DNA from: Caldilineales bacterium
GTDB taxonomy: Bacteria > Chloroflexota > Anaerolineae > J102
Direction of reading: 5' to 3'
Length of the DNA stretch: 42,155 bases
Assembly: GCA_026417535.1 (NCBI GenBank)
Contig: JAOADB010000005.1
Coordinates: 1 to 42,155 of the forward strand
Shown here: piece by piece, positions 1 to 42,155 of the stretch
Numbering within the stretch: the first letter of the stretch is position 1
Layout: each line of letters starts with the position of its first letter
The notes under the pieces: model-generated
The model's database searches: none
Seen by the model: the letters and a program-made list of their open reading frames with translations, nothing else
Told to the model about the DNA's origin: nothing
Made by a program: the position numbers and the translations under genes

Positions 1-20
1 CCGCTAGCTGAGGGTTAGAT

Positions 21-47
21 GTAGCGCAAGATGCCATCTTGCGCTAC
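21..47. repeat. Perfect hairpin/palindrome (13-bp arms, 1-nt centre) heading copy A of a two-copy intergenic module
   Basis: 21-33 GTAGCGCAAGATG is the exact reverse complement of 35-47 CATCTTGCGCTAC. It is followed directly by GTCTTTCGTCC, as in copy B (6295-6337). Confidence 0.85.
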
Positions 48-84
48 GTCTTTCGTCCGAGCGACCGATGGCGGGAAGGGAAGA
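48..84 (+). repeat. Copy A of dispersed intergenic module (GTCTTKCGTCC ... CCGATGGCGRGAAGGGAAGA)
   Basis: 65-84 CCGATGGCGGGAAGGGAAGA matches 6354-6373 CCGATGGCGAGAAGGGAAGA at 19/20. 48-58 GTCTTTCGTCC matches 6327-6337 GTCTTGCGTCC at 10/11. Order and position relative to a hairpin are the same. Confidence 0.8.
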
Positions 85-269
85 CCCAGCCGGGCGTAAG
101 GCTGTGGGCTGAGTCGTTGCGATTCGGGTCTCCGAGCGGGCCGACAAGGTGACTGTCATGGCCGTTTCCTTGTCGCCATGACCGAACTCGGCCGGATCGC
201 CGAGTTCCTCAAGCCCCTCCCAGTCTCCCACGCCTCCCCTGGTGGCTTGTGTTACGGCGCCATCGGCCG

Positions 270-560
270 CTAGCGAGCAAGGACGAAATTGAGCACCAGC
301 AACAACACCAGCATGGCCCCGGCCACGATGAACATGTTGCGCAGGTCCCGGATGACGTAACGGTACTCGGAGGCAAAATCCACCGCCCCACCAACAGCAC
401 CGCTAGCCGCAACCTGCGACTTGCGAAGACCGGTCTGCAAGCGGTCTTCGTCCCCGGCCGTGGCTTCGGGCGCTGTCGGTTGGATGGGGCCTGTGTACGG
501 CGGTACATTGGGCCGACGTTGGCGGCGTCGTTTACGAGGAGCAGGGGTCGGTTTGGCCAT
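270..560 (-). CDS. Hypothetical small tail-anchored membrane protein (96 aa)
   Basis: These are the last 96 codons of ORF 270..3149, starting at ATG 558-560. It has a basic N-terminus (KRRRQRR), a Pro-rich middle and one C-terminal hydrophobic helix (MFIVAGAMLVLLLVLNFVL). Codons are GC3-rich and a sigma70-like promoter lies about 50 nt upstream. I recognise no family. Confidence 0.5.
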   Translation of the reverse strand: MAKPTPAPRKRRRQRRPNVPPYTGPIQPTAPEATAGDEDRLQTGLRKSQVAASGAVGGAVDFASEYRYVIRDLRNMFIVAGAMLVLLLVLNFVLAR

Positions 561-612
561 AGTTCGAGCAAGGGAAAAGGAATGAACGGCAGAAAGAAAC
601 GCAGATAGGGAC

Positions 613-641
613 ATGATAGCACGGCATCCGTAGGGTCTCAA
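613..641 (-). promoter_or_regulatory. Sigma70-like promoter for the 270..560 gene
   Basis: On the minus strand: TTGAGA (636-641), exact 17-nt spacer, TATCAT (613-618). Confidence 0.45.
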
Positions 642-664
642 AGACTCGCAGGATGGAAAGGTTT

Positions 665-703
665 CGTCGTTCGTCCTCCGTCCTCCGTCTCGAGACGGAG
701 GAC
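665..703. repeat. GACG-rich REP-like element: 24-nt perfect palindrome overlapping a copy of the GGACGGA..CGAACGACG motif
   Basis: 680-703 GTCCTCCGTCTCGAGACGGAGGAC is its own reverse complement. The minus strand of 665-683 reads GGACGGAGGACGAACGACG, 16/19 identical to 22602-22620. It sits between two divergent promoters. Confidence 0.85.
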
Positions 704-749
704 CGGGATGAAAAACAACGGAGGGCGGGGACTTTCCCCAACGAATCAG

Positions 750-778
750 TTGCCTCCACTCACGGCGCAGGCTACAAT
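750..778 (+). promoter_or_regulatory. Sigma70-like promoter for pcm
   Basis: TTGCCT (750-755), 17-nt spacer, TACAAT (773-778), 35 nt upstream of ATG 813. Confidence 0.55.
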
Positions 779-812
779 GGGACTGATCGCCCGTTTCGTC
801 AGGAGTTTCGCC

Positions 813-1604
813 ATGAACCCCCGGCTTTTCGTGCTCATGTTCGGCCTGTTCATCCTGGCCATGGGCGGGGCCTGCGCCGCGCCACCGACGCCGGATACCG
901 CTCCTGGGCCGACAACGGCCGTCGTTACGGCGGCTCTGACCCCAACCCCCGACCCTTATCTGAACGCGCGCTTGCGCATGGTCGAAGAGACCATGCGCCG
1001 CCGTGGGCTCAAGGACGAGCGTGTGCTCAAAGTCATGGAAAAAGTTCCCCGGCATGAGTTCGTCCTGCCCCAATACCTGCCCGAAGCCTACGCCGACCAT
1101 CCCCTGCCCATCGGCTACGGCCAGACCATTTCCCAGCCCTACATCGTCGCCCTCATGACCGAGCTGTTGCAGCTCGAACCCCACGACAAAGTCCTCGAAA
1201 TCGGCACAGGGTCGGGCTATCAGGCCGCCGTGCTGGCTGAGCTCGTGGACGAGGTCTGGACCATCGAGATCATCCCGGAGCTGGCGCAATCCGCAGCGGA
1301 ACGCCTGCAACGGCTCGGTTACACGAACGTCCACATCCGCACGGCCGATGGCTACTACGGCTGGCCGGAAGAACAGCCCTTCGACGCCATCATCGTCACC
1401 GCCGCGCCCGACCATATCCCCCAACCCCTGTTGGCCCAGCTGGCCGACGGCGGCGTCATGGTCGTCCCGGTAGGGCCGCCGGGTGGGTATCAGACCCTGT
1501 GGCAGCTCATCAAGACCGGTGACGAAGTCAAGGCCTTCAACATGGGCGGGGTGGCCTTTGTGCCCTTGGTCGGCGGCGGCCAGCGCGGCCGGGGAGGTCA
1601 ATAG
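813..1604 (+). CDS. pcm: Protein-L-isoaspartate O-methyltransferase with N-terminal signal/anchor-like segment
   Basis: PCMT core motifs are present: [40 protein letters not shown] (SAM motif I), FDAIIVTAA and [13 protein letters not shown] chose ATG 813 (AGGAG at 801-805, 7-nt spacer) rather than the ORF-track start 708. The N-terminus reads [21 protein letters not shown]. Confidence 0.9.
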
Positions 1605-4048
1605 CCGCGGCCGTAGCCGCGCACGAGGCCCAAGGCCACGCCATAGCAGGCCATTCCCGTTAGCAAAACGGCGGTGAAGCCCCATTCCAGGGCCAGCAGC
1701 GCTGCCAGGACCGAGCTCACCACCGAGGCCGAGCCGTTGATTGCCCAGGCCCAAGGCGCCAGGTGGGGCGCTGTGGCCTGGAGCCAACGCCACCCGCGCG
1801 GGAAGGGCATTCCCAGCAACAAGCCCAACGGCGCCAGCAGGAGCAAAGCCAGGAGCAATCGTCCGCCCAAGCCAACGTCCAGCAGGGCCGTCAACACGGG
1901 CTGGAGGCCAAAGGCATAGAGCGCCACCACGCCGATTAGGGCACTCAGCGCCGCCGACCAGGGTAGCCGCGGGGCCACCAGGCTCCCCAACCCCGACCAG
2001 AACAACACCCCGGCCAGGGTGATGGCGGCCGCCAGCGTGGGATGGCCCAGAAAGAGGATGAATCGCTGGATGAGGGGGATTTCGACGAGCAGGAAACCGA
2101 GTCCCAGGGCGGCAAAATAGAGGAAAACCACCCCACGCCGCAGTCGGGTGGATGTGGCCCCTGCCGGCGAGGCCGCCCGTGGCCGCAGGGTGACGGCTAG
2201 GGGCAGGAGGATGAACAGACCCGAAGCCAGCACGGCCAGGAGCAACAGCGCCACCAGCACGAGCATGCCGCTGCCGCCGAAAGGCTGCCAGGTCTGGCCT
2301 AGGGTGCGCAGGATGAGGGGTGTTTGCGCCCACTTGAAGAAGTGGAAGAAAAAGGGATGGTCGTCGGTGGGCGGCGTCACGGCAAAGGGCTGTTCGGCCA
2401 GATATCGTCGGAAATCGGCCGCGGCCAGCAACTCGGCATAGGTACGCTCGTAGAGGGCATCGGGCACAATGTGAAACCGGTTGATTTCGTCCGGTCGCAG
2501 GCCGGGCGCCAGAGCCAGGTCGAGCTGCAGCGCCGTCGCCTGTGCCCGCACCTGCGCCAGCTCGGCGGTCGTCCAGGGCGTCATCTTGACCAAAAACGTG
2601 ACGATCTGCAGCCCGCGCAGGGCCACGATGTGCCGGGCGGGGTCGGCCATGCCGTGATGACGCAGCCCGGCCACCAGCAGTCCCAACGCGCGCAGGTCCT
2701 CGCTGGGCGGCATCTGCAGCCAACGGCTGAGCACGAGGATGCCGTCCGGCGCCAAATGGTCGAGATAGGCAACCACGGCCTCGGTGGTCAGTGTGTAATC
2801 CTCGACCAGGCTGAAAGCGCCGGAAGTCACCGGCCGAAACGGACGGGCCAGGGCAAGATGGACGACGGCATAGCGCCTGCGGTCGGCGGCCAGAAAGCTG
2901 CGGAGGGTCTGGACAACGGCGGTGACGGCCGGGTGCCGATAGGGGGAAGCCTCGGCCAGGAGCGCGTCCACTGCGGCCACGGCTTCGGCCTCGGCTTCCA
3001 CGGCGACCACAGGCCGGGCCGGAGCCCCCACCTGACCGCCCAATGCCTGCCAGATGGCCAATCCTCCCCGCGGCCCCAGGACGAGGGCCGGCCCCGGCGG
3101 CGCCAACGCATAGGCCGGCGCTTCGGGCAAATAGGCCAGAAAGGCCCAATCCAGGGGTTGGCGGGTATCGAGAACGGGGCTGAAGTCATCGCCGTTGCTC
3201 AAGAGAGCGTATTGCGGCGGCAGAGGCCCCTGGTAGCGCAAGCTCAGGCCCGGCAACGAGCGAATGCTCGGGCCGGCCACGACATCCATCCGGGTGGCCA
3301 TGCCGTCGCGGCCGATCACCGGCCGCGTGTCGGGGATGAGGAGGAGCTGCGAGAGGGTCTTATAGGGCGACAGGCGCGGTTGGGCGATGGCCGGCGGTTG
3401 CCATACCGCCAGGCCGATCAGGGCCAAGATCAGCCCGTAAACCGGTGTCCACTTCCACCACCGAGGCGTTTGCCTCTCGCTCAGGCGGGCTGCCAGGGCA
3501 GCCAGCACCCCGATCCCCGCCAGGGCGAAGACGAGACCGGCCAAACCCAGATGGGGGAACAGCCAGGCCGCAGCCAGCGCGCCCAAGGCCGAACCCAACA
3601 AATTGGCGCCGTAAAGCCGATGGGAACCGGCCGGGCTAACGGCCAAGGCCAGGCCGATGGCCAACCCCACGCCGAAAAAGGGTAAGGCCAGGGCGAGGTA
3701 ATACACCGCCAGCAACACGATCTGCCGTCGGTCCCAGGCGATGGCGTAGGAGTCGAAGGGCAGCCAATTGACCAGCAAATACCCGGCCAAGAGGGTGCCG
3801 GCAAAGCCTAGGCCCGACACCTCTAGCCGACGGGTCGTAGCGGCCATCGGTGCTGCGGGGTCGGCCCAACCCGGTTTCAGGCTGAGCAGGGTGCCGCCAG
3901 CGCCGAAGCCCAGCAGGGCCACGTTGACGGCCAGAAAAGCGAAATGGTAGAACTGAGTGAGGGCAAAAAGTCGCGTCAGCGCCACCTCCCAGGCCAGGCC
4001 AGCCATGGCCAAGAGAAAGACGGGCAAGGCCAAACGCGTACCGTTCAT
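1598..4048 (-). CDS. Fused polytopic membrane / spermidine-synthase-like (class I MTase fold) protein, 816 aa
   Basis: Many hydrophobic helices at both ends flank a soluble Rossmann-like block (ALVLGPRGGLAIWQALGG, VVAVEAEAEAV, YAVVHLALARPF, LAPDGILVL). From memory this resembles proteins annotated as fused MFS/spermidine synthase. ATG at 4046-4048. Confidence 0.75.
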   Translation of the reverse strand: MNGTRLALPVFLLAMAGLAWEVALTRLFALTQFYHFAFLAVNVALLGFGAGGTLLSLKPGWADPAAPMAATTRRLEVSGLGFAGTLLAGYLLVNWLPFDSYAIAWDRRQIVLLAVYYLALALPFFGVGLAIGLALAVSPAGSHRLYGANLLGSALGALAAAWLFPHLGLAGLVFALAGIGVLAALAARLSERQTPRWWKWTPVYGLILALIGLAVWQPPAIAQPRLSPYKTLSQLLLIPDTRPVIGRDGMATRMDVVAGPSIRSLPGLSLRYQGPLPPQYALLSNGDDFSPVLDTRQPLDWAFLAYLPEAPAYALAPPGPALVLGPRGGLAIWQALGGQVGAPARPVVAVEAEAEAVAAVDALLAEASPYRHPAVTAVVQTLRSFLAADRRRYAVVHLALARPFRPVTSGAFSLVEDYTLTTEAVVAYLDHLAPDGILVLSRWLQMPPSEDLRALGLLVAGLRHHGMADPARHIVALRGLQIVTFLVKMTPWTTAELAQVRAQATALQLDLALAPGLRPDEINRFHIVPDALYERTYAELLAAADFRRYLAEQPFAVTPPTDDHPFFFHFFKWAQTPLILRTLGQTWQPFGGSGMLVLVALLLLAVLASGLFILLPLAVTLRPRAASPAGATSTRLRRGVVFLYFAALGLGFLLVEIPLIQRFILFLGHPTLAAAITLAGVLFWSGLGSLVAPRLPWSAALSALIGVVALYAFGLQPVLTALLDVGLGGRLLLALLLLAPLGLLLGMPFPRGWRWLQATAPHLAPWAWAINGSASVVSSVLAALLALEWGFTAVLLTGMACYGVALGLVRGYGRGY

Positions 4049-4297
4049 CGTCGTCCACCCGTTGGCAGTCTAACCCAGGCGGGAGGTGGTTGCCAATTTC
4101 GGGCAACTACTTGGATGCGGTGCAACTCTGGTAGACGCGACTTCAGTCTTCCGTGCTTCGTCTTGTTTGTTTGGCCGACGATGGGAAAAAATACCCATCC
4201 CAAAGATGAAAGCAACGAGCCGAGAAGTTACCCGTTTTTGGCTGCTATCTTTTTAGAAAATTGCAAAGTGATCGTTTTTGCCATTGGTAAAACAGTC

Positions 4298-4326
4298 TTG
4301 ACAAATCAAAACAATCCAACTAAACT
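4298..4326 (+). promoter_or_regulatory. Strong sigma70-like promoter upstream of the CBM/LysM gene
   Basis: Consensus TTGACA (4298-4303), 17-nt spacer, TAAACT (4321-4326), in an AT-rich tract. This implies a leader of about 210 nt before ATG 4547. Confidence 0.55.
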
Positions 4327-4546
4327 TGATGATTAGTATGCCCCTGTCCATTGTATGACAAGGTGCCTTTGTGTCTGGTCGTTTTTGACTTTCGTTTTTT
4401 CGACGACTACTCAGACCGATGACGATGATGGCTCAGGTTCCGGCAGGGTTCCATCGCAGGCAGATTCGACGATATCACTCACCGGCTCTTCGGCCGATGG
4501 CAGGAGCATCGGCAGGAGGGCAAATAGCTCAAACAGGAGGGGTCTC

Positions 4547-6268
4547 ATGACATCCCCACGACGCATGCTCACGGCGGCGCTGACTTTGGCCCTGATGGTC
4601 ATGCTGATCGCCGTGGCGCTTACTTCACGTGCCAGTAACAGCGCTACCGGCGAATTGCTGAGTAACGGCGGCTTTGAACAGGGGTTCACGAACATTGCCG
4701 GGTGTGGGCTGGTAGGCAACGGCTGGGGCTGTTTTACGTCGGGTGGAGCGGCGTTCTACGGCTTCTACGATGAAACCTGGACGCCGGTCGTGGCAGGCGG
4801 CCGTCATGCCCAACTCATCGAGATCAACACCCGCAAGGATGCCACTGGGCCCAACAGCACCGCCGGTATCTACCAGACCGTGGCAGTGGTGCCCGGTCAG
4901 GTCTACGAACTGTCCTTCCAGGCCCTGATGCGGGCCGATGACCTCGACCGCGGGGGCGATCCCTGGCGCTATGTCATGTTGGTCGGCTTCGACCACGGCG
5001 GCGGTCGGGACTGGACCCGCGCTCAATGGCAGGAGGTGGATGTCGGTCCGATTCAGGATCGCACGAATCCAAGCGGTTATCACCCCGTGCGGCTCACGGT
5101 CAGGCCCCAAGGTCACCTGCTGACGGTCTTCATCGCCGGCCGCATGAAGTGGGGCGACTGGAACCGGGAGGTGGATTTCGATGTGGATAACGTCTCGTTG
5201 CGCGGGCCGCTGCCTCCGCGACGGTTGCCTACGCCCACCCCACCGCCTGTCGTCAAACCGCCGTCACCGCCAGCGCCGCCACCCACGGTGCCAGCGCCAC
5301 CGCCGCCATCGGTCCTGGTCTGCGATGGCCCTAACCTGGTTACGAACGGCAACTTCGAGGGCGGTTTCGACCCGACGGGTGTGGCCCGGTTCTGGGCGCC
5401 CTTCAATAACGGCGGCGCCGCCACCTACGGCTATTACGACGATACCTGGCCGCCGGTCGTGGCCGAAGGTCGCCATGCCCAGTTGCTCGAGATCAACACC
5501 TACAGTCGCACGGCCACCCATCCCGACCGCTTCATCGGCATCTACCAGCGCATCAGGGGCTTGCGGCCGGGAGCGGTCTATCGCATCAGCTTCAAGGCGA
5601 TGATCCGCGAGGAAGCGGACCACAGCGACGAAGACGCCTATCGCTACGAGGTCTACTGGGGCTATCGCGCCGGCTCGACGCCCATCACCGATGTGGCCCA
5701 GCTTACTCTGCGCCAGGGCGTGCCCGTGTCCGGCATTGGTTTGCGCACGGCGCCGGGTAGCTACAGCGCCTACAGCGCCACCTTCACGGCCACGTCTTCC
5801 GAGATGGTGCTGTACCTGCTTGGTCTGAAGAAGTGGGCCACCCTGGAGCGCGAGGTGGACTTCGACTTCGACGACGTGCAATTGCGGCCCTGCCGCACCA
5901 CCGGCGTGGTGCCGCCGCCTCCGCCCCCGCCGTCGGTCTGCACTTACGTCGTCAAGCGAGGCGACACCCTGAGCGCCATTGCCCGTCGCTTCCGCACCAC
6001 CGTGGCCGACTTGGCCAAGGCCAATCGCATCGTCAATCCCAACCGCATCTTCCGCGGGCAGGTTCTCATCGTCCCCTGCGACCCGCCGGCCGTGACCGGT
6101 CAGGCCGATCCGCCGATCCATCAGGTGCATACGGTGCGTCGCGGGGAAACCCTCACCCAGATCGCCCGTCGCTATGGCACGACGGTGCAAACCCTGCGCC
6201 GGTTGAACGGGTTAGGCGCCGGCAGTCGCCTGCGTGCAGGACAGCAGATTCTCATTCCGGGCAGTTAG
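4547..6268 (+). CDS. Secreted/anchored protein with two tandem CBM_4_9-like modules, Pro-rich linkers and two C-terminal LysM domains
   Basis: ATG 4547 is preceded by AGGAGG (4535-4540). There is a signal/anchor segment MLTAALTLALMVMLIAVALTS. Two homologous modules run NGGFEQGF...GRHAQLIEINT...REVDFDVDNVSLR and NGNFEGGF...GRHAQLLEINT...REVDFDFDDVQLR. Two LysM motifs are present (YVVKRGDTLSAIARRF...GQVLIVP and HTVRRGETLTQIARRY...GQQILIPG). Confidence 0.85.
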   Translation: MTSPRRMLTAALTLALMVMLIAVALTSRASNSATGELLSNGGFEQGFTNIAGCGLVGNGWGCFTSGGAAFYGFYDETWTPVVAGGRHAQLIEINTRKDATGPNSTAGIYQTVAVVPGQVYELSFQALMRADDLDRGGDPWRYVMLVGFDHGGGRDWTRAQWQEVDVGPIQDRTNPSGYHPVRLTVRPQGHLLTVFIAGRMKWGDWNREVDFDVDNVSLRGPLPPRRLPTPTPPPVVKPPSPPAPPPTVPAPPPPSVLVCDGPNLVTNGNFEGGFDPTGVARFWAPFNNGGAATYGYYDDTWPPVVAEGRHAQLLEINTYSRTATHPDRFIGIYQRIRGLRPGAVYRISFKAMIREEADHSDEDAYRYEVYWGYRAGSTPITDVAQLTLRQGVPVSGIGLRTAPGSYSAYSATFTATSSEMVLYLLGLKKWATLEREVDFDFDDVQLRPCRTTGVVPPPPPPPSVCTYVVKRGDTLSAIARRFRTTVADLAKANRIVNPNRIFRGQVLIVPCDPPAVTGQADPPIHQVHTVRRGETLTQIARRYGTTVQTLRRLNGLGAGSRLRAGQQILIPGS

Positions 6269-6294
6269 GGCGTCGTCAGTCTGAGATGATGAAG

Positions 6295-6326
6295 GAAGGA
6301 CGGAGGACGAAACCCCTCCGTCCTTC
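6295..6326. repeat. GACG-rich hairpin (12-bp stem, 8-nt loop) between convergent genes; possible bidirectional terminator; heads copy B of the two-copy module
   Basis: 6295-6306 GAAGGACGGAGG is the reverse complement of 6315-6326 CCTCCGTCCTTC. It lies 27 nt after the stop at 6268. Confidence 0.8.
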
Positions 6327-6373
6327 GTCTTGCGTCCATCGTCCGGCGAGTGGCCGATGGCGAGAAGGGAAGA
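6327..6373 (+). repeat. Copy B of dispersed intergenic module
   Basis: GTCTTGCGTCC, then ATCGTCCG, then CCGATGGCGAGAAGGGAAGA (6354-6373), 19/20 identical to 65-84. Confidence 0.8.
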
Positions 6374-6410
6374 GGAAACGTAGGGCAGAGAGCTAAGTAG
6401 TTACCTTTCG

Positions 6411-7150
6411 TCATACCGGCCGGTCTCGCCCCGGGACGGGAGCCGAAGGCCGGAAGACGAAATCGGGCAGCGTGGCCGGTGCGGCAAAAAGGGGCAGCCA
6501 CCCGAAGCGCCGACGGGCGTAGTCGCCGTCAGGGTCAAGGGCAAAAAGGACGCGACGCGAAGGGTGCGGAACGTCTGCCTCGCCATGACGGGCGGCCAGC
6601 ATGAGCAGCAGGTGGTGCGCTTTCAGGCTGTTGGGCAGCCAGACGAGCACTTGGCGGGCCACCCGTTCGCTATACGCTTCCTCGCCCAGTTCCATCAGGA
6701 CTGTGGCCAGGCCGAGGAGGAGGTCCATGCGGCCGGGATGGTCGGCCATCGCCCGGACATACCGGTCACGCGCGGTGATGGGATCCCCGCGGCGTAGGGC
6801 GAGATGGGCTTGGGCAGGCAGGGTGGCTCCGGTCTCGTCGATCAGGTCGACGGCGTACTGGGCGGCCATCTCGGCCTCGGCTTTCAGGCCCAGGTCGGCG
6901 GCGGCGCGGGCATAACCGCCCCACAGGTCGGCGTTTTCGGGGTCGGCACTGAGACAGCGCTGATACAGGTCCACAGCGTCGGCCGTCAGCCCGGCCGCCA
7001 GCGCCGCCCCAGCGAGTCGGGCGTAGGTGGCTACGTGTTTGGGCCAGTAGCGCAACAGGTGCCGTCCTAAGGCAAAGGCGGCCTGATAGTCGCGTTCCTC
7101 GTCCACGAGGACGCGTAACCGGTCGCTCAGCACATGCAAAGGCACTTGGC

Positions 7151-7154
<4 letters not shown>
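6411..7154 (-). CDS. TPR-repeat-like protein (247 aa)
   Basis: Helical repeat signature with Ala/Leu/Tyr periodicity ([54 protein letters not shown]). Its ATG overlaps the carB stop as ATGA (7151-7154). Confidence 0.6.
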
Positions 7155-10417
<3,263 letters not shown>

Positions 10418-10463
10418 AGCGGTCGTTTCGTTGTGCGTCTCGTGAGCCAGGACGATGGACGAC

Positions 10464-10502
10464 GGACGAGAGACGGTGGAGATCGGCCACCGTCTCTCGT
10501 CC
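10464..10502. repeat. GACG-rich hairpin (16-bp perfect stem, 7-nt loop), 8 nt downstream of the 10511 stop; possible terminator / REP-like element
   Basis: 10464-10479 GGACGAGAGACGGTGG is the reverse complement of 10487-10502 CCACCGTCTCTCGTCC. Confidence 0.85.
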
Positions 10503-10510
10503 ATCGCCCA

Positions 10511-11224
10511 TCATCGCGATTCCGGGACTATCCATCCCTTGGGGGCCACCCGTTCTCCTTGCCCTGTGAGCAGCCCAATCCCTTGGCGCTGGGCTTCCTC
10601 GATCGCACTGCGGTCAACGCGAATTCCGAAGGCATATACCAAATAGGGCCCTGTCACCTGTCGTTTGGCCAAGCGGCGTTGCCACCCCTCTGACTTCATC
10701 CGATCCGCCCAGGCGCGCACATCGTTCTGGCTCAGACGGGCCTTGGCCTCCACAACCGCCCAAAGAATCTCCCGGTCGGGCGTAGCGACCGGCAACACCA
10801 CATCCAGTTCTCCATCCAGGGCCAGATTGAAGGACTCACCGAGAGGACGGTAGCCCTTTTCTTCCAACACCGAGCGGAGGACTCCGCTGGCCTCGTCTTC
10901 CACGGTGGCGCCGAAGATGGCTTTGAACTGGCCGAACTCCTTTTCCAGTTTGGCGTGAGACTCGCTCAGTTTTTGCAGGCTTATTTCGGTGCGGCGCTGG
11001 GCCTCGGCGAGTTCGGCCATGGCGATTTCGAGTCGTCCGACGCGTTCCTCGGTGCGGCGCTGGGCCTCGGCGAAGGCGCGTTGCTCCTCGCCTAACTGGC
11101 GAACCAGGGCCGGAAGTTCCAGAATTTCATCGGTCAGCACCAGCCGCCGAATTTCGGCCCGCCATTCGGGGTAGTCGTAAAGCAAGCGTACCAGATCGTG
11201 AAAGTCCGTTACCGTGAAAGGCAT
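10511..11224 (-). CDS. Coiled-coil protein with C-terminal PD-(D/E)XK-like nuclease fold (DUF3782-like by memory), 237 aa
   Basis: The N-terminus reads DLVRLLYDYPEWRAEIRRLVLTDEILELP, followed by a coiled coil with a repeated AEAQRRTE. The C-terminal half has LDGELDVVLP...ILWAVVEAKARL, which fits a D...E-x-K nuclease motif. It has its own promoter at 11259-11287. Confidence 0.6.
   Translation of the reverse strand: MPFTVTDFHDLVRLLYDYPEWRAEIRRLVLTDEILELPALVRQLGEEQRAFAEAQRRTEERVGRLEIAMAELAEAQRRTEISLQKLSESHAKLEKEFGQFKAIFGATVEDEASGVLRSVLEEKGYRPLGESFNLALDGELDVVLPVATPDREILWAVVEAKARLSQNDVRAWADRMKSEGWQRRLAKRQVTGPYLVYAFGIRVDRSAIEEAQRQGIGLLTGQGERVAPKGWIVPESR
10986..11073. repeat. 25-nt perfect direct repeat, 63 nt apart, in frame inside the 10511..11224 gene
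   Basis: TCGGTGCGGCGCTGGGCCTCGGCGA occurs at 10986-11010 and again at 11049-11073. It encodes the duplicated AEAQRRTE segment. Confidence 0.85.
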
Positions 11225-11258
11225 GCCTCATTCGTCTCCGCAAGTCTGTTACATGGTG

Positions 11259-11287
11259 AGTATACCCTTTCGCTTGACTTAGTGCAA
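11259..11287 (-). promoter_or_regulatory. Sigma70-like promoter for the 10511..11224 gene
   Basis: On the minus strand: TTGCAC (11282-11287), 17-nt spacer, TATACT (11259-11264). An AT-rich tract lies immediately upstream (UP-element-like). Confidence 0.55.
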
Positions 11288-11420
11288 GTTTTTGATCATA
11301 AAATTTTGTAGATTTGAAAAAAATAGTTGCTTTTGTCGTAATTTAATTTTTTGTTTATTTTTTATTCGGTGCTCATCTTCTAGCGTATTTGTTCTGGTTG
11401 ATGAAAAAAGCGTTCAGGGT
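11270..11420. other. AT-rich island in an otherwise GC-rich window
   Basis: Contains runs such as aaaattttgtagatttgaaaaaaatagttgcttttgtcgtaatttaattttttgtttattttttatt. The only ORF here (11292..11558) has implausible composition. Confidence 0.8.
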
Positions 11421-11474
11421 CAACCGAGATGGTGGAACGGTGGTTATCATGAAACGGAAAGCGGGGCCGGCCCC
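11404..11474 (-). terminator. Weak intrinsic-terminator candidates downstream of nhaA
   Basis: On the minus strand: GGGGCCGGCCCC (11463-11474) followed by GCTTTCCGTTTC. Further on, CGTTC/GAACG (11411-11439) is followed by a TTTTTT run (11404-11409). Both stems are short. Confidence 0.3.
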
Positions 11475-11526
11475 TACACAGGCGAACCGTTGGCCATAAC
11501 GTGTTGGCGGAGAAGCCGCTGTGGAC

Positions 11527-12960
11527 TCATTCCTCGGCTGCCGCCTCGGCTTCGCTGAGCATGGGCACACGCAACAGGATCAGACTGCCTAGCATCCCCG
11601 CCGTCAGAGAGGCCGTCAAGATGGCGAGTTTCGAGACATTGTGCAAGAGCGGGTCGGCACTCGAGGACACCGTCAGGGCCAGGTGGGGTGCATCACGCAG
11701 GACGGCAAAGTCATGCCCGCCAAAGGCCAGGCCGGCGATGAACAACGACATGGTAAAGCCCATTCCCCCTAAACAGGCCACGCCAGCAACGTGCACCCAA
11801 CGGACATTGCGCGGCAATACCGCCAGCTTCAGCTTTACAGCCAGGAAGGTAGCCGTAAAAATGCCAACGAACTTGCCAACGACCAGACCGAAGAAAATGC
11901 CCAATCCTACCGGACTCAACAGGTGGCGCACCATCTCCAGATTGAGGGCCACACCGGCATTCGTAAGGGCAAAGATGGGCATGATCAGGTAGGCCACCCA
12001 GGGATGCAGGATCGTCTCGAACCGATGCAAGGGCGTTTCGACCTGTTTGCAGGCCTGTTCCAATTCGTGGATGGCCATACGTTGGTCCGGGGTAATGATT
12101 TCGTGCCGACCGTGTCCACCATGGTGCTCGAACCAATCCAGGAGCCTGCGACCGCGTTCGAGAAAGGTTTGGGCGTCAATGCGGTTACGCACGGGAATGG
12201 TCATAGCCACCAGTACGCCGGCCACGGTGGCGTGAACGCCGGAGAAAAAGAAATCAATCCAGGTGATCAGTCCCAGAAGGCCATAGACAACCAGGCTACG
12301 CCCTCCCAGGCGATTGAAGATGACCAGCGCCAGTAGAGTGAGTATGCCCAGTTCCAGCGCCAGCATGTTGAGGGTGTCGGTATAGAAGATGGCAATGACG
12401 AGGACAGCGCCGAGGTCATCGGCAATGGCCAGCGCCGTTAGGAAGACCTTGAGCGAAACGGGCACCCGCCGTCCCAACAGTGAAAGCGCACCCAGGGCGA
12501 AGGCAATATCGGTGGCCATAGGGATGCCCCAGCCCCGTTCGCCGGTTCCCCCGTGATTGAACAACACATAGATAAGAGCAGGGACGACCATGCCTCCGGT
12601 CGCAGCCATGATCGGTAAGACGGCCCGCCGTGGGGACGAGAGTTCGCCGATCAGGATTTCCCGCTTGATCTCCAGGCCGACCACGAAGAAAAACACCACC
12701 ATCAGGCCGTCGTTGACCCATTGCGACAACGGCAGATCGAGGGTGAAGAGGGGGTCGAAAGCGACCAGGAAATGCCGATCGAGAAAGTTCATGTACTCCT
12801 GCGACCATGGGGAATTGGCCAACGCCAACCCGATCAGAGCACAGATGAGCAGGACAATGCCACCCGAACCCTCGATTTCGGCGAACCGTTGGAAGGTGCG
12901 TGCCAGCCGCGTAATCGGGGTCGAGGTGTCCACGCCTAGCGGCACGCTTTTGACTTTCAT
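11527..12960 (-). CDS. nhaA: Na+/H+ antiporter NhaA (477 aa with this start)
   Basis: NhaA signatures are present: FAEIEGSGGIVLLICALIGLALANSPW, NDGLMVVFFFVVGLEIKREILIGELSS, GWGIPMATDIAFALG and FLTALAIADDLGAVLVIAIFY. ATG 12960 has GGAG 8 nt upstream. ATG 13029 (MEDKD...) is an alternative start. Confidence 0.9.
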   Translation of the reverse strand: MKVKSVPLGVDTSTPITRLARTFQRFAEIEGSGGIVLLICALIGLALANSPWSQEYMNFLDRHFLVAFDPLFTLDLPLSQWVNDGLMVVFFFVVGLEIKREILIGELSSPRRAVLPIMAATGGMVVPALIYVLFNHGGTGERGWGIPMATDIAFALGALSLLGRRVPVSLKVFLTALAIADDLGAVLVIAIFYTDTLNMLALELGILTLLALVIFNRLGGRSLVVYGLLGLITWIDFFFSGVHATVAGVLVAMTIPVRNRIDAQTFLERGRRLLDWFEHHGGHGRHEIITPDQRMAIHELEQACKQVETPLHRFETILHPWVAYLIMPIFALTNAGVALNLEMVRHLLSPVGLGIFFGLVVGKFVGIFTATFLAVKLKLAVLPRNVRWVHVAGVACLGGMGFTMSLFIAGLAFGGHDFAVLRDAPHLALTVSSSADPLLHNVSKLAILTASLTAGMLGSLILLRVPMLSEAEAAAEE

Positions 12961-13123
12961 CGCAATCACTCCTGGAGGATGGAATGCTCCGGTTGGGGCA
13001 GGAGGCGCAGAACTATCCTTGTCTTCCATGATACCCAACTCCGACGTTAAACGCCCGCTGGGCCGGGGCGTTTCGCGGCATCCGAAACCGACTCGACACC
13101 GGCCCGATGGCGTGCGCCTCTGC

Positions 13124-13480
13124 TCAGCCCACTCTCTGGGGCTCTGGGTGGTCACTGCTTTCCAGCGCCTGCAGGTCATCGCGCAGCGCCTGGCGCAGGG
13201 GAATACCGAGACGATGGGCGGCCGAGCCAAGGGCATGGGAGGTGGCCGGCCCACCAAGCACCAAGAGCACGATGAGAACCAGCCCCTTGGCAAAACCGAG
13301 CGGCGTCAAGGCCACTGTCGCCAGCAACAGGAGCACTACACCGAAAATGCTCACCTTGCCGGTGGCATGCAGGCGGGTGTACACATCGGGCAGGCGCATG
13401 AAACCGAGCACGCCAATAACCGAAAAAGCCGTACCGATGATCACCACGGCAATGGCAAAGAGTTCCAGAACCAGGTTCAT
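13124..13480 (-). CDS. mrpG: Mrp/Mnh monovalent cation/H+ antiporter subunit G
   Basis: IGVLGFMRLPDVYTRLHATGKVSIFGVVLLL and GGPATSHALGSAAHRLGIP match the MnhG pattern (RFPDVYGRLHA..K in Bacillus MrpG). Confidence 0.85.
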   Translation of the reverse strand: MNLVLELFAIAVVIIGTAFSVIGVLGFMRLPDVYTRLHATGKVSIFGVVLLLLATVALTPLGFAKGLVLIVLLVLGGPATSHALGSAAHRLGIPLRQALRDDLQALESSDHPEPQRVG

Positions 13481-13493
13481 GTCGTCATCCCTT

Positions 13494-13772
13494 TCAGAAA
13501 AGTTGCTGGTCGGCGATGTACTTGGTCAGCGCGATGGTGCCGACAAAACTCAGTCCGGCCAGGCCCAGGGCAACGTCAATGTACGTCGGGTTCAGCCAGA
13601 TGAGGGCCACGAGGACGAGCACGGCCAGGATAAGCGTACTCACCAGGTCAGCGCCGATGATGCGGTCAATGACGTTCTCACCGCGCCACACGCGCCACAC
13701 ACACACCACGATCAGGCCAAGATGGATGATGAGAGAACCGTGCAATACGAAAAAGAGAATTTGTTGAGTCAT
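13494..13772 (-). CDS. mrpF: Mrp/Mnh antiporter subunit F
   Basis: 92 aa with three hydrophobic helices. VIDRIIGADLVSTLILAVL...YIDVALGLAGLSFVGTIALTKYI parallels Bacillus MrpF (DRIVALDT...FIGSIALSKFI). No SD is visible upstream. Confidence 0.8.
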   Translation of the reverse strand: MTQQILFFVLHGSLIIHLGLIVVCVWRVWRGENVIDRIIGADLVSTLILAVLVLVALIWLNPTYIDVALGLAGLSFVGTIALTKYIADQQLF

Positions 13773-13798
13773 ACGATATACGAAAGGACAAGGAGTTT

Positions 13799-13868
13799 AG
13801 TAACCAGTAACCAGTAACTAGTAACTAGTAACTGGTTACTAGTTACTAGTTACTGGTTACTGGTTACT
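13799..13868. repeat. 70-nt perfect palindrome built from ten heptads (AGTAACC x2, AGTAACT x3 / GGTTACT, AGTTACT x2, GGTTACT x2) in the mrpE-mrpF spacer
   Basis: 13799-13832 AGTAACCAGTAACCAGTAACTAGTAACTAGTAAC is the exact reverse complement of 13835-13868. The centre is TG (13833-13834). I verified this base by base. Confidence 0.97.
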
Positions 13869-13907
13869 GACAATCGATAAAATTGGCAATTGGTTGCAAT
13901 TATCGGA

Positions 13908-14393
13908 TTAATATAAAATCTTGCTTAACAGCTCGCGACGCATGGCTTGGGCTTGCGCGCTGTATTCGGCCGCATGGGTCACATCGAGACAATGGACGTA
14001 AAGGGTAAATTGCTCATCAATGCCCATGACTAACTCACCAGGCGTTACCGAAATGGCATGGGCGCTGAGGGCTGTGGCCACCTCGTTATGACAACCCGAA
14101 GGGATGGCAATGATACCAGGCCGGATGGGCAACGCCGGATCGAGAACGATGCGAGCCACGTTGATGCCATTTGTGATGATATCCACAGCCAGGATGACGA
14201 GGTAGCGTATCAGGCCCCACAGGGCACCGGGCAGACGCGACAGGCTTCCGGCGCGGGAGCGAGGGGGCACCAGCACCGTGATAATGGCAGCCACAATGAG
14301 ACCGAGAATGAGATTGGCCGGCTCTAGATTGCCGGTGATGGCCAAATAGACGCCGAACAGAACGACGAAGGTGCGCAAAAAGGCCATGACCAT
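13908..14393 (-). CDS. mrpE: Mrp/Mnh antiporter subunit E (161 aa)
   Basis: Starts at ATG 14393 (MVMAFLRTFVV), 2 nt after the mrpD stop. INVARIVLDPALPIRPGIIAIPS...ISVTPGELVMGID...LYVHCLDV parallels Bacillus MrpE (IDVIKIVLSPKMNIQPGIVAVPT...ISLTPGTLSMDF...IYIHAIDV). Confidence 0.85.
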   Translation of the reverse strand: MVMAFLRTFVVLFGVYLAITGNLEPANLILGLIVAAIITVLVPPRSRAGSLSRLPGALWGLIRYLVILAVDIITNGINVARIVLDPALPIRPGIIAIPSGCHNEVATALSAHAISVTPGELVMGIDEQFTLYVHCLDVTHAAEYSAQAQAMRRELLSKILY

Positions 14394-14395
14394 CG

Positions 14396-15877
14396 TCAAA
14401 ACCCCATGACGGCAGCGATATAGGCGTTCGGAGCGAGTAACCAGGCGCTGACAGCGTTGGCCAGGGCCAACAACGGTTCGGGCCACAGGCCCAAGAGCAC
14501 ACACAGCACGATCAGAATCGTCGGAGCCAGCAGCCGATCTCCACCGGGTTTGACCTTGGCGCCAGAAGGGGCCGGTTCCCACCAGATCATCTGAAACGCA
14601 CGGGTGACATAGACCAGGGTGAGGATGCTGGCCACACCGAGAAAGGCCAGCGAAGGATAGGCTGCGGCCAGGATGCCGCTGCGGAACAGAGCGAGCTTGC
14701 CGACAAAGCCGTTCATGGGTGGAATCCCAGCCAAGGCCATCCCACCCAGAAGAAACAGCGCCCCCAGGAAGGGCGCGCCCTTGCCCAGACCGATCAGGTT
14801 GGCAAAAGCGGCCGATTTGACCTCCGCCCGACTCGCTATGGCGCCGGCCAGCATCAGCAAGGCCGCTTTGACCAGGCTGTGGTTCACGGTGAGGATGACG
14901 GCTGCGGCCAGCGCCGATGGCGTCCCCCAGCCGATGGCGACCAGGATAAAGCCGATCTGGGCCAGAGTCGAATAGGCCAGCATCCGCTTGAGATGGTGCG
15001 TTCCCAGCGCCGTGAGTCCGCCAAAAACGATCCCCACCAGACCGAACACAACCAGCCAGTCTTGCAGCATGGCCGCCTGGGGCCGAAAGAGAAGGGTGGT
15101 CATACGCATGAAGCCATAGACCCCCATTTTGACCACCACCGACGAGAGCATGGCGCTGACCGCAGTGGGCGCGGCGGCATGGAAATCGGGTTGCCAGAAG
15201 TGAAAAGGCACCACCGCCGCCTTGATCATGAAGAAGACCAGCATCAGCACGACTGCCGCCGGCACCAGCGGCGGTGAAGGATCGGCCGCCAGGCGTTGGG
15301 CCAGGTCGGCCATGTTCAGCGTGCCGTATGACGCGTACAAGCTGCCCACGGCGCTCAACCAGACGATGGAGGCCAGCAGGCTGATGTAGAAGTACTTATA
15401 AGCCGCCTCGACCCCACTGCGTTCATCGGCCAAGGCCGTAAGCACCGTAGCCGACGCCACCAGCAGCTCGGCAAAAACGAACAGATTGAAAACGTCGCCG
15501 GTGAGGAAGGAACCCGTGAGGGCGGCGGTCAAAAACAGGAACAGCGGATAGAACACGGGAAACGTGACACAGCGATCACGGCAGCCCAGGGCGTAGAGCA
15601 ACCCGGCCATCAGCACGACCTGCGCCATGAGGACGAAGGTCGCTGCCGGCAAATCACCCACCAGGGAGATGCCAAACGGCGCCGGCCAGCCGCCCAGTTG
15701 AAAGACCACCGGCCCGCGACGCCAGGCTTCGGCCAGCAATAGGATGGAACTGAGCAACGAAACGGCCAGTGCGCCCGCCGACCAGGCTGCTTGCCAGCCC
15801 CGCCAACGCCAGAAGAGCAAACCGAGCGTGGCGCCGGCCAGGGGAACGAGAATGGGCAACAGAACGAGGGAAGCCAT
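14396..15877 (-). CDS. mrpD: Mrp/Mnh antiporter subunit D (NuoN/NuoM-like)
   Basis: Polytopic NADH-quinone-oxidoreductase-chain-like sequence. I chose ATG 15877 (MASLVLLPILVPL, like Bacillus MrpD MNNLVILPILIP). The ORF track starts at a TTG (15889) that overlaps the mrpC stop. Confidence 0.85.
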   Translation of the reverse strand: MASLVLLPILVPLAGATLGLLFWRWRGWQAAWSAGALAVSLLSSILLLAEAWRRGPVVFQLGGWPAPFGISLVGDLPAATFVLMAQVVLMAGLLYALGCRDRCVTFPVFYPLFLFLTAALTGSFLTGDVFNLFVFAELLVASATVLTALADERSGVEAAYKYFYISLLASIVWLSAVGSLYASYGTLNMADLAQRLAADPSPPLVPAAVVLMLVFFMIKAAVVPFHFWQPDFHAAAPTAVSAMLSSVVVKMGVYGFMRMTTLLFRPQAAMLQDWLVVFGLVGIVFGGLTALGTHHLKRMLAYSTLAQIGFILVAIGWGTPSALAAAVILTVNHSLVKAALLMLAGAIASRAEVKSAAFANLIGLGKGAPFLGALFLLGGMALAGIPPMNGFVGKLALFRSGILAAAYPSLAFLGVASILTLVYVTRAFQMIWWEPAPSGAKVKPGGDRLLAPTILIVLCVLLGLWPEPLLALANAVSAWLLAPNAYIAAVMGF

Positions 15878-15885
15878 GCACGTGC

Positions 15886-16221
15886 TCAATGTTTCAAATC
15901 GGCGATGGCATCGGCGTCGGCCGTGCGATAACGCATGGCCAGCACATAGAGCAGCGCCAGCACCAACACGAATCCGGCCATGCCGATGACGATGGCCGTG
16001 AGCACCAACGCTTGCGGCAGGGCATCGCTGCGCTGGCCCACGGCATTCACATAGGGGATCACCTTGCCCCGATAGGCGCCAGTCATGAGCAAAAACAGAT
16101 TGACCGCATTCGTGATCACCAGCAGGCCGATGGCCGACCGGATGACATTACGGCGCAACAACTGAAAAAGGCCGATGGCGAACATGGCGCCGACAGCGAT
16201 GGCTTTGAGCAAATCGAGCAT
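15886..16221 (-). CDS. mrpC: Mrp/Mnh antiporter subunit C (NuoK-like)
   Basis: 111 aa with three TM helices (LLRRNVIRSAIGLLVITNAVNLFLL, PQALVLTAIVIGMAGFVLVLALL). GGAG lies 7 nt upstream of ATG 16221. Confidence 0.85.
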   Translation of the reverse strand: MLDLLKAIAVGAMFAIGLFQLLRRNVIRSAIGLLVITNAVNLFLLMTGAYRGKVIPYVNAVGQRSDALPQALVLTAIVIGMAGFVLVLALLYVLAMRYRTADADAIADLKH

Positions 16222-16236
16222 GGGCAGTCTCCAACG

Positions 16237-19140
16237 TCAGGGTTCATCCTGAGGGTGTCCTAGCGCCGCCAACATCAGGGCAACGCCGCCGAGCACCGTC
16301 AGGGCGATGGCCACTTCAAAGAAAAAGGACGAACTAAGCCCGAAGCCGCGCGGCAAGGGCAATCCCAACAGGGCGCCGTAATCCACACGCCCGAAAAACG
16401 AACCGGTCAGCGCCGCCGAGGCGATGCCGTTGCCGAGAGCCAAGGTCAGCGCCATGCCGACCAAGGGGAAGGGACGTAGCCACGGCAGCCGCTGGAGGGT
16501 CTCTTCGTAACCGAAAATGACATACCAAAAGGCAATGACCAAACTGACAATGACCCCGGCCGTGAAACCGTCGCCGGCCTGTTCGTGGCCGTACATGATC
16601 TGGGTGACCGCCACCACCATCATGACCGGCAACAAGATGCGCGCCAGGAGGCGGACGAACGGCGACGAGCGGGGCCCGCCGATGCCCATGATCGCCTTGT
16701 CGCGTAGTTCCCGCACACCTGGCGCCAGGCTGGGATTCTCGGCTTCGGGGGGAGGGGCCAAAACCGCACCGGCTTCGCGGCGGTCGCTCTGTGTGGCATA
16801 ACGCAGCAGGGCATAGACCCCCAGCCCGGCCAGGCTAAAGACGAGGATCTCGATGAGCGTATCGAAACCGCGAAAATCCACGATGATGGCCCCGACGATA
16901 TCGATGGCGCCGGCTAACGGCTTGGCATTGGCCTCGTAATAGGGCGTGACAAGGCTTGGCCGTGGTCGTGAAGCCAGGGCGGCCAGCGTCAGCGCCGCAA
17001 CGGCTACGCCACCCGCCACCGCGATCAGGCCATCGCGCAGCAAACCGCCACGACTCTGGCGGAAGGTCAGCTCCCAGGCCCGGCGTCGTTGTTCGCGTGG
17101 GAGCAGGCTCAGCGCCAGTGTCAGCAGCACCACGCTCAGCAGGTCCACCACCACCTGAACCAGGGCCACATCCGGCGCCAGTTCCAAAACCATGATCGCA
17201 GCCACCCCCAGACTCGAAACACCGAGCGCCAGGATGGCAAAGAAATCGCGCACCAGGAAGATGCTCAAACCTGCCGCGCCAGCGGCCAGGAAAAGGGTAA
17301 AAATCCTCAGGATGGTCAGCTCATCCGGCGGCTCGATGGACAGCACCTCCGGCACGGGCAGACGCCCTTCCCACAGCATGAGGAGCGTCAGCGCCGTCAG
17401 CATGATGGCCAGATAACGGCGCAGCTGCCCCATCTGGAGTCGCGTGCTCAGACGGGCCGCCGCCATCAGCCCTTGAAGGACTTTCTCGTACACGCCGTCG
17501 AAGCTGAACCATGGCCATAACGCCGCTTGCCAACGGCGCACGGGATGACGACCCAACCCGATCAGCGTCCCCAGCGAGACGGCCACGACGCTGAGGACGA
17601 ACGGCACCGTTACCCCGGCCCAAATCGCCAGCGAGACCTTCACCGTCTCGCCGTAGGCCGCCGAGGCCGCCGTCGCCACGAAGGTCGCCAGGGGAATGGG
17701 TTCGGGCAGCAGGCCCAAAACGAGCGAGAGGGCAGCCAGGATGGCCGGGGCCAAGAGCATCCCCAGCGGCGGTTCGTGGCCGTGGATATGGGGGTCGCGC
17801 GGGCGGCCCAAGAACACATCGCTGATCAAAAGCACCGCTTGGGCCAGGAGCAACGCACCCGCGATCACGGTGGCCGTTGTCAGCAGCGTGGCGACCAACG
17901 GCGGCACCTGCGGATGGGTCACCGAGGCCAGCAGGGTCTCTTTGGCCAGAAAGCCGAACAGAGGCGGCAGCCCCGCCATGGACAACGCCGCCGGCGCTGC
18001 TACGGCCAGCGTCAACGGCATGGCCCGACCCAATCCGCCCAACCGGCGCAGGTCGCGTGTGCCCGTCTCGTGGTCCACAATGCCCACGATCAGAAACAGG
18101 GCGCCCTTGTACAACGCATGGGCCAGAATGCTGACGACCACGGCCTTGAAGGCGATGGACGTTTCGGCGCCCACCAGCATGACCATGACGCCGAGCTGAC
18201 TCACGGTGGAATAGGCCAGCAGGGCCTTCAGGTCGTTCTGTTTCAGGCCCAGGTAGGCCCCGGTGAGCATCGTCAGCAGTCCAAACCCGGTCAGAACGGC
18301 AAACCAGGCTTCCGTACCGCCCAAGGCCGGGTGGAAGCGGGCCAGCAGATAGATGCCGGCCTTGACCATGGTGGCCGAATGGAGATAGGCGCTGGCCGGC
18401 GTGGGCGCGGTCATGGCCGCGGGCAACCAGATGTGGGCCGGGGCCTGCGCGCTTTTCGTGAACGCGCCAAAGGCGATCAACCCCAGCACGACCGGATAAA
18501 GCGGACTCGTGGTCAACAGGTCCCGGCGGCTCAGGATGGTCGGATAATCGGCGCCGCCAGCCAGGACGGCCACGAACACGAGACCCGCCAGCAGGGCAAT
18601 GCCACCGCCGCTGGTGATGAACAGCGCCTTGAAGGCTCCACGCCGGGCTTCCTCGTCTTTCGTCTTGTAGCCGATGAGCAGAAACGAGGTGATGCTGGTC
18701 CCTTCCCAGAAGACGAACAGGGTGATGACATCGCCTGCCAGCACCAGGCCCAGCATGCTCGTCATGAACAGGAGGAGATAGGTCAGAAAACGCCAGGCGC
18801 TGCCATCCCCTCGGAAGTAATAGCCCGTGTAAATGACGACCAACGCGCCGATGCCGCTGACGAGAAGGGCGAACAGGGCACCGAGACCGTCGAGATAGAG
18901 CACGGCGGCCATGTCCAACGAAGGCATCCAGTCCGTGCGCCAGACCAGAGCGGCACCGCCAAGCACCGACGGCAGCCGGGATAGGAGGAAGACGAAGGCC
19001 GTCAGCGGCGCCAGGGCCACCAGCCAGGCTGCCTGTACCGTACTCAGGCGGCGATTGAACGCCGGCAGCCCCCACAATGCGGCCAGCCCGGCGCCGATCA
19101 GGCTCAAGACAAGGGGCAAGACCAGCAGTGCGTCGCGCAT
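16237..19140 (-). CDS. mrpA: Mrp/Mnh antiporter subunit A fused to subunit B (967 aa)
   Basis: NuoL-like N-terminal and central region. The C-terminal ~140 aa carry the MnhB-type motif YGHEQAGDGFTAGVIVS (compare GHxxPGGGFxGG). The length fits an A/B fusion, and there is no separate mrpB ORF. Confidence 0.85.
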   Translation of the reverse strand: MRDALLVLPLVLSLIGAGLAALWGLPAFNRRLSTVQAAWLVALAPLTAFVFLLSRLPSVLGGAALVWRTDWMPSLDMAAVLYLDGLGALFALLVSGIGALVVIYTGYYFRGDGSAWRFLTYLLLFMTSMLGLVLAGDVITLFVFWEGTSITSFLLIGYKTKDEEARRGAFKALFITSGGGIALLAGLVFVAVLAGGADYPTILSRRDLLTTSPLYPVVLGLIAFGAFTKSAQAPAHIWLPAAMTAPTPASAYLHSATMVKAGIYLLARFHPALGGTEAWFAVLTGFGLLTMLTGAYLGLKQNDLKALLAYSTVSQLGVMVMLVGAETSIAFKAVVVSILAHALYKGALFLIVGIVDHETGTRDLRRLGGLGRAMPLTLAVAAPAALSMAGLPPLFGFLAKETLLASVTHPQVPPLVATLLTTATVIAGALLLAQAVLLISDVFLGRPRDPHIHGHEPPLGMLLAPAILAALSLVLGLLPEPIPLATFVATAASAAYGETVKVSLAIWAGVTVPFVLSVVAVSLGTLIGLGRHPVRRWQAALWPWFSFDGVYEKVLQGLMAAARLSTRLQMGQLRRYLAIMLTALTLLMLWEGRLPVPEVLSIEPPDELTILRIFTLFLAAGAAGLSIFLVRDFFAILALGVSSLGVAAIMVLELAPDVALVQVVVDLLSVVLLTLALSLLPREQRRRAWELTFRQSRGGLLRDGLIAVAGGVAVAALTLAALASRPRPSLVTPYYEANAKPLAGAIDIVGAIIVDFRGFDTLIEILVFSLAGLGVYALLRYATQSDRREAGAVLAPPPEAENPSLAPGVRELRDKAIMGIGGPRSSPFVRLLARILLPVMMVVAVTQIMYGHEQAGDGFTAGVIVSLVIAFWYVIFGYEETLQRLPWLRPFPLVGMALTLALGNGIASAALTGSFFGRVDYGALLGLPLPRGFGLSSSFFFEVAIALTVLGGVALMLAALGHPQDEP

Positions 19141-19148
19141 GGCTGCTT

Positions 19149-19177
19149 ATGCTACCCGAAGAACGCCCGGAGACCAA
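19149..19177 (-). promoter_or_regulatory. Sigma70-like promoter for the mrp operon, -10 box only 8 nt from the ATG
   Basis: On the minus strand: TTGGTC (19172-19177), 17-nt spacer, TAGCAT (19149-19154), 8 nt, then ATG 19140. No SD. Confidence 0.45.
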
Positions 19178-19222
19178 GATGGTGGGTAGTTGGCTTTGGG
19201 AAGAAAACACCGGGCCGAGCTG

Positions 19223-20080
19223 TTACGACCCTCCTGCCGCCTCCAGCGCCCCTTTGACCATCCGCCACACCACCTCGCCCTGCCGCGACCGACACAGCAG
19301 GTCGGCATCGGTGCCGGGCGCCAGGCGTCCTGCGGGCAAGCCCAGAAATGCCGCGGGATGGGATGTAGCGGCCAACAGAACGACCGGATCGGGTTCGGGC
19401 GCGGCCAGCAGCGCCGCTGTGAGTGGCTCCTCCCGTCGGCTCAAGAGCAGAGCGCGGGCGGGCGCAGCAGCAGCCGGCGTGGGCGTCACCAACCAGGAGC
19501 GGGCCGACAGCGGCGCCGCCGGGTCCGTCGTTGCGGCCAGGCCGCAGGTGATCCCATCGGCCAGAAACGGGTCTGTCGGCGTTGGTCCGGCCAGAATCAG
19601 ACGCGGTCCGGCGCGCCACAGCCGGCGCGCCAGAACCGGGGTGTGCGGATGCGCCGCCGGCAGGGTGACCAGGGCGATGGCATCGTCCGCAGCGGCCTGG
19701 ATGGCGTCCCAGGACGGGAACTCGTCCAAGAGGATGAGGTGCAACCCTGGCGACCGTCCTGCTGCCGCCGAAGCGCGCAGGCTCATGGCCGCGGCCGCCA
19801 CCCGGTCCAGGTCAGTCTCTTCGCGCACGGTCACCGCGGGCGCGAAGCGGCCGATGCCCGTTTCCAGCGGCGGGGGCATCTCCCCGCGCCAGGCCAGGTC
19901 AACCAGGGCCGGCAGCACCTGGAGGCCGCCGGCATCGAGGAGACGCGTATCGGGCGGCAGGGGTATCTCGTGGCTGCGGCCCACGGCCCGGATACGGCCG
20001 TCCTCGACCAGCACCAGGCCCGAAGCCAGGCGGACCCGAGGGGTGAAGACCTCGGCGCCGATGATGGCTATCCGGCCCAT
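19223..20080 (-). CDS. Divergent amidohydrolase-superfamily (NagA-like) protein, 285 aa
   Basis: The N-terminus reads GLVLVEDGRIRAVG...DAGGLQVLPALVDLAWRG and the C-terminus reads HPAAFLGLPAGRLAPGTDADLLCRSRQGEVVWRMVKG. Both resemble NagA/dihydroorotase-type beta-sandwich ends, but no HxH follows the ...PALVDL strand. ATG 20080 chosen; the ORF track uses GTG 20092. Confidence 0.5.
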   Translation of the reverse strand: MGRIAIIGAEVFTPRVRLASGLVLVEDGRIRAVGRSHEIPLPPDTRLLDAGGLQVLPALVDLAWRGEMPPPLETGIGRFAPAVTVREETDLDRVAAAAMSLRASAAAGRSPGLHLILLDEFPSWDAIQAAADDAIALVTLPAAHPHTPVLARRLWRAGPRLILAGPTPTDPFLADGITCGLAATTDPAAPLSARSWLVTPTPAAAAPARALLLSRREEPLTAALLAAPEPDPVVLLAATSHPAAFLGLPAGRLAPGTDADLLCRSRQGEVVWRMVKGALEAAGGS

Positions 20081-21504
20081 CGTTCGCCCCACACCGAGCG
20101 CCAGACCCGCAGGTCATGGCGGTCGAAGGCATGCAAAGCCAGCGCCAACGCCAGATAGAGGCCGGCGCCAAGCCCGACGAGTAGGGCCAGCGGCCAGGGC
20201 GGCAGCAGAAGCACGATGACGGCCATCGCGCCGGCGGCCAGGGCCGACCGCGCCGCGGCCAGGGGATCAAAAGCAGGCGACCAAGCGCGTACCTGCCACC
20301 AGGCCAGCAGACTGCCCAACCCGTACATGACGAGCAGGCCCAAGGCCGCACCCACGGCGCCGGCCAGCCGGCTGCCCACGGCCATGGCCCCGGCTCCCAC
20401 GACCACCATGACCACGGTCACCACCAAGGCCGCGCGCGGCCGGTTGCCCGCCATGAGCGCTCGCGTCAGCACCATGTGGGCCAGGTAGGCCACCATGGCC
20501 CAGGCGGCCACGGCCAGGACGGCTGCCGCCGGGCCGTATTCGGCCCGCCGATAGAGGAGGCCGATCACCCGCGGGGCCAAAACGCTCAGTCCGGCGGCTG
20601 CCGGCAACAGAAGCAACAGGCCGTAGTGCAACGCCTTGCCCACGGCCAGGCTGAAACGGGCTCGCGCCTGTACGAACAGGCGGGAGAGCACCGGATAGAG
20701 GGCATCGGTGAAGGCCATGACCAGGGTCATGATGACCTTGATGAGCTGAAAAGCGGCGTCGTACAGGCCCGCAGCCGTTTCGCCCGCCAACACCGAGAGG
20801 ATGAGCACATCCATCCGTTGCAGCAGGGCATCGAGACCGGCCATGCCGAAAAAGGAGGCCGATCCGCGCAGCAAATGGCCAGCGAAGCGCGGCTCCCAGC
20901 GCGGTCGGCCCCACAGGCCCAAACGCTGCGTTGCAATCACGACGAGCACGGCCGCCATGCCCAACCCGCCCACGCGAATCAGGGCCAGGGCCATCACGCT
21001 CTGCCACCGCGCCAGCACGGTCACGGCCAGGCCGATCTGGGCCAGGGAACTGAGCACTTCGGCATAGACCAGGTAGTGCATCGCCTCACGCGCCCGCAGC
21101 AGCGCCGCCGCTACGGAATAGACCGTGAACACGGGTAGGGCCGAGATGGCCAAGGTGAGCATGGCCTTCGTATCGGCGGGATAGGGCATGGCCGTCACCG
21201 CCGCGTACATGGCCAGGGCAATGATGACCGTGCCGACCCCCTGGCCGAGCAATCCGGCCCAGAAGTAGCGATTGCTCTCTGCCGGCGTCCGCGCCACCTC
21301 GCGGGTGATCAGCCGCGGCAGCCCCAACGAGGCCAGAACCTGAAAAACGTTCAGAAAGGCGAGAAGGATGCTGAACTTGCCCTGCCAGGCCACGCCAAAG
21401 GCGTTGGCGATGTACAGGATCAACCCGAAACCCAACAGGATGCGGATGCCTTGGGCCAGGCTGAGATACAGGGTGTTGCGGGCAACGGAACGGGCGGCGG
21501 ACAT
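20068..21504 (-). CDS. Polysaccharide/oligosaccharide flippase (MOP/Wzx-like), 478 aa
   Basis: Begins ARNTLYLSLAQGIRILLGFGLILYIANAFGVAWQGKFSIL, followed by about 12-14 hydrophobic helices, typical of polysaccharide biosynthesis (flippase) proteins. Confidence 0.75.
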   Translation of the reverse strand: MSAARSVARNTLYLSLAQGIRILLGFGLILYIANAFGVAWQGKFSILLAFLNVFQVLASLGLPRLITREVARTPAESNRYFWAGLLGQGVGTVIIALAMYAAVTAMPYPADTKAMLTLAISALPVFTVYSVAAALLRAREAMHYLVYAEVLSSLAQIGLAVTVLARWQSVMALALIRVGGLGMAAVLVVIATQRLGLWGRPRWEPRFAGHLLRGSASFFGMAGLDALLQRMDVLILSVLAGETAAGLYDAAFQLIKVIMTLVMAFTDALYPVLSRLFVQARARFSLAVGKALHYGLLLLLPAAAGLSVLAPRVIGLLYRRAEYGPAAAVLAVAAWAMVAYLAHMVLTRALMAGNRPRAALVVTVVMVVVGAGAMAVGSRLAGAVGAALGLLVMYGLGSLLAWWQVRAWSPAFDPLAAARSALAAGAMAVIVLLLPPWPLALLVGLGAGLYLALALALHAFDRHDLRVWRSVWGERWAG

Positions 21505-21523
21505 GGTCGAACGGGCGCGCTGG

Positions 21524-22534
21524 CTAGCCGCCGATGACGGGAGAGCGGGGGACGAGCGCCGAGGCAGTTTGGGGGTCGGGCGCGGGGCCGAAAACCCGGG
21601 CCAGGCTCGTCTTCAAACAGGCAGCCCACAGGTCGCGCAGCTCGATGAACACGGGGTTGTGCCAACGACGCCACTGCCACTCGTAAAGCAGATAGCGGAG
21701 GAAAAAGCCGAACGCGGCGATCAGGTGCATCAAGGCCACTTGCGTCGCGCCATACCGTCGCCGCAGGTCCCGATCCAACGCGTTGACGTTATGGGCGTGG
21801 AAATCGCTGCCCAGCTGGCGCGTGCTGCCGCCGATATAGTGGACAACGCTAACCCCCGGATGACAGACGACACGATAACCCGCCGCGCGGATGCGGCGGC
21901 ACCACTCGACATCCTCCACGTACATGAAATAGCCCTCGTCCAACGGCCCGGCCGCCAGAATGGCCTCACGGCGCACGAGCATGCAGGCGCCCGACACCCA
22001 ATCCACCGCAATGGGTTCCCCACGGGCATAGAGGGCCTGCGGCAACCACAGCCCGCGCACCCGGCCCGGAAACAGCCGGTAGAGAAAGGTGGCGTAGCTG
22101 AACAACGTCGCCGGCGATGGGTCGTAACCGGCAGCGCCACCCTGGATTTTGCCGCGGCCTCCCACCAGCCGCGGCCCCACTACGCCCACATCGGGATGGG
22201 CTTCCAGATAGGCCACGAGTTGGGCCAGCGCGCCATCGGGCAAGAACGTATCGGGATTGAGCAGTAGCACGTAGCGCGCTTGCGCCAGCCGCAGACCCTG
22301 GTTATTGGCCGCGGCAAAACCCACGTTCGTGCTGTTGACCACGACCTCGACCTGGGGAAACCGCGCCCGCACCAGGGCCGGCGAGCCATCGGTCGAGGCG
22401 TTGTCGATCACCCAGACCTGCAGGGTCAGCCCGCCCTGGTTGGCGAACAGCGACTCCAACGCCGTCGGCAAATAGGCCGCCGCGTTCCAATTGACGATAA
22501 TCACGGCCAGATCGGCCAGGTCGCGGTCGAACAT
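21524..22534 (-). CDS. Family 2 glycosyltransferase (336 aa)
   Basis: Contains VIIVNWNAAAYLPTALESL, VWVIDNASTDGS, NVGFAAANNQG, LLLNPDTF and a later YVEDVEWCRR (GT2 DxD/ED motifs). ATG 22534 chosen (GTG at 22537 in the track). Confidence 0.85.
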   Translation of the reverse strand: MFDRDLADLAVIIVNWNAAAYLPTALESLFANQGGLTLQVWVIDNASTDGSPALVRARFPQVEVVVNSTNVGFAAANNQGLRLAQARYVLLLNPDTFLPDGALAQLVAYLEAHPDVGVVGPRLVGGRGKIQGGAAGYDPSPATLFSYATFLYRLFPGRVRGLWLPQALYARGEPIAVDWVSGACMLVRREAILAAGPLDEGYFMYVEDVEWCRRIRAAGYRVVCHPGVSVVHYIGGSTRQLGSDFHAHNVNALDRDLRRRYGATQVALMHLIAAFGFFLRYLLYEWQWRRWHNPVFIELRDLWAACLKTSLARVFGPAPDPQTASALVPRSPVIGG

Positions 22535-22601
22535 CACATGAACAGGAACGGTTTTCGTCCCGTGGCTTCCCTCTCGGTAAACGGCTCAAGATCGGCACGA
22601 A

Positions 22602-22656
22602 GGACGGAATGCGAACGACGAAAAGCTCTTGGTCTTCCGTCGTTCGTCTTCCGTCT
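22602..22656. repeat. Imperfect GACG-rich hairpin downstream of the 22707 stop; carries motif GGACGGAATGCGAACGACG
   Basis: The inner stem GAACGACG (22613-22620) pairs with CGTCGTTC (22638-22645). The outer stem GACGGAA (22603-22609) pairs with TTCCGTC (22649-22655), with mismatches in between. Confidence 0.7.
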
Positions 22657-22706
22657 CGCTTGGGGACTTCTCACAGGGCACGTGACAAACAACGAACAAC
22701 GCCACA

Positions 22707-24362
22707 TCACGCCACATACCCCAATCCCTGGAGCCGCGCCCGCAGCGCCTCTTCATCGGCGGCGGTCCACTCGAAATCGCCCGTCCGGTGCGGCTCGCGC
22801 GCTTCCGTCTCGTAGCGCGGAACCCAAGTGATCACGGTCGGATCCAGTATCTCGGTGAGGACGCGGCCATCCATGGCCTGCGGAATGGGCACATCGAGCA
22901 AATAGAGGATCGTGGGGGTCAGGTCGAAAAGCTGGGCCCCCTGCAGACGCGCGCCCGGCCGCACGCCGTAGCCGTGGAACATGGCAATGCCCTCCCGGAT
23001 GTGGGTGCCGGTTTGGTCGAGGGCATAGGCGGCGCCGTGGCGGCCGAACTTCTGCTTGTAACCGAAAATAGGCCCGTCGGGCTGACCCTCGTAGTCCTTC
23101 ACCGCCAGGTATTTGTCATCGGTCCAGCGGATGAGCAGGTCGGGCGCTCGGTCTACCAGGTCGCCGGTGTAGACCTCTTCGCGACGGAGCACCTGCGCCA
23201 CCATCGGCTCGCCCGTGTCGGGGTCCCGCAGGGCATAGAGGGCCTGGCTGATGGCGGTGATGACGTCTTCGACTTCGTCGGGTTCAATGACCCCTTGCGG
23301 GTCGCGGCCCTTGATGTTGAGGTTGATGTTGCCCAAATTGCCCGTGGCATAGGCCACCGTGCGCGACCAATCCACCTCGGCCTTGTCAATGAAAGTCTCG
23401 ACTGCGGCGTGGGCCCCGCGGAACCGCTTGAGGAAACCCTTGACCCCCACCGGCAGAAAGCGCTGCGCCAGATAGAGCGTCTGCCGTAGCCCCACGCGGG
23501 CGAGATGGCGCAGACGGTCGGACGGCCCAGTGGCCCGACGGTAGTGCAGCCAACCCTGTTGCGCCAGCCAGCGGTCGAGATAGACCGTTTTCGCAATGGG
23601 CCCGGCTCCGTGGTCGGACATGACGATCAGGGTCACGTCCGGCGGCAGCGCCGCCACCAACCGCGCCAGGTGGTGGTCAATCCGGCGATAGACCTGGAGG
23701 ATGGCGTCATGGCCCGGCTGGGTCGGGTCGTCCAGCAGATGCCATGAGCAATGTTGGATGGCATCCGTCTCCATCTCGACCCACATGTAAAAGTCCAACG
23801 GTTCCCGGTCAATGGTACGCCACAACAACTCGAAGCGTTTGTCAATCCCATCCAGGGTTTCGGCCAGATAGGCGGCGTGGGACTTGCCGATGGTGCTGAC
23901 GGCGATGAAGTGCACATCGCGCACCTCGGCCTTGAGTTCGGGCGGATAGGTGTAGGCCGAATCGAGACCGGGCGTATCGAGGCCGGAGATGAGAAAGCCA
24001 TTGACCGGTTCGGGTGGGAAGGTCATCGGCACATTGACCACGCCCACGCGACGCCCCGCATCGGACAGGATGCGCCACAGGCTGCGGCCGGCGCGATGGG
24101 CCGCGTTGGTCAATTCCTGCTCGTAGGAGCCGGGTATGCGCCGGGCAAAATCGAAAATGCCGTGTTTGCCGGGATTGAGACCGGTGATGAAGCTGGACCA
24201 GGCCACTGCCGTCAGAAACTGCATGGGCGAGCTGAGACTGCCCCAGGCGCCACCGGCCTGGAGGCGAGCCAGCGTCGGCAGATGGCCGGCATCAATCCAG
24301 GGTTGGAGCAGGCTCCAGGGCACGCCGTCGAGGCCGATGACCCACACGCGGGGACGTGACAT
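22707..24362 (-). CDS. Alkaline-phosphatase-superfamily enzyme (type I phosphodiesterase/nucleotide pyrophosphatase-like), 551 aa
   Basis: Starts at MSRPRVWVIGLDGVPW (ATG 24362). Contains TAVAWSSFITGLNPGKHGIFDF (NPP-type Thr nucleophile region) and LIVMSDHGAGP. Confidence 0.8.
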   Translation of the reverse strand: MSRPRVWVIGLDGVPWSLLQPWIDAGHLPTLARLQAGGAWGSLSSPMQFLTAVAWSSFITGLNPGKHGIFDFARRIPGSYEQELTNAAHRAGRSLWRILSDAGRRVGVVNVPMTFPPEPVNGFLISGLDTPGLDSAYTYPPELKAEVRDVHFIAVSTIGKSHAAYLAETLDGIDKRFELLWRTIDREPLDFYMWVEMETDAIQHCSWHLLDDPTQPGHDAILQVYRRIDHHLARLVAALPPDVTLIVMSDHGAGPIAKTVYLDRWLAQQGWLHYRRATGPSDRLRHLARVGLRQTLYLAQRFLPVGVKGFLKRFRGAHAAVETFIDKAEVDWSRTVAYATGNLGNINLNIKGRDPQGVIEPDEVEDVITAISQALYALRDPDTGEPMVAQVLRREEVYTGDLVDRAPDLLIRWTDDKYLAVKDYEGQPDGPIFGYKQKFGRHGAAYALDQTGTHIREGIAMFHGYGVRPGARLQGAQLFDLTPTILYLLDVPIPQAMDGRVLTEILDPTVITWVPRYETEAREPHRTGDFEWTAADEEALRARLQGLGYVA

Positions 24363-24372
24363 AGGCGATGAT

Positions 24373-24428
24373 GGTAACTCGTAACTGGTGACTGGCGACT
24401 GGTGACTGGTGAATGGTGAATGGTGAAT
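24373..24428. repeat. Tandem array of eight heptads (GGTAACT CGTAACT GGTGACT GGCGACT GGTGACT GGTGAAT x3), 10 nt upstream of the 24362 start codon
   Basis: Read directly; the 7-nt period is unbroken for 56 nt. It is followed by the small palindrome GTGTAAAAACAC (24429-24440). Confidence 0.95.
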
Positions 24429-24463
24429 GTGTAAAAACACAAACAACGAAAACGGATGCAATG

Positions 24464-24491
24464 ACCAGTAACCAATCACCAGTTACCACTC
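24464..24491. repeat. Four heptads in inverse orientation (ACCAGTA ACCAATC ACCAGTT ACCACTC) overlapping the 3' end of the cysteine desulfurase gene
   Basis: The reverse complement of 24464-24487 (GGTAACTGGTGATTGGTTACTGGT) matches 24373-24396 at about 19/24. The last codons SGNW-stop of the desulfurase are made of these heptads. Confidence 0.85.
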
Positions 24492-25648
24492 TGAAGACGG
24501 CGCAGGCGTTGTACGAGCGGCGGTAACACCCGCAGCACTTCCTCGATATCCTCGGCCGTGGTGCTACGGCCCAGGGTCAGACGCAGGTGGCCAACGGCAT
24601 CGGCTGCGCTCACGCCCATGGCTGTGAGCACATGGGAAGGGGTTTGGGCGGCGCTGGTGCAGGCCGATCCGCTGCTGGCGGCGATCCCGGCCATGTCGAG
24701 GCCCATGAGCACGCCTTGGATCTCGATGCCCGCAAACAGGAAACTGGCGTGATGGGGCAGGCGTTCATGGGGATGGCCGCTGATGCGGGTGTTGGGGATG
24801 AGCGCGGGAATGGCATCGAGGAGCCGATTGCGTAGCTCGAGCAGCCGCGTGGTTTCCGCCGGCCGCAGGTCCTCGGCCTCGCGCAGGGCCGCAGCCAGGC
24901 CGACGATGCCGGCTACGTTTTCGGTGCCGGCGCGACGCTTGCCCTCGTGGCTGCCGCCGGTCTGCACGGGCACCAGGCTCAGGCCGCTCCGCAGCCAGGT
25001 TACCCCCACGCCCTTCGGCCCGTAGAACTTGTGACCCGACAGGGCCAGGGCATCCACGCCCAGGGCCTGCACATCGAGCGGCAGGTGACCGGGCGCCTGC
25101 ACGGCATCGGTGTGAAAGGGGATACCGTAGGCGTGGGCCACAGCGGCCAGGGCGGCAATCGGCTGGAGGGTGCCCACCTCGTTGTTGGCCGTCATGATGC
25201 TGATGAGGGCCGTATCCGGCCGGATGGCACGGCGCAGGTCGTCGGGGTCCACCCGGCCGTAGCCGTCCACCGGCAGCTCGGTGACTTCGCAATCGAACAG
25301 TTCGGCCAGTTGATGGGCCGTTTCGAGCACGGCTTTGTGTTCGACCGCGCTGATGATGAGATGACGCCCGCGGCCGGCGCGCAGCGCGGCCCACATGATG
25401 CCTCGCAGGACCAGGTTATCGCTTTCGCTGCCGCAGGAGGTGAAGACGACCTCGGAGGGATGGGCATGGAGCACCTCGGCCACGGTGCGCCGCGCCTCTT
25501 CCAGGGCCTGTTTGGCCAGGCGCCCCTGGCGGTAGATGCCGGAGGCGTTGCCGTAAATCTCACCGAAATAGGGCAGCATCGCCGCCAGCGCCGTCGGCGA
25601 GACGGGCGTGGTGGCGGCATGGTCGAGATAAATGGTGCGGTCAGGCAT
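24476..25648 (-). CDS. Cysteine desulfurase, NifS/IscS class (390 aa)
   Basis: Contains IYLDHAATTP, TSCGSESDN, FHTDAVQAPG, ALSGHKFYGPKGVG (PLP lysine) and SSGSACTS (active-site Cys loop). Start at ATG 25648, with GAGG 6 nt upstream. Confidence 0.9.
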   Translation of the reverse strand: MPDRTIYLDHAATTPVSPTALAAMLPYFGEIYGNASGIYRQGRLAKQALEEARRTVAEVLHAHPSEVVFTSCGSESDNLVLRGIMWAALRAGRGRHLIISAVEHKAVLETAHQLAELFDCEVTELPVDGYGRVDPDDLRRAIRPDTALISIMTANNEVGTLQPIAALAAVAHAYGIPFHTDAVQAPGHLPLDVQALGVDALALSGHKFYGPKGVGVTWLRSGLSLVPVQTGGSHEGKRRAGTENVAGIVGLAAALREAEDLRPAETTRLLELRNRLLDAIPALIPNTRISGHPHERLPHHASFLFAGIEIQGVLMGLDMAGIAASSGSACTSAAQTPSHVLTAMGVSAADAVGHLRLTLGRSTTAEDIEEVLRVLPPLVQRLRRLQSGNW

Positions 25649-25658
25649 GGCGAACCTC

Positions 25659-26630
25659 TCAGGGCGGCAGCACCCGGACAAAGACACGGCGAAAGTTCTC
25701 GCCCAGGATGCCGCAGATCACATCTTCAGGATAGCCGCGAGCCAGCATGGCGTCAGTAAGGACGGGGTATTTTTCGCCACTTTCGAGACCGCGACAGATG
25801 GTGGCGCCGTCGTAGTCGGAACCGAGGCCCACGTGGGCAGGGCCGGCCACGGCCAACATGTGCTCGATATGGGCCAGGAGATGGTCGAGGGTGGCCTCGT
25901 CGGGCGCCGCCGCCATGAATTCGGCCACGAAGGTGGCGCCGATGACGCCGCCGGCAGCGGCAATCCCGCGCAGCTGCGCATCGCTGAGGTTGCGCCGATG
26001 GTCGAAAACGGCACGGGCCAGGGAGTGGCTGGCGATGACGGGCTGCGCGCTCAGGGTCAGCACGTCCTCGATGCCGGCCGCGTTCAGATGGGAGACATCG
26101 AGGACGATGCCGAGCTCGTTACAAGCGGTCACCAGGTCCCGGCCGAAGGGAGTCAGGCCATAACGGTCGCCGACGGCCACACCGTCGCAGGCGGCGTTGC
26201 GACCATTCCAGGCCAGACCGAGCACACGCACGCCCAGGCGAAAAAAGGTGTAGAGCAGCTCGAGAGAGCCATCGAGGGCTTCGGCGCCTTCGAGGCCGAG
26301 AACGGCGCCGATAGGCCCGTCAGGGCTGAGGCCGGCCAGGTCTGTGGCCGTGCGCACCAGGGTCAGCCGGTCGGGTGCCTGCTCCAGCAGCCGGTACAGG
26401 CCCTCCAGGCGGCGGAGCGCCGCGGCTGTGGGCGCAGCGGTCAGGTTGTTTTCGCCGGGAAAACAGGCGAAAATCTGGCCGTTGATGCCGCCGGCTTCCA
26501 TCCGCGGCAGATCGAGATGGCCAACCTGGCCCCAATGGCGCAGGTCGCGTTGCTGGGGGCCGGGTAGGGTCCAGGCCAGGGTGTCGCAATGGGCGTCGAA
26601 GACGAAAGCCCGACGGTGCAAAGGGTGCAT
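25659..26630 (-). CDS. Membrane dipeptidase (peptidase M19 family), 323 aa
   Basis: Contains FVFDAHCDTL, GINGQIFACF, GVRVLGLAWNGRNAACDG, IVLDVSHLN, VIASHSLARAVFDHRRNLSD, HVGLGSDYDG and ILGENFRRVF. Confidence 0.88.
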   Translation of the reverse strand: MHPLHRRAFVFDAHCDTLAWTLPGPQQRDLRHWGQVGHLDLPRMEAGGINGQIFACFPGENNLTAAPTAAALRRLEGLYRLLEQAPDRLTLVRTATDLAGLSPDGPIGAVLGLEGAEALDGSLELLYTFFRLGVRVLGLAWNGRNAACDGVAVGDRYGLTPFGRDLVTACNELGIVLDVSHLNAAGIEDVLTLSAQPVIASHSLARAVFDHRRNLSDAQLRGIAAAGGVIGATFVAEFMAAAPDEATLDHLLAHIEHMLAVAGPAHVGLGSDYDGATICRGLESGEKYPVLTDAMLARGYPEDVICGILGENFRRVFVRVLPP

Positions 26631-26635
26631 GGCGA

Positions 26636-27145
26636 TTAGGGGGCTTGTTCCAGCCGGGCCAATTCGTCGGCCAGGACCAGCCGCAGTTTGTGCACCTGGA
26701 CCGAAGGCGCTTTCAGGTTGTAAAGGTCAATGGCGCGGTTGATGGCAATCACTTCGTCGCTGAAGGCCTCGCGTCGTCGTTGCCAGACGGCCTCGACCGC
26801 AAGCAGATCGGCCGCCGTAGCCCGGTCGCGGGCCCGCCGATACCAGGCATAGTCGCGCTGCAACCGCGATCGGGCGCGGGCAATGCGGTCGTCAATCTCG
26901 CGGCCTTCTTCGATCCAGGGCAGGGTGTAGCCGGCGTTCTGGATGAGGTCAAAGGCCAGCTGCTGATCGGACGGGGCAAAGGGGTTGCGCCGCCAGGACA
27001 GGGGTTGGCCGGCGCCAGGCAGGTTGTCGAACAACCCGGCCTGTTGGGCCTCGCGGATGCGCTCTTCCACCCAGTTATCCCAGCTCTGTTCAGCCGGTTT
27101 GCGGGGTGGGGTATCGGACGAAGCGGAATCGCTCATAGGACTCAT
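26636..27145 (-). CDS. DUF1992 (DnaJ-C28-like conserved domain) protein
   Basis: WVEERIREAQQAGLFDNLPGAGQPL and AFDLIQNAGYTLPWIEEGREI match my memory of the DUF1992 signature. The start is ambiguous (ATG 27145 or 27136; GTG 27157 in the track). Confidence 0.65.
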   Translation of the reverse strand: MSPMSDSASSDTPPRKPAEQSWDNWVEERIREAQQAGLFDNLPGAGQPLSWRRNPFAPSDQQLAFDLIQNAGYTLPWIEEGREIDDRIARARSRLQRDYAWYRRARDRATAADLLAVEAVWQRRREAFSDEVIAINRAIDLYNLKAPSVQVHKLRLVLADELARLEQAP

Positions 27146-27173
27146 CCTGTAACACAACTCCTGCGGAGTTGTG

Positions 27174-27950
27174 CTACCCCGTTGGCTTTTCCTCGCCGGC
27201 GGGCAACTCGCCCACGCCCGGCATCACGTCCTCCGGGCTGAGATCGTAACGCGGGCTGGAGGTGGCAACCAGACCCGTGGCCCTGCCCAAACCGACCTGG
27301 GCGTACAGATGGCCCTGTACGACCGTAGCCCAGAAGCCCGTGAAGAGGAGGCCGATGCCGCAGAGGAGGGTGCCGACGATGCCGGCGAGAGTGCTCACGA
27401 CCAGGACCATGATGATGGCGATGATGACATCGCCGATGTGCTCGCGGGTGAAAGCCAGGATGGAGGAAACGGCCAGGCCGTCGGTGATCTCCCCGCGCTC
27501 GGCGAAGCGGATGGTGATGCCGGGGCTGGCCAGGAGCAACACCAGGCTGTACAGAATGGCCAGACAGCTGAGGCAAACCGACGCCACGCCGAGAATCCCG
27601 GCCGCCGTGTCGGCGGACGAGGAGCTGCCGACGATGGCCGAGAGGATGGCGAAGGGAATCCACACGATCAGCAGGGGCAGGCTCCAGACGAGATAGACGA
27701 CCAGGTACTTCAGGCCGAGGACGATTTTATCGCTCCAGTTGTCCCATTCGGGCAACGGGTAGGCTTCCCCGCGGCGCACGTTGCGCACCACCTCGATCAT
27801 GTAGCCGTACAACAGCCCTATGCCGACGAAAAGGCCGACGATGGTCCAGCTCAGAACGAGGGTGCCCAATAGAATGAGACCGCCGATCAGCGTTTTTTCA
27901 AGCCATCTTTTGTCCTCAAACACAAAGCTGAGGGATTTACCGACGTCCAT
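27174..27950 (-). CDS. DUF4013-like polytopic membrane protein (258 aa)
   Basis: Begins FVFEDKRWLEKTLIGGLILL...LLYGYMIEVVRNVRRGEAYPLPEWDNW, followed by hydrophobic helices. AGGAGG lies 5 nt upstream of ATG 27950. Confidence 0.7.
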   Translation of the reverse strand: MDVGKSLSFVFEDKRWLEKTLIGGLILLGTLVLSWTIVGLFVGIGLLYGYMIEVVRNVRRGEAYPLPEWDNWSDKIVLGLKYLVVYLVWSLPLLIVWIPFAILSAIVGSSSSADTAAGILGVASVCLSCLAILYSLVLLLASPGITIRFAERGEITDGLAVSSILAFTREHIGDVIIAIIMVLVVSTLAGIVGTLLCGIGLLFTGFWATVVQGHLYAQVGLGRATGLVATSSPRYDLSPEDVMPGVGELPAGEEKPTG

Positions 27951-28034
27951 GAAAACCTCCTGAGGGAGAAAAACGAAAGGAAAACGGACAGGTAACCGTT
28001 GCAGGCTGTCACCTTCCGGATGACGGACAGGCCG

Positions 28035-28065
28035 ATTATAGCCCAGACCGGGAACGGCCGACCAA
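28035..28065 (-). promoter_or_regulatory. Candidate promoter for the DUF4013-like gene cluster
   Basis: On the minus strand: perfect TATAAT (28035-28040) with TTGGTC (28060-28065), but at a 19-nt spacing. Confidence 0.4.
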
Positions 28066-28082
28066 TCGTTACGACGGGCCGT

Positions 28083-29156
28083 TCAAAGCGTTGCGGAGGC
28101 CGTTCCCACGCCGTCCGGAAACATCACCACTTTGCCGCTCTGGCCGCTTTGCATGACCCGCAGGGCCTTTTCGTAGTCGTCGAGGGCGAAGCGATGGGTG
28201 ATGACTCGGCGCAGGTCAACGGCATGGCCTGCCAGCAGCCCGCGCATCCGGTACCAGGTTGCCCACAGCTCGCGGCCGACGATGCCGTACACGATGGCGC
28301 CTTTCAGGACGATGTGATTGTTCAAATCGAAGGGGATGGCCGACGGCGCCAGGCCCAACATGGCCGCCTCGCCACCGAAACGGAGCAGGCGAAAGCCCAG
28401 GTCCACCGCCTGCGGCGCGCCCGACATTTCCATCAGGACATCTACACCCTCGCCGTCGGTAGCGTCCATGATCACGCGGTAGGCATCCCCCTCGGAGACG
28501 TTCAGGGCCAAGTCGGCGCCCATCTCACGGGCCATGCGCAGCCGGTAGTTCGAGATGTCGGTAGCGTAGATGGCGCGGGCGCCGGCCGCTTTCGCCACCA
28601 TGATCGCCATCAATCCTACCGGACCGCAGCCGGTGACGAGCACCCTTCGGGCCGTCAGGTCGGTGGCAAAGGCCGTGTGCACGGCGTTGCCGAAGTTCTC
28701 CTGCAGGCTGGCCACCTCCAAAGGCATATCGGGCGGGTTGAGCCACAAGTTTTCGGCCGGCATGACGATGTACTCGGCCCAACAGCCGTCTCGGTCTACG
28801 CCGATGATCTGGGTGTTCTGGCAGAGGTGCCCGCGACCGGTGCGGCAGGGCGCGCAGGTGTGGCAGATGATATGGCTCTCGGCCGAGACGAAATCGCCGA
28901 CTTTGACCTCGTTTACCACCTCGCCTACCTCGACCACATAGCCGCAGAACTCATGCCCCACGATCACCGGCGGTTGGATGCGGCTTTGTGCCCAAGGGTC
29001 CCATTTGTAGATGTGCAGATCGGTGCCGCAGATGGAGGTCGCCGCCACCTTGATGAGCACCTCGCGCGGCCCCGGCCGGGGAATAGGGACTTCGACCATT
29101 TTCAGCCCCGGCGAACGGTCGGGCTTGACGATGGCCCGCATGGTTTGCGCGCTCAT
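28083..29156 (-). CDS. tdh: L-threonine 3-dehydrogenase (Zn-dependent MDR family)
   Basis: Collinear with E. coli Tdh: ICGTDLHIYKWDPWAQSRIQPPVIVGHEFCGYVVEVG, ESHIICHTCAPCRTGRGHLCQN, GVDRDGCWAEY, QENFGNAVHTA and VTGCGPVGLMAIMVAKAAGA. The start is uncertain (ATG 29156, 29141 or 29174). Confidence 0.9.
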   Translation of the reverse strand: MSAQTMRAIVKPDRSPGLKMVEVPIPRPGPREVLIKVAATSICGTDLHIYKWDPWAQSRIQPPVIVGHEFCGYVVEVGEVVNEVKVGDFVSAESHIICHTCAPCRTGRGHLCQNTQIIGVDRDGCWAEYIVMPAENLWLNPPDMPLEVASLQENFGNAVHTAFATDLTARRVLVTGCGPVGLMAIMVAKAAGARAIYATDISNYRLRMAREMGADLALNVSEGDAYRVIMDATDGEGVDVLMEMSGAPQAVDLGFRLLRFGGEAAMLGLAPSAIPFDLNNHIVLKGAIVYGIVGRELWATWYRMRGLLAGHAVDLRRVITHRFALDDYEKALRVMQSGQSGKVVMFPDGVGTASATL

Positions 29157-29222
29157 AACGCCTCGCAGTGACATGTGTAGACAAGAGGGTGGTTTTCCAT
29201 TGGGGGTTAGGATGGAAGAACA

Positions 29223-29241
29223 GGACGAATGACGAACGACG
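29223..29241 (+). repeat. Copy of the GACG-rich motif (GGACGAATGACGAACGACG) downstream of the 29253 stop
   Basis: Aligns with 22602-22620 GGACGGAATGCGAACGACG (two single-base indels) and with the minus strand of 665-683. Confidence 0.7.
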
Positions 29242-29252
29242 GGCGAGTCCTC

Positions 29253-30836
29253 TCAATTATCCGGCTGACGATAGACTGCGTCCGTCCATTCGTAAGGGGT
29301 GCGGTCAATCGGCCGGAATACGACCTGGGGCGAATCGGCCGTTGTCGTAACCCACCCGCCCCACAGGGCGATGGGCAGGCCGTCGAAGCCGATAGGCGTG
29401 GGCACGCCCAGAACGGCCGCCCCGCCCTCGCCATAGGTCGTGAACACCCATTGGGCGGCGTAGTCTTGCGGCCAATGCCCCATCTCGCTGCGCCACAGGG
29501 TCCGGAGCGGCCCCTGACGACCGTCGCCGGCCAGGACGGCCAGGGCTTCCAGGGCGATATCCCCTTCTCGGTCGGCTTCGTCCACGGGCCGCCCCACGAC
29601 GGCGAAGATGGCGCCGGCCGCGACCGGTTCCGCCTCGGACGGCCACGGTTCGCGCAGGGTCACCACATAGCGATGGCCGCGGCCATCCTGTTGTCGCCGG
29701 GCCAGGGCGATGGTAAGCCCGTCGCCGCTGACGCGCACGTCGTCTACGACCCCGCGCACGAAAACGACATAACGGTCGGGGAGAGGACGACCTACGGTGA
29801 CCGCGGCGGCAGCGCCGAAGCGTTCCCCGGCGTTGGTCGTGGCCTCCGGCCCCAGTTGCACGGCCGCCACGAGCACCGGTTCGGCCAAAGGAGGGATAAC
29901 GGCAGAGGAGGAGGTCGGCAAGGTCAGCGACGACGGCGTTTGCGCCAGAACGGTCGGCGTCGGTGGGGCCGAACGGCGCTTCAGCAGCTCCTGACCCAAA
30001 ACCAGGGCCAGGACCATCAATGCCACAACGAGCAGCAAGACCAGGCGACGGCGGTTGGCGCGTCGCGGCGTCTGCCAGAAATGGACCAGGATCAACGAAA
30101 CGTTGTCGGGCGCGCCGCGCTCGAGCGCGCGGCCGAGCAGACGGTCCGCAGCCTGATCGAGAGGATAGGCCGCAAGCAAGGTGGCTATCTCCTCATCGCC
30201 GACCAGATTGCTCAGGCCGTCCGAACACAGCAAGAGCCGATCGCCGGGCTGCGTCCGCAGGCGAAACAGGTCGGGTTCGGGGTTGCGATTGGGCCCCAAC
30301 GAATGGGTGATGACGTTGCGATACGGATGGTGATCGGCTTCGGCCGGACTGAGAAGACCCGCGGCCACCTGTTCGGCCACCCAGGAGTGATCGCGTGTGA
30401 GCCGATGGAGCTGTCCTTCGCGAAAAAGATAGGCGCGGCTATCGCCCACATTGGCCACCAGCAGCTCACCGTCACGCCAGAGCGCGGCGACCAGGGTAGT
30501 TCCCATCCCGGTACGGTCGCTGGTGGCCGCAGCCTGTTGGCAAATCACCTCGTTCGCGGTAGCAATCGCTGTGGTCAGGGCTTCGGCCAGGGGGCGCCGA
30601 TGCTCGCCGTAATAGGCCCGGAAGACGGTTTCGATGCCCAGACGGCTTGCGACTTCGCCCGCGGCATGACCGCCCATACCGTCGGCAACGGCAAAAAGGT
30701 GGCCCCGTTCGGCGAGCACCTTATCGTCCAGGTGCAAGGTCATGCGCCAGTCGAGTACGGTGCCGACGGCGTCCTCGTTGATTTCGCGGACGTTGCCCTT
30801 ATCGGTGCGCACCTGAACTTCGTAGAGCGCGGTCAT
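29253..30836 (-). CDS. PP2C-family Ser/Thr phosphatase with TM helix and ~230-aa C-terminal extracytoplasmic domain of unknown type
   Basis: Contains REINEDAV, FAVADGMGGHAAGEVAS, GTTLVAAL, VANVGDSRAYL, LLLCSDGLSN and GAPDNVSLILV. This is followed by the stop-transfer segment RRANRRRLVLLLVVALMVLALVLG. Confidence 0.88.
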   Translation of the reverse strand: MTALYEVQVRTDKGNVREINEDAVGTVLDWRMTLHLDDKVLAERGHLFAVADGMGGHAAGEVASRLGIETVFRAYYGEHRRPLAEALTTAIATANEVICQQAAATSDRTGMGTTLVAALWRDGELLVANVGDSRAYLFREGQLHRLTRDHSWVAEQVAAGLLSPAEADHHPYRNVITHSLGPNRNPEPDLFRLRTQPGDRLLLCSDGLSNLVGDEEIATLLAAYPLDQAADRLLGRALERGAPDNVSLILVHFWQTPRRANRRRLVLLLVVALMVLALVLGQELLKRRSAPPTPTVLAQTPSSLTLPTSSSAVIPPLAEPVLVAAVQLGPEATTNAGERFGAAAAVTVGRPLPDRYVVFVRGVVDDVRVSGDGLTIALARRQQDGRGHRYVVTLREPWPSEAEPVAAGAIFAVVGRPVDEADREGDIALEALAVLAGDGRQGPLRTLWRSEMGHWPQDYAAQWVFTTYGEGGAAVLGVPTPIGFDGLPIALWGGWVTTTADSPQVVFRPIDRTPYEWTDAVYRQPDN

Positions 30837-30842
30837 AGGCCG

Positions 30843-30871
30843 ATTGTACCATCCCGGCGGGCGTTTGCTAA
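30843..30871 (-). promoter_or_regulatory. Promoter with extended -10 placed 6 nt from the ATG (leaderless configuration) for the PP2C gene
   Basis: On the minus strand: TTAGCA (30866-30871), 17-nt spacer, TGGTACAAT (30843-30851), 6 nt CGGCCT, then ATG 30836. No SD. Confidence 0.5.
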
Positions 30872-31052
30872 CCGGCCGCCAGCCGCAAAAGCCCCCGATT
30901 CCTTCGTTTTTCCCGAAGCTCTGTGAACCCCTCCGCCTTCTTCGCCCATGCCGGGCTTTGGCTCCTCACGAACCGGCGCACGACGGAAACCGGAGAAGCC
31001 CCGACCTCCGGAGTTCCCCTTTCGGCAGCTGTAAATACCGTACGCGCCGGAC

Positions 31053-31964
31053 TTATTCGTGGCGATAGATGGCGCGGAGTTCTTCCGGGGCTTGGGCGAC
31101 CTTGAGATGCGTCAAAACGGCCCGCAGCAGGCCGACATCCTGGATGGCGGTGATTTCGGGCAATAGCCGCAGACCCGCAGCGCCAAAGCGTAATTCCAGG
31201 CCCACGGCAATGGCTTCCAGTAACCCGGTGCGCAGGCCCTCTTGCAGGCCCTTCGCCAGGCCTTCCTGCAGGCCCTTCGCCAGGCCCTCCTGGAGGCCCT
31301 TTTCCAGGCCCTCTTGCAGGCCTTCTTCCTTGATCATCTGATAGGCGTAGGATTCGACCATGATGTCCCTCCGTTTGGCGAACAGTTGGGCAGACAGTTG
31401 GCGTGAAACCAGACCCGACATAATGGCCAGGACGGTCAACATGTCCACCTTGTCGTCTCGTGGCAACTCGCTCTCGTAGAGCAAGCGGTCGGCCTGTTCG
31501 GCCCAGCGCAGGCCATCTCGCATGAGCGGCACGAGGGGTAACAAACACACCACGCCCTCGGCGATGATGGCCGCAGCGTCGAGTTCGTAGACCTTGATGA
31601 GCTGAAAGCGATAAGTGACCTCGTTGTCCTGATAGAAATCAACGGCCGCTTGCGAAGGCCGCAACAGGAGCACACCGCTCAGGGTTTCCTCGTCATGGAG
31701 GATTTTGTAGCGGGTGCGGTATTCCAGAAGCCGCAGGGGCAGCAGGGGGTCCCATTTGCTCTGGAGTTCGAGCACAACGAGGAAGCGTTGCCCGTCCTCG
31801 GTGTGCACCAGGAGGGGATAATCGCTGCGGCGGAGGGTAGTGGTCTCCTGGGGCAGCAGTTCGAGGACGGTGCCGGCGGTGACGGGGATGCCGAAGAAAC
31901 GGCGGAGGATTTTGCTGCTGCAGCGGGCGAGGAGCACCTTGGCAGCGATGTCGTAGGGTGTCAT
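31053..31964 (-). CDS. Rpn-family recombination-promoting nuclease / putative transposase (PD-(D/E)XK N-domain + DUF4351-like C-domain), 303 aa
   Basis: Contains RSDYPLLVHTEDGQRFLVVLELQSKWDPLLPLRLLEY (D...E-x-Q-x-K nuclease core), a C-terminal (QEGLxKGL)x4 repeat and LLRAVL...APEEL. From memory this matches the YhgA/Rpn family. Confidence 0.7.
   Translation of the reverse strand: MTPYDIAAKVLLARCSSKILRRFFGIPVTAGTVLELLPQETTTLRRSDYPLLVHTEDGQRFLVVLELQSKWDPLLPLRLLEYRTRYKILHDEETLSGVLLLRPSQAAVDFYQDNEVTYRFQLIKVYELDAAAIIAEGVVCLLPLVPLMRDGLRWAEQADRLLYESELPRDDKVDMLTVLAIMSGLVSRQLSAQLFAKRRDIMVESYAYQMIKEEGLQEGLEKGLQEGLAKGLQEGLAKGLQEGLRTGLLEAIAVGLELRFGAAGLRLLPEITAIQDVGLLRAVLTHLKVAQAPEELRAIYRHE
31236..31331. 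repeat. Four imperfect 24-nt tandem repeats inside the Rpn gene (encode QEGLxKGL units)
   Basis: The units are GCCCTCTTGCAGGCCCTTCGCCAG / GCCTTCCTGCAGGCCCTTCGCCAG / GCCCTCCTGGAGGCCCTTTTCCAG / GCCCTCTTGCAGGCCTTCTTCCTT. Confidence 0.9.
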
Positions 31965-32011
31965 GATGCCCTTCCGAGGAGAGGAGTGGTTCGGTCGGGT
32001 GGTACAAGGCT

Positions 32012-32020
32012 ATTGTAGCA
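32012..32020 (-). promoter_or_regulatory. Extended -10 element (TGCTACAAT) upstream of the Rpn gene
   Basis: The minus strand reads TGCTACAAT, the same 9-mer as at 38946-38954. GGAAGGG lies 5 nt before ATG 31964. No clear -35. Confidence 0.4.
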
Positions 32021-32179
32021 TAAATCCTCGTCCCCGTTGCGCTTCCGCGCGCCATCCCTTCCCCATCTTGCCAAACCGGACGAAGGCGAACAAACAACGA
32101 CGGGTGGTCCCAACTTCGTTTTCCGTCCTTCATCCCCCTTTGTCGGCTCCGCTCGGGGCGGCGGGCCAATGCCGACACC

Positions 32180-35100
32180 CTACATGTCAAACAGGCTGAG
32201 CTGCTCGGCGACCGGCCGCGAGGGCGGCCGTGAGGGGCGGTCGTCGCGTTCGAGCTGCTTGAGCGCGGCGGCGATGTCGTCGAGAAAGCGGCTGGGTTGG
32301 GGGCGGAGCTGTTGGCCGAAGAGAAAACGGCTGCGGGCGTAGGTGAGGATAAGCCGACGCCGGGCCCGCGTCATGCCGACGTAAAAGAGCCGCCGTTCCT
32401 CGGCTACATCGGTCGTCTTGCCCTCGCGGAGGTAGGGCAAAAGACCCTCTTCGCAGCCGACGATGAACACGACAGGAAACTCCAGACCCTTGGCCGCATG
32501 GAGCGTCATCAGCGCGACTCGGTCGGCGCGCGGGTCGTAGGCATCGGCCTCGGTGTACAGGGCCATCGCTTCCAGAAAGGCCTGCGGGTCGGCGCCGAAA
32601 TCCAGGCTGCGACGGACAAGCTGTTGTAACCGCTCTCGATCGGCGGCGCTCAACCGTCCCCGGTCCAGGTCGGCGGCAATCCGCTCCAACAATCCGGCCA
32701 CCGGCGCCGGGTCGGGACGCGCGGCGTCTCGCTCGAGTCGTCGTAGCCGTTCCAGGGCCTCTTGTACGACCCGATAGGCCGTCAGCGGCGTTTGACCCAC
32801 CACCTGATAGGGGAAACCTGCCCGCTCGAATGCCTCGACTAAGGCCTGGTTCTGCCCGTGCACGCGATAGAGCACGGCGAAATCGGCAAAACCCTGCGCC
32901 GTGGCCTCGTGACCGGTGGCCCGACCCGAATCGAGGGCAAAGTAGCTGCTCCCGCCCAGCATCCCCTCGATCTGGCGGACGACGAACTCGGCCTCGGCTC
33001 GCTCTGTGGCAGCCGCGTGGACGGTCACCCGCACCGCATCGGTGAACTCCGACCACAACCGCGGCGACTGCCAGGGCGCCTCGCGGGCGATGACCTGGCC
33101 GGCGGCATCGAGAATGAGCTGGGTAGAGCGGTAATTCTGCTCCAGGACGAGCTGCCGTGCCTGTGGATAGTCCTCGGTGAAACGAAGGAAATAGCGATGG
33201 TCGGCCCCGCGAAAGCCGTAAATGGCCTGATTGGGGTCGCCGATGACGCACAGATTGGCGCCATCGGCCGTCAGCAGCCGCAACAGCCGGTATTGGGCCA
33301 GGTTGATATCCTGGTACTCGTCCACGGCGATCCAGCGATAGCGCGCCTGCAAGGCTGCCAGCACATCGGGGTGTTCCTCCAACAGTCGCACGGTCAGGAA
33401 AACCAGATCGTCGAAATCCACGGCCCCGTGCCGGCGCAATTCGGCTTGATAGTCCCGATAGGCCGCCATGAAATCGGGATCGGCGGCAAAGCCCACCTCT
33501 TCGGATCCCGTCGTCGCTCCCGCTTCAGGGGACACGAGGCGATTCTTGGCCACGGTGATTTGCTCCAACAGGGCCGCAACGGCTTCGGCCGAGCGATCGG
33601 GTCGACAACGGGTCAGCCATTCCCGACGCTCATCCTCCGTCAGAATGACGAAATGCGGGTCCAGACCGACAAGGGCCGCCCATTGCCGCAGGACTTGGGC
33701 GCCAAAGGCATGGAAGGTCTTGATGGTCAGTCGCGCCGTTGTCTCGGCGCCGAGCAAGGCCGTTAGCCGCGTGGCCATTTCTCCGGCCGCCTTGTTCGTA
33801 AACGTGATGGCCAGGATGGACTCGGGCGCCACGCCCAGAACCCGCACCAGGTAGGCGATGCGGGTGGTGAGGGTGCGGGTTTTGCCCGTGCCGGGGCCGG
33901 CCACGATGACCAGCGGCCGGTCCGTGCAGAGCACGGATTCGCGTTGGGCCGGGTTGAGGCCCGCCAGCAGGTCATCGGCGACCGGCGGCGTTGGCCATGG
34001 GAAGCCCGGTTGAGAAGGCGATATGACCGGCGCAACCGTCGGCCGCAGCGTTGGCACGGCCACAGGCGCCTCGAAGCGCGGGGGCGGTTCCTGTACGGTC
34101 GGCGCGACCTCGTCGAACAAATCGGGTTGCCGAGGGCCGCTCTCGGCTTCTGCGGCGAAGACCCGGATGACCCCGTACTCGCCATCGTAGCCGGGGATGG
34201 TGGTCACCTCTCCGCGGCGCATACGGCCGATGCCGACGGCCAGCCTGTCGCCGCCGACGGCAGCGATGGCCTCCAGGGGCAGGTCGAGCAGAATGCTCAG
34301 CTCCGGGCCGAGGGTGGCCAGTAACCGCTCGTAGGCCTGCGCCACGACCTTGCCGCCGCCGACGCCGTGGAGCTCGGCCAGCAACTCGGGCAGGGGGATC
34401 AGGCGGTAGTAGGGCGCGGCTCCGGGCTTGGGTTCCCCTTCGGGCCGGTCGGCCAGGGTTTCGACCCGGTGATAGACGCCCACCGTGACCGGTTTGCCGC
34501 AGACAGGACAAAGGCCCCCGTGGGCCAGGGTCGTGGCCGGTTCCCAACGCACCCCGCATTGGCGATGGCCGTCGTAGTGGTATTTGCCTTCTTCCGGGAA
34601 AAACTCGATGGTGCCGCCGAAGCAGGTCGGGTCGGCGCGACGCATGGCCACGAAGATGGCATCGTAGCTCAGCTCGCCTGTGAACAGGGTGGCCTCGCGA
34701 CCCAGTTTGGCCGGCGAGTGGGCATCCGAATTCGAAACCAGGGTATAGCGGTCCAGCCCGGACACGCGCCAGTTCATGGGCGGATCGGAACTGAGGCCGG
34801 TCTCCAGGGCGAAGATGTGGCCTGTCAGGTCGCCGAAGCATTCTTCCACGCTGTCGTAGCCCGACATCGAACCGAGTAGGGCGAACCAGGGCGTCCAGAT
34901 GTGGGCCGGGATAAGATGGCAGCGCGGGTCTAGCTCCAGCAGGATCTCGAGCAGGTCGCGCGAAGGCAGGCCCAGGATGGGGCGTCCATCGCTGCGGATG
35001 TTGCCGATCCGTTCCAATCGCGCCTGCAGACGGCCCACCGTGACCAGGTCAGGTGCAAAAACGATATGGTGCACCTTGCGCGTCTTGCCGGCCTTTTTGT

Positions 35101-35392
35101 AGATGGTGCTGATCTCGCCGGCCAGGAGGAAACGGACCTCGCCTCGACAGGCCGGCGGCACCTGCGCGGCCACGATCCGGGCCAGATCGGGCTTGAGCCG
35201 ATACAACCCCGCCTCGGCCGGTTCCAGTTGGTCTTGCAGCTCTTGCAACCAGCCGGGATGGGTGATGTCGCCAGTGCCGACGACGTGCACGCCCTTGAGC
35301 TGGGCCCAGCGGGCCAGCTCGGGCAGGGTCAGGTCTTTGCTGGTGGCGCGGGAGTAGTGAGAGTGGATGTGCAGGTCGGCGACGAAGCGCAT
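32180..35392 (-). CDS. Fusion protein: N-terminal endonuclease-Q-like PHP nuclease (~aa 1-412) + Pro-rich linker + C-terminal UvrD/PcrA-type SF1 helicase (~aa 473-1070)
   Basis: The N-domain has MRFVADLHIHSHYSRATS, VHHIVFAP, IPAHIWTPWF, NSDAHSP and a Cys cluster (HRQCG...GGLCPVCGKP). The helicase part has AGPGTGKTRT (I), ILAITFTNKAAGEM (Ia), IAVDEYQDIN (II), VIGDPNQAIYGFRGAD (III), EQNYRST (IV), LMTLHAAKGLEFPVVFIV and RRLFYVGMTRARRRL (V/VI). ATG 35392 lies 7 nt after the regulator stop. Confidence 0.85.
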   Translation of the reverse strand: MRFVADLHIHSHYSRATSKDLTLPELARWAQLKGVHVVGTGDITHPGWLQELQDQLEPAEAGLYRLKPDLARIVAAQVPPACRGEVRFLLAGEISTIYKKAGKTRKVHHIVFAPDLVTVGRLQARLERIGNIRSDGRPILGLPSRDLLEILLELDPRCHLIPAHIWTPWFALLGSMSGYDSVEECFGDLTGHIFALETGLSSDPPMNWRVSGLDRYTLVSNSDAHSPAKLGREATLFTGELSYDAIFVAMRRADPTCFGGTIEFFPEEGKYHYDGHRQCGVRWEPATTLAHGGLCPVCGKPVTVGVYHRVETLADRPEGEPKPGAAPYYRLIPLPELLAELHGVGGGKVVAQAYERLLATLGPELSILLDLPLEAIAAVGGDRLAVGIGRMRRGEVTTIPGYDGEYGVIRVFAAEAESGPRQPDLFDEVAPTVQEPPPRFEAPVAVPTLRPTVAPVISPSQPGFPWPTPPVADDLLAGLNPAQRESVLCTDRPLVIVAGPGTGKTRTLTTRIAYLVRVLGVAPESILAITFTNKAAGEMATRLTALLGAETTARLTIKTFHAFGAQVLRQWAALVGLDPHFVILTEDERREWLTRCRPDRSAEAVAALLEQITVAKNRLVSPEAGATTGSEEVGFAADPDFMAAYRDYQAELRRHGAVDFDDLVFLTVRLLEEHPDVLAALQARYRWIAVDEYQDINLAQYRLLRLLTADGANLCVIGDPNQAIYGFRGADHRYFLRFTEDYPQARQLVLEQNYRSTQLILDAAGQVIAREAPWQSPRLWSEFTDAVRVTVHAAATERAEAEFVVRQIEGMLGGSSYFALDSGRATGHEATAQGFADFAVLYRVHGQNQALVEAFERAGFPYQVVGQTPLTAYRVVQEALERLRRLERDAARPDPAPVAGLLERIAADLDRGRLSAADRERLQQLVRRSLDFGADPQAFLEAMALYTEADAYDPRADRVALMTLHAAKGLEFPVVFIVGCEEGLLPYLREGKTTDVAEERRLFYVGMTRARRRLILTYARSRFLFGQQLRPQPSRFLDDIAAALKQLERDDRPSRPPSRPVAEQLSLFDM

Positions 35393-35399
35393 TGTGGGG

Positions 35400-36071
35400 T
35401 CAGGGGGTATTGTCGGAGGCAAGCAGGCCCAATTCGCGCGCCCGCAGGGCAGCTTGGGTGCGATCACGGGCGCCGATCTTGTTCAGGATGTTGGTGACGT
35501 AGTTTTTGACTGTGCCTTCGGCCAGGTACAGACGTTCGGCGATCTCGCGGTTGGTCAGGCCTTCGGCCAGCAACCGCAGCACCTCGTGCTCGCGTTCGGA
35601 CAGGGGTTCGGGCAACCGCGCTGGTGAGGATGGCGTCGGTCGCAAGCGGGCCAGCTCGGCCACGACCTTACGCGCGACCGACGGTTCGATGAGCACGCCC
35701 CCGGCCATGACGGTGCGGATAGCCTCGACCAGGTCGTGGACGGACACGTCCTTGAGCAGATAACCCAGCGCGCCCCCGCGCAGACCCTCGAACACGTACT
35801 CATCGTCGTCGAAGGTGGTCAGGATGATGACGCGGGCGCCCGGAAAACGGCCGATGAGCCGTCGGGTGGCTTCAACCCCGTCCATCACCGGCATACGCAC
35901 GTCCATCAGCACCACATCGGGCCGGAGTCGTTCGTAGGCGGTCAGCGCTTCCTCGCCGTTGCCGGCCTCGCCGACCACCTCCACGCCCGGTTCCAGCTCG
36001 AGCAGGGTGCGCAAGCCCTCGCGCATCAACCGCTGATCGTCCACCAGCAACACGCGGATGGTTTCAGGCAT
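35400..36071 (-). CDS. NarL/LuxR-family response regulator (REC + HTH), 223 aa
   Basis: Contains IRVLLVDDQRLMREGL...PDVVLMDVRMPVMDG (REC domain) and LSEREHEVLRLLAEGLTNREIAERLYLAEGTVKNYVTNIL (LuxR HTH). Its ATG overlaps the kinase stop (ATGCCTGA). Confidence 0.92.
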   Translation of the reverse strand: MPETIRVLLVDDQRLMREGLRTLLELEPGVEVVGEAGNGEEALTAYERLRPDVVLMDVRMPVMDGVEATRRLIGRFPGARVIILTTFDDDEYVFEGLRGGALGYLLKDVSVHDLVEAIRTVMAGGVLIEPSVARKVVAELARLRPTPSSPARLPEPLSEREHEVLRLLAEGLTNREIAERLYLAEGTVKNYVTNILNKIGARDRTQAALRARELGLLASDNTP

Positions 36072-37269
36072 GGTCCACCTCCGGCGGCAAGGGCAGGGTC
36101 ATCACGAGTTCGGCGCCGCCTTGGGGCCGCGGCCTTAGGTCCACGCTGCCGCCCAGATACTCGGCCCGCTCGCGTAGCCCGTGTAAACCGAAACCGCCAC
36201 CGGTGGCGTTTGGCCGCGGTCCCCGGCCGTCATCGGCCACGCTCAGGCTCACCCGATCGGTGCTCACGGCCAGCGTCAGCCAGACGTGGGTGGCGGCGGC
36301 GTGTTTTTGCACGTTGGTCAGCCCTTCCTGAGCGGCCCGGTAGAGGGCCAGGCGATGGGTGGCCGGCAGGTCCGGGAGGTCCGGCGGTAGGTTCAAGGTC
36401 ACTGCCAGACCTGTTGCCGTCTCGAATTCGGCCGCCAGACGGCGCAAGGCCGGTTCCAGCGGCAGGTCGGCCTCCAGCGGCGCCCGCAGCGCAGCCACGG
36501 TCTGGCGCAATTCGGTCAGGGCCGTGCGGATTTCCTCACGGGCGGCCGCGGCCATGCTCGCGGCCCGTTCGGGGTCGGTTGCGGCCAGCCGGGTGATGGC
36601 CTCCAGCTGTACGGCCACTACGGTCAGGCGATGACCCAGGGTATCGTGCATCTCGCGGGCTAGGCGATTGCGTTCCTCGGCCACAGCCAGGGCCTCGGCC
36701 TGGGCGGCGTAGGCCTGGAGACGGGTGTGGGCCTCTTGCAGTTCCTGCAGCAGGCGGCGACTCTCGGCCTGAGCGGCGTCGGCCAAGGCCGTTTGGGTAG
36801 CAAAGGCAGCGAAGAAGAAGTAGCCAGCGATGTAGATGAGCGCCGTCGCCAGGATGCCCAACAAACCGCCGCTCATGACCCAGAAGAGAATGACGGTGAC
36901 GGCGGCAAAGACACCCACCCAGGCATAACCGGTCTGCCGGGGGAAGCGCAGCATGACTTCCGGGCTGAGGACGAAGAAGAGGACGGCAAACCAGGGATTG
37001 GCCGGCGGCAGCACGATGAGGGCGCTGGTCAGGGTCGTGGCCAGGGCGACGTAGAGGTGGGGCGCCCGAACCTTGAAGCCGCCCAAGGCCCGGTCGGGCA
37101 AGAGGACGAGCAGGTCGAAGGCGGCCAGCAGCGCCAACCCTGCCCAGCGCAACGGCCGTCCGGGTTCCAGGAACACGACCAGGCCCAGCACCGTGATGGC
37201 GGCGATGACCACATAGACGCTGAGCAGGGCCGGTTCGATGCGCCGGGAGGAGGGGGTGAGGACGGGCAT
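36064..37269 (-). CDS. Sensor histidine kinase, HisKA_3 type (DesK/LiaS-like), multi-TM N-terminus, 401 aa
   Basis: The N-terminal ~160 aa are hydrophobic helices. These are followed by ERNRLAREMHDTLGHRL (H-box), QEGLTNVQKHA (N-box), DDGRG and GGGFGLHGLRERAEYLGG (G-boxes). Start at ATG 37269 (MPVLTPSS). Confidence 0.9.
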   Translation of the reverse strand: MPVLTPSSRRIEPALLSVYVVIAAITVLGLVVFLEPGRPLRWAGLALLAAFDLLVLLPDRALGGFKVRAPHLYVALATTLTSALIVLPPANPWFAVLFFVLSPEVMLRFPRQTGYAWVGVFAAVTVILFWVMSGGLLGILATALIYIAGYFFFAAFATQTALADAAQAESRRLLQELQEAHTRLQAYAAQAEALAVAEERNRLAREMHDTLGHRLTVVAVQLEAITRLAATDPERAASMAAAAREEIRTALTELRQTVAALRAPLEADLPLEPALRRLAAEFETATGLAVTLNLPPDLPDLPATHRLALYRAAQEGLTNVQKHAAATHVWLTLAVSTDRVSLSVADDGRGPRPNATGGGFGLHGLRERAEYLGGSVDLRPRPQGGAELVMTLPLPPEVDHA

Positions 37270-37275
37270 AGGTCT

Positions 37276-37281
37276 ATGATA
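37276..37281 (-). promoter_or_regulatory. -10-like hexamer TATCAT 6 nt upstream of the kinase ATG (possible internal, leaderless promoter)
   Basis: The minus strand reads TATCAT-AGACCT-ATG. The -35 is poor (TGGGAA), so confidence is low. Confidence 0.3.
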
Positions 37282-37338
37282 CTCCAGGTTGCGTCCTTTT
37301 CCCACCGGTTGGCAGAGTGGAGAAAACGGGACCAACAA

Positions 37339-37379
37339 CGAAGGACGGACGACGAAGCCCATCCGTCGTCCGTCCTTCG
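37339..37379. repeat. GACG-rich hairpin (16-bp perfect stem, 9-nt loop) between the membrane-protein gene and the kinase gene
   Basis: 37339-37354 CGAAGGACGGACGACG is the reverse complement of 37364-37379 CGTCGTCCGTCCTTCG. Confidence 0.9.
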
Positions 37380-37412
37380 CTCGACTTGAATCCGAAAGAC
37401 CGGGCCCTGTCT

Positions 37413-37931
37413 TCAGGAGCGGCGCCGCCAGAGGATCCAAAGCCCCAGGACGATGAGGATCGCAGGCCAGGCGTAGCCGATGATTTCCAGGATGCGGACG
37501 CCGGTCTCGCCGGCCAGGAGCAAACCGCCGATGACGGCCAGGATGCCGCCGGGGATGAGGGGCCACCATTGGGGTGTGTCGGCCGTGATCAGCGAGAGGA
37601 GGGCAATCAGGCCCCAGCCGGCGGCAAAGGAGAGCATGAAGACGGCGCCTTGCAGCGGTTCGGCGGCGTTGGCCAGTGGGCCTTGGAGCAGACCGATGCC
37701 CAGGCCAATGCCGGCAAGAATGCCGCCGGGGATGATCAGGCCGAAGGTGCGGGTGGCCAATCCCCAAATCAGGAACAAAGCGCCGAGGGCCGGCAGAAAG
37801 AGAAAGCCGAGGTTTTCCAGAAGCCCGAGTTGGGCCAGCAAGGCCAGAACGCCAATGCCAATGAGAATGATGCCGCCAATCAGGGCGGGCCGGTGCTGCG
37901 AGCGGTTGGGGGTGAGCGGTTGCGAGTTCAT
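37413..37931 (-). CDS. Small polytopic membrane protein with internal duplication (LiaI/LiaF-TM-like by resemblance), 172 aa
   Basis: Two similar halves: ALIGGIILIGIGVLALLAQLG...ALFLIWGL and PLIPGGILAVIGGLLLAGETG...ILIVLGLWILW. GGAGG lies 5 nt upstream of ATG 37931. The family call is tentative. Confidence 0.6.
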   Translation of the reverse strand: MNSQPLTPNRSQHRPALIGGIILIGIGVLALLAQLGLLENLGFLFLPALGALFLIWGLATRTFGLIIPGGILAGIGLGIGLLQGPLANAAEPLQGAVFMLSFAAGWGLIALLSLITADTPQWWPLIPGGILAVIGGLLLAGETGVRILEIIGYAWPAILIVLGLWILWRRRS

Positions 37932-37945
37932 GGTTTCCTCCGGGT

Positions 37946-37975
37946 GGTTTGTAACGGGTCAGGTTTTGTAACCTG
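37946..37975 (-). promoter_or_regulatory. Direct repeat GGTTTGTAAC / GGTTTTGTAAC plus inverted repeat CAGGTT-n4-AACCTG just upstream of the membrane-protein gene; candidate operator
   Basis: The direct repeats lie at 37946-37955 and 37962-37972 and the inverted repeat at 37960-37975, 15-45 nt upstream of ATG 37931. Confidence 0.3.
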
Positions 37976-38023
37976 TCACTTTCCAGCATAGCGCCCGGAG
38001 GTCACATGCACCAGTGCCGAAAG

Positions 38024-38893
38024 TCACGATGAAAGCATGGATTGAGGGTGTGACTTTACACTCACTCTCGACCTTCTGTGCCCCCACCACAGCGCCAGCG
38101 TTGCCAACAGCAGGACCAAGCCCAGGATGCCCTTGAGGACGTGTCGGTCCACCTGCGGCAACAGGGCCGTGCCGATGAGCACGCCGACGAGGGAACCCGT
38201 TGCCATGACCACGGCTACGAGGATAGCCGGCCGCGGCAGATGCCCCAGGGAGCGATAGGTCAGCGTGCCCATCGCCACTGTGGGCACCGAGGCGGCCAGG
38301 CTGATGGTACCGGCCTCTTGGATGGGCACGGCGAACAGGTAAAGCAGGGCCGGAATGCGCATCTCGCCGCCGGCTACGCCAAAAGCCGCGCTGACGAAGG
38401 CAACGGCCAAGCCCAGGAGGAACCCCGCCACGACTCGGACCCCGCCTTGGGGCGTCCAAAGCACGTGTTCGACCCCGGCGAAAGCCTCAAAAAGCATCCA
38501 CAACCCGACGAGGACGAGGTAAAAAACGATGGCGCGTCGGAGCAGGCTCGAGGCCAGACGATGGGCATACCGGGCGCCGGCCAGCGCGCCGCCAAGAGAA
38601 GCCGCGGCCAGCACTCCCATGAACGCCACATCGGCGAGGGTCCACGGATGCAGGCTCCAGCGCCGCAGCAGCGACAGCGTCACCGTGAACAGGCCGACCA
38701 GGAGGTTGACCGCCGCGGCCGTTTTCGGACGTTGTTTGAAGTAGTGGAGCAAAAGCGGCAACCGGAATTCGCCACCCCCGACACCGATAAGGCCGGCGGC
38801 CATCCCGGTGATCAGACCGAAACCCAAGGAGACGGCATACGGTAAGGTCGGAACGGCGACGGGGGTTTGAGAGCCGAGTTCGGTTTCGTTCAC
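38024..38893 (-). CDS. TauE/SafE-family (sulfite exporter-like) permease, 289 aa
   Basis: Contains GLITGMAAGLIGVGGGEFRLPLLL and a second half with AAFGVAGGEMRIPALLY, the two-repeat TauE pattern. GTG start 38893 is preceded by AAGGAGAGG. Confidence 0.8.
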   Translation of the reverse strand: MNETELGSQTPVAVPTLPYAVSLGFGLITGMAAGLIGVGGGEFRLPLLLHYFKQRPKTAAAVNLLVGLFTVTLSLLRRWSLHPWTLADVAFMGVLAAASLGGALAGARYAHRLASSLLRRAIVFYLVLVGLWMLFEAFAGVEHVLWTPQGGVRVVAGFLLGLAVAFVSAAFGVAGGEMRIPALLYLFAVPIQEAGTISLAASVPTVAMGTLTYRSLGHLPRPAILVAVVMATGSLVGVLIGTALLPQVDRHVLKGILGLVLLLATLALWWGHRRSRVSVKSHPQSMLSS

Positions 38894-38945
38894 GCTTGCC
38901 TCTCCTTGCCGACATGAGCGGTTGCCATAACGGGTGAGAATCGGG

Positions 38946-38954
38946 ATTGTAGCA
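38946..38954 (-). promoter_or_regulatory. Extended -10 element (TGCTACAAT) for the TauE-like gene
   Basis: The minus strand reads TGCTACAAT, about 50 nt upstream of the GTG start. Confidence 0.4.
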
Positions 38955-39047
38955 CCCTCATTTGCACTTCAACCAAAAAACGCCCCCTCTTCTATCGTCC
39001 AGCGCCCACCGTCCATCGTCTAACTACCAGTTATCCGTCACCGGTTA

Positions 39048-39053
39048 TATAAT
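39048..39053 (+). promoter_or_regulatory. Perfect TATAAT 6 nt upstream of ATG 39060 (leaderless configuration)
   Basis: TATAAT (39048-39053), CCGTTC, then ATG. No SD and no good -35. Confidence 0.4.
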
Positions 39054-39059
39054 CCGTTC

Positions 39060-40556
39060 ATGACCGCCTCCGTGTGTCCGTATCTGGGTTTGCTGGATGA
39101 TCCGGCTACCCATCTCAACTACCCCAGTTTCGAGAACCGCTGCTACGCTACGGTGGCGCGCGAGGCGATCCCGCTTTCCGAACAGGCCGTTTTCTGTCTA
39201 GGGGGACAACACACCGGCTGCCCGCGCTACATGGCCCTCCACGGCGCGCCGGCTGCGGCCGCCACGGCGCCTTTGCCGCCACCACCGATGGCGGCACCAT
39301 CGCCGACGGCGGGACCCGTCGGGTTTGCGCCTGCCTACGGGATGGGGCCGGGTCGCGATCGCTCCCTGGCCATCATCCTCGGCGGTATCCTTCTGGGCAT
39401 CTTCCTGTGCAGCGGTCTTTTGGCCGTTTATCTGAGCTGGCGGGCGCTGTTGGCCACGGCCTTGCCGCCCACACCCACGACGGCGCCGGTTGTCGTCGCG
39501 ACACCCACGCCCACGGCTGCCGTCATCGTCGTCGTGACGGCCACGCCTACCCCGACCGAAACGCTGCAGCCGGCCGACTCCATACCGCCTGCAACCGACA
39601 CGCCGACGCCGTTCCTGCCCACCGATACACCGATCCCTCCGCCCTTCCCCACCGACACGCCAACGCCTCCGTTTTTGCTGCCCACGGACACGCCGGAACC
39701 GGAGGAAACGCCGTTCCCGCCCACGCCGACGCCGCGGCCGTCGCCCACCATGACCCCGATTCCGGGGACGCCTACTTTTACTCCCACCGTCACGCCGACC
39801 TTCACGCCGAGCGGTCTCATCATCAATTTCACCGTGTCCAAGACGAGTATCGAACTTGGCCAGTGCGTGGTGCTGGCCTGGGATGTGCGCAACGCTCGCG
39901 AGGTGCGATTGGACAACGTAGTCGTTGCCGCTCTGGGGAGCCGGCAGGATTGTCCGACTAAGACGACCATCTACGAACTGCTCGTGGTCAGTCTGACCGG
40001 CGCCACGGAAAAACGCACCCTGACCGTGACCGTCCTGACGGGCACGCCTTCGCCCACACCCACTTTCACCGTTTCGCCCACGCCTTGGCCCACGGCCACG
40101 CCCACGCCTACGGCCACGCCCACCCTGACCAAGACGCCCACCCCTACGCCCACGCGCACGCCTACACCCACGCCGACGGCCACGTTTATCCCCACGCCCA
40201 CCCCGACCCGCGTCTTTGTGGATTGGGGCGCTGCACCCGAGTCCTACGACGGTCCCGGCCCCCATGTCACCATCATCCTGACCAACCGGGGCAACTCGGA
40301 CGACGGCATGGGCGTACGCTTGACCGTTCAGAACCTGCCCGCCGGCTGGCAGGTTGTCGTCTGCAACGGCGCCGGCAGTTGCGACGCCTTTCAAGTGAAC
40401 ACGTCGTGGTTGCCGCCGGGCCTGGCCGAGGCCGTGACGGTCCGTTTTACGATACCGCCGGAAGCCACCGATGTCACGGCTACGGTGACGGTGCAGGCCT
40501 GGTCGTTGCGCGATGGCTCGTTCCGACTGTCTATCCCCGTTACCGTCCGTCGTTAG
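39060..40556 (+). CDS. Single-pass membrane protein: cytoplasmic Cys/His-rich (Zn-ribbon-like) N-domain, TM helix, Pro/Thr-rich linkers, Ig-like and CARDB-like extracellular domains (498 aa)
   Basis: The N-domain reads CPYLGLLDDPATHLNYPSFENRCY...FCLGGQHTGCPRY. The TM helix is LAIILGGILLGIFLCSGLLAVYL. Long (TP)n tracts follow. The beta-rich modules are IINFTVSKTSIELGQCVVLAWDVRNAREVRL and HVTIILTNRGNSDD...VTVRFTIPPEA. Confidence 0.75.
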   Translation: MTASVCPYLGLLDDPATHLNYPSFENRCYATVAREAIPLSEQAVFCLGGQHTGCPRYMALHGAPAAAATAPLPPPPMAAPSPTAGPVGFAPAYGMGPGRDRSLAIILGGILLGIFLCSGLLAVYLSWRALLATALPPTPTTAPVVVATPTPTAAVIVVVTATPTPTETLQPADSIPPATDTPTPFLPTDTPIPPPFPTDTPTPPFLLPTDTPEPEETPFPPTPTPRPSPTMTPIPGTPTFTPTVTPTFTPSGLIINFTVSKTSIELGQCVVLAWDVRNAREVRLDNVVVAALGSRQDCPTKTTIYELLVVSLTGATEKRTLTVTVLTGTPSPTPTFTVSPTPWPTATPTPTATPTLTKTPTPTPTRTPTPTPTATFIPTPTPTRVFVDWGAAPESYDGPGPHVTIILTNRGNSDDGMGVRLTVQNLPAGWQVVVCNGAGSCDAFQVNTSWLPPGLAEAVTVRFTIPPEATDVTATVTVQAWSLRDGSFRLSIPVTVRR

Positions 40557-40560
40557 CGGC

Positions 40561-41307
40561 ATGGAAGTGCAGGTGGCCGTTGCCAAAGTCGAAAAGTACG
40601 CCGTCGGCGAATCGGGCGATACGGTCGAGGTCATCGAACGCCCGCGCGGAGGCATCTCGGTCGTCCTGGTGGACGGCCAGCGCAGCGGTCAATCGGCCAA
40701 GGCCGTCAGCAATCTCGTGGCGCGCAAGGCCATTGCCCTGTTGGCCGAAGGTGTGCGCGACGGTGCGGCGGCCCGCGCAGCCCACGATTACCTGCGCACC
40801 CAACGCCGCGGGCAGGTCAGCGCCGAGCTGATCATCCTCTCGGCCGATTTTGAAACGGGCACGGCCGTTATCTCGCGCAATAGCCGGGCGCCGGTCCTGG
40901 TGCACATGGACGGCCAATGGTCGTTGCTCGACCGTCCCAGCGAGGCTGTGGGGATTTACGCCCGCACCCGCCCTGTGATCGCCGAAATCCCGTTGCGGCC
41001 CGGCCTGATCGTCATCGCGGTCAGCGACGGGGTGTGGACGGCGGGCCAGCGTTACGGCCAACCGTTGGCCCTGGTCGAACTGGTGCAGGCCCTGCCTCCG
41101 ACCCTGGCTGCCCGCGGCTACGCCGATGACATTCTGGCCCAGGCCTGGCAGCGCGAACAGGGCCGCCCCGGCGATGACCTGACGGTGGTGGTCATGCGGG
41201 TGACGGCCCCGGCCCACGATACGGTGCGGCGGTTGAGCATGAGTCTGCCCGTTCCCGAACGCATCACCGCCGCTTGGAGCCACCGGCAAACGTCCGATGG
41301 GGCTTGA
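40561..41307 (+). CDS. SpoIIE/PPM-like serine phosphatase domain protein (248 aa)
   Basis: Contains VGESGDTVEVIERPRGGISVVLVDGQRSGQSAKAVS (GD...DG.G.G pattern), VIAVSDGVWTAG and GRPGDDLTVVVMRV (C-terminal DD motif). ATG 40561 lies 4 nt after the upstream stop. Confidence 0.7.
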   Translation: MEVQVAVAKVEKYAVGESGDTVEVIERPRGGISVVLVDGQRSGQSAKAVSNLVARKAIALLAEGVRDGAAARAAHDYLRTQRRGQVSAELIILSADFETGTAVISRNSRAPVLVHMDGQWSLLDRPSEAVGIYARTRPVIAEIPLRPGLIVIAVSDGVWTAGQRYGQPLALVELVQALPPTLAARGYADDILAQAWQREQGRPGDDLTVVVMRVTAPAHDTVRRLSMSLPVPERITAAWSHRQTSDGA

Positions 41308-41698
41308 AGAAAGCGCTTCTCCGGCAGCGTTGCGGCCTCTGCGCATCAAAATCGTCGGTATCTGTGGCAGCGGCAAGACGACTCTGGCCCAACGCCTGAA
41401 AGCCTTGGGGTATCAGGCCTGGCAGGTTTCCCAGGAGCATTCGGGTGTGCCCGACCTGTGGCGGCGGCGGAATCCGGCCGATGTGTTGGTCTATCTCGAT
41501 GCCAGCGGGCCGGTCGTGCGGGCGCGCTATCCCCATCTTGACCTGCACGACGCCTATCTCGAAGAGCAACGTCGGCGGCTGGCCCACGCCCGTGCCCACG
41601 CCGATTGCTATGTTCTCACCGATGGGTTGACCCCTGACGAGGTGCTGGCGCAGGTGCTCGCTTGCCTGCGAGGGCTGGAGAGGAAGGCCACGAGCTAA
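41297..41698 (+). CDS. Small P-loop NTPase/kinase-like protein (133 aa)
   Basis: Walker A motif IVGICGSGKTTLAQRL. A Walker-B-like VLVYLDAS is present. Its start overlaps the upstream gene by 11 nt. Confidence 0.65.
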   Translation: MGLEESASPAALRPLRIKIVGICGSGKTTLAQRLKALGYQAWQVSQEHSGVPDLWRRRNPADVLVYLDASGPVVRARYPHLDLHDAYLEEQRRRLAHARAHADCYVLTDGLTPDEVLAQVLACLRGLERKATS

Positions 41699-41712
41699 GA
41701 CGGCCGGCTGCC

Positions 41713-42155
41713 TCAACCGGGTTCGGCGCCGTCGGGCAAGAAGGCATACAGCTCCTCCGGGCGGCTCACGTCGAGAGCCGGGTCGAGCAGCTCGCTCAAT
41801 TCATCAGCCGAGAGACGATCCAGCCTGGCGACCAGCTCCTCCGGCACCTCGCCAAAGCGATGCCGGAGCACGCCCAGGAGCATCTTCAGCACTTTTTCGC
41901 GACCCTGCTGCAAACCCTGCTCCAGGCCCTGTTGCAAACCCTGCTCCAGGCCTTCGCTGAAAATCTCCTGATACCAGGGCGATTCACGGAGAACGACCAT
42001 ATCCCACCTCATGATGCGTCGAATGAGTTCGCTTGGAAAGACAAAACGGGCAAAAAACGCCAGCAACGTCTCCATCTCCGCCAGGTTCGGGTCGGCGCGC
42101 AACAGCTGCAACGCCTGCGCCAAGGCCCCGGCGTCGTTCCCACCCTGCATGACGG
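41713..42155 (-). CDS. Second Rpn/DUF4351-type paralog, 5'-truncated by the window edge (or a C-terminal fragment)
   Basis: Contains LRESPWYQEIFSEGLEQGLQQGLEQGLQQGREK...LRHRFGEVPEELVARLDRLSADEL. This parallels the C-terminal third of 31053..31964. The reading frame is still open at 42155. Confidence 0.6.
   Translation of the reverse strand, partial: VMQGGNDAGALAQALQLLRADPNLAEMETLLAFFARFVFPSELIRRIMRWDMVVLRESPWYQEIFSEGLEQGLQQGLEQGLQQGREKVLKMLLGVLRHRFGEVPEELVARLDRLSADELSELLDPALDVSRPEELYAFLPDGAEPG
41903..41950. repeat. Two 24-nt tandem repeats inside the second Rpn paralog (encode EQGLQQGL units)
   Basis: CCCTGCTGCAAACCCTGCTCCAGG followed by CCCTGTTGCAAACCCTGCTCCAGG. Confidence 0.9.

Follow-up and report, generated by a model that had tools for sequence, protein, structure and literature searches.

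A copy-number-variable palindromic heptad array between mrpE and mrpF of a Caldilineales bacterium, probably a by-product of replication

A 70-nt perfect palindrome built of ten heptads lies between mrpE and mrpF in the window, i.e. the whole stretch of DNA analysed here (42,155 nt). This palindrome is real and well above chance, and part of what the earlier note read into it is supported. Its best explanation, to which a probability of about 0.65 is given, is that of a hypervariable, STRR-like heptad repeat that would have become palindromic via slippage and template switching, a mutational by-product and not a dedicated mrp switch. Since copy number drifts between close strains and equivalent elements lie between unrelated genes, an effect incidental to a mutationally driven repeat is favoured over a selected regulator. 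Moreover, as the array is one of many fast-changing heptad repeats in gene spacers of this bacterium and its relatives, a by-product of DNA replication is more likely than a switch of mrp.

Anatomy of the palindrome and its place in the mrp cluster

The element and the genes around it are as follows.

13799-13868, no strand assigned: palindromic heptad array, ten in-phase units, 70 nt (repeat search, TRF, fold energies)
13799-13832, no strand assigned: left arm, 34 nt (repeat search)
13833-13834, no strand assigned: 2-nt asymmetric centre, TG on the + strand and CA on the mRNA strand (repeat search, allele comparison)
13835-13868, no strand assigned: right arm, 34 nt (repeat search)
11527-19140, minus strand: co-directional cluster mrpA(B)-C-D-E-F-G-nhaA, interrupted by the element (Pfam, junctions)
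16237-19140, minus strand: mrpA(B) (Pfam)
15886-16221, minus strand: mrpC (Pfam)
14396-15877, minus strand: mrpD (Pfam)
13908-14393, minus strand: mrpE, 161 aa, PF01899 (Pfam)
13494-13772, minus strand: mrpF, 92 aa, PF04066 (Pfam)
13124-13480, minus strand: mrpG (Pfam), with nhaA next in the cluster
13773-13907, minus strand: mrpE-mrpF spacer, 135 nt, 36% GC (sequence reading, composition)

An earlier note on this DNA had described a perfect palindrome of ten heptads with GTAAC/GTTAC cores. This description was borne out by the repeat search, in which the two arms are 100% complementary and 2 nt apart, and by TRF, which reported a tandem head-to-tail array of period 7 with 8.1 copies and 90% matches. 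Read in register on the + strand, the 70 nt are AGTAACC AGTAACC AGTAACT AGTAACT AGTAACT GGTTACT AGTTACT AGTTACT GGTTACT GGTTACT. The pattern GTNACNNGTNAC is matched 12 times in the window, where shuffles predict 0.16, and nine of the 12 fall inside the element.

The unit, AGT-N-ACY, is quasi-palindromic in its own right, with GTNAC at its core and ACTAGT created where AGTAACT units join head to tail. The reverse complement of AGTAACT is AGTTACT, the centre base being the sole difference, and even a simple direct repetition of the unit is self-complementary to about 6/7. At the midpoint of the 70-nt array the centre base passes from A to T, and the CC/CT unit variants are mirrored across it. 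Because the unit is quasi-palindromic, the palindrome can also be read as a direct heptad array with an A-to-T flip of the centre base halfway along.

The mRNA hairpin was expected in the earlier note to be very stable, and the fold calculations agree: the RNA form reaches -53.7 kcal/mol and the DNA form -34.6 kcal/mol (z of about -11.9 for both), and none of 200 shuffles folds as well. At 65 °C the helix is still at -30 kcal/mol.

Pfam assignments confirmed the mrp context of the element. The contrast between its spacer and the other junctions of the operon also holds, the E-F junction measuring 135 nt against 15 nt for A-C, 8 for C-D (or -4 with a TTG start), 2 for D-E and 13 for F-G. The GC content of this spacer is 36%, compared with 65% in the window, and stop codons occur in all three frames across it, in keeping with a non-coding intergenic sequence. 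On the mRNA, the helix begins 39 nt past the mrpE stop codon and is followed by a 26-nt pyrimidine/AU-rich leader, so placed that the start region of mrpF remains uncovered. The mrpF start codon is supported by homologues, which align from residue 1-3. No unusual structure is predicted for the 163-nt spacer between mrpG and nhaA (z = -0.04). The relatives of MrpD are Chloroflexota MAGs labelled Caldilineales, Anaerolineae, Thermoflexales and Roseilinea, and the best species representative is 82% identical.

Scored with an assumed generic anti-SD (ACCUCCUUU), which may differ from the end of the host's own 16S rRNA, the best duplex at mrpF is +0.6 kcal/mol against -5.3 to -6.9 at mrpC, mrpE, mrpG and nhaA, in line with the earlier remark that mrpF has no SD. 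By the same scoring, mrpA and mrpD likewise have no good SD.

A long, stable stem within an unusually long spacer could suggest a terminator or attenuator splitting the cluster into mrpACDE and mrpFG-nhaA, and a transcription block was among the roles first proposed for the hairpin. However, neither strand carries a U-tract past the stem (AAACUCCUUGUCC on the mRNA strand, GACAAUCG on the other), and the stem is 36% GC, not the GC-rich stem of an intrinsic terminator. Scanning this spacer, and the cluster as a whole, for promoters and terminators gave no terminator-like or promoter-like call in the mrpE-mrpF spacer, and in particular no sigma-70-like promoter downstream of the stem to drive mrpF. 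In addition, the Mrp of Bacillus needs all of its subunits for activity, which also speaks against such a split. A terminator is thus highly improbable, and transcription most likely reads through.

Alleles of the array in close strains and next relatives

A MrpF protein identical to that of the window is encoded in the MAG assemblies GCA_025056665.1 and GCA_033578935.1 and in several Logan contigs. The two MAGs, which are independent assemblies, are 99.5-99.65% identical to the window. In both, the spacer measures 100 nt and its five heptads, AGTAACC AGTAACT AGTAACT AGTTACT GGTTACT, form a perfect palindrome (17+1+17).

The Logan contigs carrying the mrpE-mrpF site are 94.8% identical to the window. 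Each of the six inspected breaks off no more than 14 nt from the centre, three per side: the three right-hand contigs begin 8-14 nt before the centre, and the three left-hand contigs, read via the MrpE cluster P0001, end 8 nt past it. Their minimal merge, a partial allele of at least six units joined from contigs broken at the centre, reads AGTAACC AGTAACT AGTAACT GGTTACT GGTTACT GGTTACT (3+3 units). It has 20-nt arms with one G.T mismatch, and its centre on the mRNA strand is TG versus CA in the window, i.e. inverted.

The earlier note had proposed to compare related strains for presence/absence and copy-number variation of the array, and both were found. Copy number is 10 in the window, 5 in the 99.5% strains and at least 6 in the 94.8% lineage, all as given by short-read assemblies in which repeats could be collapsed. 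The spacers of the next relatives have no heptads; they measure 33 nt (L006), 44 nt and 29 nt, the latter two next to MrpE homologues of 76% and 72% identity. Given this absence, the array arose within this species-level lineage. The suggestion that zero mismatches imply recent origin or active maintenance is consistent with these data, the array being absent in the nearest other species and two of the three close-strain alleles being perfect palindromes despite their unlike copy numbers. Going by the alleles compared, the copy number of the array appears to have changed several times while 0.5% of bases changed. The strains that differ by five heptads at mrpE-mrpF show no difference in a GC-rich hairpin 3 kb from there.

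Breakage of every inspected Logan contig at the centre, together with unlike copy numbers between assemblies, would fit an assembly artefact, i.e. a fold-back or a mis-counted repeat, since tandem or palindromic repeats may be collapsed or wrongly joined by assemblers working from short reads. However, a heptad palindrome with unique flanks on both sides is present not only in the window but also in two independent MAG assemblies and several Logan samples, and simply doubling the short allele would not give that of the window. There is thus very little probability that the element is an artefact.

The allele series points to concerted evolution of the two palindrome arms. Template switching is documented to homogenise the arms of inverted repeats and to invert the spacer between them (PMC8604942), and to create and maintain RNA hairpins (PMC8794818); quasipalindrome template-switch mutagenesis is also documented in PMC7202029. 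The element resembles the products of this process in its identical arms (two alleles) and its inverted centre (the third), the likeness being to a mechanism and not to an element family. From these features we infer a template-switch origin of the palindrome. Replication slippage would alter the number of heptads, and intrastrand template switching ('quasipalindrome correction') would copy one arm from the other, giving perfect arms and possibly an inverted centre. The array would sit in the mrpE-mrpF spacer because this spacer tolerates it, not because mrp needs it.

Heptad arrays in the window, in related Chloroflexota and in metagenomes

The element does not stand alone in the window, which has at least two further heptad-based hairpins.

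24372-24491, no strand assigned: heptad-based inverted array of the TGGTRAC/CAGTAAC type, arms 79% complementary, 29-nt loop (TRF, repeat search, fold)
10451-10515, minus strand: hairpin of GGACGAT/ATCGTCC-type heptads, 29-bp stem (TRF; fold -58.2 kcal/mol, z = -9.1)

The first consists of eight TGGTAAC/TGGTGAC/TGGTGAA units, the loop, and CAATGAC CAGTAAC CAATCAC CAGTTAC, and folds as RNA at -47.3 kcal/mol (z = -6.1). It sits between a class-V aminotransferase gene, the stop codon of which falls inside one arm, and a phosphodiesterase-family gene without SD, ending 9 nt ahead of the ATG of the latter (24362). Its last 29 nt, which are all that Logan contig L216 of the 95% lineage covers, are identical to the window; a search for the exact product of the adjoining 551-aa gene found no record for strain comparison. 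The second hairpin begins on the stop codon of a hypothetical gene (10511-11224), upstream of carB, whose real start lies near 10417, and it is unchanged in strain L001. Furthermore, a perfect 16-bp stem, CGAAGGACGGACGACG / CGTCGTCCGTCCTTCG, at 37339-37379 has the GGACGA motif in common with the carB-upstream hairpin; it falls within a long ORF on the minus strand, that of a HisKA_3 histidine kinase with domains confined to residues 439-635. As 42 kb of the genome were surveyed, a 'genome-wide family' here means three or four loci plus relatives.

The hypothetical gene 10511-11224 also contains a repeat of about 88 nt at 10985-11086, in which GGTGCGGCGCTGGGCCTCGGCGA is present twice. This repeat offsets the blastn alignments with L002 and L003, and its copy number may vary among strains. 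The spacer between nhaA and the same gene (11225-11526, 300 nt) is very AT-rich and rich in T-runs against the 65% GC background.

Among the tandem arrays in 1.41 Mb of related Chloroflexota loci, those of period 7 are the most numerous, with 73 versus 7, 24, 7 and 7 for periods 5, 8, 10 and 11, respectively. The same sequence holds 81 perfect hairpins with a stem of at least 12 bp, 14 of them with period-7 arms, and the 34-bp stem of the window is the longest. Perfect heptad palindromes of 17-22 bp occur in L075, L047, L059 and L018. Heptad arrays are also found inside other mrp operons, at the C-D junction in L009, L010, L011, L016 and L052, at D-E in L037, at E-F in L047 and L059, and at F-G in L016 and L047; the units differ between loci and between species. 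A palindromic heptad array in an mrp operon is therefore not the singular case it had seemed, since every mrp junction is occupied in related Chloroflexota by heptad arrays and strong hairpins.

When 79 related loci were compared, the spacers folding at -25 kcal/mol or lower numbered 12, 6, 13, 15 and 12 for A-C, C-D, D-E, E-F and F-G, and the sequences of the hairpin spacers were unrelated to one another. In their frequency of strong hairpins the five junctions are about alike, and mrpE-mrpF was rejected as a special hairpin site. Nor are perfect hairpins enriched in mrp operons, which hold 21% of the 81 hairpins in 34% of the sequence.

These comparisons bear on the possibility that the hairpin is a selected intercistronic regulator setting the MrpA-E : MrpF-G-NhaA ratio, as an RNase III site, a stabiliser or an uncoupler, with copy number as a heritable rheostat. 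Such a role would agree with an array that is present and palindromic in every clade member seen at 95% identity at least, with an mrpF that has no SD and lies 135 nt from mrpE where all other junctions are 15 nt or less, with a helix very stable even at 65 °C, and with the many relatives that have some strong hairpin in the E-F spacer. The palindromic array has been kept at this site across lineages 5% apart in DNA, which could reflect selection and not mutational bias. Nevertheless, copy number differs two-fold between strains 99.5% identical, the nearest other species lack the array, hairpins in the relatives are found equally at all junctions and not enriched in mrp operons, and similar elements lie between unrelated genes of the window. 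We therefore regard a selected regulator as unlikely, and retain a mutationally driven repeat as the preferred explanation.

In metagenomes, the pattern GTAACYRGTAACYRGTAAC was found on at least 120 contigs with GC contents of 24-71%, about 10 of which, among the matches listed, carry both orientations side by side. From this range, the GTAAC-type heptad is taken to be widespread, its palindromic form being a recurrent minority. Flips of the centre base in other GTAAC arrays were also counted: 15 are A to T, 9 A to G and 9 A to C. As A-to-T flips are only slightly in excess, the general support for template switching from these arrays is weak, and a dominance of such flips was dropped as evidence.

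Several other repeats came to light in the related loci. The mrpE-mrpF spacers of two Anaerolineae MAGs (L011, 4611-4676; L028, 11974-12039) share a near-identical perfect hairpin of 22-23 bp with the core ACAAACCAGGTTTCTC.GAGAAACCTGGTTTGT, and a similar hairpin, ..TTTCTCGGAGAAA.., occurs in L072, which hints at a further family of dispersed palindromic repeats in the class. A 16-bp perfect palindrome, ACGTGCCAGGCACTTCSGAAGTGCCTGGCACGT, is present in L013 (3417-3449 and 14194-14226), L016 (5473-5505) and L047 (4523-4555); three of its four copies were flagged, on a tblastn basis, as lying inside mrp coding sequence, which would be unusual for a palindrome. Arrays of the unit TACGCAA / AATACGC occur in at least six Anaerolineae genomes (L009, L010, L016, L022, L037, L060), often just upstream of mrpD, and by this recurrence some heptad families appear to be common to several genera. 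The mrp operons of L047 (JAYTNY010000126.1, labelled Roseobacter sp.), L056, L062 and L083 are 57-59% identical to Chloroflexota ones, under bin labels of Roseobacter, Desulfobacterales or Phycisphaeraceae. As L047 also carries typical heptad hairpins, it may be mis-binned.

Known repeat families and possible effects on the mrp transcript

The STRR units of Calothrix, said to have been described by Mazel et al. in 1990, are reportedly CCCCAGT, TTGGTCA and CAACAGT, and AGTAACY is not among them. STRR in this strict sense does not apply to the element, whose host is Caldilineales/Anaerolineae-like with 65% GC and whose unit is AGTAACY. The resemblance to STRR put forward in the earlier note thus stands for the general class of tandem heptanucleotide repeats, but not for the host, a 65% GC Chloroflexota MAG and not a heterocystous cyanobacterium. 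The STRR of heterocystous cyanobacteria (cited in PMC4692102) are like the element in being tandem heptanucleotides, non-coding, sometimes in transcribed regions and strain-variable in length; the perfect palindrome sets the element apart. The STRR are also dispersed over several loci, as the element may be, judging by the related heptad hairpins within the 42 kb.

Parallels are also provided by the intergenic heptamers of Xanthomonas and Nostoc, whose length varies among close relatives and among which inverted pairs occur (Rehm et al. 2015, PMC4692102). In Nostoc, a 26-copy heptamer array lies between pecE and pecF (PMC4692102). These GGGAATC / GGGGAYT arrays are like the element in being intergenic heptamers of variable length, one of them intra-operon, with inverted pairs capable of forming stem-loops. 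However, their units are G-rich and quadruplex-forming (PMC4692102), whereas the mrpE-mrpF unit is AT-rich and self-complementary and the arms of its array abut without mismatch. Regulatory effects of the Nostoc heptamer repeats have been suggested, not resolved (bioRxiv 10.1101/2022.06.06.494920). More generally, heptamer SSRs are over-represented in bacteria, Chloroflexi included (7n3 median +1.00, Table 2 of PMC4060949); a literature search found no paper dedicated to heptamer repeats in Chloroflexota. On these likenesses, the element is of an STRR-like heptanucleotide kind already on record.

TAACTGA repeats occur upstream of SD-poor start codons in marine Beggiatoaceae, cyanobacteria and Bacteroidetes (MacGregor 2015, PMC4679880), and ssRNA-binding proteins (S1, cold-shock, CsrA-like) have been proposed for them (PMC4679880). 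The mrpE-mrpF array could by analogy be the binding array of a heptad-reading protein, acting on ssRNA or on DNA and controlling initiation at the SD-less mrpF. Its unit, TAACTAG/TAACCAG, is close to TAACTGA, both kinds are intergenic and precede start codons in spacers without SD, those of Beggiatoaceae immediately precede start codons in a setting poor in SD sites (PMC4679880), and the 24372-24491 array ends 9 nt before an ATG. On the other hand, TAACTGA sets are nearly always direct (1 of 170 inverted), comprise 2-6 copies and end one or a few nt before the start (PMC4679880), whereas the mrpE-mrpF palindrome has ten units and leaves 26 nt to the ATG. Moreover, a perfect palindrome would sequester its heptads in duplex, and units vary among loci and species. 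A heptad-binding protein is accordingly held to be distinctly improbable, and the mutational account is again preferred.

No Rfam 15 family reached its gathering threshold; the only matches were eukaryotic miRNA-precursor hairpins, the best at 51.9 bits against a cut-off of 74. An integron attC was rejected, as the ends AGTAACC/GGTTACT do not fit RYYYAAC/GTTRRRY and the flanking mrp genes are syntenic in all relatives. REP/BIME in enterobacteria and Correia elements in Neisseria are repeated palindromes between genes of one operon; the REP mRNA hairpin of malE-malF shields the upstream mRNA from 3' exonucleases, and Correia elements are cut by RNase III. Both have a family consensus and transposase-linked spread (RAYT, terminal inverted repeats, TA duplication), whereas the element is a simple-sequence repeat whose own sequence shows no such hallmarks. 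The 5' GTAG tetranucleotide, a hallmark of REP/BIME next to a RAYT gene in the genome, does not occur within the 70-nt element. On sequence hallmarks, a MITE reading was rejected and a REP reading is unlikely.

A by-product of replication may still have effects on the transcript that carries it. A perfect helix of 33 bp in the polycistronic mrp mRNA would remove translational coupling between mrpE and mrpF, which overlap or lie close together in some relatives. In a model of this kind, the helix probably uncouples mrpF from mrpE, and mrpF would initiate on its own from the SD-less, U/C-rich leader. The length of the helix would suffice for an RNase III substrate or for a 3'-exonuclease barrier, and the mrpA-E part of the transcript may outlast or outnumber the mrpF-G-nhaA part, an effect that would grow with copy number. 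A block to translation and the extrusion of a DNA cruciform, both raised in the earlier note, would be further possible effects. Extended to the whole phylum, Chloroflexota would possess self-homogenising, copy-number-variable dsRNA elements, kept perfect in their arms by template switching, lying between the cistrons of operons for multi-subunit complexes such as mrp, and acting through RNase III or exonuclease block as heritable rheostats of subunit stoichiometry; this extension is speculative and we give it little credence.

The practical lesson is one of caution: a conspicuous palindrome without mismatches may lie in an operon and yet have no regulatory role. The most useful aspect of the element is its allele series of 5, at least 6 and 10 units, a natural illustration of the way in which long hairpins with perfect stems could be built up and preserved by slippage and template switching. 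Among the tandem repeats of Anaerolineae-type Chloroflexota, heptad arrays are the dominant class; they often come as inverted pairs and commonly lie inside operons. They cause assembly breaks and may affect relative cistron expression in organisms known almost only from MAGs. If copy number tunes MrpF-G-NhaA relative to MrpA-E, the element would show, in a simple and testable way, how a repeat can drive variation in the expression of a complex for ion homeostasis.

Follow-up and report, generated by a model that had tools for sequence, protein, structure and literature searches.

Background

In both nucleotide excision repair and mismatch repair, UvrD starts unwinding at the repair nick, and MutL/UvrD mismatch repair combines a clamp-binding nickase with a UvrD-type helicase. 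NucS/EndoMS acts through the clamp, according to the title of a work cited in PMC8438529. In archaeal endonuclease Q (EndoQ), a C-terminal PIP box mediates both the binding of the sliding clamp PCNA and the stimulation of the enzyme by PCNA (PMC5961232), and the discoverers of EndoQ proposed that a helicase step follows the nick (PMC4357722). For the Bacillus-type EndoQ of B. pumilus and B. subtilis (Shiraishi 2017), nicking at dU, dI, and AP sites has been shown experimentally, according to the accounts given in PMC5961232 and PMC6202378; bacterial homologues that are about as distant from the Pyrococcus furiosus (Pfu) enzyme as the module described here therefore retain activity. Our literature search found no paper characterizing an EndoQ–helicase fusion, in agreement with the preliminary description of the present DNA, whose author knew of none.

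An EndoQ–helicase fusion gene

In the window, the whole stretch of 42,155 nucleotides that was analysed, the minus strand at 32180..35392 forms one uninterrupted open reading frame of 1070 amino acids plus a stop codon (32180-32182). The encoded polypeptide consists of an EndoQ module, a linker, a UvrD-like helicase, and a predicted clamp motif, and more than 100 full-length homologues share this architecture. The single fusion polypeptide proposed in the preliminary description is thus borne out, and its strand is now specified as minus. The reading frame opens at an ATG with MRFVADLHIHSHYS, and a longer alternative starting from a GTG at 35467 would overlap with the upstream response regulator. 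Because all homologues begin with MxxxADLHIHSHYS, the ATG is taken as the real start. The database label of the protein is only "UvrD-helicase domain-containing protein".

The EndoQ module

The EndoQ module (residues 1-417; 34142..35392, minus strand) comprises a PHP catalytic domain, a Zn-binding domain, and a C-terminal helical domain. In the profile search, it matched TIGR00375 with E=1.5e-42 over model positions 2-374 of 374, and residues 5-411 matched the PfuEndoQ PDB chains 5zb8, 7k30, and 7k31 (Pfu residues 5-382) with E~1e-55. The module is 35% identical to P. furiosus EndoQ over 414 residues, and a Foldseek comparison with 5zb8 gave a TM score of 0.83 with an rmsd of 3.5 Å. The EndoQ/TIGR00375 assignment made in the preliminary description holds, since the model is covered in full and both the Zn-binding and helical domains are present; the N-domain is neither of the PolX type nor of the histidinol-phosphatase type. 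All of the N-terminal motifs listed at that time were found, namely DLHIHSH (residues 6-12), VHHIVF (H108), PAHIWTPW (H164 and W169), NSDAHS (221-226), and HRQC...CPVC (276-298).

PHP motif I, DLHIHSH (35357..35377, minus strand), supplies the predicted metal ligands D6, H8, and H10, which align with Pfu D6, H8, and H10, whose roles are described in PMC5961232; the motif is present in 238 of the 241 relatives aligned, and the remaining three are gapped there. The SDAH motif, S222-D223-A224-H225 (34718..34729, minus strand), corresponds to Pfu S192-D193-A194-H195, and both D223 and H225 are invariant in all 241 relatives. Pfu D193 is essential for cleavage, and the D193N substitution abolishes activity (PMC5961232). 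H8, H10, E93, H108, H164, D223, H225, the wedge residue W169, and the pocket residues E197, G199, and S201 are essentially invariant across the same relatives. The cysteine cluster noted earlier is present as a Zn-binding site, H276-x2-C279 ... C295-x2-C298 (34499..34567, minus strand), at the positions of Pfu C249, C252, C268, and C271, but its ligands are H-C-C-C, where the archaeal enzyme has four cysteines; the first ligand is histidine and the other three are cysteines in all 241 bacterial relatives. Judged by its sequence, the segment of residues 1-417 is a genuine full-length EndoQ homologue in which the catalytic and lesion-pocket residues are all conserved.

The TIGR00375 score of 146 bits lies below the equivalog cutoff of 326.6, and the bacterial fusion lineage is therefore distinct from the archaeal enzymes. 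The N-domain tree tracks taxonomy, with the window clade and both characterized lineages (Pfu and Bacillus type) well separated on long branches; the window module is about 30% identical to the Bacillus-type EndoQ. This distance from characterized lineages, the sub-cutoff score, and the altered HCCC Zn site would all fit a different substrate, such as embedded ribonucleotides, mismatches, or stalled-fork structures, with the same architecture serving replication-coupled strand excision. The pairing of a clamp-binding nickase with a UvrD-type helicase, the principle behind MutL/UvrD mismatch repair and NucS/EndoMS, points the same way; for mismatches, a clamp-directed, MutL-like nick would be followed by UvrD-like unwinding. 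The Pfu pocket residues H139, G169, S171, and E167 and the wedge tryptophan are nevertheless conserved, most of them invariantly in the 241 relatives, and Pfu H139, G169, and S171 keep normal T and A out of the pocket (PMC8307549). Moreover, the Bacillus-type lineage is slightly less similar to Pfu EndoQ (32% identity versus 35% for the window module) and yet keeps the canonical dU/dI/AP specificity. A substrate other than deaminated or abasic bases is accordingly regarded as rather unlikely.

The linker and an internal motif

The EndoQ module is followed by a disordered, proline-rich linker (residues 418-469; 33986..34141, minus strand) with pLDDT < 50 throughout. A proline-rich linker of about 60 residues had been described, and the 63 residues from 413 to 475 indeed contain 16 prolines. 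Among homologues, the distance from the GYDGEYG anchor at the end of the EndoQ module to Walker A, linker included, varies from 56 to 213 residues. A fixed interface between the modules is not predicted by AlphaFold for the fusion protein (pTM 0.46), and coupling would therefore depend on tethering alone.

Directly after the EndoQ module lies QPDLF (Q422-F426; 34115..34129, minus strand), which resembles a clamp-binding motif. In 153 of 199 fused proteins, the pattern Qxx[LMF][FLW] follows GYDGEYG at a constant distance (median 15, IQR 14-15), compared with a chance rate of 10% in random 45-residue windows, and in 9 of 12 stand-alone EndoQs a motif of the QxxLF type forms the C-terminal end here.

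The helicase half

Residues 470-1051 (32240..33985, minus strand) form an SF1A UvrD/PcrA-like helicase with domains 1A, 1B, and 2A and a small 2B, as indicated by Pfam, PDB, and Foldseek matches. The profile search of the fusion protein returned PF00580 (E=7.8e-77) and PF13361 (E=5e-43); PcrA 1pjr was matched with E=9.5e-104 and M. tuberculosis UvrD1 with E=1.3e-99, and Foldseek comparisons with SF1A helicases gave TM scores of 0.57-0.60. The helicase motifs, which are invariant across 48 homologues, are GPGTGKT (499-505), DEYQD (691-695), GDPNQAIYGFRGA, NYRS, HAAKGLEF, and VGMTRAR. Walker A, or motif I, is located at 33878..33898 (minus strand), with G499, P500, G501, G503, K504, and T505 as its invariant residues, and motif II is located at 33308..33322 (minus strand). 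These profile, PcrA, and motif matches agree with the complete SF1A helicase with motifs I-VI that had been proposed. Like those of the EndoQ module, the E-values lie far outside what chance would give.

The helicase half, about 34% identical to PcrA, departs from it in two regions. The 2B domain is reduced to a 2B-like helical insert (about residues 872-951; 32540..32779, minus strand) predicted to form four short helices, and the region spans about 53 residues versus about 132 in PcrA (PcrA 401-533). Motifs IV and V lie 212 residues apart here; the corresponding distance is 133-150 in the compact helicases of split loci, about 275 in PcrA, and 267 (median) in the fused homologues. At the other end, the alignment stops at PcrA residue 660 of 724, and a disordered C-terminal tail (residues 1052-1070; 32183..32239, minus strand; pLDDT < 50) takes the place of the PcrA/UvrD Tudor domain, an absence that had gone unremarked in the preliminary description; motif V lies about 103 residues from the C-terminus in all family members. 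The helicase scores 462 bits against a cutoff of 911 in the PcrA/UvrD equivalog models and falls below every equivalog cutoff. As it is devoid of the Tudor domain and scores far under these cutoffs, the helicase is considered a specialized paralogue, which argues against an uncoupled housekeeping UvrD/PcrA that merely lies beside EndoQ.

The C-terminal clamp motif

The polypeptide ends in QLSLF (Q1064-F1068; 32189..32203, minus strand), an exact match to the beta-clamp-binding consensus QL[S/D]LF (PMC12309361). Of the 59 complete fused ORFs in the species genomes, 56 have Q[LM]x[LF][FLI] in their final 8 residues; the background rate is 5 of 694 ORFs (0.7%). In 48 homologues, Q1064 is invariant and L1065 and L1067 are nearly so, while the tail ahead of QLSLF is unconserved. 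Both QLSLF and QPDLF reside within segments of pLDDT < 50; neither clamp-like motif had been noticed previously. QLSLF is predicted to be a beta-clamp docking motif, parallel to the PIP box of archaeal EndoQ, although the conservation of short linear motifs can have causes besides clamp binding.

Distribution and genomic context

At least 598 species-representative genomes, belonging to more than 15 phyla, encode a member of the bacterial EndoQ clade, and the fusion is the dominant form of this clade, contrary to the rarity implied by the preliminary description. Of the 80 species-representative loci examined, 58 carry the fusion, and in 9 others the reading frame extends into the helicase and is still open where the contig ends. 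In another 7, EndoQ is followed directly, on the same strand, by a separate helicase gene. The split helicases have the compact form of the family and also carry the C-terminal motif.

Overlapping or split halves at two loci (L009 and L075) show that frame errors or real fissions occur, and an assembly error, frameshift, or read-through could in principle produce such a fusion. The reading frame is, however, intact in the window, and the identical 1070-residue protein is intact in at least four independent assemblies of the same species; the 58 complete fused loci are intact and span more than 15 phyla, and lengths of 1000-1250 residues predominate among the best 150 cluster representatives. 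A split-locus helicase that still adjoins EndoQ with the same C-terminal motif also speaks against two uncoupled proteins. The artefact reading and that of an uncoupled helicase are effectively refuted by the complete fused loci, the cluster-representative lengths, and the independent assemblies, and retain scarcely any probability. The fused and adjacent-gene loci among the 80 support functional coupling of the two halves.

The preliminary description also suggested nuclease–helicase immunity, in which EndoQ would nick dU-containing or modified DNA of invading phages or plasmids and the helicase would shred or unwind it in the manner of Gabija GajA/GajB. The PADLOC GajB and DRT helicase models are strongly matched by the helicase half (E down to 1.8e-90), but these matches reflect generic UvrD-family similarity, as PcrA, Rep, and UvrD models score higher. 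According to a review, bacterial EndoQ may serve antiviral defence, and the phage inhibitor Ugi does not affect the B. subtilis enzyme (PMC8307549); in some genomes, toxin–antitoxin pairs and small HNH genes are found close to the fusion gene. Against this, no GajA-like or other defence partner was found among the 20 neighbours of the window gene, either as a defence gene or as a PADLOC partner, and no neighbour gene is conserved across 87 loci. The family has no match in 50,697 phages and one distant match in 72,556 plasmids, its N-domain tree follows taxonomy, unlike the patchy spread typical of defence genes, and its conserved beta-clamp motifs suggest a link with the replication/repair machinery of the host. 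An immune function is therefore highly improbable. The variable neighbours, the lack of PADLOC partners, the near-absence from phages and plasmids, and the taxonomic tree make the family look like a housekeeping one.

Proposed function

The protein is probably a repair enzyme that is tethered to the clamp and nicks and unwinds DNA at deaminated or abasic bases, corresponding to a bacterial EndoQ alternative-excision pathway with the helicase built in. The original observation is confirmed and its interpretation partly supported; the idea of a nick-and-unwind repair machine gains strength from the Rosetta-stone pattern in which the halves are separate adjacent genes in several phyla. Homology suggests that the EndoQ module would flip a deaminated or abasic nucleotide (dU, dI, dX, or AP) into its pocket, and that the Zn-loaded PHP site would cut the phosphodiester bond on the immediate 5' side of the lesion, leaving a 3'-OH and a lesion-bearing 5'-phosphate. 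As the fusion and gene adjacency suggest, the flexibly tethered SF1A 3'-5' motor would then load at the nick for ATP-dependent unwinding, most plausibly translocating on the intact strand, so that the lesion-bearing strand would be displaced as a 5' flap or gap. This productive geometry is assumed, as a 3'-5' motor loaded on the nicked strand would instead travel away from the lesion. Finally, QLSLF, and perhaps QPDLF, would dock on the beta sliding clamp, which may bring the enzyme to recently replicated DNA or stimulate it there and allow the 3'-OH to be handed to the clamp-bound polymerase, and a flap nuclease and ligase would complete the repair. For the fusion clade, we infer the substrate range, helicase polarity, and clamp binding.

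Comparison with known systems

Archaeal EndoQ (P. furiosus PF1551; PDB 5ZB8, 7K30-7K33) has the same three domains as the window module and shares its metal ligands, SDAH motif, wedge tryptophan, and lesion-pocket residues. In both proteins, a disordered C-terminal extension bears a peptide for docking on the sliding clamp, a predicted one in the window protein. The Pfu enzyme, however, is a stand-alone protein of 424 residues without a helicase, has a PCNA-binding PIP box in place of a bacterial QLSLF-type motif, and has a C4 rather than an HCCC Zn site. The Bacillus-type EndoQ is also stand-alone (393 residues in Brevibacillus); it adjoins a NUDIX gene without an adjacent helicase, has a C4 Zn site and no C-terminal QxxLF, and occupies a deep branch separate from the window clade.

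UvrD, PcrA, and Rep share motifs I-VI and the 1A/1B/2A core with the window helicase, which differs in its reduced 2B and N-terminal nuclease; the Tudor domain of UvrD/PcrA, which binds RNA polymerase, is replaced by a basic tail and the clamp motif. Gabija GajB and other defence helicases likewise belong to the UvrD family and give the strong PADLOC matches, whereas solved GajB chains match weakly and partially (E~1e-12 over ~80 residues), and the window locus, unlike Gabija, is without a GajA partner or a defence neighbourhood. AddA, RecB, and AdnB, which are distant structural matches, also join a UvrD-like SF1A motor to a nuclease in one polypeptide, but theirs is a C-terminal PD-(D/E)XK nuclease that acts on DNA ends in multi-subunit complexes, whereas the window nuclease is an N-terminal PHP/EndoQ domain, predicted to be a lesion-specific nickase, and its gene stands alone. 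MutL endonuclease with UvrD and NucS/EndoMS follow the logic proposed here, a clamp-docked nickase and then strand removal; they target mismatches as separate proteins without a sequence relationship to the window protein, which unites nickase and motor in one chain and whose pocket appears to be specific for lesions.

The fused reading frame

The fusion of endonuclease Q (EndoQ) with a UvrD-like helicase is encoded on the minus strand at 32180–35392 by a single uninterrupted ORF of 1070 aa, which begins MRFVADLHIHSHYS. A longer ORF, from an alternative GTG start at 35467, would run into the upstream response regulator gene; homologues all start at the MxxxADLHIHSHYS position and lend this form no support. 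The PHP His/Asp motifs, the Cys cluster, the Pro-rich linker (16 Pro within residues 413–475), and helicase motifs I–VI that the preliminary description had listed are all present in the protein. Its claim that these elements belong to one polypeptide also holds, because several assemblies made independently contain the identical protein intact and the same fused ORF recurs in dozens of unrelated genomes, which excludes a frameshift or an assembly artefact.

The AlphaFold model of the protein has a pTM of 0.46, with pLDDT values below 50 in the linker (418–469) and in the last 19 residues, and a search of this model for an EndoQ–helicase interface found no confident one. As modeled, the protein therefore consists of two folded modules on a flexible tether.

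The endonuclease Q module

Residues 1–417 make up a complete endonuclease Q module. The NCBIfam model TIGR00375 matches the protein over positions 2–374 of its 374 (E=1.5e-42), and the score of 146.3 bits falls below the equivalog cutoff of 326.6 bits; on this evidence the protein is an EndoQ family homologue that lies outside the archaeal-type TIGR00375 equivalog. In a phmmer search of PDB sequences, the sole matches of the module were chains of the characterised Pyrococcus furiosus (Pfu) EndoQ (5zb8, 7k30, and 7k31; E~1e-55), with residues 5–411 aligned to Pfu residues 5–382 at 35% identity. Foldseek superposes the AlphaFold model of the module on 5zb8 with a target-normalised TM of 0.83 and an rmsd of 3.5 Å over 415 columns. 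The three-domain layout of EndoQ, including the C-terminal helical domain, is recovered by the alignment, the TIGR00375 coverage, and Foldseek, and PF27218 (MJ0043_C) is precomputed on homologues, all of which upholds the earlier assignment of the N-terminal domain to the EndoQ type.

The two Zn ions of Pfu EndoQ are held by H8, H10, E76, H84, H139, and D193, plus H195 (PMC5961232). The window protein has the PHP metal ligands all at aligned positions (H8, H10, E93, H108, H164, D223, and H225), and they are essentially invariant in an alignment of 241 relatives. The lesion pocket and wedge residues of Pfu EndoQ (E167, G169, S171, and W144) take U and Hx and keep out T and A (PMC8307549, PMC5961232). 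The pocket residues of the window protein, E197, G199, and S201, are retained in 241 of 241 relatives, and the wedge residue W169 in 232. Cleavage 5' of dU, dI, dX, or an AP site is a prediction for this clade that comes from sequence, the literature having yielded no assay. The substrate of the clade may instead have diverged, for example to ribonucleotides or to mismatches processed under clamp direction in a scheme resembling that of MutL and UvrD; its deep separation from other EndoQs and its score below the TIGR00375 cutoff would agree with this, whereas the invariance of the lesion pocket argues against it.

The Zn-binding domain of Pfu EndoQ has four Cys ligands (C249, C252, C268, and C271) with a CPxCG signature. 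At the homologous positions, the window protein carries H276-C279-C295-C298 with CPVCG (34499–34567, minus strand), a set whose chemistry would permit Zn binding. In 241 of 241 bacterial relatives, His takes the place of Cys as the first ligand, and the resulting H-x2-C...C-x2-C site is a clean marker of this bacterial EndoQ clade.

The helicase module

Residues 470–1051 are assigned by sequence comparison to an SF1A helicase of the UvrD/PcrA type. PF00580 (E=7.8e-77, 259 bits against a cutoff of 23) and PF13361 (E=5e-43, 148 bits against 25.6) both score above their gathering thresholds, motifs Q and I–VI are all present and invariant among 48 homologues, and the helicase can be called complete, as had been proposed. 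Matches in the PDB include PcrA (1pjr, E=9.5e-104) and UvrD1 of Mycobacterium tuberculosis (E=1.3e-99), and Foldseek gave TM values of 0.57–0.60 for the module.

Scores against the equivalog models fall below the cutoffs for PcrA (462 vs 911 bits), Rep (410 vs 951), and UvrD (346 vs 1144). The 2B region is reduced to ~53 residues, vs ~132 in PcrA, and the alignment to PcrA stops at residue 660 of 724, where the C-terminal Tudor domain of PcrA and UvrD would start. Given the sub-cutoff scores, the reduced 2B region, and the lack of a Tudor domain, the fused helicase cannot be counted among the orthologues of PcrA, UvrD, or Rep. The Tudor domain is missing universally in the family, with ~103 residues between motif V and the C-terminus in fused and split forms alike. 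A "reduced 2B domain" was considered as a family hallmark and rejected, as the spacing between motifs IV and V spans 133–343 residues; it is 133–150 in compact split forms, 212 in the window protein, and 267 (median) in fused forms, compared with ~275 in PcrA, so that the size of 2B varies across the family.

Candidate clamp-binding motifs

Bacterial proteins bind the beta clamp through the consensus QL[S/D]LF, or more generally QxxLF (PMC12309361). The window protein ends in ...AEQLSLFDM, which places QLSLF at residues 1064–1068, in an exposed, disordered tail with pLDDT below 50. The pattern Q[LM]x[LF][FLI] occurs within the last eight residues of 56 of the 59 complete fused ORFs from species genomes, usually behind a basic stretch; in a background set of 694 unrelated ORFs that these loci also contain, each 200 aa or longer, it occurs in 5 (0.7%). 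All 48 aligned sequences have Q1064, nearly all have L1065 and L1067, and the tail before the motif is unconserved.

Separately encoded helicases carry such C-terminal motifs as well (QLSLF, QMTLF, QMKLF, and QLKLF), and a terminal motif of the QxxLF type (e.g., QLTLF, QMALF, or QLALF) is found in nine of twelve stand-alone EndoQs. Within fused proteins, an internal Qxx[LMF][FLW] follows a GYDGEYG anchor at a fixed offset (median 15, IQR 14–15) in 153 of 199 sequences; the chance rate in random 45-residue windows is 10%. This internal motif, which in the window protein is Q422-PDLF (422–426), appears to be the surviving terminal motif of a stand-alone EndoQ. Both halves bear predicted sliding-clamp docking peptides, and the literature search found no paper on clamp motifs in bacterial EndoQ.

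Distribution and phylogeny

Among database entries related to the full protein, the best 120 are all 996–1243 aa long and share the same domain set; most come from Caldilineae and Anaerolineae. When one genome per GTDB species was scanned by pattern, at least 598 matched stretches encoded a relative of the EndoQ module. Eighty loci from this wider spread represent Chloroflexota, Actinomycetota (with Micromonospora, Asanoa, Actinoallomurus, and Kutzneria), Myxococcota (Sorangium), Desulfobacterota (Desulfonema magnum), Planctomycetota, Gemmatimonadota, Bacteroidota, Alphaproteobacteria, and Binatia, as well as Latescibacterota, KSB1, Omnitrophota, Elusimicrobia, a Moorellaceae bacterium, and a CPR bacterium. 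Complete fusions account for 58 of these loci, and nine more leave the contig still open into the helicase; in seven the helicase is the next gene on the same strand, one is split, and five have EndoQ alone, with informative downstream sequence in only two of the five. In an exhaustive HMMER search, 1,114 of 1.84 billion cluster representatives scored at E<=1e-30, and the best 150 of them are mostly 1000–1250 aa long. Clade members join EndoQ to a UvrD-type motor by covalent fusion or as a gene pair, and the fusion is the rule in the clade, not an oddity.

A rough neighbor-joining (NJ) tree of EndoQ modules sets the helicase-associated clade well apart from archaeal and Bacillus-type EndoQs. 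Because the tree broadly tracks taxonomy and split or solo forms are dispersed among fused ones at five or more places, the pattern fits an old fusion that would have passed down largely by vertical descent and undergone fission or loss now and then.

The locus of P0225, a stand-alone EndoQ (loci L006/L007), encodes a 428-aa EndoQ, a small ORF, and a 515-aa UvrD-like helicase, which lacks the 2B-like insert, since it aligns only to residues 469–871 and 948–1069 of the window protein. The small ORF (L006 7295–7675 and L007 2410–2748) encodes 112–126 aa with a hydrophobic N-terminus, and showed no similarity to the fusion linker or to anything else tested. Separately encoded helicases are mostly compact, with 483–515 aa in L020, L023, L026, L027, L033, and L073 and 515 aa in the gene called in L006; that of L077 is longer (662 aa). 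In an Anaerolineae MAG (L009 6001–9413), the EndoQ and helicase halves are ORFs that overlap by 88 nt, and in Micromonospora parastrephiae (L075) the fused ORF ends early; the explanation for these two cases is either a frameshift from sequencing or a gene that has recently split or decayed.

Genomic context

Upstream of the fusion, on the same strand, lie a LuxR-type response regulator gene (35400–36071) and a HisKA_3 histidine kinase gene (36064–37989, a 641-aa ORF). The two overlap by 8 nt and the stop codon of the regulator gene is 7 nt from the fusion ATG, which suggests co-transcription of kinase, regulator, and fusion. The arrangement is kept only in 98%-identical strains (L091–L093) and is absent at 64–65% identity; regulation of the fusion by this two-component system was considered and rejected. 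The 641-aa kinase ORF is probably overlong, as the call in a near-identical strain is 432 aa (L091 4031–5329), with a separate 172-aa upstream gene (3462–3980). Scanning for promoters and terminators brought no decisive result.

Just downstream of the fusion, an ORF for 303 aa (31053–31964, minus strand) has GLQEGLAKGL-type repeats at its C-terminus; its similarity to TIGR01784 (Rpn, recombination-promoting nucleases/putative transposases) is sub-threshold at 18 bits, and its FliH matches are repeat-driven. A downstream "DUF8196" block, common to the loci L001 and L094, was set aside as a conserved neighbor, the ORF downstream in the window being unrelated. A 498-aa ORF without a Pfam or PADLOC match (39060–40556, plus strand) adjoins a SpoIIE/PP2C-type phosphatase gene, and a gene of equal length is called in the near-identical strain (L091 845–2341).

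The preliminary description had raised, as a more speculative idea, that the fusion might be a nuclease–helicase immunity protein, and this reading has found little support. The helicase matches the GajB model of PADLOC, a generic UvrD-family similarity, and a speculative remark in a review points the same way (PMC8307549); gene context, distribution, and the clamp motifs all speak against it. By Pfam, the 20 window neighbors examined are ordinary housekeeping genes, among them a PP2C phosphatase, an alcohol dehydrogenase, a DUF4013 protein, an M19 dipeptidase, a class-V aminotransferase, glycosyltransferases, and Mrp antiporter subunits. PADLOC, run on the protein and 10 neighbors, gave no defence-system match among the neighbors beyond two generic domain matches, and the helicase is not accompanied by a GajA OLD-family ATPase–TOPRIM partner in a defence locus of the Gabija type. 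ORF clustering over 87 loci found no conserved operon partner: the top clusters were shadow ORFs over the target gene, the next one down, and the first to be genuine, was a histidine-kinase family of generic type that occurs in 13 of the 87 loci, about chance level, and the neighbors of the fusion differ in every other genome examined. The EndoQ module had no match in 50,697 phage records; among 72,556 plasmid records it had one, to a distant gene of the Bacillus type that sits on a 733-kb replicon of Brevibacillus. The defence-system reading was rejected on these searches.

That replicon (L090, Brevibacillus laterosporus NZ_CP011075.1) is labelled a plasmid yet bears the core genes spoIIM, xerD, fur, and deoB. 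Its EndoQ gene (4989–6170) lies directly behind a NUDIX hydrolase gene, a pairing that may be functionally meaningful, for example in nucleotide-pool sanitation. Small stand-alone HNH endonuclease genes (133–141 aa) occur at two loci (L001 7554–7979 and L003 14231–14632), 22 nt upstream of the fusion in the genome of a Caldilineales member and 3 kb downstream in that of a member of the Caldilineaceae, and the one in L001 resembles the HNH domain of IscB/Cas9. As the window has no HNH gene, their proximity is probably a coincidence.

Proposed mechanism

The best-supported reading of these data is a three-step process of EndoQ nicking, helicase unwinding, and clamp docking. First, the conserved catalytic and pocket residues suggest that the EndoQ module would nick 5' of a deaminated or abasic nucleotide. 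EndoQ enzymes of Bacillus, whose Brevibacillus representative is 32% identical to Pfu EndoQ, keep nicking activity (PMC5961232, PMC6202378). The module of the window protein is about as distant from Pfu EndoQ as this lineage is. Second, the tethered 3'–5' motor would unwind from the EndoQ nick, as is suggested by the recurrence of fusions and gene pairs and by the fact that UvrD acts at repair nicks. A helicase step had been proposed by the discoverers of EndoQ (PMC4357722). Third, QLSLF and QPDLF are predicted from their motifs to dock on the beta clamp, so that the enzyme could be recruited, be stimulated, or hand over to a polymerase, and the two motifs may fill both pockets of the clamp dimer. 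In its full form, this would be a widespread replication-coupled excision pathway in which one clamp-docked protein nicks, strips the damaged strand, and passes the primer end to a clamp-bound polymerase, a proposal to which we give slightly less than an even chance.

So far, the steps after the EndoQ nick exist as proposals, and the fusion makes the downstream half testable in one protein. If the mechanism is true, it answers the question, open since 2015, of what follows the EndoQ nick, and EndoQ-type repair, with at least 598 species and more than 15 phyla, becomes a major bacterial pathway and not a curiosity of the archaea. The clade also gives strong genomic evidence that uracil and hypoxanthine may be removed independently of glycosylases in many bacteria, among them Chloroflexota, Actinomycetota, Myxococcota, Planctomycetota, and Desulfobacterota.

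Annotation and earlier literature

Public records name the fused proteins "UvrD-helicase domain-containing protein", "DNA 3'-5' helicase", or "DNA helicase", leaving the EndoQ half unnamed, and the NCBI name for stand-alone relatives is "endonuclease Q family protein". Four stand-alone EndoQs of ~430 aa without a helicase domain (P0171, P0201, P0231, and P0232; NCBI records from Sumerlaeota, Omnitrophica, Nitrospirae, and KSB1) bear the name "DNA helicase UvrD", which was apparently carried over from their fused relatives. A corrected annotation and a single-protein target for biochemistry are the practical gains.

In keeping with the earlier statement that no characterised fusion was known, the literature search found no paper describing or characterising an EndoQ–helicase fusion, and the supplements of the 2015 and 2018 EndoQ papers held nothing relevant. 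Shiraishi et al. 2017 (Biosci Biotechnol Biochem 81:931), as relayed in a later paper, sorted EndoQ into three families by "domain organization" (PMC5961232); a helicase-fused family may already be on record in that scheme, and the novelty of the fusion is therefore provisional. The fusion is uncharacterised and under-annotated, and the surprise is moderate rather than high, given this possible earlier record and an architecture already visible in public domain annotation (PF27218 plus PF00580).

Comparison with known EndoQ systems

In the literature EndoQ counts as archaeal, and the bacterial homologues mentioned are "a few", from Bacillus and Desulfovibrio (PMC8438529, PMC5961232). The clade described here differs from the archaeal and Bacillus-type enzymes in its Zn site, which is H-x2-C...C-x2-C rather than C-x2-C...C-x2-C. 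Strong genomic evidence indicates that the step downstream of EndoQ naturally falls to a helicase. The disordered C-terminus of archaeal EndoQ holds a PIP box that binds PCNA, and PCNA stimulates cleavage (PMC5961232). Bacillus-type EndoQ is without a QxxLF clamp-type motif, unlike the present clade, in which the predicted docking of QLSLF-type motifs on the beta clamp mirrors the archaeal arrangement. There is also strong genomic evidence that coupling to the clamp, through the PIP box and PCNA in archaea and through QLSLF and the beta clamp in bacteria, is an ancient and convergent feature of the EndoQ pathway.

Follow-up and report, generated by a model that had tools for sequence, protein, structure and literature searches.

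The four genes described here probably form a Lia-like envelope- or membrane-stress module that lacks PspA and is organised in two transcription units, with a DNA repair gene that one narrow Caldilineales lineage has acquired as the last gene of the second unit. The EndoQ-UvrD fusion encoded by this last gene most likely rides along in the sensor-regulator operon as a passenger specific to the lineage. Comparison across about 170 related loci suggests that its position is a local accident of gene order, as opposed to a conserved connection of membrane sensing with DNA repair. The window (the whole stretch of 42,155 nucleotides analysed) comes from a hot-spring metagenome, and its host is a Chloroflexota (Caldilineales) bacterium; three metatranscriptomes of the same study yielded no usable coverage. 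Open reading frames and profile searches established the gene order, junctions and domains, and the coordinates, strands and domain matches bore out the four-gene arrangement given in the initial annotation. The features of the locus, in the direction of transcription, are the following:

37997-38040, minus strand: predicted operator/promoter motif of 44 bp, nnTGACCn6ATGACTTnnGGCACTn7ATGACC, in the window CCATGCTTTCATCGTGACTTTCGGCACTGGTGCATGTGACCTCC, with a -10-like TATGCT after it
37413-37931, minus strand: TM172, a membrane protein of the LiaI/LiaF-TM type, 172 aa, 6 TM segments, strong Shine-Dalgarno (SD) sequence GGAGGA
37339-37379, minus strand: stem-loop with a perfect 16-bp stem (37339-37354 / 37364-37379) and a 9-nt loop, then GTTGTTGGTCCCGTTTTCT
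37276-37281, minus strand: candidate -10 box of the kinase promoter P2, TATCAT, 6 nt before the kinase ATG
36064-37269, minus strand: intramembrane-sensing histidine kinase, 401 aa, ATG at 37269, about 6 TM segments, coiled-coil linker, HisKA_3, HATPase_c
35400-36071, minus strand: NarL/LiaR-type regulator, 223 aa, REC and GerE domains, SD GGAGGT, start overlapping the kinase stop
32180-35392, minus strand: EndoQ-UvrD fusion, 1070 aa, EndoQ (PHP nuclease and Zn finger) and UvrD/PcrA SF1 helicase
32077-32135, minus strand: imperfect GGACG-type hairpin, 45-100 nt past the fusion stop (fold prediction; weak T tract)

Hydropathy analysis of TM172 revealed six hydrophobic segments and an internal duplication in which LIPGGIL is present twice, as expected for the small protein with duplicated membrane segments noted previously. 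The Pfam models LiaI-LiaF-like_TM1 and LiaF-TM scored 24 bits, just below the 27-bit cut-off; LiaF-TM was matched by 13 of the 24 members of the TM172 family (best E = 5e-8), and a profile comparison with full LiaF gave a weak result (13.7% probability). TM172 represents the membrane part only, with no C-terminal toast-rack/DUF2154 domain, and a full LiaF is not encoded in the window. The protein is predicted to be a target or accessory component of the sensing system. The kinase has about six TM segments within residues 10-159, separated by short loops, and neither a HAMP nor an extracytoplasmic domain was detected by profile search or hydropathy, in keeping with its earlier description as a kinase with membrane helices only. 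The NCBIfam LiaS model covers just its catalytic half (62 bits against a 450-bit cut-off). DesK is the closest solved structure to the cytoplasmic core (E = 1e-19), a match that is unspecific because hardly any other HisKA_3 kinase has a solved structure. The regulator matched Response_reg (3.7e-29) and GerE (2e-20) in Pfam, and its best match among solved structures was LiaR/VraR (5hev, E = 4e-50), ahead of DesR (8e-35). As previously reported, the kinase stop overlaps the regulator ATG; the overlap spans 8 nt, ATGCCTGA at 36071-36064, and in the form ATGnCTGA it is conserved among loci.

The fusion protein aligned end to end over residues 5-411 with the EndoQ of Pyrococcus furiosus (5zb8; phmmer, E = 5e-56), including the PHP motif DLHIHSHYS, and matched TIGR00375 with E = 1.5e-42 and 146 bits, below the trusted cut-off of 327. 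Its C-terminal 600 residues carry UvrD-helicase (PF00580, 7.8e-77) and UvrD_C (PF13361, 5.3e-43), and the translation contains the helicase motifs GPGTGKT (Walker A) and DEYQD.

The module of membrane protein, kinase and regulator is widespread in Chloroflexota, where we found 80 genome loci with kinase orthologues of 41-77% identity and regulators 65-88% identical; about 74 of them retain the kinase-regulator pair. The conserved partners of the pair all lie upstream and are co-directional: a TM172 homologue immediately before the kinase (23/80 loci), ABC-2 transporter genes (about 30 loci, in which the kinase gene is immediately preceded by those for an ATPase and two ABC-2 permeases) or a cluster of LiaF/PspC/LiaI-like genes (10 loci). 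In 10 other genomes a full LiaF (LiaF-TM plus toast-rack) is encoded upstream of the orthologous kinase. The position of orthologous pairs directly behind full LiaF, PspC and LiaI-like genes, together with a regulator nearest to LiaR/VraR, supports the earlier proposal of a Lia-like intramembrane-sensing three-component system. Genes downstream of the regulator vary, with a DnaJ-like gene in 10 of the 80 kinase loci, MutS2 in 6 and the fusion only in one (L105). The neighbours in the window are TauE, TM172, EndoQ-UvrD and an Rpn-like gene; profile searches of the neighbours detected no desaturase or other lipid gene at the locus, and neither a PspA/LiaH gene nor an ABC transporter is encoded there.

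With a position weight matrix derived from 21 orthologous upstream regions, the putative operator was located at 37997-38040, where the score of 38.3 was the sole match of at least 10 in the 42-kb window (shuffled sequences reached a maximum of 11.6). The motif is present in 49 of the 80 kinase loci, about 28 of them outside the set used to build the matrix, always on the strand of the module and upstream of its first gene, which in the ABC-2 loci is the ATPase gene, and never after the regulator. The Firmicute LiaR/CesR box is TCAGHCTnnAGDCTGA (PMC4447274), unlike the array of ATGACy repeats in the window, and the motif is thus assigned to this regulator by co-occurrence only. We predict that it forms part of a regulator-dependent promoter, P1, of the TM172 gene.

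The hairpin at 37339-37379 likely acts as an intrinsic terminator or attenuator closing the TM172 transcript. In most loci the gap between TM172 and the kinase contains a strong terminator-like hairpin at the same place and of unrelated sequence; one relative (L079) has a clean T-run after the stem, another (L170) has the stem followed by TCTTTTTTTGC, and the window's own hairpin has a poor U-tract. The label 'REP-like' held in part: near-matches of the hairpin arm do recur in the window (13 against 0.9 expected by chance), and together they make up a GGACG-type hairpin family located at gene ends. Before the kinase ATG, a TAnnnT hexamer lies at a distance of 5-9 nt, mostly 6-7 nt, in 65 of the 80 loci, compared with 1 of 74 in the same test at regulator starts, and a -35 element TTGCCn is also present at many kinase loci. 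This position points to a leaderless kinase-regulator mRNA, and in the window the predicted transcript begins with the A of the kinase ATG (37269) and extends through the fusion. Hairpin and -10 box do set the first gene apart from the rest, as proposed, and both are conserved across genomes.

The fusion gene itself has a different distribution. EndoQ-UvrD is widespread as an independent gene (more than 100 full-length protein clusters, 598 metagenome stretches), and it follows the regulator in every examined relative at least 75% identical (L001-L005, L079, L105, L170 and L171) and in none at 65% identity or below (L006-L078, L080-L089 and L172). In this clade TauE and genes beyond it upstream are syntenic too, which makes conservation of the kinase-regulator-fusion triad at this level no more than general synteny. 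In the window the regulator TGA ends at 35400 and is separated from the fusion ATG at 35392, where the fusion homologues also start, by the 7 nt CCCCACA (35393-35399), which contain no GGAG-like SD element, exactly as the initial annotation had it. L001, L079, L105, L170 and L171 all have a tight junction, of 7-8 nt or, in L170, of 27 nt. Because a junction of 7-27 nt offers a promoter no room and persists in all close relatives examined, kinase, regulator and fusion are likely co-transcribed, and the fold predicted at 32077-32135 is the likely 3' end of their transcript. Retention of the triad and its tight junction down to about 75% identity is, on the other side, compatible with selection for linkage within the clade.

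From the sequences we infer a mechanism, including regulator binding, promoters, transcript boundaries, terminator efficiency, co-transcription and stimulus, that would operate as follows. The phosphorylated NarL/LiaR-type regulator would bind the ATGAC(C/T) repeat array at 37997-38040, P1 would drive TM172, and the strong hairpin would end this first transcript. The second unit would be expressed from a sigma-70-type promoter whose -10 box precedes the kinase ATG by 6 nt, yielding a leaderless mRNA on which kinase and regulator would be translationally coupled through their overlapping stop and start. In this lineage the mRNA would also carry EndoQ-UvrD, which would have neither promoter nor SD of its own and whose expression would follow that of kinase and regulator, at a basal level with at most a modest rise by read-through when unit 1 is induced. 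Judging from the domain families, the EndoQ domain would introduce a nick 5' of a deaminated or abasic base, from which the UvrD-type helicase would unwind the DNA. The fusion would be an operon passenger and not a conserved member of the regulon.

A different reading, in which membrane state or temperature, sensed by the DesK/Lia-like system, sets the level of EndoQ-UvrD, the gene having been recruited because base deamination rises with temperature in a hot-spring organism, seems rather unlikely. It would account for a junction of 7-27 nt, with no space for a promoter, being kept at 75-98% identity in several independent samples, and it fits the hot-spring source, the DesK-like topology and core of the kinase, and the action of EndoQ on deaminated bases (PMC4357722). 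Furthermore, because the U-tract of the window's hairpin is poor, read-through from unit 1 into the kinase-regulator-fusion unit could be substantial, in which case the fusion would be stress-inducible. That the operon recruited EndoQ-UvrD so that such read-through under stress, together with autoregulation, raises repair under heat or envelope damage is in our estimate unlikely; if true, membrane sensing would be wired directly to DNA repair in a thermophilic Caldilineales lineage. The distribution of the genes argues against functional coupling. The initial annotation, which regarded the nuclease-helicase as the output of the system, had made its case depend on conservation of the triad in fusion-bearing genomes, and that condition fails: we found the triad only at fusion identities of at least 75%, none of the 85 fusion loci at greater distance has it, and 79 of the 80 kinase loci lack it. 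The conserved operator precedes the membrane-protein gene and is never near the fusion; none of the 85 distant fusion loci contains the motif, and fusion loci lacking the two-component system gave 0 matches in 890 kb scanned in all. The leaderless P2 is kept whichever gene lies downstream, and TauE and the genes beyond it are as syntenic in the clade as the triad.

Mere adjacency, with the fusion expressed from its own promoter in the 3' part of the regulator gene or through non-SD translation and with no regulatory consequence, appears distinctly improbable. The missing SD, which had been taken as a sign of translational coupling, proved unspecific, as among 77 fusion genes whose aligned start is a start codon, those of the window's clade included, an SD is present in only 10; some fusion genes elsewhere have a -10 box just before the ATG, and the gene family thus often initiates without SD or coupling. 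The junction also differs among relatives, at 7, 8 or 27 nt, and so do the C-termini of the regulator. However, in the window, L079, L105 and L170 alike the fusion ATG is not preceded by a TAnnnT hexamer at leaderless distance, a consensus scan detected no sigma-70-like promoter inside the regulator gene, and no terminator-like hairpin lies between regulator and fusion.

The N-terminal 410 residues of the fusion align end to end with P. furiosus EndoQ (PDB 5zb8, 7k30; family TIGR00375 / PF27218); characterised EndoQ proteins are stand-alone and about 400 aa long, whereas here EndoQ is fused to a UvrD/PcrA helicase in one 1070-aa chain, which shares the UvrD-helicase and UvrD_C domains, Walker A and DEYQD with UvrD/PcrA/Rep SF1A helicases. 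HisKA_3/NarL pairs are found with ABC-2 transporters in LnrJK-LnrLMN and YvfTU-YvfRS of Bacillus subtilis, and about 30 of the 80 orthologous loci are of this type, unlike the window, which has no such transporter. With the DesK-DesR thermosensor of B. subtilis the system shares a multi-TM kinase without an outside domain, a NarL-type regulator and a continuous helix from the last TM segment into the HisKA_3 DHp domain, but it has no desaturase and its regulator is nearer to LiaR/VraR than to DesR.

The closest parallels are with LiaFSR/VraTSR of Firmicutes, which have in common with the window a NarL-family regulator, a HisKA_3 kinase that lacks an extracytoplasmic sensor domain and a LiaI/LiaF-TM-type membrane protein encoded directly upstream, and with other Chloroflexota modules full LiaF and PspC genes upstream. 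PspA-free Lia-like systems, in which LiaI-LiaF-TM, Toastrack and PspC occur beside a HisKA_3/NarL pair as here, are covered by Ravi et al. 2024 (PMC11237479), whose survey leaves the kinases and regulators themselves unanalysed. The window differs from Lia systems in the absence of a PspA/LiaH gene, in a kinase that lacks HAMP and has about 6 TM segments, where LiaS has HAMP and 2 TM segments, in a TM172 without the toast-rack domain of LiaF, in a kinase mRNA predicted to be leaderless and in a DNA repair gene closing the operon. In B. subtilis, liaIH and liaGFSR constitute an inducible target unit, a terminator and then a sensor/regulator unit whose expression is weak and constitutive. The layout predicted for the window by comparison among loci, a terminator-ended target unit followed by a sensor/regulator unit, parallels this arrangement.

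Four co-directional genes, all on the minus strand, lie at 32180–38040 of the window:

37413–37931, minus strand: TM172, a protein of 172 aa with six hydrophobic segments and an internal duplication
36064–37269, minus strand (ATG at 37269): kinase of 401 aa, with about six membrane segments followed by HisKA_3 and HATPase_c
35400–36071, minus strand: regulator with REC and GerE domains
32180–35392, minus strand: EndoQ-UvrD fusion of 1070 aa, the last of the four genes

The initial annotation had described these genes as a Lia/DesK-like module co-transcribed with the fusion gene, with a DNA repair or restriction activity as the suggested output of membrane or temperature sensing. Its gene layout and junctions were borne out: kinase and regulator overlap by 8 nt (ATGCCTGA), the regulator stop and the fusion ATG are separated by 7 nt (CCCCACA) without a Shine-Dalgarno sequence (SD), and a perfect 16-bp hairpin (37339–37379) and a TATCAT box (37276–37281) were found. 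As the arrangement recurs in five independent assemblies from a strain with 98% identity, an assembly artefact is ruled out. The runs that contain the sequence are hot-spring metagenomes; among named relatives, Caldilineales MAGs are nearest. In TM172, the duplication is seen in IIPGGILAGIGLG, which reappears as LIPGGILAVIGGL, and the Pfam models LiaI-LiaF-like_TM1 and LiaF-TM are matched at 24 bits, slightly below the 27-bit cut-off. Neither a HAMP nor an extracytoplasmic domain was detected in the kinase by Pfam and hydropathy, and its loops are short. Residues 5–411 of the fusion align with Endonuclease Q of Pyrococcus furiosus (PfuEndoQ; E = 5e-56), and residues from about 475 to 1020 constitute a UvrD/PcrA helicase. 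A GTG start at 35467, which would overlap the regulator, was rejected, since the alignments with homologues and with PfuEndoQ begin at the ATG at 35392.

A scan with one genome per species yielded kinase orthologues in 80 Chloroflexota loci (41–77% identity), with the regulator directly behind in about 74 of them (65–88% identity). The upstream side is conserved and co-directional, unlike the downstream one: the kinase is immediately preceded by a TM172 homologue in 23 loci, by an ABC-2 transporter (ATPase and two permeases) in about 30, and in 10 by a cluster encoding two LiaF-like proteins (LiaF-TM plus toast-rack), a PspC protein and a LiaI-like protein. Pfam LiaF-TM is matched by 13 of 24 members of the TM172 family (best E = 5e-8). 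When the family profile was compared with one full LiaF, the probability was only 13.7%, over 20 residues, so that the LiaF-TM assignment rests on the Pfam matches of family members; no solved structure matched the family. These upstream partners and LiaF-TM matches, together with the kinship of the regulator to LiaR/VraR and of the kinase to DesK, make the proposed envelope-stress-style three-component module a well-supported prediction. An earlier paper (PMC11237479) already describes associations of the LiaI-LiaF-TM/Toastrack/PspC type with two-component systems.

Downstream of the regulator, the fusion was found in only one of the 80 kinase loci (L105). Clades differ in the gene at this position (DnaJ-like in 10 loci, MutS2 in 6), and clustering of the ORFs after the regulator revealed no conserved partner, the largest cluster covering 9 of 74 loci. 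A gene for a 490-aa DnaJ-like protein occurs there in L094, L096, L098, L099, L101–L103, L108 and L113, and a MutS2-Smr gene in L110, L122, L136, L146, L148 and L159, starting in L136 about 26 nt past the regulator.

The fusion itself is widespread, with more than 100 full-length protein clusters among the matches listed (52–98% identity, mostly Caldilineae and Anaerolineae) and 598 confirmed stretches in a metagenome scan, one of them a human-gut contig at about 42% identity. When the window kinase, regulator and TM172 were searched by tblastn against 80 metagenome fusion loci (flanks of up to 6 kb) plus the distant loci L006–L009 and L172, all three were found in L079 only (77% fusion identity); loci at 61–65% identity carry an NrfD cluster, an HNH gene or others upstream. 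Adjacent kinase, regulator and fusion genes are thus kept in every examined relative at least 75% identical (L001–L005, 98%; L170, 90%; L079, 77%; L171 and L105, 75%) and in none of 85 fusion loci at 65% identity or less, which argues against DNA repair as the output of the system. Moreover, as the clade of the window also retains TauE and further upstream genes in order, conservation at this level says no more than general synteny. L006–L009 share a conserved small-gene set (DUF8196 and three others) downstream of the fusion. In the window, two genes (31053–31964 and 41713–42150) encode proteins with GLQEGLAKGLQEGL-type repeats, the first with a weak match to the Rpn family (recombination-promoting nuclease/putative transposase); one such gene lies immediately downstream of the fusion, a position that fits a rearrangement boundary. 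A 498-aa, extremely Pro-Thr-rich ORF (PTPTPT...) with one predicted membrane segment at 39060–40556 is followed by a SpoIIE/PP2C-like phosphatase gene; L001 retains this ORF, and in L105 the matching place is taken by an ORF of 569 aa.

Phylogenetic footprinting revealed a conserved block, nnTGACCn6ATGACTTnnGGCACTn7ATGACC, that precedes the TM172 start by about 90–130 nt and has a TAnnCT -10 box behind it. Trained on 21 loci, a position weight matrix scored 38.3 at 37997–38040, its sole match in the 42-kb window (shuffled sequences, 11.6 at most), and detected the motif in 49 of the 80 kinase loci, about 28 of these outside the matrix set. It always lies on the module strand, upstream of the first module gene, be it TM172, an ABC ATPase, LiaF or a gene of unidentified kind. 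In the 80 kinase loci it never occurred downstream of the regulator, nor before the DnaJ-like or MutS2 genes, and in 890 kb of fusion-derived loci it was absent from those without the two-component system. We infer that the motif is the predicted operator of the regulator at a target promoter, P1, in front of TM172. By inspection, the GGCAC element is not a sigma-54 site, as it lacks the GG-N10-GC spacing and many loci have no GC. The predicted TM172 5' UTR (37935–37990) contains a palindrome, CAGGTTacaaAACCTG, as well as GTTACAAA more than once; in relatives, other small hairpins take this position. Relative to L001, the window TauE ORF carries a 1-nt indel near its 3' end (38024–38060 versus 3660–3700 of L001), which adds about 13 aa so that the ORF enters the motif by 17 nt; either true variation or an assembly error may underlie the indel.

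The proposed separation of TM172 from the remaining genes by a hairpin and a -10 box also found support. In most loci a strong stem-loop separates TM172 from the kinase, the stem-loop sequences being unrelated; behind the stem there is a T-run in several (e.g. L079, L120, L148) and TCTTTTTTTGC in the 90% identical relative L170. This gap is a conserved position for a putative terminator. The window hairpin has a weak U-tract. It belongs to an intergenic hairpin family whose arms consist of short tandem GGACG/GACGA-type units (650–690, 6294–6341, 10451–10515, 22598–22655, 32077–32135, 37339–37379), the arm CGAAGGACGGACGACG having 13 near-matches versus 0.9 expected by chance; these hairpins could serve as terminators or mRNA-stabilising elements, or be REP-like repeats. 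AGTAACC units make up a perfect inverted repeat of 34 nt at 13799–13868. At the same intergenic position, relatives have comparable hairpins made from other 6–8-nt units, e.g. GGTAGATT in L099, L113 and L126, and L092 has an analogous intergenic hairpin with GAATCAGC.

A TAnnnT hexamer (TATCAT, TACAAT, TATAAT, TAAAAT) precedes the kinase ATG by 5–9 nt, mostly 6–7 nt, in 65 of the 80 loci, frequently accompanied by a TTGCCn -35 element. The same test was positive at 1 of 74 regulator starts, 13 of 84 fusion starts and 4 of 18 TM172 starts. This -10 position is the signature of a putative leaderless mRNA starting at the ATG. Longer kinase versions (a 432-aa gene call and a 641-aa ORF) were rejected, as the extension passes through the terminator hairpin, and the ATG and -10 box are conserved in those 65 loci. 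A leaderless start would account for the over-extension of the kinase through the hairpin by gene callers (432 versus 401 aa): the L001 call at 4383–5681 places its ATG in the hairpin loop (window 37270–37362), and the L170 call is of 400 aa. Many MAGs probably contain mis-annotated leaderless genes of this family. Fusion copies in L032, L051 and L054, with a -10 box 7–8 nt before the ATG, may be leaderless as well.

As the window has neither a promoter-like nor a terminator-like element between regulator and fusion, and no -10 box at leaderless distance before the fusion ATG, the fusion is most likely transcribed with kinase and regulator from the predicted kinase promoter, P2, on an mRNA ending near the imperfect hairpin at about 32077–32135. 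The missing SD, which had been taken to imply translational coupling, is not diagnostic: of 77 fusion genes in which the aligned start is a start codon, window clade included, 10 have an SD, and most fusion genes elsewhere likewise lack one. The fusion would then be expressed along with the sensor and regulator genes, a unit that in Lia-type systems is basal (B. subtilis liaGFSR), and read-through from P1 would be the sole route to its induction. Because the window hairpin has so weak a U-tract, a stress-inducible fusion is possible; nevertheless, with both the gene linkage and the operator motif absent from distant fusion loci, control of EndoQ-UvrD repair by membrane sensing appears improbable. 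Since the fusion loci compared outside this clade have neither linkage nor motif, the fusion is most likely a lineage-specific passenger. On 31900–38200, three small metatranscriptomes of the source study yielded short, scattered matches that stem from relatives. The sole near-identical RNA-library match of the locus is a 174-nt contig (microbial-mat metatranscriptome, run X11) with 98% identity to TM172 at 37601–37773, for which DNA carry-over is possible.

The observation and the Lia-like assignment stood, while repair as the system output found no support in comparative evidence; the locus comparisons do not reveal that membrane sensing and DNA repair are linked in general, which is worth knowing ahead of bench work. 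The fusion, widespread, uncharacterised and by its domain families a putative nick-and-unwind repair enzyme, is worth studying by itself, apart from the operon. Useful by-products are the operator motif, the comparative evidence for a leaderless kinase-regulator mRNA, and the three alternative upstream partner sets (TM172 family, LiaF/PspC cluster, ABC-2 transporter) of a Lia-like module widespread in Chloroflexota, mostly in class Anaerolineae including Caldilineales. To our knowledge, regulatory genetics is almost lacking for this phylum; the 44-bp operator/promoter motif, being sharply conserved, is usable for regulon prediction in these genomes and for the design of EMSA or DAP-seq probes.

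The operator motif differs from the Firmicute LiaR/CesR box described in the literature, which was therefore rejected as its identity. Among solved structures, the closest relative of the regulator is LiaR/VraR of Firmicutes (5hev, 4e-50) and that of the kinase core is DesK (1e-19).
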